IMG/VR virus record: IMGVR_UViG_3300032038_000003 | Location: 32,001-96,000 of that record | DNA: 64,000 nucleotides | DNA from: a virus | Taxonomy: Duplodnaviria; Caudoviricetes | Strand: one strand, 5' to 3' | In this document: piece by piece, positions 1 through 64,000 of the stretch | How positions within the stretch are numbered: the first letter of the stretch is position 1 | Layout of the letters: each line of letters starts with the position of its first letter | Program-made: the position numbers and the translations under genes | The notes under the pieces: generated by a model | The model's database searches: none | The model's input: only the letters and a program-made list of their open reading frames with translations | What the model was told of the DNA's origin: nothing

Positions 1-114
1 CTCTCTGTGATGTAAAATATGCAGAACAATCAAAAATATCCACTATCAAAAATGATGTAGTAATAGATGCTGATTTTATAGAATTGACTTAGTCTAATAA
101 CATTAGGAGGCAAT

Positions 115-555
115 ATGAGTATACGAATAAGTAAAAAGCATGGAGTAAATCCAACCATTCCAGTTTGTTTTTGGTGCGGTAAAGAAAAGAACGAAATTGC
201 CTTACTGGGTAAATTAAAAGGTGATATCGAAGCACCAAAGAACTGTGTATTGGATTATGAACCATGTGATGAATGCAAGAAGAATTGGTCATTAGGAGTA
301 GCATTGTTAGGCACGAGCAAGAAACCATTAAACGAAACATTGCCACCTATTAAGGATACTCAAGAAGAGACTTTATATCCTACTGGTCAATGGCTCGTTG
401 TAACCAAAGAAGCAGCAAAAAGATACTTTGGTGAGGTAGCCACAGAAGAGGAAATTGAAAAGGCAGACCGTATTCTTGTTGAACAGGAGTTTATTGATTA
501 TCTTAATGCCGAGTTTCTTAAAATGGCAGAAGATAACATAGAAAGCGAGGAATAA
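115..555 (+). CDS. Hypothetical Zn-binding phage protein (paralog of 43072..43548)
   Basis: AGGAGG RBS; CFWCGK and DYEPCDECK cysteine pairs and LYPTG motif shared with 43072..43548. Confidence 0.7.
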   Translation: MSIRISKKHGVNPTIPVCFWCGKEKNEIALLGKLKGDIEAPKNCVLDYEPCDECKKNWSLGVALLGTSKKPLNETLPPIKDTQEETLYPTGQWLVVTKEAAKRYFGEVATEEEIEKADRILVEQEFIDYLNAEFLKMAEDNIESEE

Positions 556-556
556 C

Positions 557-718
557 ATGGATAGTGAAGCAATTGGCAATATTATTATGGAATATTGCGA
601 GAAGCATAATATCGATCTGGAATCAACAGATATTGGCGAAGCAGTCTATCAGAATGAGAATGCATATGAAGATGCGGTAGAATACTTCGTTAAAATATTA
701 CATGAATGTCAACCGTAA
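557..718 (+). CDS. Small hypothetical protein (53 aa)
   Basis: ATG 557 to TAA 718, GAGG upstream; below the ORF-track cutoff. Confidence 0.5.
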   Translation: MDSEAIGNIIMEYCEKHNIDLESTDIGEAVYQNENAYEDAVEYFVKILHECQP

Positions 719-823
719 ACAGGACGGTCATTAGAGACCTGGCATCGAAATGTCATTATTTTTATAGCCATATTAGGTCTCTACTAACGTAGCAATCATA
801 GAAAAACGTAAAGGAGGCTTAAT

Positions 824-1243
824 ATGGCTCATAATTTTTATGCTGTAAAGCGAGGTTTTGATAAAAAACAGAATAAAGAGATAACGGACCTCATATCAAA
901 TGATTGGTATGAGGTTGCTCCTTTGGTAAAAGGATACAACGATGCCCGTTATAAAGGCTTCGACACAAAAGAAGAAGCAGAAACATGGCTCTCTGTTGTT
1001 GATAAAACAGATGCAGAAAAGAGAGCAAAGAGCACTATTGATCAAGCAAAGAAAGATATCGGTATCGAATCTGGATTACCATGGGAAGAGGCTCATGAAG
1101 ACGTTCATGCTGTTGCAGATGAATATGCAGATGCGTTGACAAAACTTCTTAAAGAGTATAAGAAAGCTAAATGGGATCTGGATGCAACTATTGGTCATCT
1201 TACTCGTGTATTGATCAATGAAGCTGAACAAGTTTATAAATAG
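824..1243 (+). CDS. RNase H1 N-terminal (viroplasmin / hybrid-binding) domain protein lacking the catalytic RNase H domain
   Basis: FYAVKRG...W.E...VKGY..ARYKGF.TKEEAE.WL signature; AAAGGAGG RBS. Confidence 0.8.
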   Translation: MAHNFYAVKRGFDKKQNKEITDLISNDWYEVAPLVKGYNDARYKGFDTKEEAETWLSVVDKTDAEKRAKSTIDQAKKDIGIESGLPWEEAHEDVHAVADEYADALTKLLKEYKKAKWDLDATIGHLTRVLINEAEQVYK

Positions 1244-1401
1244 GAGGTATGGATATGAATATTTTAACACTTATCTTAGTAGCATTTTTGTTCTATTACC
1301 TTGGATGGAAACGTTCTATCCAGGCACATAACTTATAAAATTGAATATTGTTGCTTGTAGCTTAGTAACCAAGAGGAAAGGAGGAAAAGCGTAGAAATGA
1401 G

Positions 1402-1644
1402 GTGAATATTATGATGGAAGGAAAGACTAATCTAAGTATGATTTTTAATGTGAACGGTACTGAGGTACTTGGTAGCATTAAATACAATGACAGAGATACA
1501 TTTGCAGAAATTGTTTATAAGGATAACAACCAGGAAGAAAAGGTTGCTCAAAAGCTATATAACGGTAGCCTAGATAACAAAGAGCAAATGATTTCAGAAA
1601 TAGAAAGTTTGATAGAGGAGCTGCATATTGATATTGATGAATAA
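1402..1644 (+). CDS. Hypothetical protein
   Basis: ORF with GAGG/GAGGTG upstream, followed by terminator-like hairpin. Confidence 0.55.
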   Translation: MNIMMEGKTNLSMIFNVNGTEVLGSIKYNDRDTFAEIVYKDNNQEEKVAQKLYNGSLDNKEQMISEIESLIEELHIDIDE

Positions 1645-1651
1645 GGTATGA

Positions 1652-1690
1652 TATCGGGTAGCCGTTTTGTGGCTACCCGATACTTATTTT
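1652..1690 (+). terminator. Intrinsic terminator-like hairpin
   Basis: TATCGGGTAGCC / GGCTACCCGATA inverted repeat followed by T-rich tract. Confidence 0.65.
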
Positions 1691-1708
1691 GGTGGAGAGG
1701 TATACAAT

Positions 1709-2092
1709 ATGAATCAAGATTGGCACAACTTTAAAGATAAGAAACCATCTTTTGTTACCATTGAAGAAGAAATTAAATTTTCAAATCAATTATTCTTTTT
1801 TATTGATGGAAAACTTTATATGGGATATTACACATCCTCGTTGTATTATGATGCCGATGAAGATAAGGACGAGTGGGATGAAAGTATAGAGCTTGCAAAG
1901 TATTCTTTGACAAGGTTATCTGATCAGTATATCGAGCAAGAAACTATTTACTCAAATGATTTTGAAAAACATGAGATTTACTGGCGTTCTATCGATCTTC
2001 TTGGTATTATATGTAGTGTAGATTTACAGAAAATGCAAAGAGAGGATGGTAAAAATGGTAGTATTAAGATTGGAAAACAAATTGACGGATAA
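1709..2092 (+). CDS. Hypothetical protein
   Basis: ATG 1709 after GGAGAGG; the track's TTG start lies inside the terminator hairpin. Confidence 0.55.
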   Translation: MNQDWHNFKDKKPSFVTIEEEIKFSNQLFFFIDGKLYMGYYTSSLYYDADEDKDEWDESIELAKYSLTRLSDQYIEQETIYSNDFEKHEIYWRSIDLLGIICSVDLQKMQREDGKNGSIKIGKQIDG

Positions 2093-2690
2093 AGAAGTCA
2101 AAAAGTTTAAGATTCCTAATACACTTGAACTATCAAATTTTGGTGGCGTACAATACGCTATGTGTCTTGGTGCTATATATAGAGATAACAACAAGAACTA
2201 TCAGTATCTCCCAGAGTATTCTATGGGATACATCAATAGTGATATTACACCAACAAAGCTTATTAGTTTTTGTGAACTTCACAAGGATCTTATTATTAAA
2301 GACAAAACATATGTGAATGGTCATTTTGCTAATATCTATTACATTAAATATATTCGAGATGAAAAGCCTATGTTGGTTAACGAATATGTTAATTTTAATC
2401 GAAATTTTGTCGATTTAGAACTAACATTTAATGAAAATGGATATTACAGCGTCAACGAACTTCACATTGATTTGTCACCTAACACTTCTATTATTAGAGC
2501 GATAGAATCGTTGTTTTCTAACGAAAACATTGAGGCTATTCCTTTTATCTCTACCGACAATAATAATTATTATATTTCTTACTATGATGATTACGGTAGA
2601 GAGAAGAAATATCGCTATCAGAATATTATACAGATATTTGACCGCATTGTTAATGTACGGTTAATAGGCTGTAAAGAAGTGGAGAGTTGA
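2046..2690 (+). CDS. Hypothetical protein
   Basis: 214-aa ORF in co-directional run. Confidence 0.6.
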   Translation: MVKMVVLRLENKLTDKEVKKFKIPNTLELSNFGGVQYAMCLGAIYRDNNKNYQYLPEYSMGYINSDITPTKLISFCELHKDLIIKDKTYVNGHFANIYYIKYIRDEKPMLVNEYVNFNRNFVDLELTFNENGYYSVNELHIDLSPNTSIIRAIESLFSNENIEAIPFISTDNNNYYISYYDDYGREKKYRYQNIIQIFDRIVNVRLIGCKEVES

Positions 2691-2879
2691 ATGAAAAGAG
2701 AACAGATACTAAAGGCAATTGCTGATCTTGCAAGAAGCCAGGGTTTTTATGGCAGACTTTTAATGAATCTTACTAATTTACAAAGTAATGATCCAGAAAA
2801 ATACGAGAAAGCAATGTCTGAATTAGAAGCAAAGAACTTCAAAGATGAACTGGAATTGATACTGTATCTCGAAACATAG
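2691..2879 (+). CDS. Small hypothetical protein
   Basis: Abuts upstream stop, GGAG RBS. Confidence 0.6.
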   Translation: MKREQILKAIADLARSQGFYGRLLMNLTNLQSNDPEKYEKAMSELEAKNFKDELELILYLET

Positions 2880-2891
2880 GAGGAAATATTT

Positions 2892-4676
2892 ATGCTAATC
2901 GTATCTCAATTACCAAGTGGTCATTTGAGTATTAAATGTGATTATTATTATCGTGATAGGATACATAGTGTTCCTACCGCATATTTTAATCCCAGTTTAA
3001 AACAATGGATGATAGAACCTTATATGCTTGGATATCTTGAGAACGAATTTAAAGGCGAACTTGTTTATAAAACGCCACGTTGGGTGATTTTAAACGAGCC
3101 TATGCCAGATATGTCCGAGATGTACAAGATATCTGATACAAGTATTAAATGTCCAGCATTAAAGCTCAAACCATTTGATTATCAAGATTATGGTGTACGC
3201 TTTATGATCGATAAGATTTTGCAGAACAATATGGTTCTAAACTCAGATGACGTTGGATTAGGAAAAACGATACAGACCATTGGTACTTTAAAATGGTTTA
3301 TTGATAATAAAGGATTTACCAAGATTCTTATTATCTGTAAGAAATCAATCAAAAGACAGTGGAAAGAAGAAATTGAAAAGTTTACAGACTTACAGAAAGA
3401 TTTTACATTACTTTATACTGGAGAAACAGCCGCTAAGCGTAAAAAGGCATATAAAGATTTTCAGAACGCCAATAAGGGCGTACTTATTACTAATTATCAT
3501 AGTTTTTTAAATGATACAGAGATAATTAAAATGCTTAATTACGATATGGTTGTTATCGATGAAGTACATTCTGTAAAAGCAAGAACTGGTAAATTGAATA
3601 ATAATATAGCATCTGCTGTACAAGGAAAACCAGTTATCTTTTTGACTGGTACTCCTGTTATGTCAAAACCAGAAGATATATTTGGTATTATTCAGATTGC
3701 CAATCCAGATTATTTTGGTCCGTGGAAAGAATTTTCTAAAGAGTATCTCGTTGGTACAATGACCAATTTTGGTTATAAGGTAGTAGGTGCAAAACACCTG
3801 GACGAACTACGAGACAAAGTACAGAACATCCTAATTCGTAGAACACGCTATGAAGTGTCTATTGATCTTCCAGAAACAAATATCGTAAAGATATCTTGTG
3901 ATATGGATGCTGTACAGTATAAGTTACTAAAGATGATATCCGAAGAAACTCTTGAATTAAATGATCAAATGAATCGTTTAAAAGGACCAGATGGAAAGAT
4001 TAAGAATCAACAATTATATGATGCACTTGAAGGGCGTTCTAAAGGTCTTATTGCTGCAAGACAGGCAGCAAGTACAGATCCACGTATGTTCTGGTACTCT
4101 AACTCTAAAATGATGAAAGAGAAATATGGAGCAGAAGTACCAAAGACATATAAGATGTCAAGCAAGGCAGAATCTATTGTGGATACAGTCGAAGATATTA
4201 TTCAGAGTGGTAATAAAGTAATTTTATTTTCAAAATTTGTTACTTCGGCAAAGTTAGTAGCACAAGATATTTATGACAAGTTAAAGATTCCTGTATTGAT
4301 GTACACTGGTTTAGAAAACCAGGATACAAGAGATAACAATGTTAATCTCTTTAAAGAATCTGTAGACCATAATATTCTCATTGGTACTGATGCTATGGCT
4401 GAAGGGTTAAATCTTCAAGTAGCTAATTATGTTATTAATATAGACCAGCCAGATACAAATGCTATCAAAGAACAGCGTATCGGTCGTGTACGTAGAGCTG
4501 GATCTAAATTTAATAATGTTACAGTATACGATATGATTACTGCCAACGGAATGAATATGAAATCGAAAGATGAAGAGCGTCTTGAGAATATCGAAAAGAA
4601 TAAAGATTTATCAGATGCTTTGATTTCTATTGATGAAGCACAGAGACAAGCTTTAATTACAGCAATGAAGAGGTAA
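2892..4676 (+). CDS. SNF2/SWI2-family helicase (SF2)
   Basis: DDVGLGKT (I), DEVH (II), LTGTP (III), AEGLNLQ (V), QRIGRVRR (VI). Confidence 0.93.
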   Translation: MLIVSQLPSGHLSIKCDYYYRDRIHSVPTAYFNPSLKQWMIEPYMLGYLENEFKGELVYKTPRWVILNEPMPDMSEMYKISDTSIKCPALKLKPFDYQDYGVRFMIDKILQNNMVLNSDDVGLGKTIQTIGTLKWFIDNKGFTKILIICKKSIKRQWKEEIEKFTDLQKDFTLLYTGETAAKRKKAYKDFQNANKGVLITNYHSFLNDTEIIKMLNYDMVVIDEVHSVKARTGKLNNNIASAVQGKPVIFLTGTPVMSKPEDIFGIIQIANPDYFGPWKEFSKEYLVGTMTNFGYKVVGAKHLDELRDKVQNILIRRTRYEVSIDLPETNIVKISCDMDAVQYKLLKMISEETLELNDQMNRLKGPDGKIKNQQLYDALEGRSKGLIAARQAASTDPRMFWYSNSKMMKEKYGAEVPKTYKMSSKAESIVDTVEDIIQSGNKVILFSKFVTSAKLVAQDIYDKLKIPVLMYTGLENQDTRDNNVNLFKESVDHNILIGTDAMAEGLNLQVANYVINIDQPDTNAIKEQRIGRVRRAGSKFNNVTVYDMITANGMNMKSKDEERLENIEKNKDLSDALISIDEAQRQALITAMKR

Positions 4677-4722
4677 TCTTTGACACTGATATATATAATT
4701 TGACTGGAAGGGAGAATGACTA

Positions 4723-4914
4723 ATGTACGGTGTTCTTGAACCAACCGAGGCACAATTGAGTTTCGTTAAAGATATATGTGACGTACTCAACGTTGATGAA
4801 CCAGAAGAGTTTACGAGAGAAGCATACTCAGATTTTATTTCTGAATACAAGGATCAGCTGTATAATAAAAGAGCAACCAATAGATATAATGACCAGTTTA
4901 TATTCTGGCGTTAA
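4723..4914 (+). CDS. Small hypothetical protein
   Basis: GGGAG RBS, co-directional. Confidence 0.5.
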   Translation: MYGVLEPTEAQLSFVKDICDVLNVDEPEEFTREAYSDFISEYKDQLYNKRATNRYNDQFIFWR

Positions 4915-4932
4915 AGAGAAGGAGAACGGAGT

Positions 4933-5253
4933 ATGATCAAGAGTAATGTTTTTTATGTAGCCTCTGAAAAGACCGTGTATGTTTGTTGGGAAAAGATAAA
5001 CGGTTTATCTGGTTATACTATTTATCGTAATGGCGTAGAGTTAGCAGATTCAGAAACAAGTGATTTTGTTCGCCCCTATGAATTTGATAATGATCATCAT
5101 ACAGAATTGTTTAAGCCAGCAACGAGAAATTGGTTGTATTTTAAAGACCATTCCGTACAAGGTTTACAGCATTATAAGTATCAAATCGTAGGGAAAGGAG
5201 GACATACCTCTGAATCATATGAGTCATTACTAACAGAGGTATATACAGAATAA
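4933..5253 (+). CDS. Hypothetical protein, possible fibronectin type III-like domain
   Basis: V.WEK....GYTIYRNG...YFKD..V......YKYQIV pattern. Confidence 0.5.
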   Translation: MIKSNVFYVASEKTVYVCWEKINGLSGYTIYRNGVELADSETSDFVRPYEFDNDHHTELFKPATRNWLYFKDHSVQGLQHYKYQIVGKGGHTSESYESLLTEVYTE

Positions 5254-5561
5254 TGACATTTGCTAAAGTACATGAAGTTTTACGATTTATTGATGCTATT
5301 AAAGGAAGGTATCCTTATGAAATTGAGGATACCTTTTCTAATGGCTTTTGTTATTGGTTCGCAAAAATGTTGGAATTAAGATTTGGAGGTACTATTTATT
5401 ATAATCCCGATATTATTCATTTTGCGACCCTTATAGAAGAACAACTATTTGATATTACAGGCTTAATTGAAGTTGGTGACAACTGGTTTAACTGGGAAGA
5501 TTATCAATCACGTAATGATACTTCAGCCATTTATCATAGTTGTATTCTTAAAGACCAATAA
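5253..5561 (+). CDS. Hypothetical protein with putative Cys-His-Asp (papain/transglutaminase-like) triad
   Basis: GFCYWFA...HFAT...LFDITG. Confidence 0.5.
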   Translation: MTFAKVHEVLRFIDAIKGRYPYEIEDTFSNGFCYWFAKMLELRFGGTIYYNPDIIHFATLIEEQLFDITGLIEVGDNWFNWEDYQSRNDTSAIYHSCILKDQ

Positions 5562-5619
5562 AGTCTTCGCCTATCGGCGTATTTTTGGATTTCAAAAATA
5601 CAGAAAGGAGCATGTTTGA

Positions 5620-6378
5620 ATGTTAGAAATCGTTGATATTGGTTTCACTTTGGATTTCACAACTTTTCATAATGTTGTTGACGAAGTAATATCGGACGAA
5701 TCTTCAAGAACTGGAATTGGCTTTGACTGGAGCGATAAAGAAGCTCATTTAAGTAAAAGCAATAAAAATGTATATAAAATTACATTTACCAATCTTGACA
5801 GCAGTAACACGATTGACTTGGTTGCAAGTAAAGTAGCAAGTGGAATACAATTCGAACCAATCGAATTAAGAAACTATAATAATACATTTTATAAATGGAA
5901 TTATGAGGACGATGATTTAATGCAAGTAATGTTACTTGCTTTAAAGAAGAGTGCATTAAAAGCCAAAGGAAACTTTGGATGTATTTTCGACGGTCAATAT
6001 ACCCTTGTAAAAGACGGTAGAGATATGTCCACACATGTTGCTGGTTTGGCAATAATTGATGATCGAGGAAAGGTATATCATCTGAAACACGGTCAGAACC
6101 TTGACGAAGAAGATGATGATAATACAATAGGATATGTTCCAAAGTACTTGATTAATGACTGGTTGGACGAGAATCCACAGTTTCAAGCAAAACTACAGAC
6201 AATACCAAAGATTGATCAGTTCGAGATGATGGCACAGTTTGCCGTATATCAGAAAAGAAAGAATATGTTAACAGCTGATCAGTTTAGAGATGTATTGTTA
6301 CAAGTAGGTACTTTTGCAGAAATGATAGGTGGTTTCAAAGATGAATCTATCAAGAGCATCTATCAATTTTTTGTATAA
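5620..6378 (+). CDS. Hypothetical protein
   Basis: 252-aa ORF, AAAGGAG RBS. Confidence 0.65.
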   Translation: MLEIVDIGFTLDFTTFHNVVDEVISDESSRTGIGFDWSDKEAHLSKSNKNVYKITFTNLDSSNTIDLVASKVASGIQFEPIELRNYNNTFYKWNYEDDDLMQVMLLALKKSALKAKGNFGCIFDGQYTLVKDGRDMSTHVAGLAIIDDRGKVYHLKHGQNLDEEDDDNTIGYVPKYLINDWLDENPQFQAKLQTIPKIDQFEMMAQFAVYQKRKNMLTADQFRDVLLQVGTFAEMIGGFKDESIKSIYQFFV

Positions 6379-6384
6379 AGGAGA

Positions 6385-7836
6385 ATGAAACACATGAATA
6401 ACGAAGATAAAGGAGAAAAGACAATGGAATCATCAGCAGCACTGAATTTTGGTGGACTTGACAGCATGTTTGATGACATGTTTACACCAGCACCACAGAA
6501 GACAGTCGAAGAAAATAAAACAGAACAGAAAGAACTTACCGCAGAAGAGACACAGGAGTTACAGGGAAAGGTAGAAAATATTTCCAGTGTGAATATTGAT
6601 ACAGCCTTAAGCAAGCTTACAAATATCGAGGTAGAACTGAACAACGAGTTCGTAGAAAGAAACGAACTTATTAAGATTATGTTACTTTCAGTGGTTACCA
6701 GCTCTAACCTTTTAATGCTTGGCCCTCCTGGTACTGCTAAGTCATTAATTAGTAGAGCAATGTGTAACCGTATCGACAACTCTAACTATTTTGAGTGGCT
6801 CTTAAATAAATCTTCTGATCCAGCAGAATTGCTTGGTACTTTCTCTATTAAGGGAATGGAAAATGATCAGTTTAAGAGAATGACTGCTGGTAAGTTACCA
6901 GAGGCAAATATTGCCTTCATCGATGAAGTATATAAGTGTAATTCACCTACTCTTAATGCATTGTTAAGTATTATGAATGAGCACGTATTCTTCAATGATG
7001 GTAAGCCAGTAGATGTTCCTTTGATTTCTATGTTTGCAGCTTCAAATGAGCCACCAGAGGACGATAGCCTTCTGGCAATGCATGATAGATTCTTATTTAG
7101 AATCGAAGTTGAGTATGTTCATGATGCCGCTAATAAGAAGAGAATGTTCAACAATTACATCTATGATCGTGCTGGCGTTGCAACAAACAAGGCACATACT
7201 ACTATTACGGTAGAAGAACTTGAAGCATTACAGGCTAAGGCAAGAACCATTCCTGTACCAAAGGCAATCATCAACAAGTTCATTTCGTTAATGAACGGTC
7301 TTCAGAAGAATGCTACTATTTCTATTTCTGATAGACGTGCAAATGAATGCTTTAAGGTATTACAGGGTTCTGCATTGCTTAACGGACGTAACAAGGTTGG
7401 TCTTGATGACTTCAATGCATTGAAGTATGTTCTCTGGGAGAAGAAAGAGGACATTGATACTATCGGTGCAGAAATTAGCAAAATCGTTAATCCTTATGAT
7501 GAAGAATTTGCTAAGTTCACAAGACAGTTCAATGAAGTTAAGGATAAGATTGAATCCAGCAGCGACATTAAGGACAGAAACCAGGCATACTTCCAGTATC
7601 AGAATTCTATTAAGAATACTATCGGAAGAATGAATAAGCTGATTTCTGAGGCATCCACAAGTGGTAAGGATGTTACTGAGTTCGCTAAGTTCCGTGACGA
7701 AATCGTATCTTATCATACAAACCTTGCAAATGAAATTCTTGGTGGTACATTAGGTAATTCATTTAACAGTGTAACACTCGATTCAGATATCGATAATGTC
7801 AATAACGACACAGATTCTGATGACGAGAATTTCTAA
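6385..7836 (+). CDS. MoxR/RavA-family AAA+ ATPase
   Basis: Walker A GPPGTAKS, Walker B FIDEVYK, ASNE sensor I, A(M)HDRF arginine finger, ISDRR; adjacent VWA gene. Confidence 0.9.
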   Translation: MKHMNNEDKGEKTMESSAALNFGGLDSMFDDMFTPAPQKTVEENKTEQKELTAEETQELQGKVENISSVNIDTALSKLTNIEVELNNEFVERNELIKIMLLSVVTSSNLLMLGPPGTAKSLISRAMCNRIDNSNYFEWLLNKSSDPAELLGTFSIKGMENDQFKRMTAGKLPEANIAFIDEVYKCNSPTLNALLSIMNEHVFFNDGKPVDVPLISMFAASNEPPEDDSLLAMHDRFLFRIEVEYVHDAANKKRMFNNYIYDRAGVATNKAHTTITVEELEALQAKARTIPVPKAIINKFISLMNGLQKNATISISDRRANECFKVLQGSALLNGRNKVGLDDFNALKYVLWEKKEDIDTIGAEISKIVNPYDEEFAKFTRQFNEVKDKIESSSDIKDRNQAYFQYQNSIKNTIGRMNKLISEASTSGKDVTEFAKFRDEIVSYHTNLANEILGGTLGNSFNSVTLDSDIDNVNNDTDSDDENF

Positions 7837-7851
7837 TTTGTAACTAACTCT

Positions 7852-7889
7852 TGTGGTTCGTAAGAGAAATCTTACGAACCACATTTTTA
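7852..7889 (+). terminator. Intrinsic terminator between the AAA and VWA genes
   Basis: TGTGGTTCGTAAGA / TCTTACGAACCACA perfect 14-bp stem followed by TTTTT. Confidence 0.75.
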
Positions 7890-7902
7890 TTGGAGGTAAC
7901 AT

Positions 7903-9729
7903 ATGGCATTAGATTTGAATGCGTTTTTTAATAATCTGAAGTCATATACGGTAGACGACGATGATAATACACAAGCAGATGGAAACCAGATGGATCCAGC
8001 TTTGTATAATAAAAGTCTATCTGATATGACAGAAGAAGAAAAAGAACAATTCTATGAATCTAAAGACTATAAGGAATATAGTGCTGGTACAGAGATTTTC
8101 AATGACAGCTATTCTGTTAATTATAGCGGTAAGAATGTACAGGAAATCTTTGGACTGTCTGGTAAATCCAATAAGTATTCGTATAACTGTTTTGAGTTTC
8201 TTGAAACAGATCACGAAGACTATCTTGATATCGTAGATTTCTCTCCAGAAATGCAGAATACTATTGCAGAAGGAGAAGCTTTACTGCCAACATTTAAATA
8301 TCTTCATGAAGATATTTTTATGTCTTTATATCAGTATAATGCTACGGTATTACCGCCAGAACGTATGCACATCCAGTCTTGGATGAATAGAAATATTTTA
8401 AGTCAGTTAATCAATACACCAGTATTCATTACATTAAGAAAGACTTGTCGTTGTGACTTGTTCAATGCTGGTATTGGTACTGAAATCATTGGTAAACAGG
8501 CCATTGAAATTCTTAAGAAAGAACTTGCAAAGATTAAGGATTTTCAGAAAAAGAAAGATGCTCTTGAAAAGCTTGTTGAACAAGAAGAACAGATGGACTC
8601 TCTTGCAGAAGACCTTGATGAAATGGAAGAGCTTCTTGATGAAATGCGTATGAGTGGTCAGGAAGGTTCTCAAGAGTTCGAAGAATTACAAGAGCAGTAT
8701 AACAATGGTGAAATGAATCTACAGCAAGCAAGAGCTGTTGCAGAGCAGATGGCACAGGATTGTGAGGAGCTTGTTGAGACAACTGATGACCTTGTAGATA
8801 ACTTTACTGTACAGATGGATAATTCTATTATTAACGCAACATCTGAAGTACAGCAAGTGTCTGATTATGTACAAGCGTGGGGGTTAGGAGAAGGCAGTGA
8901 CATTAAAATACCATTCGGTTTAAAGAGGTCAGCACTTGAGCGTATCAGAAATTCAGAGTATTTGCGTAAGTTTACCGATATGATTGGTAAATATAAAGAA
9001 TGTGCAGTAACTGAACAGAAAAAGAAAGTAAAGGCTTCTGCCATTGAAATCAAATCTGTTAAGGTTGGCGATAAGATTGAAGATGCATTGCCATCTGATA
9101 AGTTAAATCTTTGTAATAATATTACAAAGAAAGACTTTTATCGTCGTATGACTCAAGGACAGCTTATGTCTTATGACAAGGAATCACAGAAGCAGAAGAA
9201 TAAAGGTCCGATTATCGTATGTATTGACCAGTCTGGTTCAATGCAAGGTGATAAAGATATGTGGGCTAAAGCATTGGCTGTAGGTATTCTTGAAGTTGCA
9301 CAGTTACAGAAGCGAGAGTTTGCTTGTATTCCTTATGATAGTAGATGTCGTAAGACTACTATTATTCACAAGGACGAAATCAGTCCAGATAAGATTATCG
9401 GTATTGCAGAAGAAAGAGCAACTGGTGGTACTGATTTCGAATCACCATTGAAAGAAGCATCTAAACTTATTGAAGATTCTAACTTCAAAGAGGCAGACGT
9501 TGTATTTATTACTGATGGTGATTGTTGCGTATCTGATGAATTCAGACGTAAGTTTAAGCAGTTAAAGGAAGACAAAGAGTTCCGTACTATGGGTGTTCTT
9601 GTTGATTACGGATATACATCCAGAACTACTCTCAATGATTTCTGCGACTCTGTAACTACTGTAAGTAAGATTGCAGATGCAAAGAATGCAAATTCTGATG
9701 TAAACAAAATGATCTTTGGTTCGTTGTAA
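7903..9729 (+). CDS. VWA (MIDAS) domain protein, ViaA-like
   Basis: IVCIDQSGSM (DxSxS), GGTDF, FITDG motifs; N-terminal acidic coiled coil. Confidence 0.9.
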   Translation: MALDLNAFFNNLKSYTVDDDDNTQADGNQMDPALYNKSLSDMTEEEKEQFYESKDYKEYSAGTEIFNDSYSVNYSGKNVQEIFGLSGKSNKYSYNCFEFLETDHEDYLDIVDFSPEMQNTIAEGEALLPTFKYLHEDIFMSLYQYNATVLPPERMHIQSWMNRNILSQLINTPVFITLRKTCRCDLFNAGIGTEIIGKQAIEILKKELAKIKDFQKKKDALEKLVEQEEQMDSLAEDLDEMEELLDEMRMSGQEGSQEFEELQEQYNNGEMNLQQARAVAEQMAQDCEELVETTDDLVDNFTVQMDNSIINATSEVQQVSDYVQAWGLGEGSDIKIPFGLKRSALERIRNSEYLRKFTDMIGKYKECAVTEQKKKVKASAIEIKSVKVGDKIEDALPSDKLNLCNNITKKDFYRRMTQGQLMSYDKESQKQKNKGPIIVCIDQSGSMQGDKDMWAKALAVGILEVAQLQKREFACIPYDSRCRKTTIIHKDEISPDKIIGIAEERATGGTDFESPLKEASKLIEDSNFKEADVVFITDGDCCVSDEFRRKFKQLKEDKEFRTMGVLVDYGYTSRTTLNDFCDSVTTVSKIADAKNANSDVNKMIFGSL

Positions 9730-9790
9730 TATCAAACCCACCAGCAGATACGCTGGTGGGTATTTCAATCGAGAGGAGAATTATAGTGAT
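9698..9790 (+). repeat. 93-bp direct repeat, copy 1 (3' end of VWA gene + terminator + RBS)
   Basis: Matches 11223..11315 except for an inverted 6-nt loop and two substitutions. Confidence 0.92.
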
Positions 9791-9936
9791 ACTTCTTTAC
9801 CAATGATTTTTGAAGACCTTATCAGAGTAAATAAAATCTGGTAAGGTATTTCTTTTGAAAGTCTTGTATGGTAAAATATATTAACGAGGTAGATAAAAAA
9901 CTACCAGTAAGACAGTGAAAAGGAGGTAAGTGAGTT

Positions 9937-10278
9937 ATGGCAATCCAGAGTTTAGTGTCAAATGCAAGTATCATGATGACAGTGGTTGCTGTATTATGCA
10001 CTTTAATTTCTGTCATTACAGAGTTCACCAAAGAGATAGGTTTTCTTAAAAAGATACCTACTGATTTGCAGGTGTTAGTGTTATCACTAATTGTGTGTAT
10101 TGTTGCTTTCTTCGCTTATATCTCTTATGCAGGTATTCCTTTTGTGTGGTATTACCTTGTTGCAGTTATTTTTGCAAGTTTTATTGTTGCAATCATCTGT
10201 ACAAAGGGTTGGGAATATCTGATAGAGATTTGGAAGAGATATTACAAAAAGGATTCAACAGTTAGAAAGGAGACTTGA
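9937..10278 (+). CDS. Putative holin (about 3 TM helices)
   Basis: Hydrophobic segments, basic C-terminus, immediately upstream of endolysin; AGGAGGT RBS. Confidence 0.75.
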   Translation: MAIQSLVSNASIMMTVVAVLCTLISVITEFTKEIGFLKKIPTDLQVLVLSLIVCIVAFFAYISYAGIPFVWYYLVAVIFASFIVAIICTKGWEYLIEIWKRYYKKDSTVRKET

Positions 10279-10281
10279 TAA

Positions 10282-11220
10282 ATGATTTATGACATTTCAA
10301 GCTATCAAGAGGGCTTGGATATAAGCACACTTGAAGATTTAGAGGGCGTAATCATTCGAGCAGGCTGGGGAGACGATTTTGAACAGCAGGACGATTCAGC
10401 AACACGGAATTTTGTTGAACAATGCAAGGCCAATGGCATCCCTTTCGGATTCTATCTCTTCAGCTATGCGACTGATACAGGAATTGGATTTGATTCGCAT
10501 ATAGAATCGGAAATTGAGCACATGAACAGGCTTTTGGCTTTGTATGGCACTCCTGCCTTGGGTGTATGGCTTGATATCGAGAATGAGGAGGCATACAAAA
10601 GGGCAAAATGCGGATGGGAGGATTCAGAGCACACCGATGAGCTGAATGGATACATTGCAAAATGGCTTGACACATATCCAACGGGTGGCATTTATTGCGA
10701 CAGAAGCCACAACAGTTATCTTGACATTCCAGTGGACAGACTATGGCTTGCTACACTTGACGGCACAAAGATAGAGGACTGTGTGCTCTGTCAGTTCACA
10801 TCAGACCCGCTTGATACAAATGTATGGGGAAATTATCGACTTGAGGCACACGAGGACGCAACAGAGGCTGAGGAAGAAGAGACAGAGGATGTGACTTACA
10901 TCGTGGAGCCAGGTGACACCCTTTGGAGTATCGCTGAACGATTCTTCGGTGATGGTAACCGATACAAGGAAATAGCTGAGCTTAATAACTTGGCTGACCC
11001 TAACATCATCCATGCAGGCCAAGAACTCGTGATACAGCGAGTCAGTGGTGATGATGAGGAAGAGTCACTTCCCGCTGACTACATCGTGCAGGAAGGCGAC
11101 ACACTCTGGAGCATAGCTGAAAGAGCCTACGGCGATGGAAGTAAGTACACAGAGATAGCTGAGAAGAACGGCTTGGAAAATCCTGAGCTAATCTATCCAG
11201 GACAAAGAATTATGCTATAA
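10282..11220 (+). CDS. Endolysin: GH25 muramidase + 2 LysM domains
   Basis: DISSYQ, IIRAG, GFYLFSYA, WLDIE (GH25); two YIV.xGDTLWSIA...N....P..I..GQ LysM repeats. Confidence 0.92.
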   Translation: MIYDISSYQEGLDISTLEDLEGVIIRAGWGDDFEQQDDSATRNFVEQCKANGIPFGFYLFSYATDTGIGFDSHIESEIEHMNRLLALYGTPALGVWLDIENEEAYKRAKCGWEDSEHTDELNGYIAKWLDTYPTGGIYCDRSHNSYLDIPVDRLWLATLDGTKIEDCVLCQFTSDPLDTNVWGNYRLEAHEDATEAEEEETEDVTYIVEPGDTLWSIAERFFGDGNRYKEIAELNNLADPNIIHAGQELVIQRVSGDDEEESLPADYIVQEGDTLWSIAERAYGDGSKYTEIAEKNGLENPELIYPGQRIML

Positions 11221-11222
11221 CA

Positions 11223-11315
11223 ATGTAAACAAAATGATCTTTGGTTCGTTGTAATATCAAACCCACCAGCGTATCTGCTGGTGGGTATTTCAATCTAGAG
11301 GAGAATTATAATGAT
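11223..11315 (+). repeat. 93-bp direct repeat, copy 2
   Basis: Offset 1525 bp from copy 1; supplies RBS and ATG of 11311..12090. Confidence 0.92.
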
Positions 11316-12090
11316 TGATGTTGAAGACCAGATTCAGAATCTGAATTTAACCAGTGAACTTGGTAAAATGATTACAAGTACGAGCGAGTTCCAGTCATTC
11401 AGTACAGATACTGATTTTATACAGGAAACTCTAAATGTTCTTGCTTCTGATAATCTTATCAACAAGAAAAATTATTTCATGGATAACCAGGTTTATATTA
11501 CAGACACTTTAAAGAATCTCCATGATTTACTCCAGTTATTGCAAGACAATGTTGGAGCAGATAATGCAGATGCTGATTTGGTTCAGCTTGTTAAGGTTGT
11601 CGGTGTTACTATTAACCAGCTTGAACGTGGTATCGATAAGTTCAATCAAGAACTTACTGGGCAAGTATCTTCTCATACACAGAAAGATGAAGTACTTGTC
11701 ACAGAAGATACTATCAAAGAAGCTATGCAGACAAATGAGAATACTATGCAGATCGCAAAAGATTTACGCAATCCAGATCAGATTGAGATTGACGAAAAGA
11801 CTGCACAGATTCAGAAAAGTTTCCAGGAGCTTAAACAACAGAAACGTGCAGCGGCAGCGATGCAACAGAATAGACCGCAGAAAGGTATACAGCCAAATGC
11901 ACAGCCAGTAAGATATCTGATTGCATCTCAAGACTTACAGGAAGTTCGCTTTGTACAGCAACAGTGTAATAAACAAATGTTAAACAATATCTTACAGAAT
12001 TGTGGTATTGATGATGCCAGAGTGTTTGAACTTAAAGAAGTTCCTACAAGGAAAAAAATAATTCAGAAGACGGTAACAGTTATAGGATAA
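11311..12090 (+). CDS. Hypothetical protein (Q-rich, coiled coil)
   Basis: 259-aa ORF, GAGGAG RBS. Confidence 0.7.
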   Translation: MIDVEDQIQNLNLTSELGKMITSTSEFQSFSTDTDFIQETLNVLASDNLINKKNYFMDNQVYITDTLKNLHDLLQLLQDNVGADNADADLVQLVKVVGVTINQLERGIDKFNQELTGQVSSHTQKDEVLVTEDTIKEAMQTNENTMQIAKDLRNPDQIEIDEKTAQIQKSFQELKQQKRAAAAMQQNRPQKGIQPNAQPVRYLIASQDLQEVRFVQQQCNKQMLNNILQNCGIDDARVFELKEVPTRKKIIQKTVTVIG

Positions 12091-12096
12091 GGAGGT

Positions 12097-13056
12097 ATGG
12101 TTATGCCCGCTTTATATCAAAGCAACCAAGACGTACCAGACAATATGTTACTTGGTAATCTTTTAACCTATACTCTTACTAATATGACAGTAAGTGAACA
12201 GGATTTATTAGATACGTTTGCTAATAATAATCTGTCACAGTCATATGTACGTAAGATTTCTCATGCAGATGCGTTCCGTAGAGCCACATCATCTATTAAG
12301 AACGAAAAAGTTGTTTATATAGACGATAATGGTGATCAGTTTGACGGACGTATCAATGTTGATGAAGTGGTAAACGATAATATGTACATTAAAAGAATAG
12401 TCGGAGTAAGAGTGTTAAATGATCAAAAGGAAGAAGTATCATATACACAGCTCGGTGCTATTACATATGATCGTGCAAATGATCGTTGTGCAACATATTT
12501 GGAGCCAACATCTACGCATTATGTAGCGAATATCAGTTTCTTATTTAATCAAATAGAAACTCGTTATATGACATGGTCTACATATCATAATCACGATACG
12601 ATCCGTAATATTATCAATCGTATCGTATATGATATGCATCCAGTAGCTTTAATGTCTACTGGTATTAACAAGTTTATTCCTAAAACATCTAAAGATACTC
12701 TATATGCATTAAAGGGTGTATTGAATGATTTATCTCAGTATAGCGATAACGGTTACGGAGAGAACGTAGTTGAAATCATTCCATTCATCGATACCCAGGA
12801 ACAGCGTGACCTTGTAAATAAAATGTATGAGGAAGAAATCAAAGAGACGCTGTATAATTACAGTATGGAGTTGGCAGAGATACTGAAAAAGAAACAGACT
12901 CTGTCGAGTAGACAGGCTGCTACTTATGTTGAAAAGTACAGAGAACTTTCAGACAAAGTAAAAGACTATCAAGGATTGTTAGGTACATATACACAGAACA
13001 TCCATGATCAGTTACAAGCAGCTTTTCAGTTAATAGACGATAATAAGGAATCATAA
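12097..13056 (+). CDS. DUF6744/DUF3150-like protein
   Basis: LLGNLL.Y....DAFRRATS N-terminal pattern and helical C-terminus resemble this family (recalled, not searched). Confidence 0.55.
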   Translation: MVMPALYQSNQDVPDNMLLGNLLTYTLTNMTVSEQDLLDTFANNNLSQSYVRKISHADAFRRATSSIKNEKVVYIDDNGDQFDGRINVDEVVNDNMYIKRIVGVRVLNDQKEEVSYTQLGAITYDRANDRCATYLEPTSTHYVANISFLFNQIETRYMTWSTYHNHDTIRNIINRIVYDMHPVALMSTGINKFIPKTSKDTLYALKGVLNDLSQYSDNGYGENVVEIIPFIDTQEQRDLVNKMYEEEIKETLYNYSMELAEILKKKQTLSSRQAATYVEKYRELSDKVKDYQGLLGTYTQNIHDQLQAAFQLIDDNKES

Positions 13057-13058
13057 CT

Positions 13059-13475
13059 ATGTACAAATATGTTAAGGGCATCACAGTATTAAGTGAAGAT
13101 CGAATGCCAAATGCGTTAGAGGTAGCACAAGAATACAATCTATGGATGCCATTAACAGATTCTATGACCCCTAACGGGGAACTCATAGAATTCTTAGTTA
13201 AGGCTTACATAGAGAAAAACAATTATAAGACGAGCGAATACTATTATATCAATCCTTATAATGTTTCTTTCCCTGTATATCCATGGAAATTTATAGGACC
13301 GATTATGGATGAATTTATCGAGTATCTTGAGCAAAATAATATAGTAAAAGATAAAGAAAAGATTTATACCATAGGAAATATAGATTTTATGTATTATGAC
13401 GAGCCTCGCCAAGAATGCAAAATAATAAGCTTAGAAGAATTTAAAAAGCGAAAGGAAGGAAAGCATCATGATTAA
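13059..13475 (+). CDS. Hypothetical protein
   Basis: 138-aa co-directional ORF. Confidence 0.6.
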   Translation: MYKYVKGITVLSEDRMPNALEVAQEYNLWMPLTDSMTPNGELIEFLVKAYIEKNNYKTSEYYYINPYNVSFPVYPWKFIGPIMDEFIEYLEQNNIVKDKEKIYTIGNIDFMYYDEPRQECKIISLEEFKKRKEGKHHD

Positions 13476-14124
13476 TTGCCCAAAATGCGGTAGTAACATC
13501 TTTCAGACTGGACTGCATATGTGTAAAAGAGCAAACGTTGATTTTGTAAATGGAGTTCTTACAGTTCAGCCTTTTGAAAACGAAGTAGATAACTCTTTAA
13601 TCCAGTGTACACAGTGTGGTGAGAAGTTTAATGTAAATGACGAGAATGTTGTTCACATGCTTACACATCCACTTATTAAGTGTACAAAATGTGGAAAGGA
13701 ATTCACAGAAGAAGAGCTGGACGAGAATCATGTATGTGCAATCTGTCGTGTAAAAGAAATGGACGCTGGATTTTCTCAGTTAGAGAACGCAGACCCTTTT
13801 ACACTTATGAGAATGCTTGCACAGGTTCGTATTGACAATCTCAATCTTACCAAGACAAACGAACAGATTCAGAAACGTCTTGAGAGAGCAGAAGAGATTG
13901 GACAGGAAAACAACGAACAGCCAGAAGAAACACCAAAGAAAAAGCGTGGTGGACGTAAGAAGAAGACAGAAGAACCAGTGCAGACAGAGGAAGATACTAT
14001 TGATATCGACGGAGAGGATGCACAGGGAGACTCTGATATTGAAATCAGTGAAGATGTAGCACCAGACTTACCAGCAGAGGTAACTGCTATGTCTAATGAA
14101 ATGAATGCAGAAACAGAGGAGTAA
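13468..14124 (+). CDS. Zn-ribbon protein with acidic tail
   Basis: CPKC, CTQC, CTKC, CAIC pairs; basic KKKRGGRKKK then acidic tail. Confidence 0.7.
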   Translation: MINCPKCGSNIFQTGLHMCKRANVDFVNGVLTVQPFENEVDNSLIQCTQCGEKFNVNDENVVHMLTHPLIKCTKCGKEFTEEELDENHVCAICRVKEMDAGFSQLENADPFTLMRMLAQVRIDNLNLTKTNEQIQKRLERAEEIGQENNEQPEETPKKKRGGRKKKTEEPVQTEEDTIDIDGEDAQGDSDIEISEDVAPDLPAEVTAMSNEMNAETEE

Positions 14125-14126
14125 AT

Positions 14127-14774
14127 ATGGAGACAGCGACACCTAATGCTATCTCTGTTAATATTCCAATTCAATCAGACTTTAGTGACATTACAAAAGA
14201 ATCTATTGATGAATGTGTAGATATTGTAAAACTCAACGCATTAAACAGTGCTTTGTATTGTAATTGTCATTATTCCAATTGCAGTAATTGCGACAAGACA
14301 CAGGGTAAGTGTATCTCAAATGGTGGATTAAATGCGTCTATAATGTTTGTAGACGCATTTCCATCAGAGTATGAATCTGTTGCTGGAGCATTTACTGAAG
14401 AAAAAGGATATATTTTGAATGAAGTCTTGAAAGGAACTAAATATAAACGCTCTGATATCTATTGCACTAACATGATTAAGTGTCATAATGTTCAAGATAC
14501 AAACAGTAATATAATTTCTCATTGTCTTGAGGAATATTTTTACAAAGAGATAGAGTTGGTGAAGCCGAAGCGTATTATATTCACATATTCTGCTTTTCAA
14601 GCTTGTTTAAAATATAAAGTTGTTCCTCATACTGGCAACGTGAATTATTTTACAAAGATACATACAAATATTCGTAACCTTGAAACGGATATATTTATAG
14701 TGTATGATATAAAAGCGTTGACACAACAGCAGAGAGATGCATTCAAACAAGGTATGAAAATGATTTTACAATAA
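14127..14774 (+). CDS. Family-4 uracil-DNA glycosylase-like protein (catalytically degenerate)
   Basis: CSNC, IMFV, DIYCTN.IKC, EIELVKPK motifs; GEAPG replaced by DAFPS and no HP motif seen. Confidence 0.7.
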   Translation: METATPNAISVNIPIQSDFSDITKESIDECVDIVKLNALNSALYCNCHYSNCSNCDKTQGKCISNGGLNASIMFVDAFPSEYESVAGAFTEEKGYILNEVLKGTKYKRSDIYCTNMIKCHNVQDTNSNIISHCLEEYFYKEIELVKPKRIIFTYSAFQACLKYKVVPHTGNVNYFTKIHTNIRNLETDIFIVYDIKALTQQQRDAFKQGMKMILQ

Positions 14775-14786
14775 GGAGGCACGTAT

Positions 14787-15107
14787 ATGGACGCAACTAA
14801 AATTGTTGTGAAGGGAGCCAGAGTTCTCGTTAAGGAACAGAAGCTTTCCCAGACCACAGAAAGTGGTATTATTATCCAGGGAAGAGAGAAAGAACATACG
14901 AACCAAGGTATTGTACTTGCCGTTGGCGAAGGAGCAATGCTTGAGGACGGAACTTTAGTACCAGTGGGAGTAAAGGTAGGAGATAAGGTAATGTATACGG
15001 CATTCAGTGGTAGTCCAATCACTAAGGCTGGAGACGATGACGAAGAAGATGTAAGATATTTAATTCTTAATGAAAGAGATATCTTATGCCAGATTTTACC
15101 AGATTAA
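14787..15107 (+). CDS. groES: Co-chaperonin GroES (Cpn10)
   Basis: RVLVK...TESGIII...GIVLAVGEG...VKVGDKV...YLILNERDIL. Confidence 0.93.
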   Translation: MDATKIVVKGARVLVKEQKLSQTTESGIIIQGREKEHTNQGIVLAVGEGAMLEDGTLVPVGVKVGDKVMYTAFSGSPITKAGDDDEEDVRYLILNERDILCQILPD

Positions 15108-15126
15108 ACAATAATAAAGAAATAAT

Positions 15127-15161
15127 GGTGGTGGTAGGCATTGTCTTACCACCACTTTTTT
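15127..15161 (+). terminator. Intrinsic terminator
   Basis: GTGGTGGTAGG / CTTACCACCAC stem followed by T6. Confidence 0.75.
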
Positions 15162-15177
15162 ATTGTAGGAGGTTAAT

Positions 15178-15945
15178 ATGATTATATCTATTACAGAATC
15201 CTGTCACATGGGTTGTTCGCACTGTATGGATGATGCAAGGCCATGCGACAAACACATGTCTATGAAAACATTTCAAGATGCAATAAGCTTTTTTAATCAG
15301 TTTGGCGGTATTGAATGTTTAATTACTGGTGGAGAGCCAACTGATAATCCAGAATGGATTAAAATGCTTGAGTATGCGTTAGAACACGCACATGGGTCTA
15401 CTGGCACTGGCATTGCACATATTACATTAGCTACAAATGCAATGAATATAGCCAACAATCGTGACATACAAACATATTTACTATTACTTATGCAGCGTTA
15501 TCCTGGTAAACTAAACATACAAGTAACTCATGTAGACAAATATTATCCGCATGATGTTGATCTGTCTCAAAGCTTTTTCCATTGTGGACCAGTTGTTGTA
15601 TGTAATTCCATTGAAGCAATTTATCCAATGGGTAGAGCAAGAGATAATCAAATGCCATGGCAAGCAAAGTGTAGTAAGTGTTTTAATATCAGATTAGCTA
15701 CAAGATCATTTCGTGATTTAAGTAAAGCGAGTATTATGTTAGCTATGAGAGGTAAGTTTTGTACTCCTCAAGTAAGTATCAACGGAGAGGTTAAACTTGG
15801 AGAGAGTACGTTGTGTCCGCCATGTAGCAGTATTTATACTGGAACTGAACAGTTAATCAATGATATTTGTAATTTTCATTGTAGTGGCTGTGACATGATT
15901 AATAAACACCTAACACCAGAACAAAGAAAGGCTATAGGAGAATAG
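15178..15945 (+). CDS. Radical SAM protein
   Basis: CHMGCSHC (CxxxCxxC), TGGEPT, ATNA; Cys-rich C-terminus. Confidence 0.88.
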   Translation: MIISITESCHMGCSHCMDDARPCDKHMSMKTFQDAISFFNQFGGIECLITGGEPTDNPEWIKMLEYALEHAHGSTGTGIAHITLATNAMNIANNRDIQTYLLLLMQRYPGKLNIQVTHVDKYYPHDVDLSQSFFHCGPVVVCNSIEAIYPMGRARDNQMPWQAKCSKCFNIRLATRSFRDLSKASIMLAMRGKFCTPQVSINGEVKLGESTLCPPCSSIYTGTEQLINDICNFHCSGCDMINKHLTPEQRKAIGE

Positions 15946-15947
15946 AG

Positions 15948-16712
15948 ATGCTTTATTTAAAGAACAAAAACGAAATATCTTTAGATAACTTTCAACGTTT
16001 TGATGCAAGTAATTGGGATGAACTAAAGAATCGTATTTCATATAAATTAGTAAACAAGAGAGTTTTTCATGCTTCAGAAGATGTAGATGATATTGTTTAC
16101 GAAGACTGTATGGATTTGTCTAAAGTATATATCGTTACAGAAGTATCTCAAGATAGAAAAAATATCATCTCATATACTTTAAAGCATCAAGACCTGGAAC
16201 GTTTTCAGAAAGATACAGATGAATTATATATGCAAGTGTATAGTAATTATCTTCGAGATATCAATAGAAGAATACGTACACTTAAAGAAGACGTGTTAGC
16301 ACATGAAATTTTATATCCTTTAATGGGAAGTAAAAAAGATATTATGCTAAGCGGAGTAAACATGCTTATTGAAGATTCATCTAAATACAAAGACAATGTC
16401 TTGTTTGTCACGAATAAATATAATGTTTTCGGTACATCATATATGCTTGACCATTCTACATTAGACGAAGTTCATGATAGAATGGGATGTGATTTCTATA
16501 TCATTCCAACATCTGTACACCAGTTTATGTGTGTAAGTAGGGATTATGTCACAAAAGGCAAAGATTCTATGGAAGTTGAGGATGATTTACTTGATATGTT
16601 ATACAAAATGAATTCAGAAAATAAAAATACTGAAGACATATTAAGTTATAGAATCTATTTGTACTTGCATGATGATGGACATATTTTGTTCCCAATCAAA
16701 CAAAAACTATGA
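15948..16712 (+). CDS. DUF5688-like protein
   Basis: FYIIPTSVHQ and LSYRIYLY motifs; paralog of 28634..29569. Confidence 0.65.
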   Translation: MLYLKNKNEISLDNFQRFDASNWDELKNRISYKLVNKRVFHASEDVDDIVYEDCMDLSKVYIVTEVSQDRKNIISYTLKHQDLERFQKDTDELYMQVYSNYLRDINRRIRTLKEDVLAHEILYPLMGSKKDIMLSGVNMLIEDSSKYKDNVLFVTNKYNVFGTSYMLDHSTLDEVHDRMGCDFYIIPTSVHQFMCVSRDYVTKGKDSMEVEDDLLDMLYKMNSENKNTEDILSYRIYLYLHDDGHILFPIKQKL

Positions 16713-16730
16713 TTGAAAGGAGAAAAATAT

Positions 16731-17099
16731 ATGCTGGGAACTATTACAAAGTACAACTACGAAAAGCTTTATGGATTTATTCTTGGTGATGATAACCAAG
16801 AATATTTTTTTGCTAATGCAGATTTTAAAAACAATCCTAAGAAGTTTAAAGGCAAGCGTGTAAAGTTTGTACCAGATTATAACAATACAGAAGAACAGCA
16901 TCCAAGAGCAACAGAAATCTATACGCTTGGAAGAGACACTATTACTCTGGTTGCTGTACTCGATATTGAATCTTCAGAACCATATCCACAAGATATTGGA
17001 AAGACCTTAAAAGTAATGGTAGAACGAGAAATAGAGAAATTGAAAACTATTGAAGGTACTACCATTACTGGTACGGTATCAGTTGGGAGGCAGCTATGA
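16731..17099 (+). CDS. Cold-shock domain protein with C-terminal extension
   Basis: GTITKYNYEKLYGFI...EYFF RNP motifs; ATG 16731 after AAAGGAG. Confidence 0.75.
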   Translation: MLGTITKYNYEKLYGFILGDDNQEYFFANADFKNNPKKFKGKRVKFVPDYNNTEEQHPRATEIYTLGRDTITLVAVLDIESSEPYPQDIGKTLKVMVEREIEKLKTIEGTTITGTVSVGRQL

Positions 17100-17539
17100 T
17101 AGTAAAAGCTAAATACCATAAAGAGATTGAAGTCACAGACGATATCTCCCAGGAAGAAATTGACCGAATCTGCCAATACGGGATGCCAAATAGATTCGAT
17201 TGTATGGCAGACGAAATCGACAACGAGAAACCACTTGAATTTGGTAGTTGGGAATTCGTTGAAGATAAGTATTATAAACCAACTCAAAACATACCAAAAC
17301 AAGAAGAATCGACTGAAGAAGTCAAAAAGACCGATAGACAACTTACAGTAATGAAATGGTTAATGCCTATTGTTTTCGGCATAGTTTTCGGTATTGTTTG
17401 GGGATTTATTAAATATAGTTTTTGGTTTGGCTTACTGAACGTTGGTTTATATATTGCAGTATGGATTCCAGTGACCACAGTAGTCAACTGGGTAAGAAAA
17501 GTAAATAAATTTATGGAAGGAGACGGACGAAATGTTTAA
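17096..17539 (+). CDS. Membrane protein (2 C-terminal TM helices)
   Basis: Hydrophobic segments near C-terminus; ATGA overlap. Confidence 0.6.
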   Translation: MIVKAKYHKEIEVTDDISQEEIDRICQYGMPNRFDCMADEIDNEKPLEFGSWEFVEDKYYKPTQNIPKQEESTEEVKKTDRQLTVMKWLMPIVFGIVFGIVWGFIKYSFWFGLLNVGLYIAVWIPVTTVVNWVRKVNKFMEGDGRNV

Positions 17540-18734
17540 CATTCAGATCGCAAAGGATGATTTGGCAGAGGCTCTGTCTTATGTCGAATCAACAGTAGGT
17601 AACAACAGTCAGAATCTCGGTGACGATTGTGTATCAATCACCGATATGGGTACAAATACTCTTGATATATATACTACGAATGGTATTGAGTTTTCAAGAG
17701 TACAGGTAGTTTTAACGAGCGGTTCTTCTGGTAAAACAGAAAGAATGCCATACGTTAACTACAAGAGGTTTAAGTCAATGATAGACTCTATTCCGAATGG
17801 AGAATATATCTCTATCAAAGCAACAGTTAACGATATTGAGATTAATTATGGTACGAGAAAGAAGCCATTAAAGTTGACAGGATCAACAAATGGTATCATT
17901 CCGTTACCTCAGAACAGCGGTTCTATTATTACAATCAACAAGGATATTGTAGAGAAAGGTCTTACACAGGCTTGTAGTATTATCAAAGATGATACAAACA
18001 GTGCTCTTACCAACTGTATCCGTATTCACACAAATGCTTTTAATGTAGAAATTACTGCTGTTGATATTAAGAACAACAGAATGTTTGTGCATAAAGGCGT
18101 AACAACAGAGAGTAATAATGGCGACGTTATTATCGAGGCCAACAAGTTCAAGAAAGCATTTAAGCTTTTTAAAGACTTTCGTGATCTTGAATTTGAATGC
18201 GGTACAAGCGTCATTAAGGTATCTGGTGCAGATCCAGTAAATAGATCATCACAGATGATTATGGGCGTAGAATATTACTCCAGAGTTCTTGCTGGTAATT
18301 ATCCAACTACGGTAGGTGCAATGTTCAACAATGTTACTGAGTTCGCAGTTGTAAACAAGGACGAATTAAAGTCAAGTTTAATTCGTATCAATGCAATTGA
18401 GGACAATACCATTGGTTCTGGAACAATGGAATTAAAGATCGATAAGAACATGGTAAACATTGTGAAAACCTCTCAGTATGGTACTGTCGAGGATAGTTTC
18501 AGCCTTGAGAACGAGATCGGTACACCAATTATTGAAACATTTAAGTCAAAGCCTTTAGCAGAAGTTTTGAAGAATTTTACTGATAATGGTACTTATGGTA
18601 CTCCAAATACATTTGAGATTGGTAAAAGTAATGCTAATGGTAATGCGAATTATTATGTGTTAAAGGAAACTGGTGCTACTGGCAGCATGTTCCTTATTAC
18701 AGGCTTTGGTTCAGCATCACCGACTAATCCATAA
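17532..18734 (+). CDS. dnaN: DNA polymerase III beta sliding clamp (divergent)
   Basis: ~400 aa, I.KDDL..AL..V start, TAVD..RM, SRVLAGNYP, VNKDEL..SL.RI; directly upstream of dnaE. Confidence 0.75.
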   Translation: MFNIQIAKDDLAEALSYVESTVGNNSQNLGDDCVSITDMGTNTLDIYTTNGIEFSRVQVVLTSGSSGKTERMPYVNYKRFKSMIDSIPNGEYISIKATVNDIEINYGTRKKPLKLTGSTNGIIPLPQNSGSIITINKDIVEKGLTQACSIIKDDTNSALTNCIRIHTNAFNVEITAVDIKNNRMFVHKGVTTESNNGDVIIEANKFKKAFKLFKDFRDLEFECGTSVIKVSGADPVNRSSQMIMGVEYYSRVLAGNYPTTVGAMFNNVTEFAVVNKDELKSSLIRINAIEDNTIGSGTMELKIDKNMVNIVKTSQYGTVEDSFSLENEIGTPIIETFKSKPLAEVLKNFTDNGTYGTPNTFEIGKSNANGNANYYVLKETGATGSMFLITGFGSASPTNP

Positions 18735-18741
18735 GTTTTGT

Positions 18742-18793
18742 GTCTTCCTTGTGTTTAGTGGTATTGATATAATATTGCTAACGCAAGGAAGAC
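18742..18793 (+). promoter_or_regulatory. Hairpin with embedded extended -10 promoter (TGaTATAAT) upstream of dnaE
   Basis: GTCTTCCTTG / CAAGGAAGAC arms; TATAAT at 18768-18773 near apex. Confidence 0.6.
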
Positions 18794-18816
18794 GAATACT
18801 TTGAAAGGAGAAAGTC

Positions 18817-21800
18817 ATGAAGAAACAATTCGCTTATTTACATAATCATACAAAATTCTCTATCCAGGATGCTATGCCAAGTCCAAAGGATTATGTTGAT
18901 AAAGTATACGAAATCAATCAGACCAGTAATGATTATGAATGTATCGCATTAGCGTTAACAGATCATGGCAACATATCTGTATTGCCACAGCAATACAATG
19001 CTTGCTTAAAACCAGATGATCCAAATAGAAAGATTAAACCGTTATTTGGATTTGAAGCATATCATTGCGTCGATGTAAATAATAATCCAAACGGTGATAG
19101 ATTTCATATGGTTCTTTTGGCAAAGAATCAGAAGGGTTTAGAGAATATATATCAGATTGCGTCTCATGGCGGAATGAATATTGTTAAAGGACGTACAAAG
19201 AATTTTCCAGTAACCGATTTGGATTTTATAAAGAACCACGGTGAGGGCGTAATATGTCTTACAGCATGTATTGCTGGTATCATTCCACAAATGATATTGA
19301 ATGGAAAAGAAACGGATGCTATTGATTTAATATCCAAATTAAAGATATATGTAGACGAACTTTATCTTGAGGTACAACCTCTGGATATTCCAGAACAATT
19401 ACTTGTGAATGAAGCAATGGTACGCTTATCTCAAAGTACCAATACAAAGTTGGTAATGACTTGCGATGCTCATTATATCGAGAAGTCTGATAAACAGTAT
19501 CATAATTTATTTAAAGAAATTTCACATCAGAAACCGTTTACTACGGAAAATTATTTGCGTACACCAGAAGAAATGGAACAGTATTGTTTACAGTACAATA
19601 TTCCATTAGAGGCAATCACGAATAGTGCAGAAATTGCGAATATGTGTGACGTGGATCCAAAGCCAAAAGACCATAGAGCGTTACTGCCTATTTATCCATG
19701 CCCTGTAGGATATGATGAATCCAGTTATCTTCGTGAGTTATGTATTCAGTTTTTAAACGATAAGATAATCGAGAAGAAAATTACAGAGCCAGAGAAATAT
19801 ATCAAAGAAATGTTATATGAACTTGATGTTATATGTAACGCTGGTTTTGCTGGTTATTTCTTAATCTTATGGGATTGGTTTAAGTGGTGTAGAGATAATG
19901 ATATCTTGACTGGACCAGGTAGAGGTAGTGCCGCTGGTAGTATTGTCAGTTATGTTCTAAATATTACCAAGGTAGACCCTATTAAGAACGGTTTCTATTT
20001 TGAAAGATTCTTATCTCCAGAAAGACTTGAATTTCCAGATGTTGATACAGATATACCAAGAGATAAAAGAGCAGATGCTATCAATTATCTGTTGGGTAAA
20101 TATGGTAAAGAAAATGTATCACAGATAGTTACTTTCGGAGAATATAAGGTCAAAAACACCATTAAAGCAGTGCTATCTAAATATAATTGTCCAATAGTAG
20201 AGGCAAATAAAATAACCAAATCATTACCAGATATGGTAGACGGTAAAGCTGTTACTTTTGATTTGCTTGAGCATAGGCACAATAATCCAGATGATTATGA
20301 TTCGTGGGAAGAGACAGACCTTAAAACGCTTGATAAAGCATGGGAGACGTTAGAAGAAGTGTTCCAGCAATATCCTCAAGTGTATGATGCATTAAAGCAT
20401 ATCAGTGGTTGTTATAATAACACTGGTATTCATGCTGGTGGTGTTATTATCTGTAACAAACCTATCAATCAAAATGGCCAGGTTATGATGGGTAGTGAAA
20501 CTGCCGTATTACCTATTTTGCAATTTGAAATGGGTGATCTGGATTTCTTTGGTTTCCTTAAGATTGATGTTTTAGGACTCAAGACTCTTGATACTATTAA
20601 GTATGCTATGGATTTGGCTCATTTAAATTATGACTGGTATGATAGTGAAGATTATACCGATCCAGAAGTATATAGAATGTTAAGAGAAGGAGAAACAACA
20701 GACGTATTCCAGATGGCAAAATATTCGCCAACAAAAATGATATCAGACTTTAACGTAACCAATATCGAAGGATTATGTGCTGTTAATGCTGGTAATCGCC
20801 CTGGCCCTCTTGAGAAAGATAAGAATACTGGTAAATCTATGGTTGATTTATATATTGATCATGTTAAGACTAATACACCAGAAGATTGGGGTAATTCAGA
20901 TGTAAATGAAATTCTTAAACAAACCTATGGCTGTATCTGGTATCAAGAGAATTGTATGATGCTTGGAAGAGTAATGGCTGGTTATTCTATGGGAGGAGCT
21001 GACAGTCGCATCCGTAAAGTGCTCGGCAAGAAAAAAGTTAAGATGATACCAGAAATTAAGAATGAATTTATCTATGGTAAAAAATCTATTTTTGATGAAG
21101 ACCACAATGTAATAGGTATGTCTGATGAACCATCAGATTATTGTGAGGGTGCAGTTAATAGAGGATATGATTTACAGTTATGTGAGAAGATATTTGATAA
21201 CATGGCAGCTTTTGCTAAGTATAGTTTCAATAAATCTCATTCATTCTGTTATGGTGTTCTTGCGTATAAGACCGCTTGGCTGTCATATCATTATCCGATT
21301 GAATTTGCTATTGCAAACTGTACTATCAATGAGAAAGAGGAAGATATTATATCTACTCTTGCAAGTGCAAGAAAGAGAAAAATCAGAGTTCTTCCACCAG
21401 ATATTAATAAGTCTCAAGTAGACTTTTCAAATGATAACGGAGCAATTCGTTATGGTATTAAGGCTATTAAAGGCGTTGGCTCAAGAGTAATTGATTTCTT
21501 ACGAGATTATAAGTTAATGGACAATGTACCGTTCCAGAATCTTGATGATTTTTATAGCAGAATTCATAATACGAGTAATCCAATTGTATCGTCTTTGATA
21601 AATAGCATTCAGCAACAGACTGGAAAGGCAAGTCCTAATCCGTTAAAGAAAGATGTTGAGATAGCATTGATACTGTCTGGTTGTTTTGATTTTCAAGAGA
21701 AGAACAGATTTACTCTTGTTAATTATTATATTTCTAACATCAGAAAAGAAAATCCTTCGACAATTAAGATTATGGGAGAAGATAAAAAGTTTCCGTTAGA

Positions 21801-22284
21801 TGATAAGAAGTATGATAGTAAACAGAAATTGGCACTTGAAATGTTCTATATGGGTGCATATATATCAGAGCATCCACTTGATAAGTTCCCTTATATCGAC
21901 CTTGATGCTGCACAAGAAGGCGAAAAGGTTCGTATAGGTGGAATAGTTACAGGAGTAACCAAGAAACAAACAAGAACTGGTAAAGATTATCTTGTAATTA
22001 AGTTTAAGGGAAAAGATGATATCGAAAGAAATACAAATATGTTTTTCGAAGATAGAGTTAAATCGCTTGAGCAAGACCTTAAGAAGAATCAGATTATTGT
22101 AGTAACTGGTACATATAGTCAGAGGTATCACAATATTAATGCTTCTAATATTAAAATCCAGATAGACAAGAAACAAATGCTTCAGCAAGAAAATTTACAG
22201 ATCAATACAGTACAGAATCAACAGGTTCCAGTAGGTATGCCAGTCGTCCAAGCACCAGACATGTTCAAGGGATTATTTGATTAA
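18817..22284 (+). CDS. dnaE: DNA polymerase III alpha subunit (DnaE)
   Basis: PHP HNHT/TDHG/CDAH, GPGRGSAAGS, FERFL.PER, PDVDTD, HAGG, KIDVLGL, FNKSHS, OB fold; C-terminal QAPDMF clamp-binding-like motif. Confidence 0.97.
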   Translation: MKKQFAYLHNHTKFSIQDAMPSPKDYVDKVYEINQTSNDYECIALALTDHGNISVLPQQYNACLKPDDPNRKIKPLFGFEAYHCVDVNNNPNGDRFHMVLLAKNQKGLENIYQIASHGGMNIVKGRTKNFPVTDLDFIKNHGEGVICLTACIAGIIPQMILNGKETDAIDLISKLKIYVDELYLEVQPLDIPEQLLVNEAMVRLSQSTNTKLVMTCDAHYIEKSDKQYHNLFKEISHQKPFTTENYLRTPEEMEQYCLQYNIPLEAITNSAEIANMCDVDPKPKDHRALLPIYPCPVGYDESSYLRELCIQFLNDKIIEKKITEPEKYIKEMLYELDVICNAGFAGYFLILWDWFKWCRDNDILTGPGRGSAAGSIVSYVLNITKVDPIKNGFYFERFLSPERLEFPDVDTDIPRDKRADAINYLLGKYGKENVSQIVTFGEYKVKNTIKAVLSKYNCPIVEANKITKSLPDMVDGKAVTFDLLEHRHNNPDDYDSWEETDLKTLDKAWETLEEVFQQYPQVYDALKHISGCYNNTGIHAGGVIICNKPINQNGQVMMGSETAVLPILQFEMGDLDFFGFLKIDVLGLKTLDTIKYAMDLAHLNYDWYDSEDYTDPEVYRMLREGETTDVFQMAKYSPTKMISDFNVTNIEGLCAVNAGNRPGPLEKDKNTGKSMVDLYIDHVKTNTPEDWGNSDVNEILKQTYGCIWYQENCMMLGRVMAGYSMGGADSRIRKVLGKKKVKMIPEIKNEFIYGKKSIFDEDHNVIGMSDEPSDYCEGAVNRGYDLQLCEKIFDNMAAFAKYSFNKSHSFCYGVLAYKTAWLSYHYPIEFAIANCTINEKEEDIISTLASARKRKIRVLPPDINKSQVDFSNDNGAIRYGIKAIKGVGSRVIDFLRDYKLMDNVPFQNLDDFYSRIHNTSNPIVSSLINSIQQQTGKASPNPLKKDVEIALILSGCFDFQEKNRFTLVNYYISNIRKENPSTIKIMGEDKKFPLDDKKYDSKQKLALEMFYMGAYISEHPLDKFPYIDLDAAQEGEKVRIGGIVTGVTKKQTRTGKDYLVIKFKGKDDIERNTNMFFEDRVKSLEQDLKKNQIIVVTGTYSQRYHNINASNIKIQIDKKQMLQQENLQINTVQNQQVPVGMPVVQAPDMFKGLFD

Positions 22285-22286
22285 GG

Positions 22287-22335
22287 TTGATTATTGCCCG
22301 ATAATGTAATATAATGTTACATATCGGGCAATAAT
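22287..22335 (+). promoter_or_regulatory. SigmaA-type promoter inside a long inverted repeat
   Basis: TTGATT-17bp-TATAAT (22287-22315); arms ATTATTGCCCGATA / TATCGGGCAATAAT. Confidence 0.75.
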
Positions 22336-22350
22336 TGTAAGGAGAATCCT

Positions 22351-22590
22351 ATGAAAGCAGAAGATATTGAGTTTATTGTAAACAACTACAAAAACGAAAA
22401 GCCTAGAATACAGGAAGAGATTAAGGATGAATTATCAGAACAAGAAACCATTCAGATATATAATGAGTTGATTCAAGTTTTGAGTAAGCACAATGTATCG
22501 TATAAGTGTGCTTTGAACATATCTATATCTTTAATGTATGCTTTTATGACTGGTGCAGCAGAATTGTACGATAATGAAATGAATCCCTAA
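22351..22590 (+). CDS. Small hypothetical protein
   Basis: AAGGAG RBS, downstream of promoter. Confidence 0.6.
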   Translation: MKAEDIEFIVNNYKNEKPRIQEEIKDELSEQETIQIYNELIQVLSKHNVSYKCALNISISLMYAFMTGAAELYDNEMNP

Positions 22591-22647
22591 CGGGATAACA
22601 AAGGTATTTTAACCATTCCAAATCAAAATTGAAAGGAGAATAGTAAA

Positions 22648-23244
22648 ATGGTTAACACAAATAATTTATGCGTTTTTGAAGGTAGAGTTGCAAAAGATCC
22701 TAAGTTTAGTCAGATTAATGGACAGAATGGTACAATTGATAAAGTTGTATTTGATTTGGTAGTAGACAGAGGGATGAATGCACAGCAGAGACAGAACGCA
22801 CAGACTAATCAGCAGCAGACAGCTGATTTTATCCATTGTTCTATGATCGGTAACCAGGTTAATGCCTTTAGACAGTGGTGTCCAAAGGGAAAGGCTGTCA
22901 AGGTATTATGCCATTATACACAGTATACTTATACAGATAAGCAGACTGGTCAGACACAGTATGGACATCAGTTTGATGTCGACAATTTTGGCTTTACAAC
23001 AGCAGATGCAAAAGCATTAGGCGACGGCAGCAATGCTGGTGGCGGTAACTATGGACAGAACAATGGTGGCGGATACGCTCAGAACAACAATGGTAACTAT
23101 GGGCAGAATAACGGTGGAAATTATGGTGGTCAGCAGAATAATAACTATGGCAATAACCAGCAGAATAATGGAAACTTTATGAATGCTCCACAGCCACAGA
23201 GCAACTTTGATATGTTCAGCGATAATCCAGCATCACCGTTTTAA
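22648..23244 (+). CDS. ssb: Single-stranded DNA-binding protein
   Basis: N...GRVAKDP, ADFIHC, KGKAV OB fold; G/N/Q-rich linker; C-terminal SPF. Confidence 0.9.
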   Translation: MVNTNNLCVFEGRVAKDPKFSQINGQNGTIDKVVFDLVVDRGMNAQQRQNAQTNQQQTADFIHCSMIGNQVNAFRQWCPKGKAVKVLCHYTQYTYTDKQTGQTQYGHQFDVDNFGFTTADAKALGDGSNAGGGNYGQNNGGGYAQNNNGNYGQNNGGNYGGQQNNNYGNNQQNNGNFMNAPQPQSNFDMFSDNPASPF

Positions 23245-23270
23245 GTATAAGTAAGTAGGAGGGTTCTTTT

Positions 23271-23624
23271 ATGAATCAAGAAGAGTATCAAAATGCTATT
23301 AATGAAGAAGTAAAAGGATCTGAATCTGCTGTAAGAAAGATGCTTCTATATTACGTATCAGCTTTACAATCAGTTGGTGTTGAAGATGTGAAACAATATA
23401 TTGCAACTCGGATAGGCGAAATGATTAGTCTATCCGAGGAGCAAGTTCAGTTTATTCTTGCGAATTTCAACAAAGAAAATAAACTTATAGAGAATCTTGA
23501 TAACAGCATTCAGCTTCTTGAGAAAATGAGAAAAGAGGAAAAGTTGGATTTAGAGTCTCTTGATATTGTTATTCAAGTGTTAAATCTAATTATGAAAGAT
23601 TATGATAACTTCAAATTACAATAA
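23271..23624 (+). CDS. Hypothetical protein
   Basis: AGGAGG RBS. Confidence 0.6.
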   Translation: MNQEEYQNAINEEVKGSESAVRKMLLYYVSALQSVGVEDVKQYIATRIGEMISLSEEQVQFILANFNKENKLIENLDNSIQLLEKMRKEEKLDLESLDIVIQVLNLIMKDYDNFKLQ

Positions 23625-24072
23625 TAATTATGATGATTCAACAGCTGTTGGGTTGCATAATCTAAATCAGTTAAATCAGTTATATAATACAACCAATAGT
23701 ACAAATAGCACTGTATGGGAAACGGTATATACAAATTATGTTCCGTTTCAGAATCAGTATGTCTATGATACAGGCATTCAATGGAAGTATACTGCTGATA
23801 TTAGAGGATTAAGAGAGTATATGTTCGCTAATAATCTGTATAAAGAATTAAGCGATATTTTGTATGATCTATATCTGATTACTACTGATGAACAAGATTT
23901 TGAAGATAGTTTGTATCGTAATACTTTAGATTTAATATACGAATTTACACGTCCAGAACAAGCATTTGATGATTTATTAAACGAAGAGATATTTGATTAT
24001 AGGTCATTAAATAAAGTTATAAGCGAAGTAATAGAAGCATACCGAAACAATTTTGAAACGGAGGAGTTTTAA
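23602..24072 (+). CDS. Hypothetical protein
   Basis: Overlaps neighbours in operon-like fashion. Confidence 0.55.
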   Translation: MITSNYNNNYDDSTAVGLHNLNQLNQLYNTTNSTNSTVWETVYTNYVPFQNQYVYDTGIQWKYTADIRGLREYMFANNLYKELSDILYDLYLITTDEQDFEDSLYRNTLDLIYEFTRPEQAFDDLLNEEIFDYRSLNKVISEVIEAYRNNFETEEF

Positions 24073-25241
24073 TGGCTGAACAGAAAACACTAAATGAAAA
24101 AATGAAATTATTAAACGGTCTCCAGAAACAAGTAAACAAAAAGTATGGAGAACGTGCTTTAATGACTGGTAAAGAGGCTATTGAGAGTGGTGCGTTAGAT
24201 AATGTTATTACCGCAACACCATCTTTAGAGTTGAACCAGGCACTATATTGTGGTGGTTTAAGTGGAATCGTAGAATTATTTGGACCACCAGCATCTGGTA
24301 AGACAAGTCTTGCTATTGAAACTCTTGCACAGGCACAGAAGAACGACCCTAACTTTATTGCGTTATGGGTTGAAACAGAGCATTCAATTACTCAAGACAT
24401 TCTTGAACAGCATGGAGTAGATATCTCCAGAATCGCATTTGCAGACCAGGCACAAGTAGATAGTGCTGAAAGTGTATTGGATATTGCATATGCTGCTATG
24501 GTTCAGAATGCAGTCAATATGGTTATTGTTAACTCTGTTGCTGGCTTCTTGCCAAAGCAAGAATTTGAAAGCGATTTAGATAAGCAGAACGTAGGACGTA
24601 CTGCTCAGTTAATGTCTAAATTGTTCAGAAAGATTACTGGTCCAGCTGGTAAGAATAAAATCAATGTAATCTTCATCAATCAGTTAAGAGATAAGATTGG
24701 TGTTATGTTTGGTGACCCTTCTACTACTACTGGTGGTAGAGCGTTGGCATTCTATGCTGATCAGAGAATCAGAATGAGTGCTTTAAAGATACAGGCAGCA
24801 GACCCAATCACAGCCAATGAAGGTGTAAAGATTCATTGTATTGTTCAGAAGAACAGAAGGGCTGGTAAGCATAATCCAAATACTGAATGTACTTATTATG
24901 CTTTATTTGACCAGGGTATAGACTCTACTGTAAGTATCCCTCAGTTACTTGCAGATAAGGGTATTTTTGAAGTGTCTGGTCGTTGGTGGTATTATCCATC
25001 AAAAGATAATGTACAGTCACTTGCTGGTGTTGAATGTAAATTCGGTTCTAAGAGCGATTTACAGAATCTTTTACGCACAAATGAAGCTTTCAAGAATGAA
25101 GTAAAGAATTTATTAAGCGTAAGCGAAGTTTCCGTTGAAGAGAAAGAAAGAATTGATGCAGAAGAAGAGGCTAATAATGCCTTTATGATGGATGCTGAAG
25201 CGTCGTTACAGAACGAAGTAGGAGACGAGAGTGACGCTTAA
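24072..25241 (+). CDS. recA: RecA/UvsX recombinase
   Basis: VELFGPPASGKT, IFINQLRDKIGVMFGDPSTTTGGRALAFYA. Confidence 0.95.
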   Translation: MAEQKTLNEKMKLLNGLQKQVNKKYGERALMTGKEAIESGALDNVITATPSLELNQALYCGGLSGIVELFGPPASGKTSLAIETLAQAQKNDPNFIALWVETEHSITQDILEQHGVDISRIAFADQAQVDSAESVLDIAYAAMVQNAVNMVIVNSVAGFLPKQEFESDLDKQNVGRTAQLMSKLFRKITGPAGKNKINVIFINQLRDKIGVMFGDPSTTTGGRALAFYADQRIRMSALKIQAADPITANEGVKIHCIVQKNRRAGKHNPNTECTYYALFDQGIDSTVSIPQLLADKGIFEVSGRWWYYPSKDNVQSLAGVECKFGSKSDLQNLLRTNEAFKNEVKNLLSVSEVSVEEKERIDAEEEANNAFMMDAEASLQNEVGDESDA

Positions 25242-25271
25242 TTTGCGTCACAATCGTCTTTTATTTATAAT
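25223..25271 (+). promoter_or_regulatory. Hairpin at recA 3' end overlapping a sigmaA-type promoter
   Basis: GTGACGC / GCGTCAC stem; TTGCGT-17bp-TATAAT (25243-25271). Confidence 0.6.
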
Positions 25272-25292
25272 ATCAAGTAAAGGAGAAAGAAA

Positions 25293-25970
25293 ATGGCTGG
25301 AGAAAAAGAAACAAAAGAAGTCATTGAGGAGGAATCTAAAGGCTTTGATTACAGACATGCAGCGTCTTTCAAGGTGTCTGATAAGTTTAAAGATAGATTC
25401 ATGACACGTTCTGCTGGCGGTCCTACAATGAGCGTAGATGGTCTGGTAGCATTAGGCCATGTAAAAGGATTATGGAAAATCGATGTAGAGATTTTACAGT
25501 ATCCAAATACAGATAATGGCAGAGAATGTGTATGTAAGGCTATCGTAGGCGGATACGGATGGGATCCGATTGAAGAGAAAGTAATCAGAGTAGAATTTAC
25601 AGATATTGGTGATGCAAGTCCAGCGAATACAAATGGACAGGTTGCAAAGGCTCTTATCCGTATGGCTTCTACAAGAGCAATCGGTAGAGCATTAAGAAAA
25701 TATACCAATATCGATATGGTATGTACCGAAGAACTTGGTGAAGATGATATCTCTACTGAATCAATGGAAGAAATTGCTTCTGTACAGATGGTTGATCAGC
25801 AGCAATTAATCACCATGAAAGGTTTGATTCAGCAAAAGGGTATCGACAAGGCTACTTTTGAAGCAATGCTTACCAAGACTTTTAATACAAGCGATTTCCA
25901 AAGATTGACTTTTGAACAGGCTAATACAATGATTCAAATTCTGAACAATTATGTTGCACCTTCGAAGTAA
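25293..25970 (+). CDS. Putative Rad52/Sak-like single-strand annealing protein
   Basis: IGDASP.N...RMASTRAIGRALR motif; next to recA. Confidence 0.55.
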   Translation: MAGEKETKEVIEEESKGFDYRHAASFKVSDKFKDRFMTRSAGGPTMSVDGLVALGHVKGLWKIDVEILQYPNTDNGRECVCKAIVGGYGWDPIEEKVIRVEFTDIGDASPANTNGQVAKALIRMASTRAIGRALRKYTNIDMVCTEELGEDDISTESMEEIASVQMVDQQQLITMKGLIQQKGIDKATFEAMLTKTFNTSDFQRLTFEQANTMIQILNNYVAPSK

Positions 25971-25995
25971 TTAGGTATCAAACAACGAAAGGAGT

Positions 25996-26805
25996 TTGTG
26001 TATGAGGAACTTTACAAAACGCCTTTCTGAGTTTATAAACCACATTCGAACCGACAAAATACGACAGCGACAGCTTTGTGCTGTCGCATGTATTTTCGGA
26101 ATGTTTATCGTATTACACGTTTATAGCTCAGAGGCACATTCTCTTGATAACGCTGATAGCGTTGAAGAAGAGAACATTACAGTTGTATCGAAAACTGCTG
26201 ATACAGCTTATACTCCTACTGCTGGCATTAATGCCGAATTAGGCAGAATTATGCGAGAAGTAAAAGCAGAAGAATTAAATGGTGATATCGAACCAAATGA
26301 AATCGTCCTAGTAATGGAAGAAGAAGTAAAAGAACCAGAAGAAACAAAGCCTGTCAGAGAGAATATCTTATATTACGTCGTAGATGACGATTATACTTTT
26401 TATCTTGATAATGAATATCAAGACTATCTTTGGAACAAACTTAAAGAATACAACAATACGGAGTTGTATGAAGTCTGTCTCGCCCAAATGTATCATGAAT
26501 CACAATTTGAAAAAGATGTAGTAAGTGCTACTAATGATCATGGCTTATGCCAAATAAATGCTGGTAATTATTCATGGTTACACGAAACATTAGGGATAGG
26601 CTCACTTGACGATCCATATGATAACATAGATAGTGGTGTATATATCCTTGTGACTAATGTGGAAAAGTATGGTAGTATAGAAGAGGCATTAGTTGCATAC
26701 AATCAAGGATATTGTGGAGAAGTAAAATCAACTAAGTATAGTAGATGCATCTTAAACCATGATATGGACTGTCTGCACATACTGGAAATCGAAGAAACAA
26801 ATTAG
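25996..26805 (+). CDS. Membrane-anchored SLT-family lytic transglycosylase
   Basis: HESQF catalytic Glu, GLCQIN, DPYDNI, ALVAYNQG; N-terminal TM. Confidence 0.85.
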   Translation: MCMRNFTKRLSEFINHIRTDKIRQRQLCAVACIFGMFIVLHVYSSEAHSLDNADSVEEENITVVSKTADTAYTPTAGINAELGRIMREVKAEELNGDIEPNEIVLVMEEEVKEPEETKPVRENILYYVVDDDYTFYLDNEYQDYLWNKLKEYNNTELYEVCLAQMYHESQFEKDVVSATNDHGLCQINAGNYSWLHETLGIGSLDDPYDNIDSGVYILVTNVEKYGSIEEALVAYNQGYCGEVKSTKYSRCILNHDMDCLHILEIEETN

Positions 26806-26825
26806 GTAGTTAGGAGGAAAGCAAT

Positions 26826-27317
26826 ATGATTGTTCAGTGTTCTGTTGAAGAAGTAACAAAAGTAATTGATTATGCAAGAAGTGGTAAGTTAGTTTACCTT
26901 AAGGTAGAAAAGAAAGATGATTTCTTAATCATGAATTATTCATTGATTGATGAAGTTCATAATGAATCCGATATTGAACGGATCAAGAACGTCCAGAAAA
27001 CATCTATCAAGACCACTTTCGACTTAATCAACAAGCTTACTCAGCTTAACGATATAATCGTTAAAGACATTAAGCCGCAAAGTTATACTCTTACATATGA
27101 ATGTAAAGCTAATGCAAATGCTCCAATATACTCTCACTCAAGTATATTACCGAATGGAGTATTCGACGTACAGACAAGACAGGCAATTAACGTCGATTGG
27201 GATAATGTCTTTACTGATAAGCTTGAGGAAATCGTGCCTGGATTATACAGTAAGAAATCTTCTAAGAAGTATGTTCCAGTGACGTACAAAGAACTTATTG
27301 AGATTTTACGTAACTAA
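26826..27317 (+). CDS. Hypothetical protein
   Basis: AGGAGG RBS. Confidence 0.6.
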   Translation: MIVQCSVEEVTKVIDYARSGKLVYLKVEKKDDFLIMNYSLIDEVHNESDIERIKNVQKTSIKTTFDLINKLTQLNDIIVKDIKPQSYTLTYECKANANAPIYSHSSILPNGVFDVQTRQAINVDWDNVFTDKLEEIVPGLYSKKSSKKYVPVTYKELIEILRN

Positions 27318-27325
27318 CACCAAAA

Positions 27326-27574
27326 GTGGTAAAGATTATGAAACATGAATTGTTCACTGATGACAACGGTGAGAACATAGTTGTCATAACTGAGTGGGGA
27401 ACGAAGCAGAAGACAGAAAAAGAGGCTATTCGTTATGCTGCAAACTATTATTTCAAGGTTAAGAAAGATAAGTTGCAGTGTATTCCAGTCTATATGACGG
27501 ATAAGAATGCAGACGAGATCCACTTCTCCAACAAGAAAGGTACTAAAAAGTACTTGGGCGTGTGCTATAAATAA
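27326..27574 (+). CDS. Small hypothetical protein
   Basis: Co-directional ORF. Confidence 0.5.
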   Translation: MVKIMKHELFTDDNGENIVVITEWGTKQKTEKEAIRYAANYYFKVKKDKLQCIPVYMTDKNADEIHFSNKKGTKKYLGVCYK

Positions 27575-27628
27575 TTATTATAGAACAGTCTAAGGTATAC
27601 CACCTATCGGTGGCATTGGGAAACATTA

Positions 27629-27672
27629 GGGGATATCTATTAACAATGGATATCCCCATTTTCTTTATTTTT
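27629..27672 (+). terminator. Intrinsic terminator
   Basis: GGGGATATC / GATATCCCC stem followed by long T-rich tract. Confidence 0.7.
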
Positions 27673-27695
27673 ATTTATAGAAAGGAAAAAGTCAT

Positions 27696-28616
27696 ATGAA
27701 GAAAATAAAATCATTATTAGGATTATGCCTAATCCTATCTCTTGTAATGATAGGATTCCCTGTAAGTACAACGGCACATGCACAGGAAAACAGTGTTGTA
27801 GTAACACATGAAATGCTTGGAGATAACAATACAACAGAAGTTGTTCGTCTTACAAGTAGAGTAGTAGAGGTTAAAGACGGAGCGTTCTCTGGTTTAACCG
27901 CATTGAAAGAAATTCGTGTTGATAGCGATAATCAATATTATGCTTCGTGTAACGGATGCTTGTATAACAAAGATTATACTGTCTTGATATGTATTCCACA
28001 GAATACAACCAGTATTCAAGTAAAAACCAGCATTACAAGTTATACACCACATGCATTAGATGGATTGGCACAATCACGTAAAGATGCGTTAAATCAGTTT
28101 TTAGGCATAAGTGGACCAACTGAATATTCTGGAGGTAGCAATACTACAACAGCTACACCTACAGATAATCAGCCACAGAATAATCCAGTTGTAACACAAC
28201 CTACAAATAACAATACAGATTTCTCACAGTACGTATATACAAATAGTAACGGACAGAAAGTATTTAAGTATACTGGTAGTGGTAATTCAAGCATCATTGT
28301 ACCAGAAGGAGTAGAAATTATCGAAGGCTTTGCTCCTGGATATGGTGATTTTAATGATGAAATTACTTATGTATATTTACCAAGTACATTAAAAAGAATG
28401 TACACTACTGGTATGTATTGCAAAGAAAAATATAACTGGGATACTAATTGTTATAACGTATTATACCAGTGTAGAAATTTACAAAAGGTTAAGGGTGGTA
28501 ACCATGCATACCAGTGCAATGGAAATACTGTTACAAGACCTGGAAATATTACGGTATGGTCAACAAGCGGATTAATACCATACGATTCGCAGCAATATTA
28601 CAATTATAACAGATAA
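27696..28616 (+). CDS. Secreted BspA-type (LRR_5) leucine-rich repeat protein
   Basis: Signal peptide ending AHA; V..GAF.G..L.EI.V...N..Y...NG.LYNKD.T.LI..P; IIVPEGV..I; VYLPSTLK. Confidence 0.75.
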   Translation: MKKIKSLLGLCLILSLVMIGFPVSTTAHAQENSVVVTHEMLGDNNTTEVVRLTSRVVEVKDGAFSGLTALKEIRVDSDNQYYASCNGCLYNKDYTVLICIPQNTTSIQVKTSITSYTPHALDGLAQSRKDALNQFLGISGPTEYSGGSNTTTATPTDNQPQNNPVVTQPTNNNTDFSQYVYTNSNGQKVFKYTGSGNSSIIVPEGVEIIEGFAPGYGDFNDEITYVYLPSTLKRMYTTGMYCKEKYNWDTNCYNVLYQCRNLQKVKGGNHAYQCNGNTVTRPGNITVWSTSGLIPYDSQQYYNYNR

Positions 28617-28633
28617 TAAGGAGATAAAACGGA

Positions 28634-29569
28634 ATGGATATCAATTCATACACAGAAGAGATTGCGAAAGCAATTAGTGAACAGAACGAAAACTTAATAG
28701 TTGAAGTGTCGGACGTACAGAAGAACAATGGTCTGATGCTTAAGGGTATTACAATGCGTACCAAAGATTGTAATATCTCACCAGTGATTTATACGGATGC
28801 ATTTTATGAGCATGAGCTTAGCACAGATGAAGCTGTTTCAAAGATTATGGAAATCTACAATGCTCATAAAGATGGCATGAGTAATTTTGATGCAAATATC
28901 GTGCAGAACTTTGACGCTATCAAAGATAAGATCGTCGCACGAGTAGTTAATAAGAGCCGTAATGAACTTATTACTAACTCATGTCCTTATGCACAGTTCG
29001 GTGATCTTATAGTGATGTTCGTTATTTTCGTTGAACAGGGAGAGCCACTTGGCGGTACAGCGTCCATTAAGATTACCAATGAGATGATGAATTCGTGGAA
29101 GGTTAATCTTGGACAGCTTATTGCGGCGGCATATGAGAACACCAAGAAGTTATTACCGCTTGAAGTGATTACCATGTCAGAAATCCTTAAGCAGATGATG
29201 GAACGTGCTGGTGGTTCATCTCTAGAAATGGAGACAGAACTTGCAGCTCCAGACCATCTTATGTATGTGGTTAGCAATACATCAAGACAGTTCGGTGCGT
29301 ATTTCCTTACCGACAGAGAGGCTTTGATTAAGGTTGCTTCAGAGATTAAGGAAGATCGGTTCTTCATTCTTCCATCTTCAATACATGAGATGATTGTGAT
29401 TCCAGAATCACAAGTAGAGGACACAGACGGCTTAATGGCAATGGTTAAAGAGGTAAACGCTACACATATCGCTCCAGATGAAGTGTTGGCAGACAATGTA
29501 TACTCTTTTGACGCAAAGACAGAAGAGTTACGTACTATCGATGGTACAATTATTCCATTTATCGCTTGA
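28634..29569 (+). CDS. DUF5688 family protein
   Basis: KNNG...GI, ISPVIY, FILPSSIHE, MVKEVN...DEVLADNVY. Confidence 0.75.
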   Translation: MDINSYTEEIAKAISEQNENLIVEVSDVQKNNGLMLKGITMRTKDCNISPVIYTDAFYEHELSTDEAVSKIMEIYNAHKDGMSNFDANIVQNFDAIKDKIVARVVNKSRNELITNSCPYAQFGDLIVMFVIFVEQGEPLGGTASIKITNEMMNSWKVNLGQLIAAAYENTKKLLPLEVITMSEILKQMMERAGGSSLEMETELAAPDHLMYVVSNTSRQFGAYFLTDREALIKVASEIKEDRFFILPSSIHEMIVIPESQVEDTDGLMAMVKEVNATHIAPDEVLADNVYSFDAKTEELRTIDGTIIPFIA

Positions 29570-29601
29570 TATTGTAACGATACTTTGCTATAATTGTAGC
29601 A
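29566..29601 (+). promoter_or_regulatory. SigmaA-type promoter of the SbcD/SbcC-like cluster
   Basis: TTGATA-17bp-TATAAT with TG extension; -10 inside imperfect palindrome TGCTATAATTGTAGCA. Confidence 0.7.
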
Positions 29602-29628
29602 TAATATTACAGAAAGGTAGATTACTGT

Positions 29629-32046
29629 ATGAAAATCTTACATATAACAGACTCACATGGTACAGCGAAATCACCAGAATCAAGGACAGATGTATATTAT
29701 CTGTCCTTTTTAAAGAAAATGTATGAACTTAAATATGTCATTCAGCAAAATGATATTAAGTTAATCATACATACTGGTGATTTGTTCCATTCAGCAAGAG
29801 CATCGGATAAGTTCGCTGGTCAGTTAGCAGAGATTATCAAATCATACGGTATCCCTATGTATGTAGTTCCTGGTAACCATGATATTGAAGGTTACACAAT
29901 CAATACTTTAGATCAGACAAAATTAGGGTTATTATATAAAACTGGTGTTGTAAAAGAGCTGGATAGGGGTAAAAACCCTATCCAGCTCAAACATCAGAAA
30001 GAGAATCTGAATATAAGTATTGTTGGACAAGAATACTATAAGGATATCGATACTGGTGACATGAGCGACTTTGAGATGCGTAACAATAATCCAAATGCCA
30101 ATTTTAATATATTGGCTATTCATGGATATCTATGCAATTCTCCGCAGCATCCAGATGTTAAATGTACTCAGTGTAAAGATATTGTGACAGACGCAGATGT
30201 TATTCTTGCTGGTCATTTTCATGAAGCATTTGAATATCATGGTGCTGATTTTAGTGTGTATAATCCTGGTTCTATGATGCGTGTTGAACAAACAACATAT
30301 AATAAGACTCATTTGCCTCAATATGGTATTCTTGAGATTACCAATAATAATGGTGTAGTTCAGCACACATATACAATGCATCCATTTAAAGTAGCAGAGC
30401 CTTCAGAAAAGGTATTCGATTATACTTTAAAGAACCAGAAGAAAAAGACATTAATTACACTTGAAAATTTCAAGAACAGTATTGCAAATACTAATTTCAA
30501 TTCGAATCTTAACACGTCTATTGAGAATATTATCAGTAGCGTAGCTGGTAACTTATCTGTTACACAGGATATTATAGATAAAACAATTGATGTCTATCAT
30601 GATGCTTTGAATAATTCTCCAGACAAACTCGAAGTACAGCAAGGTTATATTGCTGATGTCAGCAGAAAGATAATCAAGCACGTTGAGATTAAGAATTTCC
30701 AGTCTCACGAATATACTATTGTAGAGTTTAAGGATGGATTGAATACCATTATAGGCGAATCTAATAGTGGTAAAACAAGTATCTTAAGAGCAATACGATG
30801 GTGTCTTGATAATGATCCTAAAGGATCAGACTTTATTACTACTGGAAGAGACGAATGTTCGGTTACTGTCGTGTTTGATGACGGTACTTCTATCATTCGC
30901 AAAAGGACTCGTAATGATTCTGGTACGTATGATGTAGTAGGAAAGACTATTCAGCCAGACGGTACTGTATCTAAATGGACACAAACGTATAAAGGATTTG
31001 CGAATAATCTTCCAATAGAGATTATGAACATCCATCAAATGCCTAAAGTAAATCTTACTAAAGATATATGTACGCATCTGAATATGATGTCTCAGTTGGA
31101 TGGACCGTTCCTTGTTACAGAAAGTCCTCAAGTTAAGGCAGCAATTATTGGACGTTTAACTGGTACTCAGATTATTGATCTTGGTATTAAAGAAACCAAT
31201 AAGAAAATCTTGAGTAATTCTAAGACCATTAAGACATATACTCAAGAAAAGACAGATAGAGAAAACGAATTATTCAGATATCAGTATCTGCCATTTTATG
31301 AACGTTATGTAAGAGGATTCGATTTGATTTGTAAGTATTGCGAATCAAAGATGAATACCATTACAAATGTCGAAATGATTCTTGATGAATTATATAAGAG
31401 ACGTAAAATGATTAACGACATAACTAATAATATTGTTCAGATACAGAATAATATTGATATGTATAATATCATGCTTGCCATTAAGACATATATGGCAAAA
31501 CAGTTAGAGATTATTGATATGTATAATGAATTAAAGGATACAATGTTACATATTAAATCTCTTCAGAAGCAGATAAAATGGTTAATCATTCTTACATCGT
31601 TCAGATCTTTTGTTGACGCTACAAACTTGAAAGTAGGATTATATGGACAGTTAACGAACGGTTATACAAGAGCAACCTCATTACATCAGCAAATATCAGA
31701 TAATACTAATTTGTGTAATAACCTTACAGCAGAGATTACAGTGATAGAAACTGCAAAGAAATGCTTTAATGATATTTACAAATATGCACAAGTATTATCG
31801 CAAGATATCAGTAATACTAAAGGCGTATATGACAAATATGTTATTCGTCGTCAAAATGCTAATCAGCAAAGCGATATTGCTGTACAGTGGAATGTTGAGG
31901 TTAATCATCTTACAAGTCAGATAGAAGAGTTAACCAATCAACAGAAACAAATAATTAAACAGAATAATATCTGTCCTTGTTGTGGACAAAAGATTACATC
32001 TGAAGAACACGTACTCAATATCAATAATTTTATGAAAGGAAGATAG
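29629..32046 (+). CDS. Fusion: SbcD/Mre11 metallophosphoesterase + N-terminal half of SbcC/Rad50 (Walker A, coiled coil, zinc hook)
   Basis: TDSH, TGDLF, PGNHD, IHG, GHFH, NPGS; then KNFQSH, GESNSGKT, SQ Q-loop, coiled coil, CPCCG near the C-terminus. Confidence 0.9.
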   Translation: MKILHITDSHGTAKSPESRTDVYYLSFLKKMYELKYVIQQNDIKLIIHTGDLFHSARASDKFAGQLAEIIKSYGIPMYVVPGNHDIEGYTINTLDQTKLGLLYKTGVVKELDRGKNPIQLKHQKENLNISIVGQEYYKDIDTGDMSDFEMRNNNPNANFNILAIHGYLCNSPQHPDVKCTQCKDIVTDADVILAGHFHEAFEYHGADFSVYNPGSMMRVEQTTYNKTHLPQYGILEITNNNGVVQHTYTMHPFKVAEPSEKVFDYTLKNQKKKTLITLENFKNSIANTNFNSNLNTSIENIISSVAGNLSVTQDIIDKTIDVYHDALNNSPDKLEVQQGYIADVSRKIIKHVEIKNFQSHEYTIVEFKDGLNTIIGESNSGKTSILRAIRWCLDNDPKGSDFITTGRDECSVTVVFDDGTSIIRKRTRNDSGTYDVVGKTIQPDGTVSKWTQTYKGFANNLPIEIMNIHQMPKVNLTKDICTHLNMMSQLDGPFLVTESPQVKAAIIGRLTGTQIIDLGIKETNKKILSNSKTIKTYTQEKTDRENELFRYQYLPFYERYVRGFDLICKYCESKMNTITNVEMILDELYKRRKMINDITNNIVQIQNNIDMYNIMLAIKTYMAKQLEIIDMYNELKDTMLHIKSLQKQIKWLIILTSFRSFVDATNLKVGLYGQLTNGYTRATSLHQQISDNTNLCNNLTAEITVIETAKKCFNDIYKYAQVLSQDISNTKGVYDKYVIRRQNANQQSDIAVQWNVEVNHLTSQIEELTNQQKQIIKQNNICPCCGQKITSEEHVLNINNFMKGR

Positions 32047-32047
32047 T

Positions 32048-32392
32048 ATGGACAATTTAGCATTAAATTTGAAGAGCATTCAGGACCAGATTGATGCGTT
32101 AAACAAACAGCTGAACGAAGCTCAGAATAAAAAACTCACTGCTGAAGTTCATTTACAGAACGAACAGCAAGAATATGAGGCACTTGAGAATCAACTTAAG
32201 GAGCTTACTGGTCTCAATGATATGAATGAGATCGAACAGTACATCGCAAGCAAGTCTACAGAACTGAATGGTATTATGCAAGACTTGGCTCAAGTATCTA
32301 ATACTGTAAACAGTCAGTACACATTCAGTGAAAATGATGTACAGATGTTGAAAGGTATAGTAGATAAGTACAATATCCCGATAGGAGAATAA
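32048..32392 (+). CDS. Coiled-coil protein (probable middle segment of split Rad50)
   Basis: Heptad pattern; lies between the Rad50 N- and C-halves; own RBS. Confidence 0.6.
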   Translation: MDNLALNLKSIQDQIDALNKQLNEAQNKKLTAEVHLQNEQQEYEALENQLKELTGLNDMNEIEQYIASKSTELNGIMQDLAQVSNTVNSQYTFSENDVQMLKGIVDKYNIPIGE

Positions 32393-32394
32393 CT

Positions 32395-33117
32395 ATGGAA
32401 GTTACAGGCTTATGGAAGGTTATCCAGGATCGTTCAAAAGAATTACAGAGCGGATATATTTCAAAGAAAGCCATTAAAGACCGTATCGAAGATGAAGTAA
32501 TCGATTATACCAATAAGATTAATCAGTTAACGGACGAGAATGACATTTTAAATAAGGTCATTCTTGTCCTTACTGAATCTTCAAATATTGCACGTAACAA
32601 CGCAAAGAACCATTTCGAGAAAATCATAACAGAGGCTTTACAGTATGTTACACAGTCTACAGATTATGAATTTGTTATTCAAGAAATGGTTGATAGGTCT
32701 AAAGCATCTTATGAGTTTTTTATTAAAACGACAATCAACGGAGAAGAATCGTTGCAAAGTCCTAAAGATGCTAATGGTGGAGGTTTCGTAGATATTATAT
32801 CCGTTGCAGCGAAGTATGCATATTTGGAATTATTCAACGATCCAAAAATACAGTGTGGAACTGTTTTCCTTGATGAACCAGGAAAAATGATTGACGAGCA
32901 GAGATCCATTAAGTTCGCAGAATATATTAAAGAGCTTGGTAAAAATTATAATAAGCAAACGATTATGATTACTCATAATACCAGCTTGAAAGATATTGCG
33001 GACCAGACTTATTATGTTTCTCAGAATGCCAATCTTATTAGCCAAGTATCTGAATTACAAGATGTGCCATTGGCTAATATAGAAAATATAGTAAAGGAGC
33101 AGTTAGATGGACATTAA
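32395..33117 (+). CDS. C-terminal half of SbcC/Rad50 ABC ATPase
   Basis: Signature-like ANGGG, Walker B/D-loop VFLDEPGKMID, H-loop MITH; no Walker A. Confidence 0.85.
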   Translation: MEVTGLWKVIQDRSKELQSGYISKKAIKDRIEDEVIDYTNKINQLTDENDILNKVILVLTESSNIARNNAKNHFEKIITEALQYVTQSTDYEFVIQEMVDRSKASYEFFIKTTINGEESLQSPKDANGGGFVDIISVAAKYAYLELFNDPKIQCGTVFLDEPGKMIDEQRSIKFAEYIKELGKNYNKQTIMITHNTSLKDIADQTYYVSQNANLISQVSELQDVPLANIENIVKEQLDGH

Positions 33118-33850
33118 ATACAAAGATAAAGATGTCGAGATTTCTATCAAGAACGTTAATAAAAATGCTATTTTAACAAACGACGAGTTAGAGAGCGTAG
33201 TAAAAATTATTAATTTGTTTAAAGATTTCAAGACACCGATGAAAGAATTGTTACCAACAACGGTTCAAAAACCAGCAGAAGAACGACAATCATCAGTGGC
33301 TAATAATGATGATCGCCCAGTAATCCGTGATCGTATTCCAAATCAAGTTGATTTATCAGAATACGAGATTAAACAGGCTGTTACACAAGAACCAATGATC
33401 AGATGTCCAGAGTGTGGACAATCATCTAAGGCTATTGTACGTATCAATGATACGGAGAATTATTTACTTCGCAAAGTAACAAAGAACAACAAGAAGACAT
33501 TCGAAACTGTTGTGGCATTAGAAAGCGAAGAAGCGATTACTAATATCTTAAAGCCAGAAGATGCGAATGTTATGGATTATCATAATGATATTATGAAAAT
33601 CAAGCAGAATAAAAAGCTTAAAGGTACCGATCTTAACGTATCTAATGAAACAAAGATTCAATGTCCTTGTTGTCATAAGATTAACCAATTTTCTAAATGG
33701 GTAGATGCTTTTAAAGATCCATTATTATTTGGATTTGAAACTGAAAACTTATGCGAAGTATGTGGCAAAGAAGCAGTCAAAGCAATTGACGAAAATAAAA
33801 ATGAAATTATACAATGTGAATATTGCGGTTATAAAGACCCTGTTGTATAA
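33107..33850 (+). CDS. Zn-finger protein
   Basis: CPEC, CPCC, CEVC, CEYC. Confidence 0.65.
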   Translation: MDIKYKDKDVEISIKNVNKNAILTNDELESVVKIINLFKDFKTPMKELLPTTVQKPAEERQSSVANNDDRPVIRDRIPNQVDLSEYEIKQAVTQEPMIRCPECGQSSKAIVRINDTENYLLRKVTKNNKKTFETVVALESEEAITNILKPEDANVMDYHNDIMKIKQNKKLKGTDLNVSNETKIQCPCCHKINQFSKWVDAFKDPLLFGFETENLCEVCGKEAVKAIDENKNEIIQCEYCGYKDPVV

Positions 33851-33902
33851 TAATGATTACAAAATGTTACTTAAAACTACAAAAGGAAAAGGAGAAACAG
33901 TC

Positions 33903-34370
33903 ATGAGACCAGAAAGAGACACTGTAACCGAGGTATACGAAGATCGGTACAAGAATGATTGCTATGCAGACGTAAGCTATTTTATTAATGCAAAAAAGAG
34001 AGTAATCGTTTGTAAGGTAGAGCCTTATGTTATGGACGAACAATTTTCATTCTTCACGACAAGAAAGGGCTTGGATTACAAGCAGTCGATGGCAAAATCA
34101 TTCTTTGAGATGTGTGGAGAGACATCTACAAGTTTTGTAGGTAAGGCTGTGTGTATGCCAGAAGACGAATTCGATGTAGAGTTCGGAAAGAGACTTGCAT
34201 ATGACAAGGCAATGTTCAAGCTGTTAAATGCTAAGAAGAAGTTTTTTATGGAAAGCATTAAAGACCTTGAATCATACATTGCAGCAGACAAGGAACTCAT
34301 TGATGATGTTGATAAACAAATCGCAAAGGCTACCGAGCGTTTTGAGAAAAAGATCAAGGAGGTAATGTAA
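33903..34370 (+). CDS. Hypothetical phage protein
   Basis: ATG 33903 after AAAGGAG; GKAVC.PEDEFDVEFGKRLA motif. Confidence 0.65.
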   Translation: MRPERDTVTEVYEDRYKNDCYADVSYFINAKKRVIVCKVEPYVMDEQFSFFTTRKGLDYKQSMAKSFFEMCGETSTSFVGKAVCMPEDEFDVEFGKRLAYDKAMFKLLNAKKKFFMESIKDLESYIAADKELIDDVDKQIAKATERFEKKIKEVM

Positions 34371-34654
34371 TGACATTACAAGAAGCGTTAAATACAACTT
34401 TATCTCCAGATAAAGTAAAGGATATGGAAACTTCTGAGCTGGTTAAATATCTTGTTGATAATCAAGTATTTGATTCAGAGGCAGATTTACGTATGTTCTT
34501 GATCGAAGGCATCCAGAGGGCTGTACGTCTTGATGATGAATTTCCAATTAAGATATATACATCAGAAGACGAAGAGGTTCCAGAAGATCATAAGTATGTC
34601 GATGTAGGACCGCAGCTTACAGACGAATATATCGAAAATAACATGCACGAGTAA
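34370..34654 (+). CDS. Hypothetical protein
   Basis: TAATG coupling, followed by terminator. Confidence 0.6.
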   Translation: MTLQEALNTTLSPDKVKDMETSELVKYLVDNQVFDSEADLRMFLIEGIQRAVRLDDEFPIKIYTSEDEEVPEDHKYVDVGPQLTDEYIENNMHE

Positions 34655-34678
34655 TACAAGATTTTTCAATAATCTATC

Positions 34679-34702
34679 AAGCCCCCCTAACGGGGGCTTT
34701 TT
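34679..34702 (+). terminator. Intrinsic terminator
   Basis: AAGCCCCC-cTAAC-GGGGGCTT followed by T tract. Confidence 0.75.
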
Positions 34703-34714
34703 AGATTTCTTTAA

Positions 34715-34963
34715 ATGGAGGTATTTATGGACGTTCAAATGGGAATATGTACAAAAGATAATTTATGTGTCGATTGTGACGACACTAAATGTTGGCACTC
34801 TGGTAAAATCTATGCGGACTGTCCTAAATATCGATGTTACAGACCAAAGGATTTTATTAACGAATGCGAAAGTTGTGCATTTATAAAGGCATATCAAAAA
34901 GATATGAGAAAATATTATAAAGAGAAAGGAAGTGTTGCAAATGACATGGAACGAAATCATTAG
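34715..34963 (+). CDS. Small Cys-rich protein
   Basis: Eight cysteines; GGAGGT precedes probable ATG at 34727. Confidence 0.55.
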   Translation: MEVFMDVQMGICTKDNLCVDCDDTKCWHSGKIYADCPKYRCYRPKDFINECESCAFIKAYQKDMRKYYKEKGSVANDMERNH

Positions 34964-35630
34964 TAACGAACAGGCAAAGGACTACTATGCAAATGGCATT
35001 ATTCCATTTCTTAAAGAAGAATATGCCAATTATGAATGTTATCCACCAAAGGAAAACATTTTTAAGGCGTTGTATTCTATTCCTACACCAGATGATGTAA
35101 AGGTCATCATACTTGGACAGGATCCATATCATGAACCTGGACAGGCTATTGGATTGTCTTTTTCTGTATCAGAAAATTGTATGAATCCGCCTTCGTTGCA
35201 GAATATTATTAAAGAAATTCAGCACGAAATGCATATCGAAAATGATAGTGCTGATAGACCGTTATATCATGGTGATTTAACGTATCTTGCAAGGCAAGGA
35301 GTATTGTTATTAAATAGCACCTTAACTGTAAGAAGAGGTCAAGCAAATTCACATGCTAATTGTGGCTGGCAGCAGTTTACAGATACTATCATCAGCACAC
35401 TGAATGAAATGAACCATCCAATGGTTGTAATGTTATGGGGCAAGTATGCACAGCGTAAGAGCCATCTTATTACTGGTAATAATATTCTGGTTCTAACTAC
35501 ATCACATCCATCACCATTCTCTGCCAATAGAGGTTTTATGGGATGTAATCACTTCGTTAAGTGTAATGAATATTTAAAAGCAAACGGCATTGAGCCGATT
35601 AATTGGTTAGGAGACACGCATGTTTATTGA
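34941..35630 (+). CDS. ung: Uracil-DNA glycosylase, family 1
   Basis: VIILGQDPYH, GLSFS, PPSLQNI, GVLLLN, HPSPFS. Confidence 0.95.
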   Translation: MTWNEIISNEQAKDYYANGIIPFLKEEYANYECYPPKENIFKALYSIPTPDDVKVIILGQDPYHEPGQAIGLSFSVSENCMNPPSLQNIIKEIQHEMHIENDSADRPLYHGDLTYLARQGVLLLNSTLTVRRGQANSHANCGWQQFTDTIISTLNEMNHPMVVMLWGKYAQRKSHLITGNNILVLTTSHPSPFSANRGFMGCNHFVKCNEYLKANGIEPINWLGDTHVY

Positions 35631-35799
35631 CAAAGACACTATTTCCAGTATTGAAATGATGACAGAGGAAGAAAGACAAGATCCATCTCTTGTAAGAAAT
35701 ACAACGGAACCAAATATGTATTACACGACGTTATTAAAGATAAATATGGTAAGTATCGAGATAATGTAGTGTATGAAATTCTAATAAAGGAGAATAAGT

Positions 35800-35979
35800 A
35801 TGCCAGATAATTATCATGAGTTTAATATCTATTTCAGTGATCTGAATGAAGATGCACAGAAAAGATTATTAAGTGCTGTTGGAGTGGAAACAGCATCTGA
35901 TATGAATTGGGATATGGATGTTGTTCCAATCGCAACATATTGTTTTTGCAGTGAAGGAGAAAATAATGAATCAGATTGA
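35800..35979 (+). CDS. Small hypothetical protein (59 aa)
   Basis: AAGGAG RBS, ATG 35800, stop overlaps primase start. Confidence 0.5.
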   Translation: MPDNYHEFNIYFSDLNEDAQKRLLSAVGVETASDMNWDMDVVPIATYCFCSEGENNESD

Positions 35980-37177
35980 CATTGACACACAAGAGTTAAA
36001 GTCAATGGCTCCGATTATTCCATATATAAAAACATATTATAAAGACAGGATTTTTATCGAAAGAGAAAGTGGTAATGTTGCATTTGCAAAATGTATCTTT
36101 CATGATGAAAATACTGCTTCACTTGCTATATATGCAAATGGAACATATAAATGTTTTGGATGTGGGGAACATGGAGATTTAATTACTCTTGTACAAAAAA
36201 TAGAAAATCTTGATTTTCAAAGTGCATGTATCCTTATAGCCAACAATGTTGGTTATCAGATAAAAGAAGTCTATGTAAATCAGGCTTGGGAGCAATATAA
36301 AGATAGTCTTGATGAACATACGAGAAGATATTGGCTAAATCTTCGACACAATGCAGATGCATTAAACTACGTAGTTAATGTACGTAGAATCAGTCCAGAA
36401 ATGATAAATACATTTCGATTAGGATTTACTGATAACGAAGAATATAAATATCGTAATGATATGCCAAACATTTCAAATCGTATTGTATTTCCAATTCTTG
36501 AGCATAAAAAGTTCAAGCCTAAATGCGTCGGTATGGCTTATAGAGGCTTAAGAGATGAAAAGCCTAAGTATATTAATGACCATAATCAATGCGGTCAGAA
36601 TGGACAGAATCCAGCGTTAAACGGTGTATTCATAAAAGGTAATATGCTTTATGGATTGGCTCAAGCATTTAAGGCCATTACAAAGAATAACTTCGTGTTT
36701 GTTGTCGAAGGATATTTTGATGTTATTGCTATGCATCAGTCTGGTTTTACTAATACGGTTGGATTAATGGGTACATCATTTACTGAAGAGCAAATAAAAG
36801 AGATACGCAAAGTTACTAACAATGTATTTTTATTGTTGGATAGTGATAATGCTGGTACAAATGCTATGGAAAAGCATATTACGGAACTAATCAAATATGA
36901 TATAAGGCCAGTAATTTGTGTAATTGACGGTTATAAAGATCCAGATGAAATGTGTAAAGCATTTGATTTTAATCAACAAGAAATCTATAACTTTATCAAT
37001 GCACATCAGAAAGAGGGTATTCATCATTTGATTATGAGCAAATTAGAAAGATATAAAGCAGTTGTTTCACAAGAAAGAGTAAAGACATTAACTACGTTAT
37101 ATCCGATAATAAACTCTATCCCGAATCCAGCAATTAAACAAGCATATCTCAAAGAAATTGAAAAGGAGATGTACTGA
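35966..37177 (+). CDS. dnaG: DnaG-type DNA primase
   Basis: CIFH...CFGC CHC2 finger, RIVFPI, PKYIN, VEGYFD, DSDNAG TOPRIM, KDPDE. Confidence 0.93.
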   Translation: MNQIDIDTQELKSMAPIIPYIKTYYKDRIFIERESGNVAFAKCIFHDENTASLAIYANGTYKCFGCGEHGDLITLVQKIENLDFQSACILIANNVGYQIKEVYVNQAWEQYKDSLDEHTRRYWLNLRHNADALNYVVNVRRISPEMINTFRLGFTDNEEYKYRNDMPNISNRIVFPILEHKKFKPKCVGMAYRGLRDEKPKYINDHNQCGQNGQNPALNGVFIKGNMLYGLAQAFKAITKNNFVFVVEGYFDVIAMHQSGFTNTVGLMGTSFTEEQIKEIRKVTNNVFLLLDSDNAGTNAMEKHITELIKYDIRPVICVIDGYKDPDEMCKAFDFNQQEIYNFINAHQKEGIHHLIMSKLERYKAVVSQERVKTLTTLYPIINSIPNPAIKQAYLKEIEKEMY

Positions 37178-38214
37178 TGAACGAACAGGAAAAAAGCATC
37201 ATTGCCGAAATGACAAGCTCCACAAATCCCAGAGAGGTATCATTAAATGATACTATTCTCGTTGGATGTAATGGATGTGGCAATTGTTGTATGAATGCTC
37301 AAATGAAATTGAATGCATTCGACATATATAATATTGCAAAGAAAGTAGGCATGAAGAAAGCGTCGGACCATATGATTTTCTACTTTGGAGATAATAGCCA
37401 TTTACCAATTATTGGCTTGTCCACTTCAAAAGAAACCAATATGTGTCCGTATTTACAAGCTACAAATGAAGGAGATTATAAATGTATATTAGAAGACAGT
37501 AAACCTTCTACATGTACACATCCATTTGTTGCTATAGGCACAAAGTTTACTAAAAGTGAATTTAGTTTTGTACCATTAGACCAGAAGGTACAGTCATTCG
37601 ACATTGAGCAATACTTAAAGGATTATGATATATCCAAGAATATATTCTATTATGTTGAAGACAGAAGTAATCAATGTCCGTCTACATGTAAAAAGAATGT
37701 ATTGGTATCAGATTATATGTCTGATAGAATTAAGTACAGTAGAGAACATAATCTTGCTATTATTACATCCATGCTTCTCAGCAAATACATAAAAGTTAAT
37801 GAATTTACTCGTTTATTGTATCTTGCTGATAACTCTAAAGAGAATAAGCATATTAAATCTTTTCTCGGTCAAATAAGTTCATATGATAGAGTAACAAGAT
37901 CAATATTCATTAGTGCTTATCTTTATACAGATATTGAAAGTTCTAAGTCTTTTGAAGAACAGACTATTGAGCATATTAAGTTTCTTGAAAAGAAAAAGTA
38001 TCCTGTTTTAAGATTGCTGTATAAATATTTCTATATCGTATTCGATCCAGGTCATGTAACATTAGAAAGTATTTTAAATACAGACGATATTGACCTTGCT
38101 CAAGAACGCTTCGATAATTATTTTGCAAGCAACGTTGAGCAAATTAAAGATCGTTTCTATAATCAAATGATTGTTGAAATGACAAAAGAAATGATGAAAG
38201 AACTAAATCTATAG
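37177..38214 (+). CDS. YkgJ-like (CxxCxxCC) cysteine-cluster protein
   Basis: CNGCGNCC, CPYL, CIL..KPSTC..P. Confidence 0.75.
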   Translation: MNEQEKSIIAEMTSSTNPREVSLNDTILVGCNGCGNCCMNAQMKLNAFDIYNIAKKVGMKKASDHMIFYFGDNSHLPIIGLSTSKETNMCPYLQATNEGDYKCILEDSKPSTCTHPFVAIGTKFTKSEFSFVPLDQKVQSFDIEQYLKDYDISKNIFYYVEDRSNQCPSTCKKNVLVSDYMSDRIKYSREHNLAIITSMLLSKYIKVNEFTRLLYLADNSKENKHIKSFLGQISSYDRVTRSIFISAYLYTDIESSKSFEEQTIEHIKFLEKKKYPVLRLLYKYFYIVFDPGHVTLESILNTDDIDLAQERFDNYFASNVEQIKDRFYNQMIVEMTKEMMKELNL

Positions 38215-38229
38215 GAAAGGAAAAGAGTT

Positions 38230-38625
38230 ATGACACTAATTGATGTTACAATGTCTGAAGAAGACAAAGAAATCATCCGTAACTTTATCGTTACAGACGA
38301 ACAGGCAAAACGTATTGACAAGAACAAGAAGAAATTAAATGAAGAGGTTAAGGCTATCTTTGAGAAGTATCAGATCAGCGATCCACTTGATTTCGAAGGT
38401 TCTACTCTTACTGTTACCGAAAGTACAAGAAAGACAGTAACAAAGGCGAAGAAAGACCAGTTTATCCAGGCTCTTGTAAATATGGGTAAGAATTACCTTG
38501 TAATTCCATCTGTAGATATTGATACAGAAACCATTGTAACTGAGTTAGAAAATGGTCAGTTAGATGAATCCTTTGTAAAACAGTACATGTCTATTACACC
38601 AGTAAAAACATTAACCGTAAAATGA
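38230..38625 (+). CDS. Hypothetical phage protein
   Basis: 131-aa ORF, RBS present. Confidence 0.65.
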   Translation: MTLIDVTMSEEDKEIIRNFIVTDEQAKRIDKNKKKLNEEVKAIFEKYQISDPLDFEGSTLTVTESTRKTVTKAKKDQFIQALVNMGKNYLVIPSVDIDTETIVTELENGQLDESFVKQYMSITPVKTLTVK

Positions 38626-38640
38626 GAGGAGTAATGCGTA

Positions 38641-39162
38641 GTGAATCTTGAGGATTATTTAAGTCAAAACATAAGTAACCAACGAGAGATTACGAACACT
38701 ACTTCCTTTTACGATAAGTTTAATGCGTTGTCTGAGTTGTATAAGCAAGAAGAAAATCAAGATAGCCGAAAAATATTACGGTCTCAAGGGAAATATAATA
38801 CAAAGATATGTTTCATCTTTAAAGATGAAGAGCATCTTAAGAACAGTACAAAAAGTCTTGAAAGGATATTTAATGTATATGGAATTAAGATGTGGGATAT
38901 ATTGATATTATATGAGAATAAGTTTGATGAAAGAGACCGTAATATTGGCATCTTAATGCAAGAACTGCTAATCGTTAATCCGATAGTAGTATATATTTTC
39001 GATGATACAGAGCTGGAAAATGATTTATTAAGTCAATGCCCAAAAGATATTGTCTTTGGTGCAAAGTATATCAATGTAAATAATATCCAGAACATGATAG
39101 AGGAAAATATGTCACCGAAAATATTTGACTTGTTCGAATATCTCATAACCTATAATTATTAA
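38641..39162 (+). CDS. Hypothetical protein, possible degenerate UDG-like fold
   Basis: GKYNTKICFI, IF..YGI...DI, QELLIVNPIVVYIF echo the family-4 UDG scaffold. Confidence 0.45.
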   Translation: MNLEDYLSQNISNQREITNTTSFYDKFNALSELYKQEENQDSRKILRSQGKYNTKICFIFKDEEHLKNSTKSLERIFNVYGIKMWDILILYENKFDERDRNIGILMQELLIVNPIVVYIFDDTELENDLLSQCPKDIVFGAKYINVNNIQNMIEENMSPKIFDLFEYLITYNY

Positions 39163-39173
39163 GGAGGAACGAT

Positions 39174-39995
39174 ATGAATAATCCAAATGACAACATAGAT
39201 ATCGATAATTTCTTTGATGATGCATTTAGTAATAATGCACCTATCCAGACACCAATTGAAGAGCCAGTACCTCAGCAACCAGCACAGGCTCAGCCAGAAG
39301 TACAGCAAGCAATTCGTATACCAAAGAACCAGCAAGTACAGATGCCTAATAATCAGCCTGTACAACAACCAGTACCACAGCAAGTACAGCAACCACCACA
39401 AGCTCAATCAAATAATCAGCCAATGAGAACAGACGGTTCTACACAGCAGAATCTTGCTATTCTGATGAATATTCAAGATTATTATAAGGATGTGGAATGG
39501 ACACAGAAGTATGCTGTATATATGCAAGAGTGTAGCAAGATCGAGGTTGATCCTATGAATTTGACTGCAAGCGACATTGCGGTTGCAGCTGGACGTATCG
39601 ATGCTTTATTGACCCCAGCACGTTTTGATTATGCATTAATGAATAAGGTGCATGGTCATTACGAGATGCTGTTAAAGTTACAGCAGCAGATTGAATATGG
39701 TAATCAGAAACGAGATGATGAAAACGCCAAGGTTAAGCATAGTATCGATGACACCAAGGCACTTGCGATGATGCGAGTAAAGAACAATACTTCTTATGAA
39801 GATGGTCTTGATTTGTTCGACCTTGAAGATAAATATGCTGGTAGAATGATCCAGGCAAAGACCATCTTGGATATATTAAGCGATAAGAAAGATATCTTGA
39901 TTACTTATTCGGCAGCTCTCAAGATTGAGAACACTGCAAATAACTTTACTGCAAGTGTACCAACAAATAACCAGTTTAATCAAATGAGGTCATAA
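39174..39995 (+). CDS. Hypothetical protein with P/Q-rich N-terminus
   Basis: AAGGAGG RBS; low-complexity PQ tract then helical domain. Confidence 0.65.
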   Translation: MNNPNDNIDIDNFFDDAFSNNAPIQTPIEEPVPQQPAQAQPEVQQAIRIPKNQQVQMPNNQPVQQPVPQQVQQPPQAQSNNQPMRTDGSTQQNLAILMNIQDYYKDVEWTQKYAVYMQECSKIEVDPMNLTASDIAVAAGRIDALLTPARFDYALMNKVHGHYEMLLKLQQQIEYGNQKRDDENAKVKHSIDDTKALAMMRVKNNTSYEDGLDLFDLEDKYAGRMIQAKTILDILSDKKDILITYSAALKIENTANNFTASVPTNNQFNQMRS

Positions 39996-39996
39996 T

Positions 39997-40578
39997 ATGG
40001 ATTGTGAATATGAAGCTACCTGTTTAAACAATGATAAATGTTATCGTTGTATTGAACAGAATCTTTTAAAGCTCAAGACAAAACCATGGAACAAGCCAAA
40101 GCAAACGAAGAACAGTTTAGTTCAAACACACGATACAAAGGCTATGAATGCAAAGAATTCCTGGGAAAATCTTGAACAAGAAGTAGCTGATTCATTAAAC
40201 AATATACCTAATATCCAAGATGCAAGACGTAGTGTACGCTCTGGAGCGTTGTGGTTTGAGAAAGGTGACATTGTTGATGAAATACTCCATCCAGAATGTA
40301 AAGAAAGGACTGGTCGCCAGCTTAAGTCTGGTGACCAGTCTATTTCTATACAGAGATTATGGTTGGAAAAGGCTGCTGATGAATGTAAGGGCAACTCAAA
40401 AACTATGTGTCTTCCGTTTAGATTTAAAGGTGATAATAAGATATATACCATCTTTGAACATAATGATATTGCAGAATTAATTACTTTAATGAAGGCATAT
40501 ATCAGAGATAACGAACTGAAAGCACAACAGATTAAAATTCTGGAGGATAAGCTAAATGAAAGCAACGACACTAAGTAA
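39997..40578 (+). CDS. PD-(D/E)XK nuclease, Holliday-junction-resolvase-like
   Basis: E.EVA, SGA....KGDI....PECKE motif. Confidence 0.65.
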   Translation: MDCEYEATCLNNDKCYRCIEQNLLKLKTKPWNKPKQTKNSLVQTHDTKAMNAKNSWENLEQEVADSLNNIPNIQDARRSVRSGALWFEKGDIVDEILHPECKERTGRQLKSGDQSISIQRLWLEKAADECKGNSKTMCLPFRFKGDNKIYTIFEHNDIAELITLMKAYIRDNELKAQQIKILEDKLNESNDTK

Positions 40579-41839
40579 TTACTTTAACGACGTAAAGATA
40601 TTTGATCAGTTTATTACTGAAAAATATCAGTTGCACTTGTATGCTTTTACTTTGGTTGACATCAAAGATAACAAAAAGAAGACAATTAAATATTATATTA
40701 ACAAGCAAGAACTTGCAAAAGCTATTGGTAAATCCAATATCGATATGCGAATTTATGAACAGACACAGAATAAAGGTATTAATGTAGGTTTTCTTGATTA
40801 TATTAATTTCGAAGGAAACTCTTACATTAGTAGTACATTAATATCAAAGTCAACAGAAATACAGAACTTTGGTATTGATATGGAAGAACTTGAAAAAGAT
40901 GTAATGAATGCAACGATTGCAGATGAAATGAATTATGCAAATGCAGTAAGAGACTTTGCAGAATTTAAATTGGCTTGCAATCGTTCCATTTTAACTAATG
41001 CCGATCAGATTAAGTTTAAAATGAAACAGTCTTATCCATTTTTAGACGAAAACTATATCGAGGGCATTATTAATCTTGTTATGGATAGTGCTGTTATTAA
41101 CTTTGAGTTGCCATATAACAAGCTTGAGTTTGTAAATCAGCTTAAGACTGAAATGGTTGATGAAATGTTCGATTTCTTTGAGGATATTATTAAAGATTAT
41201 CGAAAAGATTTCATGCTTAAGAATAATATCACTCCAAAACAGGAATTTAAACAAGCAGAACAGGAAGAGATCAATGAACGTAATAACGAACTTGCAGAAG
41301 AGTTTGAGGCTGCGATAGCAAAGCGTGAACAGACCAAGAATACTTTTGATCCGTCTAAGTTACACATGTTTGTTAATGCAATGGAAAAAGCTTTAGTTGG
41401 TGAAATTAGAAAAGTCAGAAGTGATTTCCCAGCTGGATGGATATTAGAGAGATTTCCACAGGAAGCATGTGCATTACAATATACAGATGTGAATGGCAAC
41501 TGTCTGCGTATTAAAGATGCACAACAGGCTAACCAGATCAAGGCAGATACTTACAATCTTGGCGACGAATTATTAGCCATGTTCTTTTTAAGACATATTG
41601 GCAATCAGCTTGCTACATATGAACATAAAGACGAAAATGGTATCAGGTCTTATATTCCATTCTTGGAAGGCAAGACTCAGCCAGATGGCAGAGTAGAATA
41701 TCCTGGATTGTTAACAAGAAGCAAGTACAATAATATTCTTCGGCAGAATATTGTTTTATTATTTCCAGAACTTACTGCTGATCAAGTTACCATAGCACAC
41801 TTTGATATAGTTCGTAATTATTGTGCGTCAAAGATATAA
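40556..41839 (+). CDS. Hypothetical protein
   Basis: 427-aa co-directional ORF. Confidence 0.65.
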   Translation: MKATTLSNYFNDVKIFDQFITEKYQLHLYAFTLVDIKDNKKKTIKYYINKQELAKAIGKSNIDMRIYEQTQNKGINVGFLDYINFEGNSYISSTLISKSTEIQNFGIDMEELEKDVMNATIADEMNYANAVRDFAEFKLACNRSILTNADQIKFKMKQSYPFLDENYIEGIINLVMDSAVINFELPYNKLEFVNQLKTEMVDEMFDFFEDIIKDYRKDFMLKNNITPKQEFKQAEQEEINERNNELAEEFEAAIAKREQTKNTFDPSKLHMFVNAMEKALVGEIRKVRSDFPAGWILERFPQEACALQYTDVNGNCLRIKDAQQANQIKADTYNLGDELLAMFFLRHIGNQLATYEHKDENGIRSYIPFLEGKTQPDGRVEYPGLLTRSKYNNILRQNIVLLFPELTADQVTIAHFDIVRNYCASKI

Positions 41840-41848
41840 GGAGTACAT

Positions 41849-43060
41849 ATGAACCATATAGCACTATACAGAAAGTATAGACCTACAACGTTCGACGAGG
41901 TATTCGGTCAGTCTGCTATAGTGCAGACATTACGAAACCAAGTAAAATCTGATAGAGTAGGTCATGCATATCTGTTTTGTGGTTTGAGAGGTTCTGGAAA
42001 AACATCTATCGCAAGGATTCTTGCTAAAGCCGTCAACTGCGAACATACAGTTGACGGTAATCCTTGTGGTCAGTGTAAGCATTGTAATTTTAAAAACGAT
42101 GTTAATCCAGATGTTATAGAGATAGATGCAGCGTCTAATAATGGCGTAGACAGTATCAGACAGTTAATAGACGAAGTTAATTATAAACCTACGAATACAA
42201 GATATAAGGTTTATATTATTGATGAAGTACATATGCTGTCTGGTAGTGCATTTAATGCTCTATTAAAGACTATAGAAGAGCCACCAGATCATGCAATATT
42301 TATTCTTGCTACAACAGAATACCATAAAGTACCGTCTACTATTAAATCAAGATGCCAGGTATATAATTTTAAGCTGATTAATCAGAATGATATTATGCTT
42401 GGACTTGAGAATGTGTTATCCAAAGAAGGTATAACTTATTTTGAGAAAGATGCATTGGAATATGTAGCAAGAAAAGCAGACGGTAGTATGAGAGATGCTA
42501 TCAGTATTTTGGATCAGTGCATCGCTCAACATAATGGTACACAGCCAGCAACAATATCAGAAGTAAAGCAACTCTTTGGAGATGTCGAAGATGATGTCGT
42601 TGTTGAATTGGCACAGTGTATTGAGAACGTAGATGTAATACGAGGACTGGATATTTTACATGCACAACATTATGATGGTCGTGATATGAAATCATTATTA
42701 GATGCTTTATATCATTACTATTTCGATAAGTTTACTACAGATTTTGGTACTACAGAAGGAGCTGTCTTTGAAAGATATGCCAGAATATTAGGAGAAACAA
42801 TGTCTTCTCTTGATCGTTCATCGCAGAAAATGACAGTGACAGAGATAGCATTTATCAAAATGTGTAAACCAGAGATGGAACAAGATTATAATTCTGTTGT
42901 ACAACGTATGAATAATCTTGAACATGAATTAACATTACTAAAGTCTGGTAATGTTGGTGCAATGTCTAGTAATGTTTCGACACAGATTCAAGAAACATTT
43001 GATGAAAGTGTAGCTTTATATTATAATAGTCCTTGGAGTTACAAATTAAACATACTTTAG
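41849..43060 (+). CDS. dnaX: DNA polymerase III gamma/tau clamp-loader subunit
   Basis: ALYRKYRP, GLRGSGKT, PCGQC..C, EIDAASN, IIDEVHMLS..AFNALLKTIEEPP, SRC, GSMRDA. Confidence 0.95.
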   Translation: MNHIALYRKYRPTTFDEVFGQSAIVQTLRNQVKSDRVGHAYLFCGLRGSGKTSIARILAKAVNCEHTVDGNPCGQCKHCNFKNDVNPDVIEIDAASNNGVDSIRQLIDEVNYKPTNTRYKVYIIDEVHMLSGSAFNALLKTIEEPPDHAIFILATTEYHKVPSTIKSRCQVYNFKLINQNDIMLGLENVLSKEGITYFEKDALEYVARKADGSMRDAISILDQCIAQHNGTQPATISEVKQLFGDVEDDVVVELAQCIENVDVIRGLDILHAQHYDGRDMKSLLDALYHYYFDKFTTDFGTTEGAVFERYARILGETMSSLDRSSQKMTVTEIAFIKMCKPEMEQDYNSVVQRMNNLEHELTLLKSGNVGAMSSNVSTQIQETFDESVALYYNSPWSYKLNIL

Positions 43061-43071
43061 GAGGATGTGAA

Positions 43072-43548
43072 ATGGCTGAAGAGCGTATTGAAAGATGTTT
43101 TTGGTGTGGTAAACCAAAGAGCGGAGAAATCGAAGAAACAGAAGAAACTATCAAGAACTCCGTTATTAATGATTATACTCCATGTGATAAGTGCAAAGAA
43201 TCTTTTGCTGGCGGTATCCATGTAATAGGAGTTACTAATAAACCTATTGTTAATGGTATGTTTCCGATTTCAAAAGACGATAAAAACACTCTTTATCCAA
43301 CTGGTAGTATGTTCGTGGCTAACGAAGAGTTTATTAAGGATATGCTTTCTGATGAAGGGGAAAAAGAATTACTCGAAAATGTTTTAAAGGAACGTGTTCT
43401 TATGATTCCAAATGAAGTATGTGAACAGATCGTAAATGATGCTCGTACTGCTCAGGCTGAGAACGGCGAAGAGTATATTGAGCAGATGGACGAAGTTCAT
43501 AAGGAGGAATCACCAAATGAAAAAGACGTACAAGATCAAAGCAACTAA
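43072..43548 (+). CDS. Hypothetical Zn-binding protein (paralog of 115..555)
   Basis: ATG 43072 after AGGAGG; CFWCGK, DYTPCDKCK, LYPTG. Confidence 0.7.
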   Translation: MAEERIERCFWCGKPKSGEIEETEETIKNSVINDYTPCDKCKESFAGGIHVIGVTNKPIVNGMFPISKDDKNTLYPTGSMFVANEEFIKDMLSDEGEKELLENVLKERVLMIPNEVCEQIVNDARTAQAENGEEYIEQMDEVHKEESPNEKDVQDQSN

Positions 43549-43768
43549 AAGAGCCTGGATGGAAGTAACAGCTGATAGTTCTTTATCTCAGCAAGAAATT
43601 TACGATCTTGCTAAAGAAAAAGCATCCAAAGGGAGATTAAAATGGGAAGAACCTTCGTTAAATATTATTGATATCAATATCGATGATAGTGTGGACGTAG
43701 ATGTTAAAACCAAGATTGCTCTTATGGATGCCATCGATCCTTTAACAAATAAAATAAAAGAAAGTTGA
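43517..43768 (+). CDS. Small hypothetical protein
   Basis: AAGGAGG then ATG 43517. Confidence 0.55.
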   Translation: MKKTYKIKATKRAWMEVTADSSLSQQEIYDLAKEKASKGRLKWEEPSLNIIDINIDDSVDVDVKTKIALMDAIDPLTNKIKES

Positions 43769-43793
43769 TTTATTTAATGTGTTATGTTATTCT
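43765..43793 (+). promoter_or_regulatory. SigmaA-type promoter upstream of spoVG
   Basis: TTGATT-17bp-TATTCT with TG extension. Confidence 0.55.
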
Positions 43794-43857
43794 TAAGGTT
43801 GTAGAAGGGCTATTACATCCACTTAGCGTAACTCAAAATCTTAAGGAGGACTAACCG

Positions 43858-44118
43858 ATGAACATTACTGTAACTGATGTGCGTGTAAAGAAATACGACA
43901 ATCCAGAGAACAAGATCAAGGCTATTGCGAGTATCACAATTGATGATACATTTGTAATCCATGACGTTAAGATCATCGATTCTGAAAAGGGTTTGTTCGT
44001 TGCTATGCCATCTAAAAAGGGTACAGATGGCAAGTTCAAGGATATTGCACATCCAATCAACACAGAAACCCGAAATATGATTCAGAAGATGGTATTAGAT
44101 AAATACAATCAAGAATAA
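43858..44118 (+). CDS. spoVG: SpoVG family nucleic-acid-binding regulator
   Basis: TDVRV...[19 protein letters not shown]....GLFVAMPS...[14 protein letters not shown]. Confidence 0.95.
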
Positions 44119-44150
44119 TACTTGATCCATGTCGCATATTTCACCCCGCT

Positions 44151-44177
44151 TGAGCCAGAGGAATCTGGCTCATTTTT
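44151..44177 (+). terminator. Intrinsic terminator after spoVG
   Basis: TGAGCCAGA / TCTGGCTCA followed by TTTTT. Confidence 0.75.
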
Positions 44178-44192
44178 ATTGTAGGAGGCAAA

Positions 44193-44912
44193 ATGAAGGA
44201 AACTAATCTTGATGCTATAAAAAGTACTGCTCGTACTTTATTATATGTTGATATTACGGAAACAGAATTTCCTTTTTGTTTAATCCATCCTTTTCTTAAT
44301 AACCGATACATGTCTTTTAGTAATAAAGACAGACAACTGGTTGACATACTTGAATCAGATGAAAATCTACAGAAAGCTCGTGATTTCTTTGAAAAGAAAA
44401 TTAATGAGGCAGATGATATATGGCGAATCTTAATGTATATGCATATACCGTATAGACCGTTATTATTTAAGTTGTGTGCAAATGATTTATCTGATGAAGA
44501 TTATGCACAGATGCTTGTAGAAGTATGGACTGGTACTGAAAATCCTAATCAAGATGCAAATGTTAAGATTACAGAATGGATACGATTTTTTAAAAAGGCA
44601 AAGAAAGATTTGCTAATGACAGAGGAAGAACTAAACGTTTATAATAGTCTTAGCGACACAGAACCAATTGAAATATATCGTGGAGTCGGACATGGAAGAG
44701 AACCATACGGATTATCGTGGACAGCAAATACCACTACTGCACAATGGTTCGCAAATCGCTGGAATAACCAGGATGCATATATGTTTAAAACCACTTGTAA
44801 AAAGACAGATATATTAGCATATTTCAATTGTAGAGGAGAAGATGAACTTGTTGTAAACATTAAGAATCTTGATAAAAGCAAGATGGAAAGGATAGATCTC
44901 AATGGAGGATAA
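44193..44912 (+). CDS. Putative ADP-ribosyltransferase-fold protein
   Basis: IYRG...LSWT....A.WFA...GEDELVV: R-S-E pattern. Confidence 0.55.
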   Translation: MKETNLDAIKSTARTLLYVDITETEFPFCLIHPFLNNRYMSFSNKDRQLVDILESDENLQKARDFFEKKINEADDIWRILMYMHIPYRPLLFKLCANDLSDEDYAQMLVEVWTGTENPNQDANVKITEWIRFFKKAKKDLLMTEEELNVYNSLSDTEPIEIYRGVGHGREPYGLSWTANTTTAQWFANRWNNQDAYMFKTTCKKTDILAYFNCRGEDELVVNIKNLDKSKMERIDLNGG

Positions 44913-46014
44913 GATTAAGAGACAAAAAATAATGGAAAGAGATCGATTCACATATGAAGATAAACTACGTTTTGCTGCTAAATCAGATGACAGATGTTGT
45001 CATTGTGGGAAGAAAGTTCATATTGGATACGGTGCAACTGTAGAACATTTCATTCCATTATCTCAAGGTGGCACTAATCGAGAAATTAATATGGTTATGT
45101 TATGTGAAGATTGTAATAAAAACAAAGGCAGCTTCATATACAGACCAGAAGATTATTTGTTATATCTCAAGAAAGAACACCTTGATAAGCTACAGGGTTA
45201 TTTTGATAGCTACATTAATTCGTTTGATTTTGTTAATCGAGATAACCTATTGGCATGTGATCGTTATAAAGTATGGGTAAATACCATGCCAGAACAAATG
45301 TATTACGCTATGAAATCACGTAAAAGACGCAAAGGACATATTGATATCATGAAAAGGTGTTCTGTACCATTATGGGTAAAAAGAGCCACGTATGATGATG
45401 TGGACAAACTTACAAAATATTATATTAAGTATCTTAAGAAATATCATTGTCTCGATTCAGAAGAATCTGCAAAGATTAATATCCAGTTCTGGATATCGTT
45501 TGGATGTATATATTATATTGAGCGTAATGGAAACATTGAAAGTTTCATTACGGTTACCATTACAAAGGCAAACGGTCATGTATTTCTGAATGATGACAAG
45601 TTAGATTATTATTTTACTGTAAATGTATTTACGTACTATAGTAACGAATATGCTCTTACATTAGGATATAATCTTTCAAGACAGATACCAAGATATTTAT
45701 CTGATGAACAGAATTTGAAACAGATACCAGTAAAATATTGCGTCATCTCTGAAGATACTTTGAGCGGTGAGATTTGTGATGGAGGAGCGATATATAAAGG
45801 AGATAGGTTCATATCATCATTCATGATTTTATATGATGGTGATAAAGATGAATTACCGCCTCTTATAGAAGACAAGGAACTTAAAAAGTTTTTCCAAAGA
45901 TTTGACGAAGTAAAAGAGGAACGATTAAAAGTATGGTTTGCCGTTCATGGTGAAGAGCCTTATGAATGGATGATGCGAGAATTAGAATTAGAAGAAAGTG
46001 AGGATAAGGAATGA
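44902..46014 (+). CDS. HNH endonuclease with large C-terminal (possibly GNAT-like) domain
   Basis: CHCG, EHFIPLSQGG.N...N....CEDCNKNK; C-domain begins VKRATYDDVDKL. Confidence 0.8.
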   Translation: MEDKIKRQKIMERDRFTYEDKLRFAAKSDDRCCHCGKKVHIGYGATVEHFIPLSQGGTNREINMVMLCEDCNKNKGSFIYRPEDYLLYLKKEHLDKLQGYFDSYINSFDFVNRDNLLACDRYKVWVNTMPEQMYYAMKSRKRRKGHIDIMKRCSVPLWVKRATYDDVDKLTKYYIKYLKKYHCLDSEESAKINIQFWISFGCIYYIERNGNIESFITVTITKANGHVFLNDDKLDYYFTVNVFTYYSNEYALTLGYNLSRQIPRYLSDEQNLKQIPVKYCVISEDTLSGEICDGGAIYKGDRFISSFMILYDGDKDELPPLIEDKELKKFFQRFDEVKEERLKVWFAVHGEEPYEWMMRELELEESEDKE

Positions 46015-46319
46015 GAAGAAAAGTTAAGTATATTCAGCCTGAGTGCCTTAAGAGGTACGAGAAGGCTATCAAGACATCAGATATGTGCATGGGTCTATCC
46101 GCTGCATTCGTCGCAGGGGCAGGAGTCATCATGCTGACGATAGAATATAACACCGGACTCCCAGTCTTAGGGATAGCTCTCCTGGTTATGGGAATCGGTA
46201 CCAGATTGCTCGCTGAGCTGTGGTACAGGAGGAGCAGATCGGATTTAAGAAGAATGCTCAACAGCCATGAATATCATGAGCTAGGACTCGCCATCATGGA
46301 GAAGGAAGGAGATCTATGA
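46011..46319 (+). CDS. Small membrane protein (2 TM)
   Basis: Starts in junction repeat; two hydrophobic segments; visibly GC-richer than flanks. Confidence 0.65.
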   Translation: MRRKVKYIQPECLKRYEKAIKTSDMCMGLSAAFVAGAGVIMLTIEYNTGLPVLGIALLVMGIGTRLLAELWYRRSRSDLRRMLNSHEYHELGLAIMEKEGDL

Positions 46320-46486
46320 TTGGATCAGCTGACAACAGACTTTCAGGTCGCTGGATTAAGCACGATGGCGACTTCCATGACAGTAGAGAGTGCTCAGTCT
46401 GCCATGTGTGGATGCCCTGGGATATGAATTATACAAATTATTGCCCTAACTGCGGTGCAAGGATGGAAAGTGAGGGTAAGGAATGA
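46316..46486 (+). CDS. Small Zn-ribbon protein (56 aa)
   Basis: GRWI...CSVC...YCPNCGARMESEGKE; not in ORF track. Confidence 0.65.
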   Translation: MIGSADNRLSGRWIKHDGDFHDSRECSVCHVWMPWDMNYTNYCPNCGARMESEGKE

Positions 46487-46665
46487 AACATAAATTAATT
46501 CAATGGTTTAAGCGAAATGCTTGTGAAAAATGTGATTACTATCATGCTAGCAATAATACATGTCAATCGAAAAAGTGCACAACTTGTGGTTGCCATCCGT
46601 ATGTTGATTGGTTTGATAGACATTTTTGCGAGCCATACAAGGCAGAAAGTGAGGATGAGGAATGA
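46483..46665 (+). CDS. Small Cys-rich protein
   Basis: Bounded by junction repeats; ends ESEDEE. Confidence 0.65.
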   Translation: MKHKLIQWFKRNACEKCDYYHASNNTCQSKKCTTCGCHPYVDWFDRHFCEPYKAESEDEE

Positions 46666-47141
46666 CAAGGGAAGAAGCAATCAATGACCTTAAAGATTTT
46701 ATTGATACTTACATAACAGTCCACGGGGAGGAAGATATCATTGCGGTTTCGCTTGATAATGTTGATGTTGAAGCCTTTGATATGGCAATCAAGGCATTAG
46801 AGCAACAGCCTTGTGAGGATAGTATCAGTAGAGCAGAAGCACAAACAGAAATAGAAATGAATGCTTCAAGATACGCAATTTCAAAAGAACGTGGTGGCAT
46901 GGGGCAAGTTGAATGGAGTGACCAACTTATCAAAGTTAGTGATGCAGTAGACATTATAAGACATTTGCCACCAGCACAGCCAAAGCCAAAGACAGGGCAT
47001 TGGGAAATGTGCGAAGATGCGGACGGAATATACGGAGTGTGTGATATATGCGGTACAGATGCAGATTTTACCCATTATGGAAAAGCATATCCGTATTGCC
47101 CTAACTGCGGTGCAAGGATGGAAAGTGAGGTTAAGGAATGA
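46662..47141 (+). CDS. Phage protein with C-terminal Zn ribbon
   Basis: MTREEAI...EAFDMAIKALEQ.PCED.ISR...GHW...CDIC...YCPNCGARMESEVKE. Confidence 0.75.
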   Translation: MTREEAINDLKDFIDTYITVHGEEDIIAVSLDNVDVEAFDMAIKALEQQPCEDSISRAEAQTEIEMNASRYAISKERGGMGQVEWSDQLIKVSDAVDIIRHLPPAQPKPKTGHWEMCEDADGIYGVCDICGTDADFTHYGKAYPYCPNCGARMESEVKE

Positions 47142-47476
47142 AAGTATGGAAGTTTAAAAAGCGTATTGAGATTGACAAAACAATCGGCAATATTCACATA
47201 GAAACATTCCACTATAGTTCTTTTGAAAACAACAAGCCTAAACACTGGACAGAGTTACATTGTTGGTATGAATGTGATTGCGAACATTGTTCGTTATCCT
47301 GGGAAGATAGAAGTTACGAAGGCGAATGTTATGATTGCGGATGTTTCTTGGCTAAAAAAGGACACGATAATGCACCGATGCTGATATGTATGTTACCAAG
47401 ATGGATAAAGAAAATATTGTTGAGGTACAAGATAAAACGTGCGGAGATATGTGCAGAAAGTGAGGATAAGGAATGA
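47138..47476 (+). CDS. Small Cys-rich protein
   Basis: Bounded by junction repeats; ends ESEDKE. Confidence 0.65.
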   Translation: MKVWKFKKRIEIDKTIGNIHIETFHYSSFENNKPKHWTELHCWYECDCEHCSLSWEDRSYEGECYDCGCFLAKKGHDNAPMLICMLPRWIKKILLRYKIKRAEICAESEDKE

Positions 47477-47724
47477 GTAAATCAATTTTAACAATAGATA
47501 CACCAAAAGGATGCGTTTTTTGCCCATTAGCAAAGATGCGTGCGTTTAATGCAATTCCTGTAAAAACAATAATGGGTAGACAGCCCTACATGGGTATTAC
47601 TTGCCCGTTTTGTAATGGTATCAGATACATCTATGATTTGACGGCTGATGAAGTATTGACCTATAAACATAAAGAATGTCCGTTAAGAGAAAGTGAGGAT
47701 ACAGAAGACAATGACAATGTTTGA
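47473..47724 (+). CDS. Small Cys-rich phage protein
   Basis: MSKSIL.IDTPK.C.FCP...CPLRESED. Confidence 0.65.
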   Translation: MSKSILTIDTPKGCVFCPLAKMRAFNAIPVKTIMGRQPYMGITCPFCNGIRYIYDLTADEVLTYKHKECPLRESEDTEDNDNV

Positions 47725-47811
47725 CGCACTATGCGTTGGTGTAACTTTACTAATTGTATTTGGTTTCGGCTATTTCATAGGATATATGAATAGCAATAAT
47801 GGAGGACGCAA

Positions 47812-48156
47812 ATGATAGAAATAGATAACTTTAATAGACAGCTGGTTTATAGAAACTCTGTAAGAACAGAAGATGGTTCGATATTACATGTTGCATTTAT
47901 ATTAGATCCACATGATATAGAAATTATTTATCAGTGGAGACAAAGTGAAAATGATAAAGTAGATATCGATGAAAATATTTCTGAATATCTTACAACAGAG
48001 GAGTTAAAACGATATAATAGCCTCGATGAAAAGCAACAGCTAGAGTTCATTACAAAGGCTGCCGATTTGAAAAGACATTTTATGGACAGCGACAACATTG
48101 CATGGCGAGAAGCAACTGAGATGGCTATCAAAGAAATTAAGTTACAATATTTGTAA
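47812..48156 (+). CDS. Hypothetical protein
   Basis: GGAGG RBS. Confidence 0.6.
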   Translation: MIEIDNFNRQLVYRNSVRTEDGSILHVAFILDPHDIEIIYQWRQSENDKVDIDENISEYLTTEELKRYNSLDEKQQLEFITKAADLKRHFMDSDNIAWREATEMAIKEIKLQYL

Positions 48157-48232
48157 CTTTATGTTGCATTTATTTTTCCTCCGTGTTAATATGTTTATAT
48201 CTAATAAACATACTATATACGGAGGTATTAAT

Positions 48233-48431
48233 TATGCTAAACGCAACTGTTATTAATGTACCAGAGGAATCAGAAGTAGCTATTGATTATGTAATATGCC
48301 CACATTGCGGCTCACAAATGGTAAGGAATAAAATGGATAATCCATATACTATTCATGGAAGATCTTATATTTGTGAGAACTGTGGTGCTGATGAAATCAT
48401 TAGCAATCCAACAGAAGAGGAGATTTATTAA
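48233..48431 (+). CDS. Small Zn-ribbon protein
   Basis: GGAGGT RBS before MLNAT; CPHC and CENC. Confidence 0.55.
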
Positions 48432-48437
48432 AGACCT

Positions 48438-48602
48438 ATGAAAAATCCAAAGAAACTTACTCGTACACAGAAAGAAAAGCTTACTAAGAAACATCTTGAC
48501 GCATCTGAATACGTCATGATTGCGGAAGACGCTTATACTTTTACTGTTCAGAAGAAGAGTAAGATTGGTACAACTGAAGAAAAGATTACTTTTAATAAAT
48601 AA
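48438..48602 (+). CDS. Small basic protein (54 aa), DUF6906-like
   Basis: MKNPKKLTRTQK start, GAGGAG RBS; not in ORF track. Confidence 0.5.
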   Translation: MKNPKKLTRTQKEKLTKKHLDASEYVMIAEDAYTFTVQKKSKIGTTEEKITFNK

Positions 48603-48645
48603 AATAAGGCGGTGTAGGATAATCCTACACCGCCTATTTGTTTTT
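48599..48645. terminator. Bidirectional terminator at the convergence of the two gene blocks
   Basis: AGGCGGTGTAGGAT / ATCCTACACCGCCT, A-tract on the left and T-tract on the right. Confidence 0.85.
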
Positions 48646-49009
48646 ATTCGTCTGCCGCTGGAAGATCTGGAGCTGCTTCAATAGCTTCAGCTTCTTTCTT
48701 AGCAATACTTTCTCTTGTAGCAATAATCTCTTTAAGAGATACTAATGCATCTTCGATTAACTTGCTAAGTTGAGCCTCTGAAACAAAGAATGTAATTACT
48801 GGATAATTCTTCTTGATATATGTATAAGCTTCAGCGAACTTGATACGTCCAGTGTTAGATCCCCAAGCATCTTCTGCTTTTGCAACAGCATAGAGAGCTG
48901 CCTTTTTAAGAATGTCCTGGCGATATCTGATAAGATAAACAGTTATCGCAATAATAATAATACAAACAACGATACATAATACTGGGTTCTGACAAATAAA
49001 ATCTAACAT
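48644..49009 (-). CDS. Putative holin (LL-H-like, single N-terminal TM)
   Basis: AGGAGGT RBS before MLDF; TM then AALYAVAKAE..WG..TG..K motif. Confidence 0.65.
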   Translation of the reverse strand: MLDFICQNPVLCIVVCIIIIAITVYLIRYRQDILKKAALYAVAKAEDAWGSNTGRIKFAEAYTYIKKNYPVITFFVSEAQLSKLIEDALVSLKEIIATRESIAKKEAEAIEAAPDLPAADE

Positions 49010-49022
49010 CTCTCTTACCTCC

Positions 49023-49421
49023 TTAATGAATATTGTAAAGACCATAATGATACATAAAATCTTTTTCACATTGCTGTTGATCAGCGAAATCACTTTCTTC
49101 ATCTACACCACGCATTTCGTAAAAATATTCTTTTAGGTCATTAATTTCGTTCTTTGCTGGAACAAATCTAGCATTTTCATGTTGCTCAGAAACTTCTTTA
49201 ATGAGTTCATCAGTCCATAAATCATCACGATAAGCGACTCTAAGCTTATTGCTAGACTCGTATGATTGACCCCAAAGATGTTCGCCCTCTAACTCATAAG
49301 AAATAAGATTAGCAATCTCGTCAAGATTTTCTTCGAGTTCTTCAGATAAGACACCAGAACTAGCTAATTCATGAAGAACAGTACAAGCTTCTTGTCGAGA
49401 TAAATAATGATCTTTGTCCAT
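49023..49421 (-). CDS. Hypothetical protein
   Basis: AGGAGG RBS. Confidence 0.6.
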   Translation of the reverse strand: MDKDHYLSRQEACTVLHELASSGVLSEELEENLDEIANLISYELEGEHLWGQSYESSNKLRVAYRDDLWTDELIKEVSEQHENARFVPAKNEINDLKEYFYEMRGVDEESDFADQQQCEKDFMYHYGLYNIH

Positions 49422-49425
49422 GTGC

Positions 49426-50451
49426 TTAATCCTCCTTTTGATTTTGCATTGCTTCTTTAAGTTTTGCTATGGCTTTACGTTTATGACTGCCAATCGTAGA
49501 ACGAGAATATCCATATAAATTTGCGAGAGTGTCTTCGTTTTGATGTCTTGCGTATGACAATACAAGAAGTTCTCTTTCATATGGAGTTAACGATCTAAAG
49601 ATTGGACTGCATACAGCTCCATTGATCCAATTAAAATTCAATGCGTCGTCACTGTAAATATCAATTTCTTCTTCTTTAACGGTTAATAGATTGCTGTTTT
49701 GTAATGCAAGCTGACGATCTATCATATCTATAACCGTATTATATTCGAATAATGCCTTTTCATCAACAGGAACCATAGAATGTGTAATATTATTAGTATC
49801 TGTATCATAATCATTTTCATCTTCGTCGGTCAATTGCATTAAATTAGCACTAATTAATGGGTCTTTTGATAAGTCCTTAAGAAAATGAAAGGCTTCAAAA
49901 TGAAAACATTTTTTGACATACAAATGAAAACTACCATTTGGTTTATATTTAGGATCATCTGGATCAGTAATAATTTTATATTTATTAGCCATATTTAAAA
50001 GAGCAAGTACGAGAGTATTATAAATATCTCCATACTCATATCTTTTAAATAAAGAATAAATATAATCACAAGTATCCTTAATATCAAACTTTTCTTTTGC
50101 TTTGCTACCAGAGAAAAGCTTGATAAAATTTAAGACACTAGGATAAATCTTGTTAATATCTTTTCCAGGAATTTTTACATACGGCAATTTATGCAGCACA
50201 ATAAAATGAGCATAAGTATGTAATGTTCTATGAAATGCCTTGATGATGTATTCAGTTGCTTCTCTATCCCCATCTTTAAAAAGAACAAGGTTACGCTGTA
50301 GATTAGCATAATCTTGTTCAGTAAAATTCGTAGTATCATCTTGTGGATCGAAGTCATTTAGATAAGTATCGTCTAATGCTCGTAGATATTTATAATCATC
50401 GTCGTTTAATGAATTTTCAAAAGCCTGTGATTTTGTTTGTTCTTCTTCCAT
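49426..50451 (-). CDS. Divergent sigma-70-family RNA polymerase sigma factor
   Basis: KDGDREATEYII (region 1.2/2.1-like), SFHLYV (region 2.3-like), LTPYERELL.L.Y...TLANLYGYSRSTI...KRKAIAKLK region-4 HTH. Confidence 0.8.
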   Translation of the reverse strand: MEEEQTKSQAFENSLNDDDYKYLRALDDTYLNDFDPQDDTTNFTEQDYANLQRNLVLFKDGDREATEYIIKAFHRTLHTYAHFIVLHKLPYVKIPGKDINKIYPSVLNFIKLFSGSKAKEKFDIKDTCDYIYSLFKRYEYGDIYNTLVLALLNMANKYKIITDPDDPKYKPNGSFHLYVKKCFHFEAFHFLKDLSKDPLISANLMQLTDEDENDYDTDTNNITHSMVPVDEKALFEYNTVIDMIDRQLALQNSNLLTVKEEEIDIYSDDALNFNWINGAVCSPIFRSLTPYERELLVLSYARHQNEDTLANLYGYSRSTIGSHKRKAIAKLKEAMQNQKED

Positions 50452-50453
50452 CG

Positions 50454-50945
50454 CTATTCCTTTAAATTTAAAATATAAGATAAACCTATAGAGATAGCGT
50501 CGTAAATATCACTAGTCTTTTGTTTATTCGCTTTATCACTATAAGGACCAATTTGAGCTTCTAAGTACGGATAGTATTTTAATACTTCTTCCGCTACTTG
50601 CTCTTTCTTGGCATTACCAGGTAGACCAAAATTTTTTCTAATCTCTGAAGGTTGTCTGTGTACTACTATACGTTTTTGCTGTCTGAAGTAAAAGATAGTA
50701 GCACCACGCAATTCTGAAAGTTGTAAGCCAGTTTTTGCGTTTTTACCAATGAAGCCATCTTCAAGAATGACATGTGGAGCTTCTGGTAAAAAGCTTAGTT
50801 TAGTAATAATTTGCTCTATCCTATCATCAGTAGAATCTTTTGCAGTTGTATTTATTTTACCCTTACATACAAGTTTAAGGGTATCACTATCAATCACTGC
50901 ATAACCAGTGCTAGACAGTGAAGGGTCCAGAGATAATATCAGCAT
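50454..50945 (-). CDS. ruvC: RuvC-type Holliday junction resolvase
   Basis: ILSLDPSLSSTGYAVI, ILED, PSEIRK..G.GNAKKEQV, DIYDAISI. Confidence 0.88.
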   Translation of the reverse strand: MLILSLDPSLSSTGYAVIDSDTLKLVCKGKINTTAKDSTDDRIEQIITKLSFLPEAPHVILEDGFIGKNAKTGLQLSELRGATIFYFRQQKRIVVHRQPSEIRKNFGLPGNAKKEQVAEEVLKYYPYLEAQIGPYSDKANKQKTSDIYDAISIGLSYILNLKE

Positions 50946-50950
50946 ATAAA

Positions 50951-51106
50951 TCAGTCCTTTATAGTAAGATTAGGTTTATTCTTGTCTTTGTTTTCTTCGT
51001 TTTCATCAAAACCATCAATGATTTGTTTTGCGATGGTTTCATCAACTTGAGTTTCGTTATTGTCGTCGATAACGAATTTTCCAGAATCGAGTTTCATATC
51101 TAACAT
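50951..51106 (-). CDS. Small acidic protein (51 aa)
   Basis: AGGAGGT RBS, directly downstream of promoter 51122-51150. Confidence 0.5.
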   Translation of the reverse strand: MLDMKLDSGKFVIDDNNETQVDETIAKQIIDGFDENEENKDKNKPNLTIKD

Positions 51107-51121
51107 AATTTACCTCCTTAA

Positions 51122-51150
51122 ATTATACTATTTATAAGCTATTTATGCAA
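51122..51150 (-). promoter_or_regulatory. SigmaA-type promoter for the ruvC/sigma operon
   Basis: Minus strand TTGCAT-17bp-TATAAT. Confidence 0.7.
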
Positions 51151-51986
51151 ATATTACGATATTCGCAATGGTAACATTGTTTGTCTGGAGAAATACATTT
51201 TATATTATTTTGAATACTCAAAACAACATTTTTGACCGTTTGTTTTAATAGATTATATTCTTTATCTGTATATGTAGTTACAGTTGTTTTCTTGGTTTCG
51301 ATTTCGATTGTGACCACTTGAAAATAATCTACATTAAAGGTTTCTTTAAATGCATACGCAGCGGCCATTAATTCAATGTCGAACTGTCGTGCAATATTAG
51401 TATTAAAACGATTAGTGAAAGTAATAAACTTTACTAGTTGAATTACTTTTTTATTGTTAACGGTATATTCTCGTACATATTCATATGTTCCCGTTAGAAT
51501 AACATTAGGAATAATTTCTATCTGGTATTTATGTCCTATAATAATTGGACATTGCTTATCCTTAAGCATTATGTCGTTAAAATTAAAAATAGCATCGATA
51601 CCTTTTTTACGTAACTGCTCATATGAATTTTTCCATATTGAAGAGCGAGTAATTAAAATATCTTTGGTATTCTTATATTTTATCCATTCCTTACCCCATC
51701 TGTATTTTAAAAATTCAAGCGTACTATCTAGTCTATTTTCTTGTAAGGCTAATAAGTATGCATAAAATGTTCGATGTAAAGATTTATCATATAATGCTCG
51801 AACGTTGATTTCATTTTGATCTTCGTTCTTTAAATCATAGTATTGAGGACAGAAACAAAAATCTCTTACGTCCGCAATATCTATTATAAGTTTATTATTA
51901 ATATCAAGAGGGGTGGATGCAATATACAAATCATTGATTTGTATTTTGTTGTTTAAGTCTCTTGGAGACTGCACTTTTGTAAGCAT
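51132..51986 (-). CDS. RecB/AddB/Cas4-like PD-(D/E)XK-fold protein with Fe-S cysteines, degenerate active site
   Basis: N-terminal FCPQYY, C-terminal P..QCYHCEYRNIC; GTYEYV and VKFIT in place of G.ID and D.KT; true start may be downstream. Confidence 0.65.
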   Translation of the reverse strand: MLTKVQSPRDLNNKIQINDLYIASTPLDINNKLIIDIADVRDFCFCPQYYDLKNEDQNEINVRALYDKSLHRTFYAYLLALQENRLDSTLEFLKYRWGKEWIKYKNTKDILITRSSIWKNSYEQLRKKGIDAIFNFNDIMLKDKQCPIIIGHKYQIEIIPNVILTGTYEYVREYTVNNKKVIQLVKFITFTNRFNTNIARQFDIELMAAAYAFKETFNVDYFQVVTIEIETKKTTVTTYTDKEYNLLKQTVKNVVLSIQNNIKCISPDKQCYHCEYRNICINSL

Positions 51987-52284
51987 TTAAATTAGCACCA
52001 CTTTCCCTTTCTGCTATCAATCCAGGAGTACCTCTATCAAGTTGATTGAATACATTTTGTTCACAATCCCAATGTACATGCCATTTAAATTCATGTTTTC
52101 TAATCTTAGGATCTTTAGAGAAGTCTTCTGGCAACATTGGTTTACCACACATCTGGCAAATAATATATTCGCCAGGTTTTGGTGGTGGTGGAACCATCCA
52201 ATCTTTTCCTCTTGCTCTATCTTCAGCAGCATATGCGGCTGAATTAGCAGCCACATATTGAGCCATTTGTTCTGTATTAGGCAT
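51931..52284 (-). CDS. Hypothetical Zn-binding protein
   Basis: CQMC...HWDC; GGAGGT RBS. Confidence 0.6.
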   Translation of the reverse strand: MPNTEQMAQYVAANSAAYAAEDRARGKDWMVPPPPKPGEYIICQMCGKPMLPEDFSKDPKIRKHEFKWHVHWDCEQNVFNQLDRGTPGLIAERESGANLNAYKSAVSKRLKQQNTNQ

Positions 52285-52663
52285 TTGTAACCTCCGAATC
52301 TAAAGCTTCAATTGCTTTATAGATATAATCATCTACTGGAATAGCGAAGTTTTCTGGTTTAATCATTTTTTCTCTGTCCTCATATGTATGAGTACAAATA
52401 GGAATTTGACATGTTTGGCAAGCAACGTATAAGTGGCTTGCTTTATTCATACACTTGTCACAGATAGGACATGGATTGTATCTAGGACAAGTATGGAATT
52501 TCTTTTCTTTCTGTTCAAAAACAATTCTATTTGGTGAGCCAAGTTTTTGGTTCTTCAGATATCTTCTTAACTTTTGCTCTTCAAATTTAGGAATACCATT
52601 TTCGTCTGGTGCTCCAGCTGCAATTTCTTGTAAACCATCTAAGATGCTATATTTTCCTGGCAT
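52277..52663 (-). CDS. Cys-rich hypothetical protein
   Basis: AAGGAGG RBS; multiple CxxC. Confidence 0.6.
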   Translation of the reverse strand: MPGKYSILDGLQEIAAGAPDENGIPKFEEQKLRRYLKNQKLGSPNRIVFEQKEKKFHTCPRYNPCPICDKCMNKASHLYVACQTCQIPICTHTYEDREKMIKPENFAIPVDDYIYKAIEALDSEVTNA

Positions 52664-52687
52664 GATTAGTCCTCCTTATTTTTATTA

Positions 52688-52716
52688 ATTGTAGCATACG
52701 ACTACACTTAAGTAAA
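52688..52716 (-). promoter_or_regulatory. SigmaA-type promoter
   Basis: Minus strand TTTACT-17bp-TACAAT with TG extension. Confidence 0.5.
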
Positions 52717-53208
52717 GTTGTACTTAGTTCTGAAGCGATATGAAACATCTTGAATCTTATTATTTACTATCTTATACATAACTTGGTTAGTAGTCATACT
52801 TGATAATCCGCCCTTTTTGTAATCATATTTGCCAAGTTTAAGATAGTCTAAAAGATTATCTTTGATTAAATCCGTAAAGAAAGCTATGTCGTTTAAACCA
52901 GAATATACACATGTCTTTAAGTTATAATCATCTTTGATATGCTTACAAAGATTATATAATTCTTGCATATTCTGATCTCCACCCATAAAGCATACACAGG
53001 AAATGAATTCTTTATTTACGGAGAGGACCTTGTCCAGATCCTCTCCAATAAAGTTACCTTCATATTCCCATAAATATTGTGAATGACATTGTTCACACTT
53101 ATGAGGACAACCGCTAATGTTAAATGCCAGAGAAATTTCATCTGGAACTTCTTGGCATACAATTGCGTAGCCTCGATATTTTAATGGAAGATTAGAAGTT
53201 TTGTCCAT
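52708..53208 (-). CDS. nrdG: Anaerobic ribonucleotide reductase activating protein
   Basis: QEVPDEISLA..ISGCPHKCEQCHS, CFMGGD; downstream of nrdD. Confidence 0.92.
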   Translation of the reverse strand: MDKTSNLPLKYRGYAIVCQEVPDEISLAFNISGCPHKCEQCHSQYLWEYEGNFIGEDLDKVLSVNKEFISCVCFMGGDQNMQELYNLCKHIKDDYNLKTCVYSGLNDIAFFTDLIKDNLLDYLKLGKYDYKKGGLSSMTTNQVMYKIVNNKIQDVSYRFRTKYNFT

Positions 53209-55075
53209 TAATGTAATACCTCTTACTTGCTTCGATCTGTCTTTGTTCAGAGAATTTAGATACTCTCTTAAGATATCCAATTACTCTGGTTGCCCAATCA
53301 ACGTTTTCTGAACCGCATCTTGGACACTTATCAAACTTATGCTTGCTGATATAGCCACAGTCATTACATATAGTATTAGGTATATTAAAAGTAAGATAAC
53401 CACATCCTGTACGTACTGCATTGAGCATGATTTTCTTATATTGCTCTTGAGAGAGATGCTCTTCAAGATTCATATGTAATGCTGATCCACCATCAAGCCA
53501 CTTAGTTGTTTTTTCACCATGCAAAACAAGTTTATCAATGATAGACAATCTATCGTCATCTGGTTTATAGAAGTATGAATTATAGCAATCTCTTGGAGAG
53601 AAGTATCCATCTTCTTTATCCCACTTTGCATTCTTAACGCCAAGGTTTTCAGCTGGAACATATTCTGTATTGAACATGATCTTATTTGTCTTTGCGGCCT
53701 TATTTTCTTCGTAAATAGGCTTAAGACATGCAGTACAGAATTCAAAGTAATCATCGTTAGGAGAAATATCAATACCAAGATATTCTGCTCCTTCAATAAG
53801 GCCATTAATTCCTATAGTAAGGAACTGCTTATCCATATTGATATATCCAGCATCATATACTGGCATCAGTCCAGCCTTTAAGTTGCATTCAAGGATAGAG
53901 TTATATGAGATTAAATACTTATGTACTTTTCTCACTTGTTCTCTAATCGAAGCATCTAATTTAGCGTGATCAATATCGTTTTGATATTCTTCAGCAGATT
54001 TGTATGTATTCTGAATTAATCTGTTGAAGTTAATAGTGATAACACATTTACTTCCAGTTGCTACACCACCAGCACCAAGAGTATATGAGAACGTGTTATC
54101 CTGTAATTCGTTACGTAATCTACAACAAGATGCAAGGCTGTCTACTGTCTGGCTTGTGTACATAAAGAATGAATGGCCTTCTGCCCACATACTTGCAATG
54201 AAGTCAGCAAATTCATCATCATCAAAGTATGGTTCATTGTTTTCATCAAAGCCAGATAACAGATTTACTGTTTCTACTGGGAATGTCAGAATGGCTCTTA
54301 ATCTTTCTTGATTAAACCATTTCATGAAGCGTCTCTGAAGCCACATAACAGATTCAAAGTTAGGAACAGATCCATCTGGAAATACAAAGTCTTCAAAGAT
54401 ACTATTAAAATATGCCTTGTCAAAATAAGCAATGTTCCAGAATACACTCTGATAATTTCTTGCAGCTGCTGGCTGGTTAAGAGAGTATACGATCTCTTGC
54501 CAGTACTGAACTATCAACTCTTCAATAGAGCGATGTTTTCTTGAACAATCCGCCTGTTTGGTTGGATGTTTATAGTAATCATCACCGTATTCAATTCTGA
54601 TAAAGTAATCCATATAAGTAAGAAACTCTGGAGTACTTACAGCACCAGCAAACTGAGCAGCAATTGCAAATACAAGATTTACAAAAGAACCACAGAAAGA
54701 TTGGAGATTCTTTGGTGCTTCTGAAATACCACCAACCTCTTTCATTCCATTAAATAAAAATGGATACATTGTAATACTTACACAGTAAGGTAACTCTGGA
54801 TTAGTCTCGTCATGCTTATAAATCTCATGATTATCAAGCTGACGTAAATATTCTTCAGACATATCTTCGCCATATAATTCATATAACTTATCTCCCATCT
54901 GAAGTCTATTAATGCCGATAAAGAGTTCCTTTGGTAATTCACCAGTTAAAGTAGTAACATTCTTGTTTTCCACATTAGCATTAGCATCAAATTTACTACC
55001 AGTTGATGCGTTACTTACTTCCTTGTATCTTTTGATGAATTTAATGTACGGTCTATATTGTTCATACTTTGTCAT
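53192..55075 (-). CDS. nrdD: Anaerobic (class III) ribonucleoside-triphosphate reductase
   Basis: YKHD, PYCVS, TFPVET, ASCCRL, PAENL, C..C...CPRCG, RVIGYL glycyl-radical motif; no N-terminal ATP cone. Confidence 0.95.
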   Translation of the reverse strand: MTKYEQYRPYIKFIKRYKEVSNASTGSKFDANANVENKNVTTLTGELPKELFIGINRLQMGDKLYELYGEDMSEEYLRQLDNHEIYKHDETNPELPYCVSITMYPFLFNGMKEVGGISEAPKNLQSFCGSFVNLVFAIAAQFAGAVSTPEFLTYMDYFIRIEYGDDYYKHPTKQADCSRKHRSIEELIVQYWQEIVYSLNQPAAARNYQSVFWNIAYFDKAYFNSIFEDFVFPDGSVPNFESVMWLQRRFMKWFNQERLRAILTFPVETVNLLSGFDENNEPYFDDDEFADFIASMWAEGHSFFMYTSQTVDSLASCCRLRNELQDNTFSYTLGAGGVATGSKCVITINFNRLIQNTYKSAEEYQNDIDHAKLDASIREQVRKVHKYLISYNSILECNLKAGLMPVYDAGYINMDKQFLTIGINGLIEGAEYLGIDISPNDDYFEFCTACLKPIYEENKAAKTNKIMFNTEYVPAENLGVKNAKWDKEDGYFSPRDCYNSYFYKPDDDRLSIIDKLVLHGEKTTKWLDGGSALHMNLEEHLSQEQYKKIMLNAVRTGCGYLTFNIPNTICNDCGYISKHKFDKCPRCGSENVDWATRVIGYLKRVSKFSEQRQIEASKRYYINGQNF

Positions 55076-55087
55076 AATTCTTACCTC

Positions 55088-55297
55088 TTATAAATTTTTG
55101 ACATATTCTAATGCCTGTGGAAATGCTAAATTGTTATCGTCTACTCCTAAAACTGGAACAGACATAAAACCTTTTTCTAACATTACGTCAATGTCTGTCA
55201 CTGATTCGTATTCGACACCTTTCTCTTGTAATACCCTTTCAAGTATCATACATTTAGGGCATCCGTCAGAATGATATAGCGTAATCATAAGCAACAT
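55088..55297 (-). CDS. Glutaredoxin/NrdH-like protein
   Basis: GCPKC, SVPVL. Confidence 0.8.
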   Translation of the reverse strand: MLLMITLYHSDGCPKCMILERVLQEKGVEYESVTDIDVMLEKGFMSVPVLGVDDNNLAFPQALEYVKNL

Positions 55298-55302
55298 CCT
55301 CC

Positions 55303-55701
55303 TTAAATTATCCAGTTGATTTTATTTTCACTTAGTTTTGTGTCATTGTTAAACTTGTCTATCATGGCAAGTATTGTGCTTTCTACATCCTTCTCAATCA
55401 TCTTGGATTGGCATTTCTGTAAAAAGTCATCGAATAACCAGCCTTTACCAATCGTAATGTTACGCTCTGCATTATATAAATAAAGATTGTAACATTGATT
55501 TAAAAGCTCGGTTTTAATGTAATAAATATTAGGGTCAGCATAATTAGTAACTGTATCTGTAGCAAAATTTTTAATGACCTGATCTACTCCAGCTAACTCT
55601 CCAAATAGAGTAGCGTATTTAGGATTAGCTTTTGCAAGTTGACCAAGATCATTCAGATTGATTCCCAATTCTTGTTTGATCATCGTCGTTCTCCTTATCA
55701 A
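55303..55701 (-). CDS. Hypothetical protein
   Basis: Co-directional ORF; probable start MIKQE at 55683. Confidence 0.55.
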   Translation of the reverse strand: MIRRTTMIKQELGINLNDLGQLAKANPKYATLFGELAGVDQVIKNFATDTVTNYADPNIYYIKTELLNQCYNLYLYNAERNITIGKGWLFDDFLQKCQSKMIEKDVESTILAMIDKFNNDTKLSENKINWII

Positions 55702-56080
55702 ATAAATTCTTCAAAGGTACGTTCTTACTTAATCTGTATAAGATAGTTGTTCTTGGTACGCCAGTAATTCTACTCCATTCGGATATATTTTTTGTTTCAC
55801 CATCAATAGTAAGATAGTTGGCATTTACTGGATCATGAGTTTTGTAATATTCTTTTAGATTTTCTCCACCTTGCTGTCCTTTAAGGTGTCCGCATGATTT
55901 AATAAATCCACGTTTGATACCATAAAGAGGAGCAATTATTTCGTTTCCACAAGAACATTGACATCGCACCCAAGGGCCGCCGTAAGCTTTGTACTTATCT
56001 CCATCATCTGGTTTGTCGCTGTAAGATAAGATTTTTAATTCGTTGATTGTCACCCCAAGTTTGATTTCGTATTCGTTCAT
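55649..56080 (-). CDS. Homing-endonuclease-derived DNA-binding protein lacking nuclease core
   Basis: W.CQCSCGN....L..G..KSCG N-module and YLTIDGETK.ISEWS...G....TI.YRL C-module without an intervening HNH. Confidence 0.6.
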   Translation of the reverse strand: MNEYEIKLGVTINELKILSYSDKPDDGDKYKAYGGPWVRCQCSCGNEIIAPLYGIKRGFIKSCGHLKGQQGGENLKEYYKTHDPVNANYLTIDGETKNISEWSRITGVPRTTILYRLSKNVPLKNLFDKENDDDQTRIGNQSE

Positions 56081-56095
56081 CGATCTTTACTTCCT

Positions 56096-57778
56096 TTATC
56101 CATAGACTATACTTGTATAAGTTTTTTGTGCTTGTGGATCGCTTTCTTTTAAATAAGCCATGTCTGGATAAAATTCAAAAAAGTTACGACCCTTATAAGT
56201 TCCATATTTATTTTTAGCAAAATGTACTTCGAATATTGGTTGCTTGTAAGGATTATTATTTATCGAGTAATATATGTTAGCACCTTCGCCTTTATAATGG
56301 ACTTCATTATAAACAAGCAGAACTGCTTTAGCTGCATATTTAATTTTAACGGATTCTCTCATATCATCTAATTGAGGTCTTCTTGTGCCGTTAAGCTTTT
56401 TTAATTCAGCAGAGCATATCATTGTAATGTTATATTTCGTAGAAAAATCCTGGCACCATTGAGCAAGAGTATCAAACTTGTCTTTTGCAGACAGATTAGG
56501 TTGATCTCTTATGTCCATGTCATGAAAGTTGTCTATAAAGACTACCAGTTTTTTATTTATTTGATGTTCATCAAAATAGATTAGCTTTTTTACTATTTCG
56601 TCTCCTATATCCTCAACAAATGTAGAAAAAGACGAATCGTATGCTCTGTATTTATCAGTCATATTTCTTAATGCAATCAATGTTTTTTTACGTCTGATAA
56701 GCATTAAGGGATAGTTCTGATATTTTAATGGTGTTTTGACTGAGTTGATTACTATTTGTCCAGAACATGCAGCCATTCTTGCAAGTTTGTCTGGCATTGC
56801 ATCATCCAGTGAAAAATCCATTACATAAACATCATCATTCTTACTAATGACATTCCATGCAAGATTACAGATTAGTGCCGATTTACCAAGGTTACTATCA
56901 CCAGCAATCATTACAACGCCAGGATAAAGTCCACCACCAAAAGCATTATCTATACAGTCATAACCAGTTTTGATTCCAACATTGGCTGGAGACCATGCCG
57001 CCTTTTCGAAGTTATCTAAAGTTTCCCACATAGCCAACTGATAATCTTCTGTTGGTTTTGCGGGGAAATTAAATGTAACGGTCTGTTGCTGACCATTCAT
57101 ACTCACACTAGTTACTTCTTGATAAGCTTGATCTTGTGTAGGAATAACTGGAGAGTAGAAAGCAGAGTCTTGTATTGTAATATTAGCACCAGTTTCTTCG
57201 TCTTTAACTGTAATAACATTGTTCGTTGTATTATTACTCATAAGATTACCAACGCTGGTTAACTTATTAAAGCCATAGAAACCAGTTTTTGTTCCTTTCG
57301 ATCTAAGATTAGGATCAAGAATCAAATCATCTGATTGGTACAGATTTAATGTTTGAACATCAGCTAATCCAGCAACAAGAATTTCGTTATCTGATATCTT
57401 AAGATTAATAATCTGTGGGTAAGTATTCTGTTTGAAAATGATAGGAAATTTACCATATTCAACTGTCTTAATACCTATTCCTAACGATTGGATATCTGGA
57501 ACATTGTACTGTTTAGAGTTACCAATCGTCCAATCGATGATGTTAATTCCCAATACTATTTCGAGTGCAGCCTCACCTAAAAGACCAGTATAGAATCTTT
57601 TAAACTCTCTTTCTCCATCTATTTGATGCTGAACTTCATTCTGCTGTTTATACGCAATAAGTTGCTGTATAAAAGCTTTAATCTTATCAGTAGTCTGTTG
57701 TGGAACAACGACTTTCTGAAAAGATTGTATAAATGGTTCAACACATGTTGAGTAGTTAATTTGAGCCTGTACTTCCAA
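56096..57778 (-). CDS. DnaB-like (SF4) replicative helicase with extra N-terminal nuclease-like domain
   Basis: IKTGY, AGDSNLGKS, FSLD, VFIDNFH, SAEL, RPQLDDMRES, KNKYG; N-domain GLLGEAA...PDI...IKT. Confidence 0.85.
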   Translation of the reverse strand: MEVQAQINYSTCVEPFIQSFQKVVVPQQTTDKIKAFIQQLIAYKQQNEVQHQIDGEREFKRFYTGLLGEAALEIVLGINIIDWTIGNSKQYNVPDIQSLGIGIKTVEYGKFPIIFKQNTYPQIINLKISDNEILVAGLADVQTLNLYQSDDLILDPNLRSKGTKTGFYGFNKLTSVGNLMSNNTTNNVITVKDEETGANITIQDSAFYSPVIPTQDQAYQEVTSVSMNGQQQTVTFNFPAKPTEDYQLAMWETLDNFEKAAWSPANVGIKTGYDCIDNAFGGGLYPGVVMIAGDSNLGKSALICNLAWNVISKNDDVYVMDFSLDDAMPDKLARMAACSGQIVINSVKTPLKYQNYPLMLIRRKKTLIALRNMTDKYRAYDSSFSTFVEDIGDEIVKKLIYFDEHQINKKLVVFIDNFHDMDIRDQPNLSAKDKFDTLAQWCQDFSTKYNITMICSAELKKLNGTRRPQLDDMRESVKIKYAAKAVLLVYNEVHYKGEGANIYYSINNNPYKQPIFEVHFAKNKYGTYKGRNFFEFYPDMAYLKESDPQAQKTYTSIVYG

Positions 57779-58220
57779 ATCCGCCTTCTCCTCTTTCAGT
57801 TTCTGTAAGTTTATCTAAAGTAACTGTTTCGAATATTACTTTCGGAACTGGCATAAAAATTACTTGTGCGATACGTTCACCGTTAGCAATGGTTCTTACT
57901 TCGTTACCATGGTTATGTAATGGAACGAACCATTCGCCACGATAGTCGCTATCTATGACACCAACTTTATTTGCTGGAGCAAGGTCTTGCTTAGTAGCTA
58001 ATCCGCTACGAGCAAATACAAGTCCAACATATCCGTCGGGGATCTCTGTTTTGATACCAACAGATAACTTTGCAGTCTGTCCTGGAGCAATCTCAACTAC
58101 GGTATTAGGATCAATACAAGCGTAGAGATCAGCACCAGCTGCAAATTCTGAACCAAAAGTAGGTTCATGAGCATTTTCATTAGTAAGAGTAACTAGTACA
58201 TTAATCGATTCTGATTGCAT
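57756..58220 (-). CDS. dut: Trimeric dUTPase
   Basis: AGADL, ARSGLA, GVIDSDYRGE, GERIAQ, RGEGGFGSTG. Confidence 0.96.
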   Translation of the reverse strand: MQSESINVLVTLTNENAHEPTFGSEFAAGADLYACIDPNTVVEIAPGQTAKLSVGIKTEIPDGYVGLVFARSGLATKQDLAPANKVGVIDSDYRGEWFVPLHNHGNEVRTIANGERIAQVIFMPVPKVIFETVTLDKLTETERGEGGFGSTGSN

Positions 58221-59271
58221 GTGGGGTATTCCTCCTTTTTTTTGATTGAACTTTAGTCTTTATTAGTTTGCAGTCACTCTTATTACAATGAGTGATTGTT
58301 TGTAATGTACTACATCCATAGGTTTTATTACCGTAAAATATAGATTTAATTGTAGCTTTCATTTCTCTATTAGGAGTCGGTTTGGTATTCTTTGAATTCC
58401 ATTCCGTCATAAGGTCTACTATTTCTTCAAAGGTCTTACCAGACTCTCTGTAAAAACTGGTAAGACATGCAATAGTAATATTACGAGATCCTTCTTCTGC
58501 TCCATTTTCCAAAATGTTTTGTATGCATTCTGGCACTACGTTTAATGTTTTACGATATCTAAATCCTTTTTCTCGTGAAGCAAACTCTTTTGCCAATTTC
58601 TCATAATTCTCAATAACTTTTAAATATTGATTTCCAGCTATAGGATTATAAACTGGCTTATCTTTTAAAATAAGATTACGAGGTTGCTTCGCAAGGTTCT
58701 TAATGTCTTGTTCTGTAAGATTGATTAGTTCATCTGGAGTAAGCATTATTTTGTACAAACCAGTTGAACTATTAATCGTATTAGGAACTCTAAATAAACG
58801 TTTGTTGTCGTATATCTTTAAATCAACAGTTTTGTGAATAGAGAATGTTTTAATCTGTTCAGCTATTGTTTTAAAGATTCCGTTTAAATCTTTACGAGGT
58901 TGTATACCAAGGATTTCACTTGGAATAATCAAATGAAATCCTTTATGACCAGAAAAATAAATCTTTATTTTATCTGGTTGTATTTGATATACAATCTTAA
59001 AGAAACTCAACGTATGTATTGCATCTTCTCTTGCATTATCAATACTGTTTGCATCATCAAAGTCTAAATATAAGTTCCCGTATAAATTGGCATCCTCGAC
59101 CTTTTCATTGTCATAAAGGTACGCAGAACAATAAGTATCAAGACAATTAAGGCTTTTAATATGTTCAAAAAACCGATTATAATCGATGTATTCATTTCTG
59201 ATAAATGTCCTTTCTGTAGAATTATTAGTATAGCCGATTTCTACTATTGTGCATTGATTAGATTCATTCAT
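58201..59271 (-). CDS. Archaeo-eukaryotic primase (AEP/PrimPol) with PriCT-type C-domain
   Basis: LYLDFD, FSGHKGFH, D.KIYD..RLFRVPNT.N, EGSRN, YGC...C....C. Confidence 0.88.
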   Translation of the reverse strand: MNESNQCTIVEIGYTNNSTERTFIRNEYIDYNRFFEHIKSLNCLDTYCSAYLYDNEKVEDANLYGNLYLDFDDANSIDNAREDAIHTLSFFKIVYQIQPDKIKIYFSGHKGFHLIIPSEILGIQPRKDLNGIFKTIAEQIKTFSIHKTVDLKIYDNKRLFRVPNTINSSTGLYKIMLTPDELINLTEQDIKNLAKQPRNLILKDKPVYNPIAGNQYLKVIENYEKLAKEFASREKGFRYRKTLNVVPECIQNILENGAEEGSRNITIACLTSFYRESGKTFEEIVDLMTEWNSKNTKPTPNREMKATIKSIFYGNKTYGCSTLQTITHCNKSDCKLIKTKVQSKKRRNTPHAIRID

Positions 59272-59893
59272 TGAATAAATTCCTTTTCTTTGGAGAATAG
59301 TAAGGTTCACTATCGCTAATCGAATATTTCATTTCTTCGAGATACTGATCGGCTTTATTGGCATATTCATCCCAGTCTCCAAGATTGAAAAGTGTTCCAT
59401 TAGCTTTGTAATCGGCAGCTGCAATGTCTGTCATGAACAATAATCTGTCGATACCGTACTGATCTATTTTGTACTTAATCATGCCAGTGGTTTTGTTCAT
59501 GGACCATTCTTGCATGTTTAATGGCATTGTATTGTAAAAGTATCGAACAAATTCTTGAATTGTGTAGCTTGCAACGGGTTCAAGAAAATATTCTGGTGTC
59601 CTACTAACCAAGGTTCCATGATCAATATCTCTATCAATGGTCGGTGGCTTACTTACAAGTTTCAACTCTTTATGATAGTATCTTTCGTTAGGATTTAATT
59701 TATTAATCATATCTTCGTTGCCACGTTTCCGATATGAGAAAAGATTCCAACGAAAGTCTTTATGGTTATAGAAAGTAGTTAAAATTTCAGTCTTAATATC
59801 TTTATAGGTATAACCCAGTGAAAGATATTGAGTAAATAAACCACAAAGTTGATTAGCAAACTGTTTATCCCCACCAACCATTAGTATAAACAT
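59264..59893 (-). CDS. Hypothetical protein
   Basis: 209-aa ORF coupled to primase. Confidence 0.6.
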   Translation of the reverse strand: MFILMVGGDKQFANQLCGLFTQYLSLGYTYKDIKTEILTTFYNHKDFRWNLFSYRKRGNEDMINKLNPNERYYHKELKLVSKPPTIDRDIDHGTLVSRTPEYFLEPVASYTIQEFVRYFYNTMPLNMQEWSMNKTTGMIKYKIDQYGIDRLLFMTDIAAADYKANGTLFNLGDWDEYANKADQYLEEMKYSISDSEPYYSPKKRNLFNE

Positions 59894-59925
59894 AGCTACA
59901 AGGTCATATACAGAACCCTTATCGG

Positions 59926-60738
59926 TTAGTAGGTTTGTTGTTCCCGCAGTGCATCAGTCCAGTTAATGAACTTATCAAGCCATTCTGGATTAAAGAAGTC
60001 ATATTCAAGCCCACAATATCTCATGAACCATGATGACATTTGTTCTTTAGTGGTAACGTTATGTGCTTTCATCCATGCTTGAAGCTTTGCACCAGTTTCG
60101 TTAGTCCAGTTAGGTTTCATATATACATGACCAGGATTTACTTCATCAGCAGTAGGAGTCTTTAAGGCATCTGCCTTATTAACTTGATCCCAAAACTGTT
60201 TTTCGTATGCATCACATTCTGGTGTACCAAATTCAAGGTATTCTGGTTCTTCTTTCTTAGGCTCTTCTTTTACTTGTGATGTGTCGTTGTTGTCACCAAG
60301 CAATGCTTCAAATATTGCCTGAGCATCGTTTTGAGACTGCTCTGAGGCGTTCTGTTGGGTTTTAGCCTTGATGTTCGATAATTCTGCCATAACAGATGCA
60401 GAAGTCGTTTTAGGCTGCTCTGAAGCGTTCTGAGTAGGTTGAGAAGTTTCCTCAGAAACGCTGTTGACATTTGTGATCAGCTTATTAATAATATTACATA
60501 TAGCAGACCACTCGTTAGACCCTGTGCCGTCAATAGTACGACCAGGAAGAAAAAGTGTTCCCGCTACGCACATCCCCCCATTAGTGCTAATCATGTGAGT
60601 AATCTTGAATGTCCATTCTGGAAACACATTGTCAAGAATTGATACTACTGTATCTTCTGATATCGAAGTGTTTAGTTTGGTGAGATAATTCTTATCCCAC
60701 TTCATAGATAAGAACTTTTCTGTAAGCTTTTCGTACAT
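59926..60738 (-). CDS. Protein with Rad52/Sak-like N-terminal domain
   Basis: ISEDTVVSILDNVFPEWTFKI...V.GTL.L...IDGTG; low-complexity linker; C-terminal helical domain. Confidence 0.5.
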   Translation of the reverse strand: MYEKLTEKFLSMKWDKNYLTKLNTSISEDTVVSILDNVFPEWTFKITHMISTNGGMCVAGTLFLPGRTIDGTGSNEWSAICNIINKLITNVNSVSEETSQPTQNASEQPKTTSASVMAELSNIKAKTQQNASEQSQNDAQAIFEALLGDNNDTSQVKEEPKKEEPEYLEFGTPECDAYEKQFWDQVNKADALKTPTADEVNPGHVYMKPNWTNETGAKLQAWMKAHNVTTKEQMSSWFMRYCGLEYDFFNPEWLDKFINWTDALREQQTY

Positions 60739-60770
60739 CTCGTAAGATCTCCTTTCGTATTAGTGATTAC

Positions 60771-60799
60771 ATTGTACATCTTAAAATGTTTGGTGTCAA
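60771..60799 (-). promoter_or_regulatory. Near-consensus sigmaA promoter heading the leftward replication block
   Basis: Minus strand TTGACA-17bp-TACAAT, with an A/T-rich tract upstream (60805-60820). Confidence 0.8.
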
Positions 60800-60822
60800 C
60801 TACTTTTTAAAAAAAAATTTAG

Positions 60823-60863
60823 ACAAAGAAAAACCCTCATGATTGGGGGAATCATGAGGGTTT
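60823..60863 (-). terminator. Intrinsic terminator after the structural genes
   Basis: AAACCCTCATGATT / AATCATGAGGGTTT, T-rich run on the minus strand. Confidence 0.75.
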
Positions 60864-60933
60864 CGAGAAGGTTCTAATACTACCAGTTACAAGATGTTTG
60901 CTTACATTACACATTATATATATTAACATTGCA

Positions 60934-62205
60934 TTAGTCAAGCCTGTATTTGATGCGTGTCATGTAGATATTAGGCGTATCTTCATTGCCTTCTATGTAA
61001 AATTTTACCAATAATTTATGCCCACTAAGAATAAATGGAGCAGTACCAGATATTCTATGATAGTTATCACTAGAATCAAAGTAATAATATTCTTTAATGA
61101 CATTAAAGTTTTGGTCATCAGCTCTGGTAATATTGTTAAATAATACTTCAGCATCATATATTTTGATTAGTCTATCTGTTTCTGGAAATTCAAACACTTC
61201 ACTAAAGATACTGTTGTCTTTAGAATATCTATTAAATAATACATCTACGTTTCTTAATCCTAAATACCATACTCTTCTATCGAGAGTAGAGTCGTATTCA
61301 AAATTACGCTGACGTACTTTAATTTTGATCTGATTAATCTGCAATGCTTTGAAGTTAAATCTTAAATTGTTTGCGTTAGGGATAATGGTACGATGATAAG
61401 TATTACCAAAGATATCTTCGTATTCTTCCTCTTCGGCTCCGAAATGTGTTTCAAATCCAGGCACTCTCACCCAAGCACCGTTAGATTTATATTGAACATC
61501 CATAATGTCCATATAGCCAAGTGGAAATGGCTGAATAACAATTTCATTTGCCTGTCTGGTCGTTACAATGTCTTCTGGTAACGCTATAACAATTTCGTTC
61601 TCTATTTCGTTTACATTGGCATTAGTAGTAACTTTACGATACCAAACATTTGCTTCTGTACCATCAAAGATATTTCTTACATCGCTATCTTCAATAGTGT
61701 AGATGTTTTCTCCAACAACAAAATTATCTGGACCAATATATGCTTGGATACTGTCTGGCACTAATACTTCATCGTAAGTTTCATCATATAAATGAGTTTT
61801 GCTTACGCTTGAAATAGTATGTGCAGTAATATCGTTTGTTGATTTGTTCACGATAGCTTTATAGTTATCTTCAATTACTTCTGCTTCGTGTGCAAATTTT
61901 GATTGGTATCTGTACTCTTTATCTGTTGCTTTGAGATTATTATACAATTCTTCAGTTTGCTGCAACTTTAATAAAGTCTCAGATAAACGTTTGCCATATA
62001 CAGTAGATTCAATGCTGTTAGCAAGATTAAATTCATATAAATTTTTTTGTAATAGATTAGCCTTATTGAAAAGATCCAGGATATCTCTAAACGCTTCTGT
62101 TTGAAGATTGTTTAATTCATGAGAACTCATAAGAGTTCTGTATTTGAATTCTCTTTCTTGGATATCTGGTATATTTCTTATAAACAAATTACTGACTGTT
62201 TTCAT
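60934..62205 (-). CDS. Probable virion structural protein (tail/baseplate-like)
   Basis: N-terminal coiled coil, beta-rich C-terminus with discoidin-like NIFDG...W motif; context. Confidence 0.5.
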   Translation of the reverse strand: MKTVSNLFIRNIPDIQEREFKYRTLMSSHELNNLQTEAFRDILDLFNKANLLQKNLYEFNLANSIESTVYGKRLSETLLKLQQTEELYNNLKATDKEYRYQSKFAHEAEVIEDNYKAIVNKSTNDITAHTISSVSKTHLYDETYDEVLVPDSIQAYIGPDNFVVGENIYTIEDSDVRNIFDGTEANVWYRKVTTNANVNEIENEIVIALPEDIVTTRQANEIVIQPFPLGYMDIMDVQYKSNGAWVRVPGFETHFGAEEEEYEDIFGNTYHRTIIPNANNLRFNFKALQINQIKIKVRQRNFEYDSTLDRRVWYLGLRNVDVLFNRYSKDNSIFSEVFEFPETDRLIKIYDAEVLFNNITRADDQNFNVIKEYYYFDSSDNYHRISGTAPFILSGHKLLVKFYIEGNEDTPNIYMTRIKYRLD

Positions 62206-63971
62206 TTACTTTTGTCCTCCGATTTATATATACCAGTTGTGTAATGGTCGTCTTTTAAGATAGCATTTAATTGATGTTGCATAAATGATACGTCATTTAA
62301 AGTAGTGATTTTAATACTTGTATCACCAGCTACATCAGAAATGATTTGATTGTATTGCTTTTCTATATCTGTAAACAAAGAATACAACTCTTGAATGTTC
62401 TTAATAATCATTCTGGCATAATCATTAGTCTTAATACCTTCAGCTGGCCCACGATATCTATTGTTTAAGATAGTGGCTCTTGGATAGTTATTGTTTAAAG
62501 AAGTAGGGAAGATATTATTATTAGTAGTGCTATCGTTTTCCAGGCCATTAACAATAATTTCTCCAGTTAAGGTAGTAGTGTTTTCGTTATATGTAACTGT
62601 AATAACGTTTGGACCAACATCATGAATAATATTGGTACTAACAACAAAGTTCTTAACTGTCTTTATTGTACCATTGTTGTAATAAATATTACAGATAACT
62701 CTTTCTAAATCAAAAGTTCTGCCTTGATATATTCCAGGGCCAGTATATGTAACTTGTATATCTGTAGGTTTTAAATCGGGTATGAAACCAACAACTGTAA
62801 ATGATGTTGTAATAACGCCAAGTTGTCCTTCATAAGAGATGTTATAAGTATTAACACCTTCTTTTGAAACAAGAGTATCACTTATCTCACAATCATCAAC
62901 ATCAATGGTTTCATAGTATGAATTTCCTACATCACCACCAGCAGAATAATAAATCTTAACTTGTACATATGATGGCTGGAAGTTATGATTTACTTCTACT
63001 TGTGGACCATTGTAATATGCGATCAGTCTCGATAACTTGACTTTAAAAGGAGTAACCTGGATTTGACATGTATGTCCTTTATAAAAGATATCGATTAAGC
63101 CATCATTGGTTTCTGTGACGATATTACCGTTAGGGAATTCAAAATCAGTAATAGTAGATTCTGTATCATCTGAATAATGTCCTATTACAACAAAGAATTT
63201 TTTCTGTGCTTCTTTGCCATAGGCAACCATTTCGCCATCCCAATATCCAGCAATAGATTGTAGATTACGAATACCTTGTACTATAAAGGTAGTCTTATTT
63301 ACGTCACCCTCTGGGTCTATGTAATATACTTCAAATACATTAGCTCCAAGCTGAGTAACAATTTTATCTGCTGGCTCAAGCGTATATGGAGTAGAGCCAT
63401 TATGATTATCAATCTTAACTTCGTTGCCATCATCGTATTGGGCAACAACTTCAAGCTGATCAGTATCTAATTCTTCTCCTACTGGAACAGCGTCACCTTT
63501 ATATTTTGCAGTAATGTTAATTACATTTGGAACCGCATATTCGTCTACTAATACGATTGCATAATGACTATATCTTGATCCAGTTGTAGACGATTTTGAA
63601 GAGTCGTCATAAAATATAACACTGCTTTTACTTACGTTAAATGGTTTACCAACGTAATAATAGCCAGTATCTGGATCGCTAGTATCGACATAATTAGAAC
63701 CCATCCATGTTTGAATATTAGAAACAAACTGGTTCCAGTTATCATCAATGTCATTTATTTCTGAATAACCAAATGCAGTGTCGATTGGTTTCATACAATA
63801 AACAACACTATGAGTCGTACTATATGGATTTTCTATTTGAATTTCTGGATGTCCATAATAGATATGCTGCTCATTATTAGGGATATTATTTAATACCCCA
63901 TATTCTCTATCGAGATTAGAAATCTCACAGCCTTCTATTCTACACCATCCATTTGTTCTAACATTCAGCAT
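62202..63971 (-). CDS. Probable virion protein with tandem Ig-like (Big) repeats
   Basis: About four repeats of type I.A.Y.G..V..G......V...Y.DG....G.N...V.Y. Confidence 0.65.
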   Translation of the reverse strand: MLNVRTNGWCRIEGCEISNLDREYGVLNNIPNNEQHIYYGHPEIQIENPYSTTHSVVYCMKPIDTAFGYSEINDIDDNWNQFVSNIQTWMGSNYVDTSDPDTGYYYVGKPFNVSKSSVIFYDDSSKSSTTGSRYSHYAIVLVDEYAVPNVINITAKYKGDAVPVGEELDTDQLEVVAQYDDGNEVKIDNHNGSTPYTLEPADKIVTQLGANVFEVYYIDPEGDVNKTTFIVQGIRNLQSIAGYWDGEMVAYGKEAQKKFFVVIGHYSDDTESTITDFEFPNGNIVTETNDGLIDIFYKGHTCQIQVTPFKVKLSRLIAYYNGPQVEVNHNFQPSYVQVKIYYSAGGDVGNSYYETIDVDDCEISDTLVSKEGVNTYNISYEGQLGVITTSFTVVGFIPDLKPTDIQVTYTGPGIYQGRTFDLERVICNIYYNNGTIKTVKNFVVSTNIIHDVGPNVITVTYNENTTTLTGEIIVNGLENDSTTNNNIFPTSLNNNYPRATILNNRYRGPAEGIKTNDYARMIIKNIQELYSLFTDIEKQYNQIISDVAGDTSIKITTLNDVSFMQHQLNAILKDDHYTTGIYKSEDKSK

Positions 63972-64000
63972 ATTCTAAACTCACTTTCCTGTTATTCTAA

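Follow-up and report, generated by a model that had tools for sequence, protein, structure and literature searches.

A Rad50-type ATPase divided at its zinc hook in a jumbo phage, with a possible modular return strand

Three adjacent genes and their features

Three genes, A, B and C, follow one another on the plus strand of the window—the whole 64,000-nucleotide stretch of viral DNA analyzed here—with gaps of 1 nt (A–B) and 2 nt (B–C) between their open reading frames (Table 1). The source is a jumbo phage from the cattle gut, and the genes sit among replication genes, with recA and a primase nearby. The Shine-Dalgarno sequences of the three genes have energies of −9.3, −9.6 and −9.6 kcal/mol, respectively, and the promoter candidate before A is the top sigma-70-type match in region 28500–34500 (11 of 12 positions, with TG), where such matches in total do not exceed chance. 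The window has no tRNA match and no Rfam match. The three-gene layout is not an assembly error, as the identical 805/114/240 arrangement was recovered in independent assemblies, each junction is continuous, with no indel or skip, in contigs from two DNA runs and an RNA run (the RNA contigs cover part of the locus, and transcription level and strand are not readable from them), and dN/dS is 0.05–0.09 in all three genes relative to one relative (locus L187). These data uphold the claim of the original prediction, an earlier reading of the sequence, that each gene has its own ribosome-binding site and that the arrangement does not reflect frameshift decay.

Table 1. Coordinates of the genes and features at the locus
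Feature	Position in window	Strand	Basis or description
Candidate sigma-A-type promoter	29566..29594	+	Within the gap preceding gene A; TTGATA, 17 nt, then TG-extended TATAAT; consensus match only
Shine-Dalgarno of gene A	29613..29618	+	Energy −9.3 kcal/mol
Gene A, 805 aa	29629..32046	+	ORF; Mre11/SbcD-type nuclease plus N-terminal half of Rad50/SbcC ATPase; terminates 20 aa past the zinc hook
Phosphoesterase domain, A1–260	29629..30408	+	Five metal-binding motifs: D8/H10, D51, N83/H84, H165, H196/H198
Helical nuclease tail and short linker, A261–346	30409..30666	+	Homologous to the end of unfused 327-aa nucleases
ATPase head N-half, A347–518	30667..31182	+	Walker A 30754–30777; Q-loop Q489 31093–31095
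Proximal arm, A517–583	31177..31377	+	Predicted antiparallel partner of C1–67; register transferred from family covariation to the window protein
Distal arm, A584–781	31378..31971	+	Roughly four helical modules of 47 aa, eroded in the window clade; covalent return strand absent
CPCC zinc hook (predicted), A782–785, and 20-aa return-helix stub	31972..32043	+	Family profile matches hook structures 1l8d and 6zff
Shine-Dalgarno of gene B	32034..32040	+	Within 3' end of A
Gene B, 114 aa	32048..32392	+	ORF; conserved helix-turn-helix coiled-coil protein; proposed modular return strand
Shine-Dalgarno of gene C	32383..32387	+	Within 3' end of B
Gene C, 240 aa	32395..33117	+	ORF; 67-aa coil, then C-terminal half of ATPase head

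Gene A joins a nuclease to half of an ATPase (Pfam Metallophos at residues 1–199 and AAA_23 at 352–608). The presence of five phosphoesterase metal-binding motifs (DSH at 8, GDLF at 50, GNHD at 82, H165, and GHFH at 195) places it among the Mre11/SbcD nucleases; these motifs are 88–100% conserved among 137 family nucleases, and the top PDB match of the nuclease is P. furiosus Mre11. Between nuclease and head lie ~85 mostly helical residues, probably ATPase-binding helices; the capping domain and Rad50-binding helix-loop-helix of Mre11/SbcD nucleases have been reported absent from gp8 of phage 0305phi8-36 (PMC3175470). The ATPase motifs (Walker A GESNSGKT at 376, Q-loop Q489) are followed by a helical arm of 265 aa and by CPCC at 782–785, which has Rad50-like flanks and is predicted to form a zinc hook. 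All the elements originally ascribed to A—phosphoesterase, Walker A, Q-loop, outgoing coil and a CPCC near the end—were thereby located.

In gene C, Pfam recognizes the C-terminal part of SMC_N (157–215). The protein carries a signature (NGGGF, residues 127–131; 32773–32787), Walker B within FLDEP at 158 (32866–32877), a D-loop, and an H-loop (ITH at 192; H194 at 32974–32976). The Rad50/SbcC motif set is complete but lies on two chains, with Walker A and Q-loop on the N-half and Walker B and H-loop on the C-half, and archaeal Rad50 is the top PDB match of each half. The canonical ABC signature (L/C-S-G/A-G-E/Q) is absent: in alignment with P. furiosus Rad50, N-G-G-G-F stands opposite L-S-G-G-E, most family members have R-G-G-G-V/I, and the replacement of Ser by Gly is family-wide (Glu becomes Phe/Val). 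The signature had been called atypical, correctly, but its reading as “ANGGG” was off by one residue. The D-loop Asp is present in the window (D167) and is Ser in most family members; given the signature Gly and D-loop Ser, ATP coupling may differ. All catalytic residues are retained and under purifying selection.

Gene B has a core of ~80 aa with a family turn motif (G-V-x-P) and no Pfam family of its own. Its family comprises 357 clusters at E 1e-10, and 148 of the best 150 are short stand-alone proteins. The B profile aligns without gaps to the N-terminal coil of C (probability 87%, E 3.6e-6), the first helix of B resembling the first 47 residues of C, vs. a probability of only 4% for the arm of A. 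A fold search for B yielded long helices of a generic kind (Z ~6), and AlphaFold2 models of B and of a homologous N-half are informative for secondary structure only.

A conserved split in phages and Bacillota

The case named as refuting the original prediction, close relatives with a contiguous SbcC, is ruled out. At 228 loci with both ATPase halves, in phages and on Bacillota chromosomes, none has them as one ORF—a single-chain Rad50 with an intramolecular antiparallel coil and a midpoint hook is absent—and among 203 distinct complete N-halves, 199 have the CxxC 4–44 aa before the C-terminus. B homologues occur at no fewer than 219 of the 228 loci, with weak matches at 7 of the remaining 9, such that the suggested check of the layout in relatives found the split common to phages and Bacillota and B near-universally linked. 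This survey drew on the best 80 of 326 GTDB matches and, for viral contigs, on an alignment-based search, which was required because a scan with a single sequence gave no matches. Longer proteins (434–2000 aa) carrying the C-half were not found at E 1e-10, which is weak evidence. The nuclease fusion is confined to 33 loci of one jumbo-phage clade, including Bacillus phage 0305phi8-36. Judged from these sequences, the split predates the fusion and is far more widespread, and it is a genuine, widely conserved design rather than gene decay.

That the genes are decayed SbcC pieces, or B an unrelated neighbor, is very improbable. Such decay would suit the atypical signature and D-loop and the lack of a Pfam family for B, but phage and bacterial proteins only 20–30% identical share the same cut, dN/dS is below 0.1 in all three genes, the linkage of B to A/C homologues persists through four gene orders, and B belongs to the large family of short stand-alone proteins described above. 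Hardly credible is one continuous Rad50 chain restored by programmed frameshift, read-through, RNA splicing or protein trans-splicing: nine of nine frame-offset combinations were found, the nuclease or unrelated genes intervene between the pieces, the two halves in phage Magritte are ~39 kb apart, and the RNA contig crosses both junctions unskipped, leaving in its favor the short gene gaps in the window. Split inteins and recoded genes were likewise rejected, with no match to intein families and no conserved junction frame offsets.

The Bacillota copies occupy a fixed site behind recA (recA lies ≤0.8 kb upstream in 62 of 72 bacterial loci). Among five host genomes, most appear to carry another SbcD-like gene beside a long ATPase, so that the split system is no simple replacement of canonical SbcCD; one draft has the split set only. 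Hook-less N-halves at loci L043, L063 and L249 appear broken, and an apparent further split of A at locus L005 is an assembly gap instead.

Head assembly in trans and the role of B

Covariation and structure work was carried out on family alignments and one bacterial homologue rather than on the window proteins. The top three charge anticorrelations between N- and C-halves (N205–C26, N212–C19 and N219–C12 in the numbering of locus L049; r −0.5 to −0.7) share one antiparallel diagonal that adjoins invariant D164 and near-invariant R68, a pattern that none of 1000 column permutations or 300 locus shuffles matched. This supports an antiparallel A517–583/C67–1 coil predicted to form in trans. The returning coil, described in the original prediction as looking shorter than the outgoing one, is much shorter: C covers 67 of the 265 arm residues, which leaves ~180 without a return strand. 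The three-chain trans complex of the original prediction is supported, with a refinement. The covariation ladder favors the pairing of A and C, and near-universal linkage and, weakly, complex prediction favor the inclusion of B, but a 1:1:1 complex leaves the coil incomplete, and therefore several copies of B or arm-to-arm pairing are required.

Family arm lengths cluster near 143, 197, 247, 294, 342 and 435 aa, the arm autocorrelation has peaks at 47 and 94, and the tree contains at least 21 changes of module number; B (~81 aa) and C (~217 aa) stay constant. Combining the A–C coil register with the B-to-C coil alignment yields a predicted register in which four distal modules each present acidic positions to the conserved K11, K18 and K21 of B. 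Arm position 219 lies opposite C and is on average basic; its repeat equivalents are acidic. When pooled, this charge register ranks 2 of 47, a modest result (z −1.9) in a test suggested by prior inspection, and across loci B and the repeats do not covary significantly (p ≥ 0.15). In the window clade, arms are off-step (253–264 aa) with weak periodicity, and the window B lacks two of the three conserved lysines. Complex prediction for the bacterial homologue (two N-arms, two C, two B and Zn) scored 0.40 against 0.00 for the best control; runs agreed in ≥77% of contacts with partner pLDDT ≥69, and the score fell to 0 on N-arm replacement. In calibration, 58 of 80 solved pairs reached the mark, as did 2 of 110 mismatched pairs; because only 7 of the solved pairs and both mismatches did so at ≤0.60, a score of 0.40 is weak. 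The prediction gave no interface and thus does not separate the arm models.

We propose that the products of A, B and C form a single ATP-dependent nuclease for DNA-end processing, akin to Mre11-Rad50, SbcCD and T4 gp46-47, which, to judge from its family and the nearby recA and primase, probably resects ends for RecA-dependent phage recombination and replication. Each ATPase head would be built in trans by A and C and clasped by the 67-residue antiparallel coil; by analogy with established Rad50 chemistry, one Zn would bridge two A chains via the C-terminal CxxC, and ATP would dimerize two heads, gating both fused nuclease domains. We regard this much—head assembly in trans and a Zn-linked, ATP-dimerized nuclease gate—as highly probable. 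Each 47-aa module of the remaining arm may then pair with one copy of B, whose first helix would be the detached counterpart of C residues 1–47 and whose second helix would overlap the next strand, giving a stoichiometry of A2 C2 B(2n), with n ~4 here, and an arm length that could be altered by module gain or loss within a single gene. That several B copies rebuild the return strand along the arm of A is roughly an even call, and so is the complete nuclease scheme once B tiling is included. We are slightly less than evenly inclined toward the broadest reading: an SMC-like arm whose non-covalent return strand is made up of copies of one small protein, one copy for each 47-residue module, with arm length set by repeat number, in a widespread, undescribed phage and Bacillota Mre11-Rad50 family whose nuclease is fused here.

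Instead of tiling, B might bind each arm a single time, or act as a B2 clamp, near the N-terminus of C, with the distal modules of the two A chains pairing mutually as a constitutive rod up to the hook (A2 B2 C2). We consider this unlikely, though several points favor it: B is far more conserved than the arm modules; the strongest coupling inside B (6–71, z 13) indicates a B–B contact and fits simple 47-aa tiling poorly, though self-pairing covariation ladders of B are not significant; translational excess of B is not visible, its ribosome-binding site showing no advantage in strength over the one before the N-half gene (54 vs. 46 loci, p 0.95); just two B sufficed for the complex prediction to reach the mark; charge complementarity of B peaks at the first distal module; and one distant phage N-half lacks the hook entirely. 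However, the g–e' charge covariation or complementarity of an in-register parallel dimer was not found, every distal module bears the acidic stripe, and most lineages step by 47 aa where a rod should tolerate heptad-sized changes. An arm folded as an intramolecular hairpin, with the hook near the head and B capping the junction, is distinctly improbable, since the arm shows no internal antiparallel covariation diagonal (best −1.43, null mean −1.54) and modules are gained or lost one at a time, odd and even counts both existing; it would nonetheless satisfy the hydrophobic stripe with no additional chains and accommodate a low-confidence AlphaFold2 break at 256–263 in the homologue's arm.

T4 gp46/47 also degrade host DNA, which counts toward a conflict role (host DNA degradation or Lamassu-like sensing) in place of recombination, as does the small third subunit of SbcCD-derived Lamassu (PMC12663957). 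This role is improbable, as PADLOC matches are confined to generic P-loop and coiled-coil regions, and the fixed site behind recA in bacteria and the position of the phage copy amid replication genes argue against it. LmuA, LmuC, JetA, JetB and JetD of Lamassu and Wadjet are absent, the four genes scanned giving generic P-loop/coiled-coil matches only.

Relation to known systems

An intramolecular fold-back coil is regarded as defining for Rad50 and SMC proteins, and debate continues over what the long coils and hook do (ring gate, end sensor, allosteric link). Here, head, arm and putative return strand lie on different genes, with a natural arm-length series in 47-residue steps, such that each part could be removed, titrated or swapped without redesigning the coil register; the fused phage form sets the nuclease:ATPase ratio, and reconstitution would need just three genes. 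The proposal also accounts for a mis-annotated gene block that many Bacillota carry behind recA and that culturable Bacillus phages possess as well.

Archaeal Mre11-Rad50 (P. furiosus, M. jannaschii), E. coli SbcCD and T4 gp46/gp47 resemble this system in the five-motif phosphoesterase, bipartite ABC head and CPxC hook with Rad50-like flanks. They differ in that here the ATPase occupies two chains, accompanied by a small third protein, with the hook at the C-terminus of chain A, a 67-residue return coil on C, an arm of 47-aa modules, a signature of N/R-G-G-G-F/V, and a nuclease of ~327 aa that is probably too short for a full capping domain and, in the window clade, fused to the N-half. Separate N- and C-halves also fold together, as proposed here, in two-chain Rad50 head constructs (PDB 1f2t/1f2u, 1ii8, 3qkr), though these are engineered and lack the long arm and hook, whereas the window split is natural and retains both. 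Lamassu LmuABC likewise has a small additional subunit beside its hook-bearing ATPase of SbcCD origin, but LmuB is a single chain, LmuC originates from the C-terminal domain of SbcD, unlike window B, which resembles a return coil, and the effector is not Mre11-like.

The three-chain design had no description in our literature search, whose scope did not take in the ABC ATPase classification of Krishnan et al. 2020. In phage 0305phi8-36, gp8 (769 aa) is a full-length orthologue of A (31% identity, E 4e-110), gp7 of B and gp5 of C, with an unrelated gp6 separating gp7 from gp5, unlike in the window. This gp8 was given as an SbcD-SbcC fusion without one P-loop NTPase segment (Yoshida, Claverie and Ogata 2011, PMC3175470); the missing ATPase half, the small gene and the hook-terminal cut were not identified there. 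Most other fusions in that paper (e.g., Mimivirus R555) have the entire ATPase, the other half-ATPase fusion being Anaerostipes caccae B0MG68; A does not match a fusion to a complete ATPase and, like these two exceptions, is fused to the N-half only. The same cut and small gene recur in B. cereus prophage phBC6A51 (BC1852/BC1854/BC1855/BC1857) and in a recA-linked four-gene Bacillota cassette, where, unlike in the window, the nuclease is a separate gene; BC1852 and BC1854 co-vary in a published transcriptome (PMC4195751). These genes are annotated piecemeal, as “SbcC,” “hypothetical” or “chromosome segregation ATPase,” and the literature surveyed treats them merely as repair genes.

Three ORFs and a family-wide division of the ATPase

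The three ORFs (A, B and C) lie where the original prediction placed them and, as it claimed, each has its own Shine-Dalgarno sequence; the strongest promoter match of the region, a consensus match, sits immediately 5′ of A. Residues 1–260 of A form a calcineurin-like phosphoesterase with all Mre11 metal ligands kept, and behind it lie the ABC-head N-half, which contains Walker A (376) and Q489, and then a helical arm, the CPCC being at 782; C holds coil, signature region, Walker B and H-loop, and archaeal Rad50 is the best solved-structure match for both ATPase halves. The signature, read earlier as ANGGG, is N-G-G-G-F in register with Rad50, with a Ser-to-Gly change common to the whole family (alignment vs. 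Rad50; C-half family alignment A5). In that alignment most C-halves have Ser in place of the D-loop aspartate, and Asp occurs in just 3/110, the window among them. An assembly error is contradicted by recovery of the same layout in independent assemblies and by contigs from three runs (two DNA, one RNA) that cross both gene junctions without indels. Against decay, already doubted in the original prediction, stands dN/dS <0.1 for all three genes.

Coordinates of the features in the window and in comparison loci
Feature	Location	Strand	Description
A	29629–32046	+	ORF, 805 aa
B	32048–32392	+	ORF, 114 aa
C	32395–33117	+	ORF, 240 aa
Zinc-ribbon gene	33107–33850		247 aa, three CxxC pairs
Stretch with divergent allele in other runs	33177–33689		511 bp, inside zinc-ribbon gene
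recA-adjoining gene	25293–25970		225 aa, unknown protein
Repeat protein	27696–28616		signal peptide, weak BspA-type leucine-rich repeats
DUF5688 gene	28634–29569		
Skew reversal	about 48000–50000		GC and AT skew
Magritte gene 155	L261:5001–6053		N-half
Magritte gene 2	L262:284–934		C-half
Tunturi_5 gp14	L263:5941–6606		family C-half
vB_BboS-125 nuclease	L003:4998–5978		326-aa ORF
Bacterial cassette region	L049:181–6627		

With C-half alignments as queries, about 260 loci were gathered from viral, metagenome and GTDB collections. A contiguous SbcC in relatives, an outcome that would refute the original prediction, was looked for, and the ATPase halves share an ORF in 0/228 loci that hold both. 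The three-gene split is conserved, with separate halves in 228/228 and B, a single family reached from three different seeds, in 219/228 (weak matches in 7 more). Among distinct complete N-halves, 199/203 end 4–44 residues past a CxxC. A library-wide B-profile search at E 1e-10 returned 357 clusters; short stand-alone proteins make up 148 of its best 150 matches. Recoding into one chain is ruled out: the order of the genes differs among loci, each of the nine frame offsets between pieces is represented, and other genes intrude.

The halves lie about 39 kb apart in Microbacterium phage Magritte, where the N-half has no CxxC hook of any kind, no B homologue adjoins gene 2 and the family nuclease finds no match in the genome. 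Tunturiibacter phage Tunturi_5 carries gp14 at 19 kb of its 309-kb genome, far from an SbcD-like gene at 125 kb; the family nuclease of phage vB_BboS-125 is intact, though unannotated in its GenBank/RefSeq record. Among the best 80 of 326 GTDB matches, all 80 loci belong to Bacillota, and recA is directly upstream of the cassette in 62 of the 72 with enough flank. In bacteria the cassette follows a cluster reading, from sequence, as rimO-pgsA-cinA-recA, a setting that suggests a housekeeping repair role, which may be damage-induced.

Proposed assembly of the coil

Covariation gives good grounds for the proposal, made originally, that the A–C coil would assemble in trans. Across 85 locus-paired N-half/C-half sequences, the top charge anticorrelations (N205–C26, N212–C19 and N219–C12, in the numbering of bacterial locus L049) are spaced by seven residues on one antiparallel diagonal extending to invariant D164 and near-invariant R68; the score was matched by 0/1000 column permutations and 0/300 locus shuffles, and charge swaps of this ladder occur in several lineages. 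Mapped onto the window proteins, the register sets A517–583 opposite C67–1. The returning coil had been called shorter, which is correct in direction but understated, as C spans just a quarter of the 265-residue arm of A. The post-hook stub could cover about 20 arm residues more, leaving about 180 that neither C nor the stub spans. Since P. furiosus peptides of the Rad50 hook that are about 45 residues long attain full Zn affinity (PMC9569753), a hook with a 20-residue stub could plausibly still dimerise two arms.

Family arm lengths cluster near 143, 197, 247, 294, 342 and 435, in steps of a 47-residue module (autocorrelation peaks at 47 and 94). The tree shows at least 21 changes in module number, with B and C lengths constant; arms in the window's clade (253–264) fall off the 47 step and their periodicity is weak. 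One module would be the partner of C's first 47 residues. B comprises a helix (about 44 aa), a turn and a second helix (about 28 aa), and its first helix aligns with those same residues of C (87%, E 3.6e-6; 4% with A's arm). When the C register is extended by 47, the conserved B residues K11, K18 and K21 fall opposite acidic positions, and they do so in all of four distal modules. This helix likeness and lysine/acid match favour a return strand that several B copies would rebuild along A's arm, about four per arm here; the B-module charge register ranks 2 of 47, a modest result from a test prompted by inspection. Against such tiling count the lack of detectable B-repeat covariation, an RBS of B that is no stronger, the greater conservation of B than of the modules, and a strong, unexplained B6–B71 coupling that implies B–B contact. 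The main rival has one B per arm, with distal arms pairing with each other. For a bacterial homologue, prediction of a 2:2:2 complex (score 0.40, best control 0.00) weakly suggests that B binds; at least 77% of contacts are shared between runs, partner pLDDT is at least 69, and no interface is given. The mark was reached by 58/80 solved and 2/110 mismatched pairs, with just 7 of those solved pairs and both mismatches scoring 0.60 or less.

Function, ancestry and genome setting

Mre11–Rad50, SbcCD and T4 gp46/47 carry out ATP-gated DNA-end processing for recombination-dependent replication. A–B–C would, by analogy, act likewise and resemble canonical Mre11–Rad50 in its predicted working, while departing from canonical Rad50/SbcC, which has a single chain and the standard signature. 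Intact catalytic motifs, purifying selection and recA linkage are established directly; subunit binding, stoichiometry and activity we infer, as we do any consequence of the changed signature. The cassette, with recA, uracil-DNA glycosylase and primase as neighbours, holds the sole clear Rad50-like ATPase of a 210-kb, estimated complete genome from bovine gut samples.

Fusion of nuclease to N-half occurs in 33 loci, which form one side of a branch with support 94 (FastTree only; 22 representative rows); the sequences are consistent with a single fusion between adjacent genes in the lineage of Bacillus phage 0305phi8-36. In this closest cultured phage gp8 resembles A along A's length, gp5 resembles C and gp7 belongs to the B family. 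Gp8 was described as a fusion without one P-loop segment, with no further step taken (Yoshida et al., 2011; PMC3175470), and papers on the B. cereus prophage describe its genes as no more than SbcC- and SbcD-like. No account of the three-gene design was found in the literature searched, whose coverage leaves out the 2020 ABC ATPase classification; the system is real, conserved and, as a system, apparently undescribed.

The zinc-ribbon gene begins inside or just past the end of C in 12/22 fused-clade loci and 0 unfused ones, and it may either encode a partner specific to this clade or simply be transcribed together with the cassette; two further DNA runs carry a divergent allele of equal length in place of the internal stretch. 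In 15 loci of the fused clade the recA-adjoining gene is kept at a distance of 5–8 kb upstream from the cassette, and we guess that its product might be a factor for single-strand annealing or of the SSB type. The repeat-protein and DUF5688 genes lie directly 5′ of A. Both skews reverse sign where the + strand replication genes give way to a − strand arm, and a copy of the first 50 bases lies 167 bp from the end of the genome, which suggests a circular or terminally redundant assembly.

Follow-up and report, generated by a model that had tools for sequence, protein, structure and literature searches.

Whether phage mosaicism arises by recombination at short conserved linkers or by random illegitimate joining followed by selection is an old open question. 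Modular theory proposed "boundary" or linker sequences between genes (Susskind and Botstein 1978; Clark et al. 2001; both as cited in PMC3029335), but most boundaries show no linker, which has left the linker model without clear examples (PMC3029335). Repeats that accompany small phage genes have been described in two other settings. In T4-type phages, cassettes are delimited by promoter-early stem-loops (PeSLs; Arbiol et al. 2010, PMC2839356; Comeau et al. 2014, PMC4122927), which are intergenic elements of about 100 bp that combine a sigma-70 promoter with a terminator stem-loop and have been described within one phage family. In cluster K mycobacteriophages, the 13-bp SAS, GGGATAGGAGCCC, lies 3 to 7 bp before start codons (Pope et al. 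2011, PMC3203893); an additional 17-bp inverted repeat accompanies roughly half of the SAS, and a function in translation or factor binding has been proposed for them, but they have not been shown to mark gene gain or loss. Integrons, with attC sites and the integrase IntI, are a further system of cassette exchange. Here, we describe a 21-bp junction motif and compare it with these systems.

The window (the whole stretch of 64,000 nucleotides that was analyzed) is part of the 210,314-bp genome of a rumen jumbo phage. The motif, GAAAGTGAGGNTNAGGAATGA, was found on the plus strand at 45994, 46466, 46645, 47121, and 47456, in each case without a mismatch to the pattern. Shuffled sequences contained 0.03 matches on average, and none of 100 shuffles reached five. 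No further copy was detected in the complete genome, even when two mismatches were allowed, and all five copies are confined to one stretch of 1.5 kb. A half copy at 47689 has its first 13 nt in common with the motif. Every full copy forms the final 21 nt of an open reading frame (ORF), giving the protein tails ESEDKE, ESEGKE, ESEDEE, ESEVKE, and ESEDKE, and in its terminal ATGA the upstream stop codon overlaps the start codon of the next gene. The motif (18 purines in 21 positions) is composed of GAAAG-T-GAGG, which reads as a long Shine-Dalgarno (SD) sequence, a 7-nt spacer, and the ATGA stop/start, and it contains stops in two frames; copy 3 is preceded by a common extension, TACAAGGCA. An initial annotation made from the letters of the window had reported five full junctions and a partial one, each full copy encoding an upstream C terminus, carrying an SD, and ending in an ATGA overlap. 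The pattern search and the ORF tails confirmed this description throughout.

All genes of the region lie on the plus strand. The first is an HNH gene (44902..46014; 370 aa) with an N-terminal HNH nuclease domain (Pfam HNH, E = 1.4e-11), whose last 21 nt are motif copy 1 (GAAAGTGAGGATAAGGAATGA; 45994..46014). It is followed by a putatively imported block of 1.8 kb (46008..47801) with seven small co-oriented genes. Cassette 1 (46011..46319) encodes a 102-aa membrane-type protein without a family match, of which a 98% identical counterpart exists in L160, a phage contig discussed below; an ATGA overlap alone, with no motif copy, connects this cassette to the gene that follows. That gene (46316..46486) encodes a 56-aa zinc-ribbon protein that ends in CPNCGARM-ESEGKE, matches phrog_22543 weakly, and closes with motif copy 2 (46466..46486; G at position 11). 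A gene for a 60-aa Cys-rich protein (46483..46665) ends in motif copy 3 (46645..46665; G at position 13), one for a 159-aa two-part protein with a C-terminal zinc ribbon (46662..47141) ends in copy 4 (47121..47141; T at position 11), and one for a 112-aa Cys-rich protein (47138..47476) ends in copy 5 (47456..47476). The following gene (47473..47724) encodes an 83-aa CxxC protein with homologs in one Butyrivibrio genome and three viral contigs, where these are flanked by the motif or variants thereof. Near its end lies the half motif GAAAGTGAGGAT, followed by 6 nt and then GACAATGA (47689..47716). A candidate 34-aa membrane mini-gene (47711..47815), which has an uncertain start codon and is missing in relatives, ends in a generic GGAGG-N7-ATGA junction, at which the 114-aa gene (47812..48156) begins. 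Genes between motif copies are small, family matches are weak, and several products are Cys-rich or zinc-ribbon-like, in keeping with the earlier description of many of them as Cys/Zn-rich. The genes had also been called mostly unrelated to each other, which holds with one exception: the 56-aa gene is related to the C terminus of the 159-aa gene. The reported GC-rich first segment was recovered as well, the GC content being 0.47 to 0.51 at 46000-46400 versus 0.30 to 0.39 in the flanks. In consensus scans, promoter-like sites were not enriched (21 versus 21.9 expected), none was located at a junction or overlapped any motif copy, and strong terminators were predicted only at 44151 and 48607. 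Neither terminator-like sites nor significant folds nor inverted repeats were detected at the motif junctions.

The two nearest jumbo relatives, L152 and L153, came from a metagenome scan; a search of IMG/VR with the upstream 239-aa gene found no relatives, and a search with the HNH gene returned only distant HNH domains. The HNH gene is 95% and 86% identical in L152 and L153, respectively, where its product ends in ..ESEDDND and ..ESENKND, and it is a resident of the jumbo-phage lineage. So is the 114-aa gene, which directly follows it in both relatives. Blastn alignments of L152 and L153 with the window jump from ~46005 to 47802-47810. Both relatives are thus without 46008-47801 and in its place have just one junction that resembles the motif; the array sits where they carry GAAAGCGAGGAT, of which no other near copy exists in the 210 kb. 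Their resident junctions have drifted apart. At the left end of the block, homology to L152/L153 ends at ~46005 and homology to L160 starts at 46003. Copy 1 is the left hybrid joint, with resident sequence up to GAAAG and donor sequence from GATAAGG on. At the right end, the L152 junction reads GAAAGCGAGGATGACAATGA, and L157, L158, and L144 carry a canonical motif at the place of the half motif. From this comparison, 47689 would be the right hybrid joint, its left half derived from a donor motif and its right half from a resident junction as in L152. The array is probably a recent import into the jumbo phage, whose genome otherwise has a lower GC content. Its source may have been a higher-GC phage, and its entry point would have been the resident motif-like junction between the HNH and 114-aa genes.

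Differences within the array became visible in L160, a 16-kb phage contig that is otherwise unrelated to the window but carries the array at 97.6 to 98.1% nucleotide identity. Compared to the window, L160 has one cassette missing, one extra, and one replaced, all of them bounded by the motif. The missing cassette is that of the 60-aa protein: homology to L160 ends exactly after the ATGA of copy 2. The same cassette is present in L025, with motif derivatives on both sides. The replacement follows copy 5, downstream of the 112-aa gene (96% identical in L160). The extra cassette encodes 62 aa and lies between two motif copies, of which the left one has G at position 1 and A at position 11 and the right one has C and T; the single copy at 47121 in the window has G at position 1 and T at position 11. 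The window copy therefore mixes both L160 copies, which places a crossover inside the motif, at positions 2 to 10. Only one window/L160 breakpoint lies away from a motif. The N-terminal ~35 residues of the 159-aa protein are unlike those of its L160 ortholog, with an internal breakpoint at ~46769, next to a conserved intragenic segment (46770..46836) that encodes ..DMAIKALEQ.PCEDSISRAEAQ.. and is matched by ~30 loci at 81 to 96% identity. Where close relatives differ by a cassette indel, copies of the motif or motif-like junctions likewise stand as direct repeats on both sides of it, overlapping by 8 to 24 nt. The initial annotation had proposed that genes are inserted, deleted, or shuffled at the junction, and the absence of the array from L152/L153 and the cassette differences to L160 support this: gene order is not common to relatives, and breakpoints fall at or inside the motif.

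In these respects the motif resembles the PeSLs, which are also short repeated expression signals with an SD and a start codon at their end, border small, functionally uncharacterized genes of variable regions, and mark the differences between close relatives; recombination between two PeSL copies deletes or inserts single genes while expression is kept. In contrast, the motif extends over just 21 to 27 nt, in most cases forms the terminal part of the upstream coding sequence, has neither promoter nor hairpin, couples translation rather than transcription, and is common to very different phages and prophages. Mini-circles, each with one gene and one chimeric repeat, have been shown for PeSLs; for the motif, any circular intermediate would be putative.

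The 21-mer search that had been suggested in phage and metagenome contigs retrieved the same sequence from at least 118 IMG/VR contigs and 24 bacterial contigs, mostly of rumen Lachnospiraceae, with exact-copy counts biased because most loci were fetched by an exact motif match. Carriers range from small-phage fragments to genomes of 116 to 210 kb and include prophages. Among homologs fetched by protein, junctions decay as divergence grows; next to homologs of the 112-aa protein in L161 to L163 (66 to 85% identity), they are progressively degenerate. Blastn of 44900-48200 gave no match among GenBank phages, and a 30-nt extended motif gave near matches only, the best in Butyrivibrio virus Ceridwen (24/27). 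The papers listed in a literature search for the 10-mer were all unrelated, and no description of the motif was found. The contexts are promiscuous: the motif adjoins 92 upstream and 118 downstream gene families, and the 143 instances with both flanks assigned represent 131 different family pairs. When two instances had one homologous flank, the other was unrelated in 35 pairs, and both flanks were shared in 13. An ORF of at least 35 codons follows 172 of 182 copies. On the upstream side, the gene ends in frame 0 in 141 of these copies and in frame 2, at an internal TGA, in 11, whereas 27 copies have no long upstream ORF. The motif is thus not private to the jumbo phage; it is a standard junction, used across a large pool of genes of rumen phages. 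Within that pool, it would join small accessory genes of phages and prophages, mainly those of Lachnospiraceae. Like the boundary sequences of modular theory, it is a short conserved sequence between unrelated genes at which homologous recombination joins modules, with the crossover inside the linker. Recombinant joints within the motif were found in the 47121 chimera and the hybrid joint at 45994, and a further one is probable at 47689. It differs from boundary sequences in that one 21-mer serves at more than 180 junctions, with ~100 families on each side, and in its second role in translation.

The frequent use of frame 0 raises the possibility that conservation acts on the peptide tail ..(A)ESEDKE, as a C-terminal tag for degradation, sorting, or partner binding that unrelated small proteins have in common, and that the repeat in the DNA is a consequence of it. 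This tail, which is acidic and uniform, is read in the ESE.KE frame in the 141 copies mentioned above. However, positions 1 to 5, 7 to 10, and 17 to 21 of the motif are nearly invariant, synonymous sites included (third positions 3, 9, and 18 are near-fixed), while positions 6, 11 to 13, 15, and 16 vary whatever the codon position, including the first two positions of codons 4 and 5. The variation in the window is nonsynonymous (D/G/V and K/E). The same DNA is also read in another frame, giving the tail ..RK in the 11 frame-2 cases, and is found directly after stop codons and after noncoding repeats. In L160, the ortholog of the 56-aa gene stops at a TAA inside a motif copy with a 1-nt insertion, which alters the tail and keeps the junction. 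Invariant synonymous and variable nonsynonymous sites indicate a constraint on nucleotides rather than on the peptide, as the synonymous-site comparison proposed at the outset had been designed to reveal. The motif is a nucleotide-level element, and we rejected the peptide tag, which is extremely improbable given its codon positions and its use in other frames.

A nucleotide-level constraint could be imposed by translation. GAGG is located 7 nt before the ATG in every copy, a spacing that is also the mode among other genes, and around the motif the information content falls to background beyond positions -5 to +21. The canonical 3' end of Bacillota 16S rRNA is the basis of our anti-SD pairing model. 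With this anti-SD, which may not be that of the host, the predicted duplex has 10 pairs with T6 bulged (-13 kcal/mol), and 14% of motif shuffles pair equally well or better. A 16S 3' end or small-subunit match was looked for in Butyrivibrio and Eubacterium ruminantium genomes, and none was returned. In the mRNA, GAAAG-T-GAGG would accordingly be a long SD with one bulged base, the 7-nt spacer would set it at the usual distance from the ATG, and ATGA would couple stop and start; the TGA and TAA in the downstream frame would also close upstream genes that arrive in that frame. A similar combination is known from the SAS, which are asymmetric repeats in one orientation a few bases before the starts of nonstructural genes of different families, contain an SD core plus conserved positions unable to pair with 16S rRNA, and sometimes include upstream stops. 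The SAS have another sequence, occur in another host group, and are confined to one phage cluster.

What is conserved corresponds to the needs of a ribosome-binding site and a start codon, and much of the motif could therefore be maintained by selection on translation alone. One may thus argue that it is kept for expression only and has no causal role in exchange, breakpoints being the outcome of illegitimate recombination and selection for intact genes. The conservation pattern and the typical spacing agree with this explanation, as do the decay of junctions with gene divergence and the drift of the resident junctions in L152/L153. Breakpoint frequencies bear on both views. Homology ended at 65 of 90 motif junctions versus 103 of 186 (55%) informative other tight junctions (odds ratio, 2.1). 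The excess speaks for exchange at the motif; however, tight junctions of the ordinary kind are often breakpoints too, which makes the hotspot effect a moderate one, and the breakpoints without motif are as expected if selection keeps only intact-gene recombinants. On the other hand, the chimeric copy 47121 records a crossover within the motif, cassette indels are flanked by overlapping direct repeats, the array was inserted at a preexisting junction that is unique in 210 kb, and the spacer is identical in most copies though a ribosome-binding site needs no such identity. We consider an expression-only role unlikely.

The motif might instead be the recognition site of a dedicated factor common to these phages or their hosts, either a translational repressor or RNase that controls an accessory-gene regulon or an integron-like or homing nuclease or recombinase that moves cassettes. 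An SD does not need 21 identical nucleotides across more than 100 genomes, a binding factor has been proposed for the conserved nonpairing positions of the SAS (PMC3203893), and an HNH gene precedes the array. The HNH protein was rejected as a cassette mover, since relatives keep it without the array and no association exists elsewhere (HNH homologs near the motif in just 5 of 142 loci). The integron is a system of this kind: it also has arrays of small, co-oriented genes of unrelated function with a repeat at the end of each, and gain, loss, and reordering occur at the repeat; integron cassettes are promoterless, as those of the array may be. However, a search for tyrosine recombinases (PF00589), positive in all 14 control genomes, gave no match anywhere in the 210-kb genome. 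Windows of 81 nt at all five copies folded no better than shuffles (z, -1.66 to +1.36), with the motif unpaired in most folds. Unlike attC, the motif is purine-rich, forms neither an imperfect palindrome nor a folded single strand, is translated, and serves as a ribosome-binding site, and the crossovers look homologous, without a fixed cut site. The initial annotation had spoken of an integron without an integrase; the missing integrase stands, but the exchange looks like homologous recombination at a short linker, and the integron/attC reading was rejected for want of integrase and hairpin. No candidate for any other factor was found, and a dedicated factor appears very unlikely. In a broader form, the 21-mer would be a community-wide standard "plug" read by a translational regulator or RNase in control of all the accessory genes or by a nuclease or annealing protein that targets exchange. 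This is a quite doubtful proposition; if true, differing rumen phages, jumbo phages included, would draw on a single pool of cassettes under common regulation and in active exchange, which would be the phage equivalent of an integron, with the ribosome-binding site as its point of action.

The best explanation, which we hold to be probable, is a translational-coupling junction that doubles as a short-homology recombination linker; the motif is best read as working like PeSLs or boundary sequences rather than like an integron. In the DNA, 21 to 27 identical bases between unrelated genes, common to coinfecting phages, would act as a homology patch at which general recombination adds, deletes, or replaces single genes in register, and since the exchange is in register, every product would stay expressed. 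The minimal efficient pairing segment of Red-beta is 23 to 27 bp (PMC3945230), and with 21 bp the motif does not exceed the pairing lengths that have been measured for known recombinases. Service by Rad52-like and RecA proteins of the phage had been suggested; the jumbo phage does encode RecA, but no Pfam match to Rad52 (PF04098), RecT, or ERF was found in its genome. RecT or ERF is present in 15 of 40 motif-bearing records, and exchange would probably depend on annealing proteins of the RecT/ERF type among phages of the donor pool and on RecA in the jumbo phage.

In the motif, the linker route that has long been proposed for gene exchange among phages has a clear example from nature. With the motif at more than 180 boundaries in more than 100 phage and prophage contigs, an internal crossover, and whole-gene differences, the linker model becomes directly testable. 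The array also implies that a jumbo phage draws accessory genes from a pool common to small phages, probably of the same host. The motif can also serve as a practical marker by which islands of variable accessory genes are located in rumen viromes and as a natural design for stacking genes in register and with translational coupling.

The 21-nt junction GAAAGTGAGGNTNAGGAATGA was found at 45994, 46466, 46645, 47121 and 47456, in each case on the + strand and without mismatches, compared to a mean of 0.03 matches expected by chance (dinucleotide-preserving shuffles). A sixth, partial copy at 47689 has its first 13 bases in common with the motif, which confirms the set of copies reported in the initial annotation. 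The whole 210,314-bp IMG/VR record, which is rated complete, contained no copies beyond these five, even at two mismatches. All five full copies close an ORF (with the tails ESEDKE, ESEGKE, ESEDEE, ESEVKE and ESEDKE in this order), and the terminal ATGA forms a stop/start overlap, as had been described. The first segment is indeed richer in GC (0.47 to 0.51 over 46000-46400 versus 0.30 to 0.39 in the surroundings). The array genes are small, and several are Cys-rich or zinc-ribbon-like; family assignment was not firm for any of them. The gene preceding the array encodes an HNH domain (E=1.4e-11), and upstream of it lies a 239-aa gene (44193-44912, + strand) matching phrog_4776 of unknown function (E=1e-39). 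The rightward gene block that holds the array ends, at its meeting point with leftward genes, in a hairpin (48607-48635) that has a perfect 13-bp stem and T runs on both strands, resembling a bidirectional terminator.

Alignment of relatives across the region revealed that the gene order is not shared. Scanning metagenomes with the HNH protein as query retrieved L152, a 92-kb contig of a related jumbo phage (protein 95% identical, DNA 79 to 89% identical over 20 kb), and L153, a 1.2-kb contig. Both are colinear with the window to about 46005 and again from 47802-47810, and both lack the 1.8 kb in between, with its seven small genes. At the array site they carry a single motif-like junction, GAAAGCGAGGATGACAATGA in L152 and GAAAGCGAGAATAAAAATGA in L153, at which the HNH gene and the 114-aa gene overlap by ATGA. 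Motif copy 1 of the window follows the resident sequence through GAAAG and the canonical motif after it, and the half copy at 47689 consists of GAAAGTGAGGAT, six extra bases and then GACAATGA, which in L152 forms the right-hand half of the junction. The protein tail at 47689 (..ESEDTEDND) resembles the HNH tail of the relatives (..ESEDDND), and homologs of the 83-aa gene elsewhere terminate with the motif in its canonical or a closely similar form. We infer that recombination within GAAAG(T/C)GAGGAT would have inserted the array, leaving a hybrid copy at either end in place of the one resident junction. The relatives likewise lack the last small membrane gene (47711-47815), which, from this comparison, may represent a separate event.

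A near-identical array was retrieved by a protein-based scan in L160, a portion of a 16-kb contig (GC 0.468) that encodes a family A DNA polymerase, DUF2800 and a pentapeptide-repeat protein. This contig and the jumbo genome have in common only the array and a GH25/LysM endolysin (78% amino acid identity); a common host is suggested, because both phages carry the same endolysin type. In the window, an endolysin-type gene with a weak GH25 match and two LysM domains is located at 10282-11217 (+ strand). Three segments are 97.6 to 98.1% identical to L160 in nucleotide sequence: the 102-aa gene together with the 56-aa gene, the greater part of the 159-aa gene, and the 112-aa gene. L160 lacks the 60-aa cassette, carries an additional 62-aa cassette that separates the 159-aa gene from the 112-aa gene, and differs in the N terminus of the 159-aa gene and in the gene that follows the 112-aa gene. 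The 60-aa cassette is present in another locus (L025) with a motif derivative on either side. All window/L160 breakpoints but one fall at a motif copy, in agreement with the predicted position of breakpoints. The additional cassette of L160 is flanked by a G1/A11 copy on its left and a C1/T11 copy on its right; the window has just one copy here, at 47121, with G1/T11. This chimeric copy indicates a crossover inside motif positions 2 to 10. In the L160 copy after the 56-aa gene, which has a one-base insertion, an internal TAA serves as the upstream stop and the ATG of the next gene is unchanged. The sole breakpoint outside the motif lies in an intragenic stretch (46770-46836, coding ..DMAIKALEQ.PCEDSISRAEAQ..) that matches about 30 other loci at 81 to 96% identity and resembles a further recombination joint, this one at domain level, within a family of two-part small proteins. 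In addition, a 48- to 50-nt repeat was observed at 46439-46486 and 47094-47141, where two different genes end alike in a CPNCGARM zinc ribbon followed by the motif. Within the window, the two repeats agree at all 21 nt ahead of the motif, while three sites differ between the orthologous L160 copies; AGG is found in both window copies versus AAG in both L160 copies, which hints at conversion between the repeat copies. The GC content of the array and its 98% identity to L160, compared to just 79 to 89% between the window and its jumbo relatives, argue for recent acquisition of the array by the jumbo phage (33% GC) from a phage of higher GC.

The annotation had also suggested that Rad52-like or RecA proteins of the phage serve the exchange. 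A RecA-family gene is encoded at 24120-24920 (+ strand; PF00154, E=4.6e-56, 394-aa open frame) and is the sole general recombinase family found in this genome among those searched; Rad52, RecT and ERF gave no Pfam match. RecT is encoded in 8 of 40 motif-bearing viral records, and ERF in 7 others. Minimal efficient pairing segments of 23 to 27 bp for Red-beta and 31 to 34 bp for RecA have been reported (PMC3945230); the motif with its common upstream extension (TACAAGGCA or GAGCCACAG) measures 27 to 30 bp. The HNH gene was rejected as the cassette mover, since it is retained in L152 and L153 without the array and homologs lie near the motif at just 5 of 142 loci. The likeness to an integron without an integrase held as far as the integrase is concerned (no tyrosine recombinase in the 210,314-bp genome) and failed on attC, as no hairpin was found at the junctions; an integron was thus rejected.

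Searching beyond this phage, we found the motif in at least 118 IMG/VR contigs (exact-pattern scan), many with two to three copies, and the consensus 21-mer in 24 contigs of GTDB genomes, mostly rumen Lachnospiraceae MAGs but also Eubacterium ruminantium ATCC 17233 and Butyrivibrio sp. INlla21. Outside Lachnospiraceae, an exact copy was present in a 1.8-Mb contig of Streptococcus pseudoporcinus LQ 940-04 (L134), and a 21/22 copy in satellite phage Javan211 of Streptococcus equinus (GenBank MK448364). Other complete large phages (116 to 145 kb) carry three to six copies each, grouped in one or two short regions. The flanking proteins clustered into 92 upstream and 118 downstream families, with 131 different pairings among 143 instances with both flanks. 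A flank was counted as shared when the 60 nt next to the motif were at least 75% identical; by this measure, instance pairs from different contigs shared only the upstream flank in 18 cases, only the downstream flank in 17 and both in 13, most of the latter being duplicate contigs.

The strength of the hotspot effect was assessed with homologies of at least 88% identity reaching a tight same-strand junction. Homology ended at 65 of 90 motif-like junctions versus 103 of 186 other junctions (odds ratio 2.1, p=0.008), a value that is indicative only, given crude gene calls and loci centred on the motif. It indicates that breakpoints lie at gene boundaries generally and that the motif adds a moderate excess. 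Several of 11 cassette-size indels between close relatives were flanked by direct repeats (8- to 24-nt overlap), which are the motif or similar purine-rich SD-ATGA junctions. When homologs were retrieved through their proteins instead of the motif, junctions ranged from exact to unrecognisable with gene divergence, so the exact 21-mer appears not to be under absolute constraint.

A survey of 1.25 Mb of fetched loci (unique contexts, up to 4 mismatches) yielded 294 motif copies versus 9 for a reversed control, all 9 at 4 mismatches. Positions 1 to 5 (GAAAG), 7 to 10 (GAGG) and 17 to 21 (AATGA) are near-invariant, including the synonymous third positions 3, 9 and 18, and the conservation therefore exceeds what the peptide demands. 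Positions 6, 11, 12, 13, 15 and 16 vary regardless of codon position, and information content is at background more than 5 nt upstream and right after ATGA. The upstream gene closes in the ESE.KE frame at 141 of 182 instances and in another frame, at the TGA within GTGAGG, at 11; 27 instances without a long upstream ORF include some directly after a stop codon and some after iteron-like tandem repeats. A peptide tag was rejected on the basis of the near-fixed synonymous sites, the non-synonymous variation among window copies (D/G/V, K/E) and the reading in other frames. GAGG and ATG are 7 nt apart, which is also the commonest distance for ordinary genes in this genome and in the fetched loci, and AAAGTGAGG precedes less than 1% of other genes in this genome. 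With the canonical Bacillota 16S 3′ end as anti-SD, which may not be that of the hosts, a duplex of 10 pairs with T6 bulged (-13 kcal/mol) was predicted; shuffles of the purine-rich motif pair nearly as well. No promoters, terminators or hairpins were found at the array junctions. The motif therefore reads as an extended SD followed by a spacer and by overlapping stop and start codons. It has stops in two of three frames; the internal TGA and TAA are in frame with the downstream gene and also terminate an upstream gene that enters in this frame.

A 45-nt remnant coding MSDLISRQAAIDALQGRK was observed in seven contigs (L010 at about 5705-5791, L088, L096, L117, L100, L102 and L103), either with a motif copy on each side or at the C terminus of a longer protein. 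Its frame differs from the ESEDKE frame and terminates at the TGA inside the motif, and the genes after it differ across the contigs; it resembles a copy of the 30-nt extended junction pasted in out of frame. In L082 (about 4575-4640), L110 and L111, the motif stands right after iteron-like tandem repeats (e.g., TTAGTCAAG, or GATTTAAACAA three times over) with no upstream gene; it thus also serves as a free-standing start signal, possibly adjoining replication origins.

The nearest working analogue is the PeSLs of T4-type phages, which are likewise repeats with expression signals that flank ORFans shuffled by recombination but, unlike the 21-nt motif, are promoter-terminator units of about 100 bp (PMC2839356, PMC4122927). 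The "short conserved boundary sequences" of modular theory agree with the motif in principle; it has been noted that they are not observed at most boundaries (PMC3029335). SAS of cluster K mycobacteriophages also combine an RBS with extra conserved bases but differ in that a part in gene exchange is undemonstrated for them (PMC3203893). None of the papers listed for the 10-mer dealt with phages.

The core claim, that genes are gained and lost at the junction with coupling kept, is supported with corrections by the comparison with L152, L153 and L160. Of the self-formatting system attributed to this phage, exchange at the junction stands, while its private character does not: the array appears to be an import. 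Abundance of the motif probably reflects selection on SD and start together with repeated copying by recombination. These comparative results support the view of the motif as a putative community-wide translational-coupling junction that also acts as a recombination linker.
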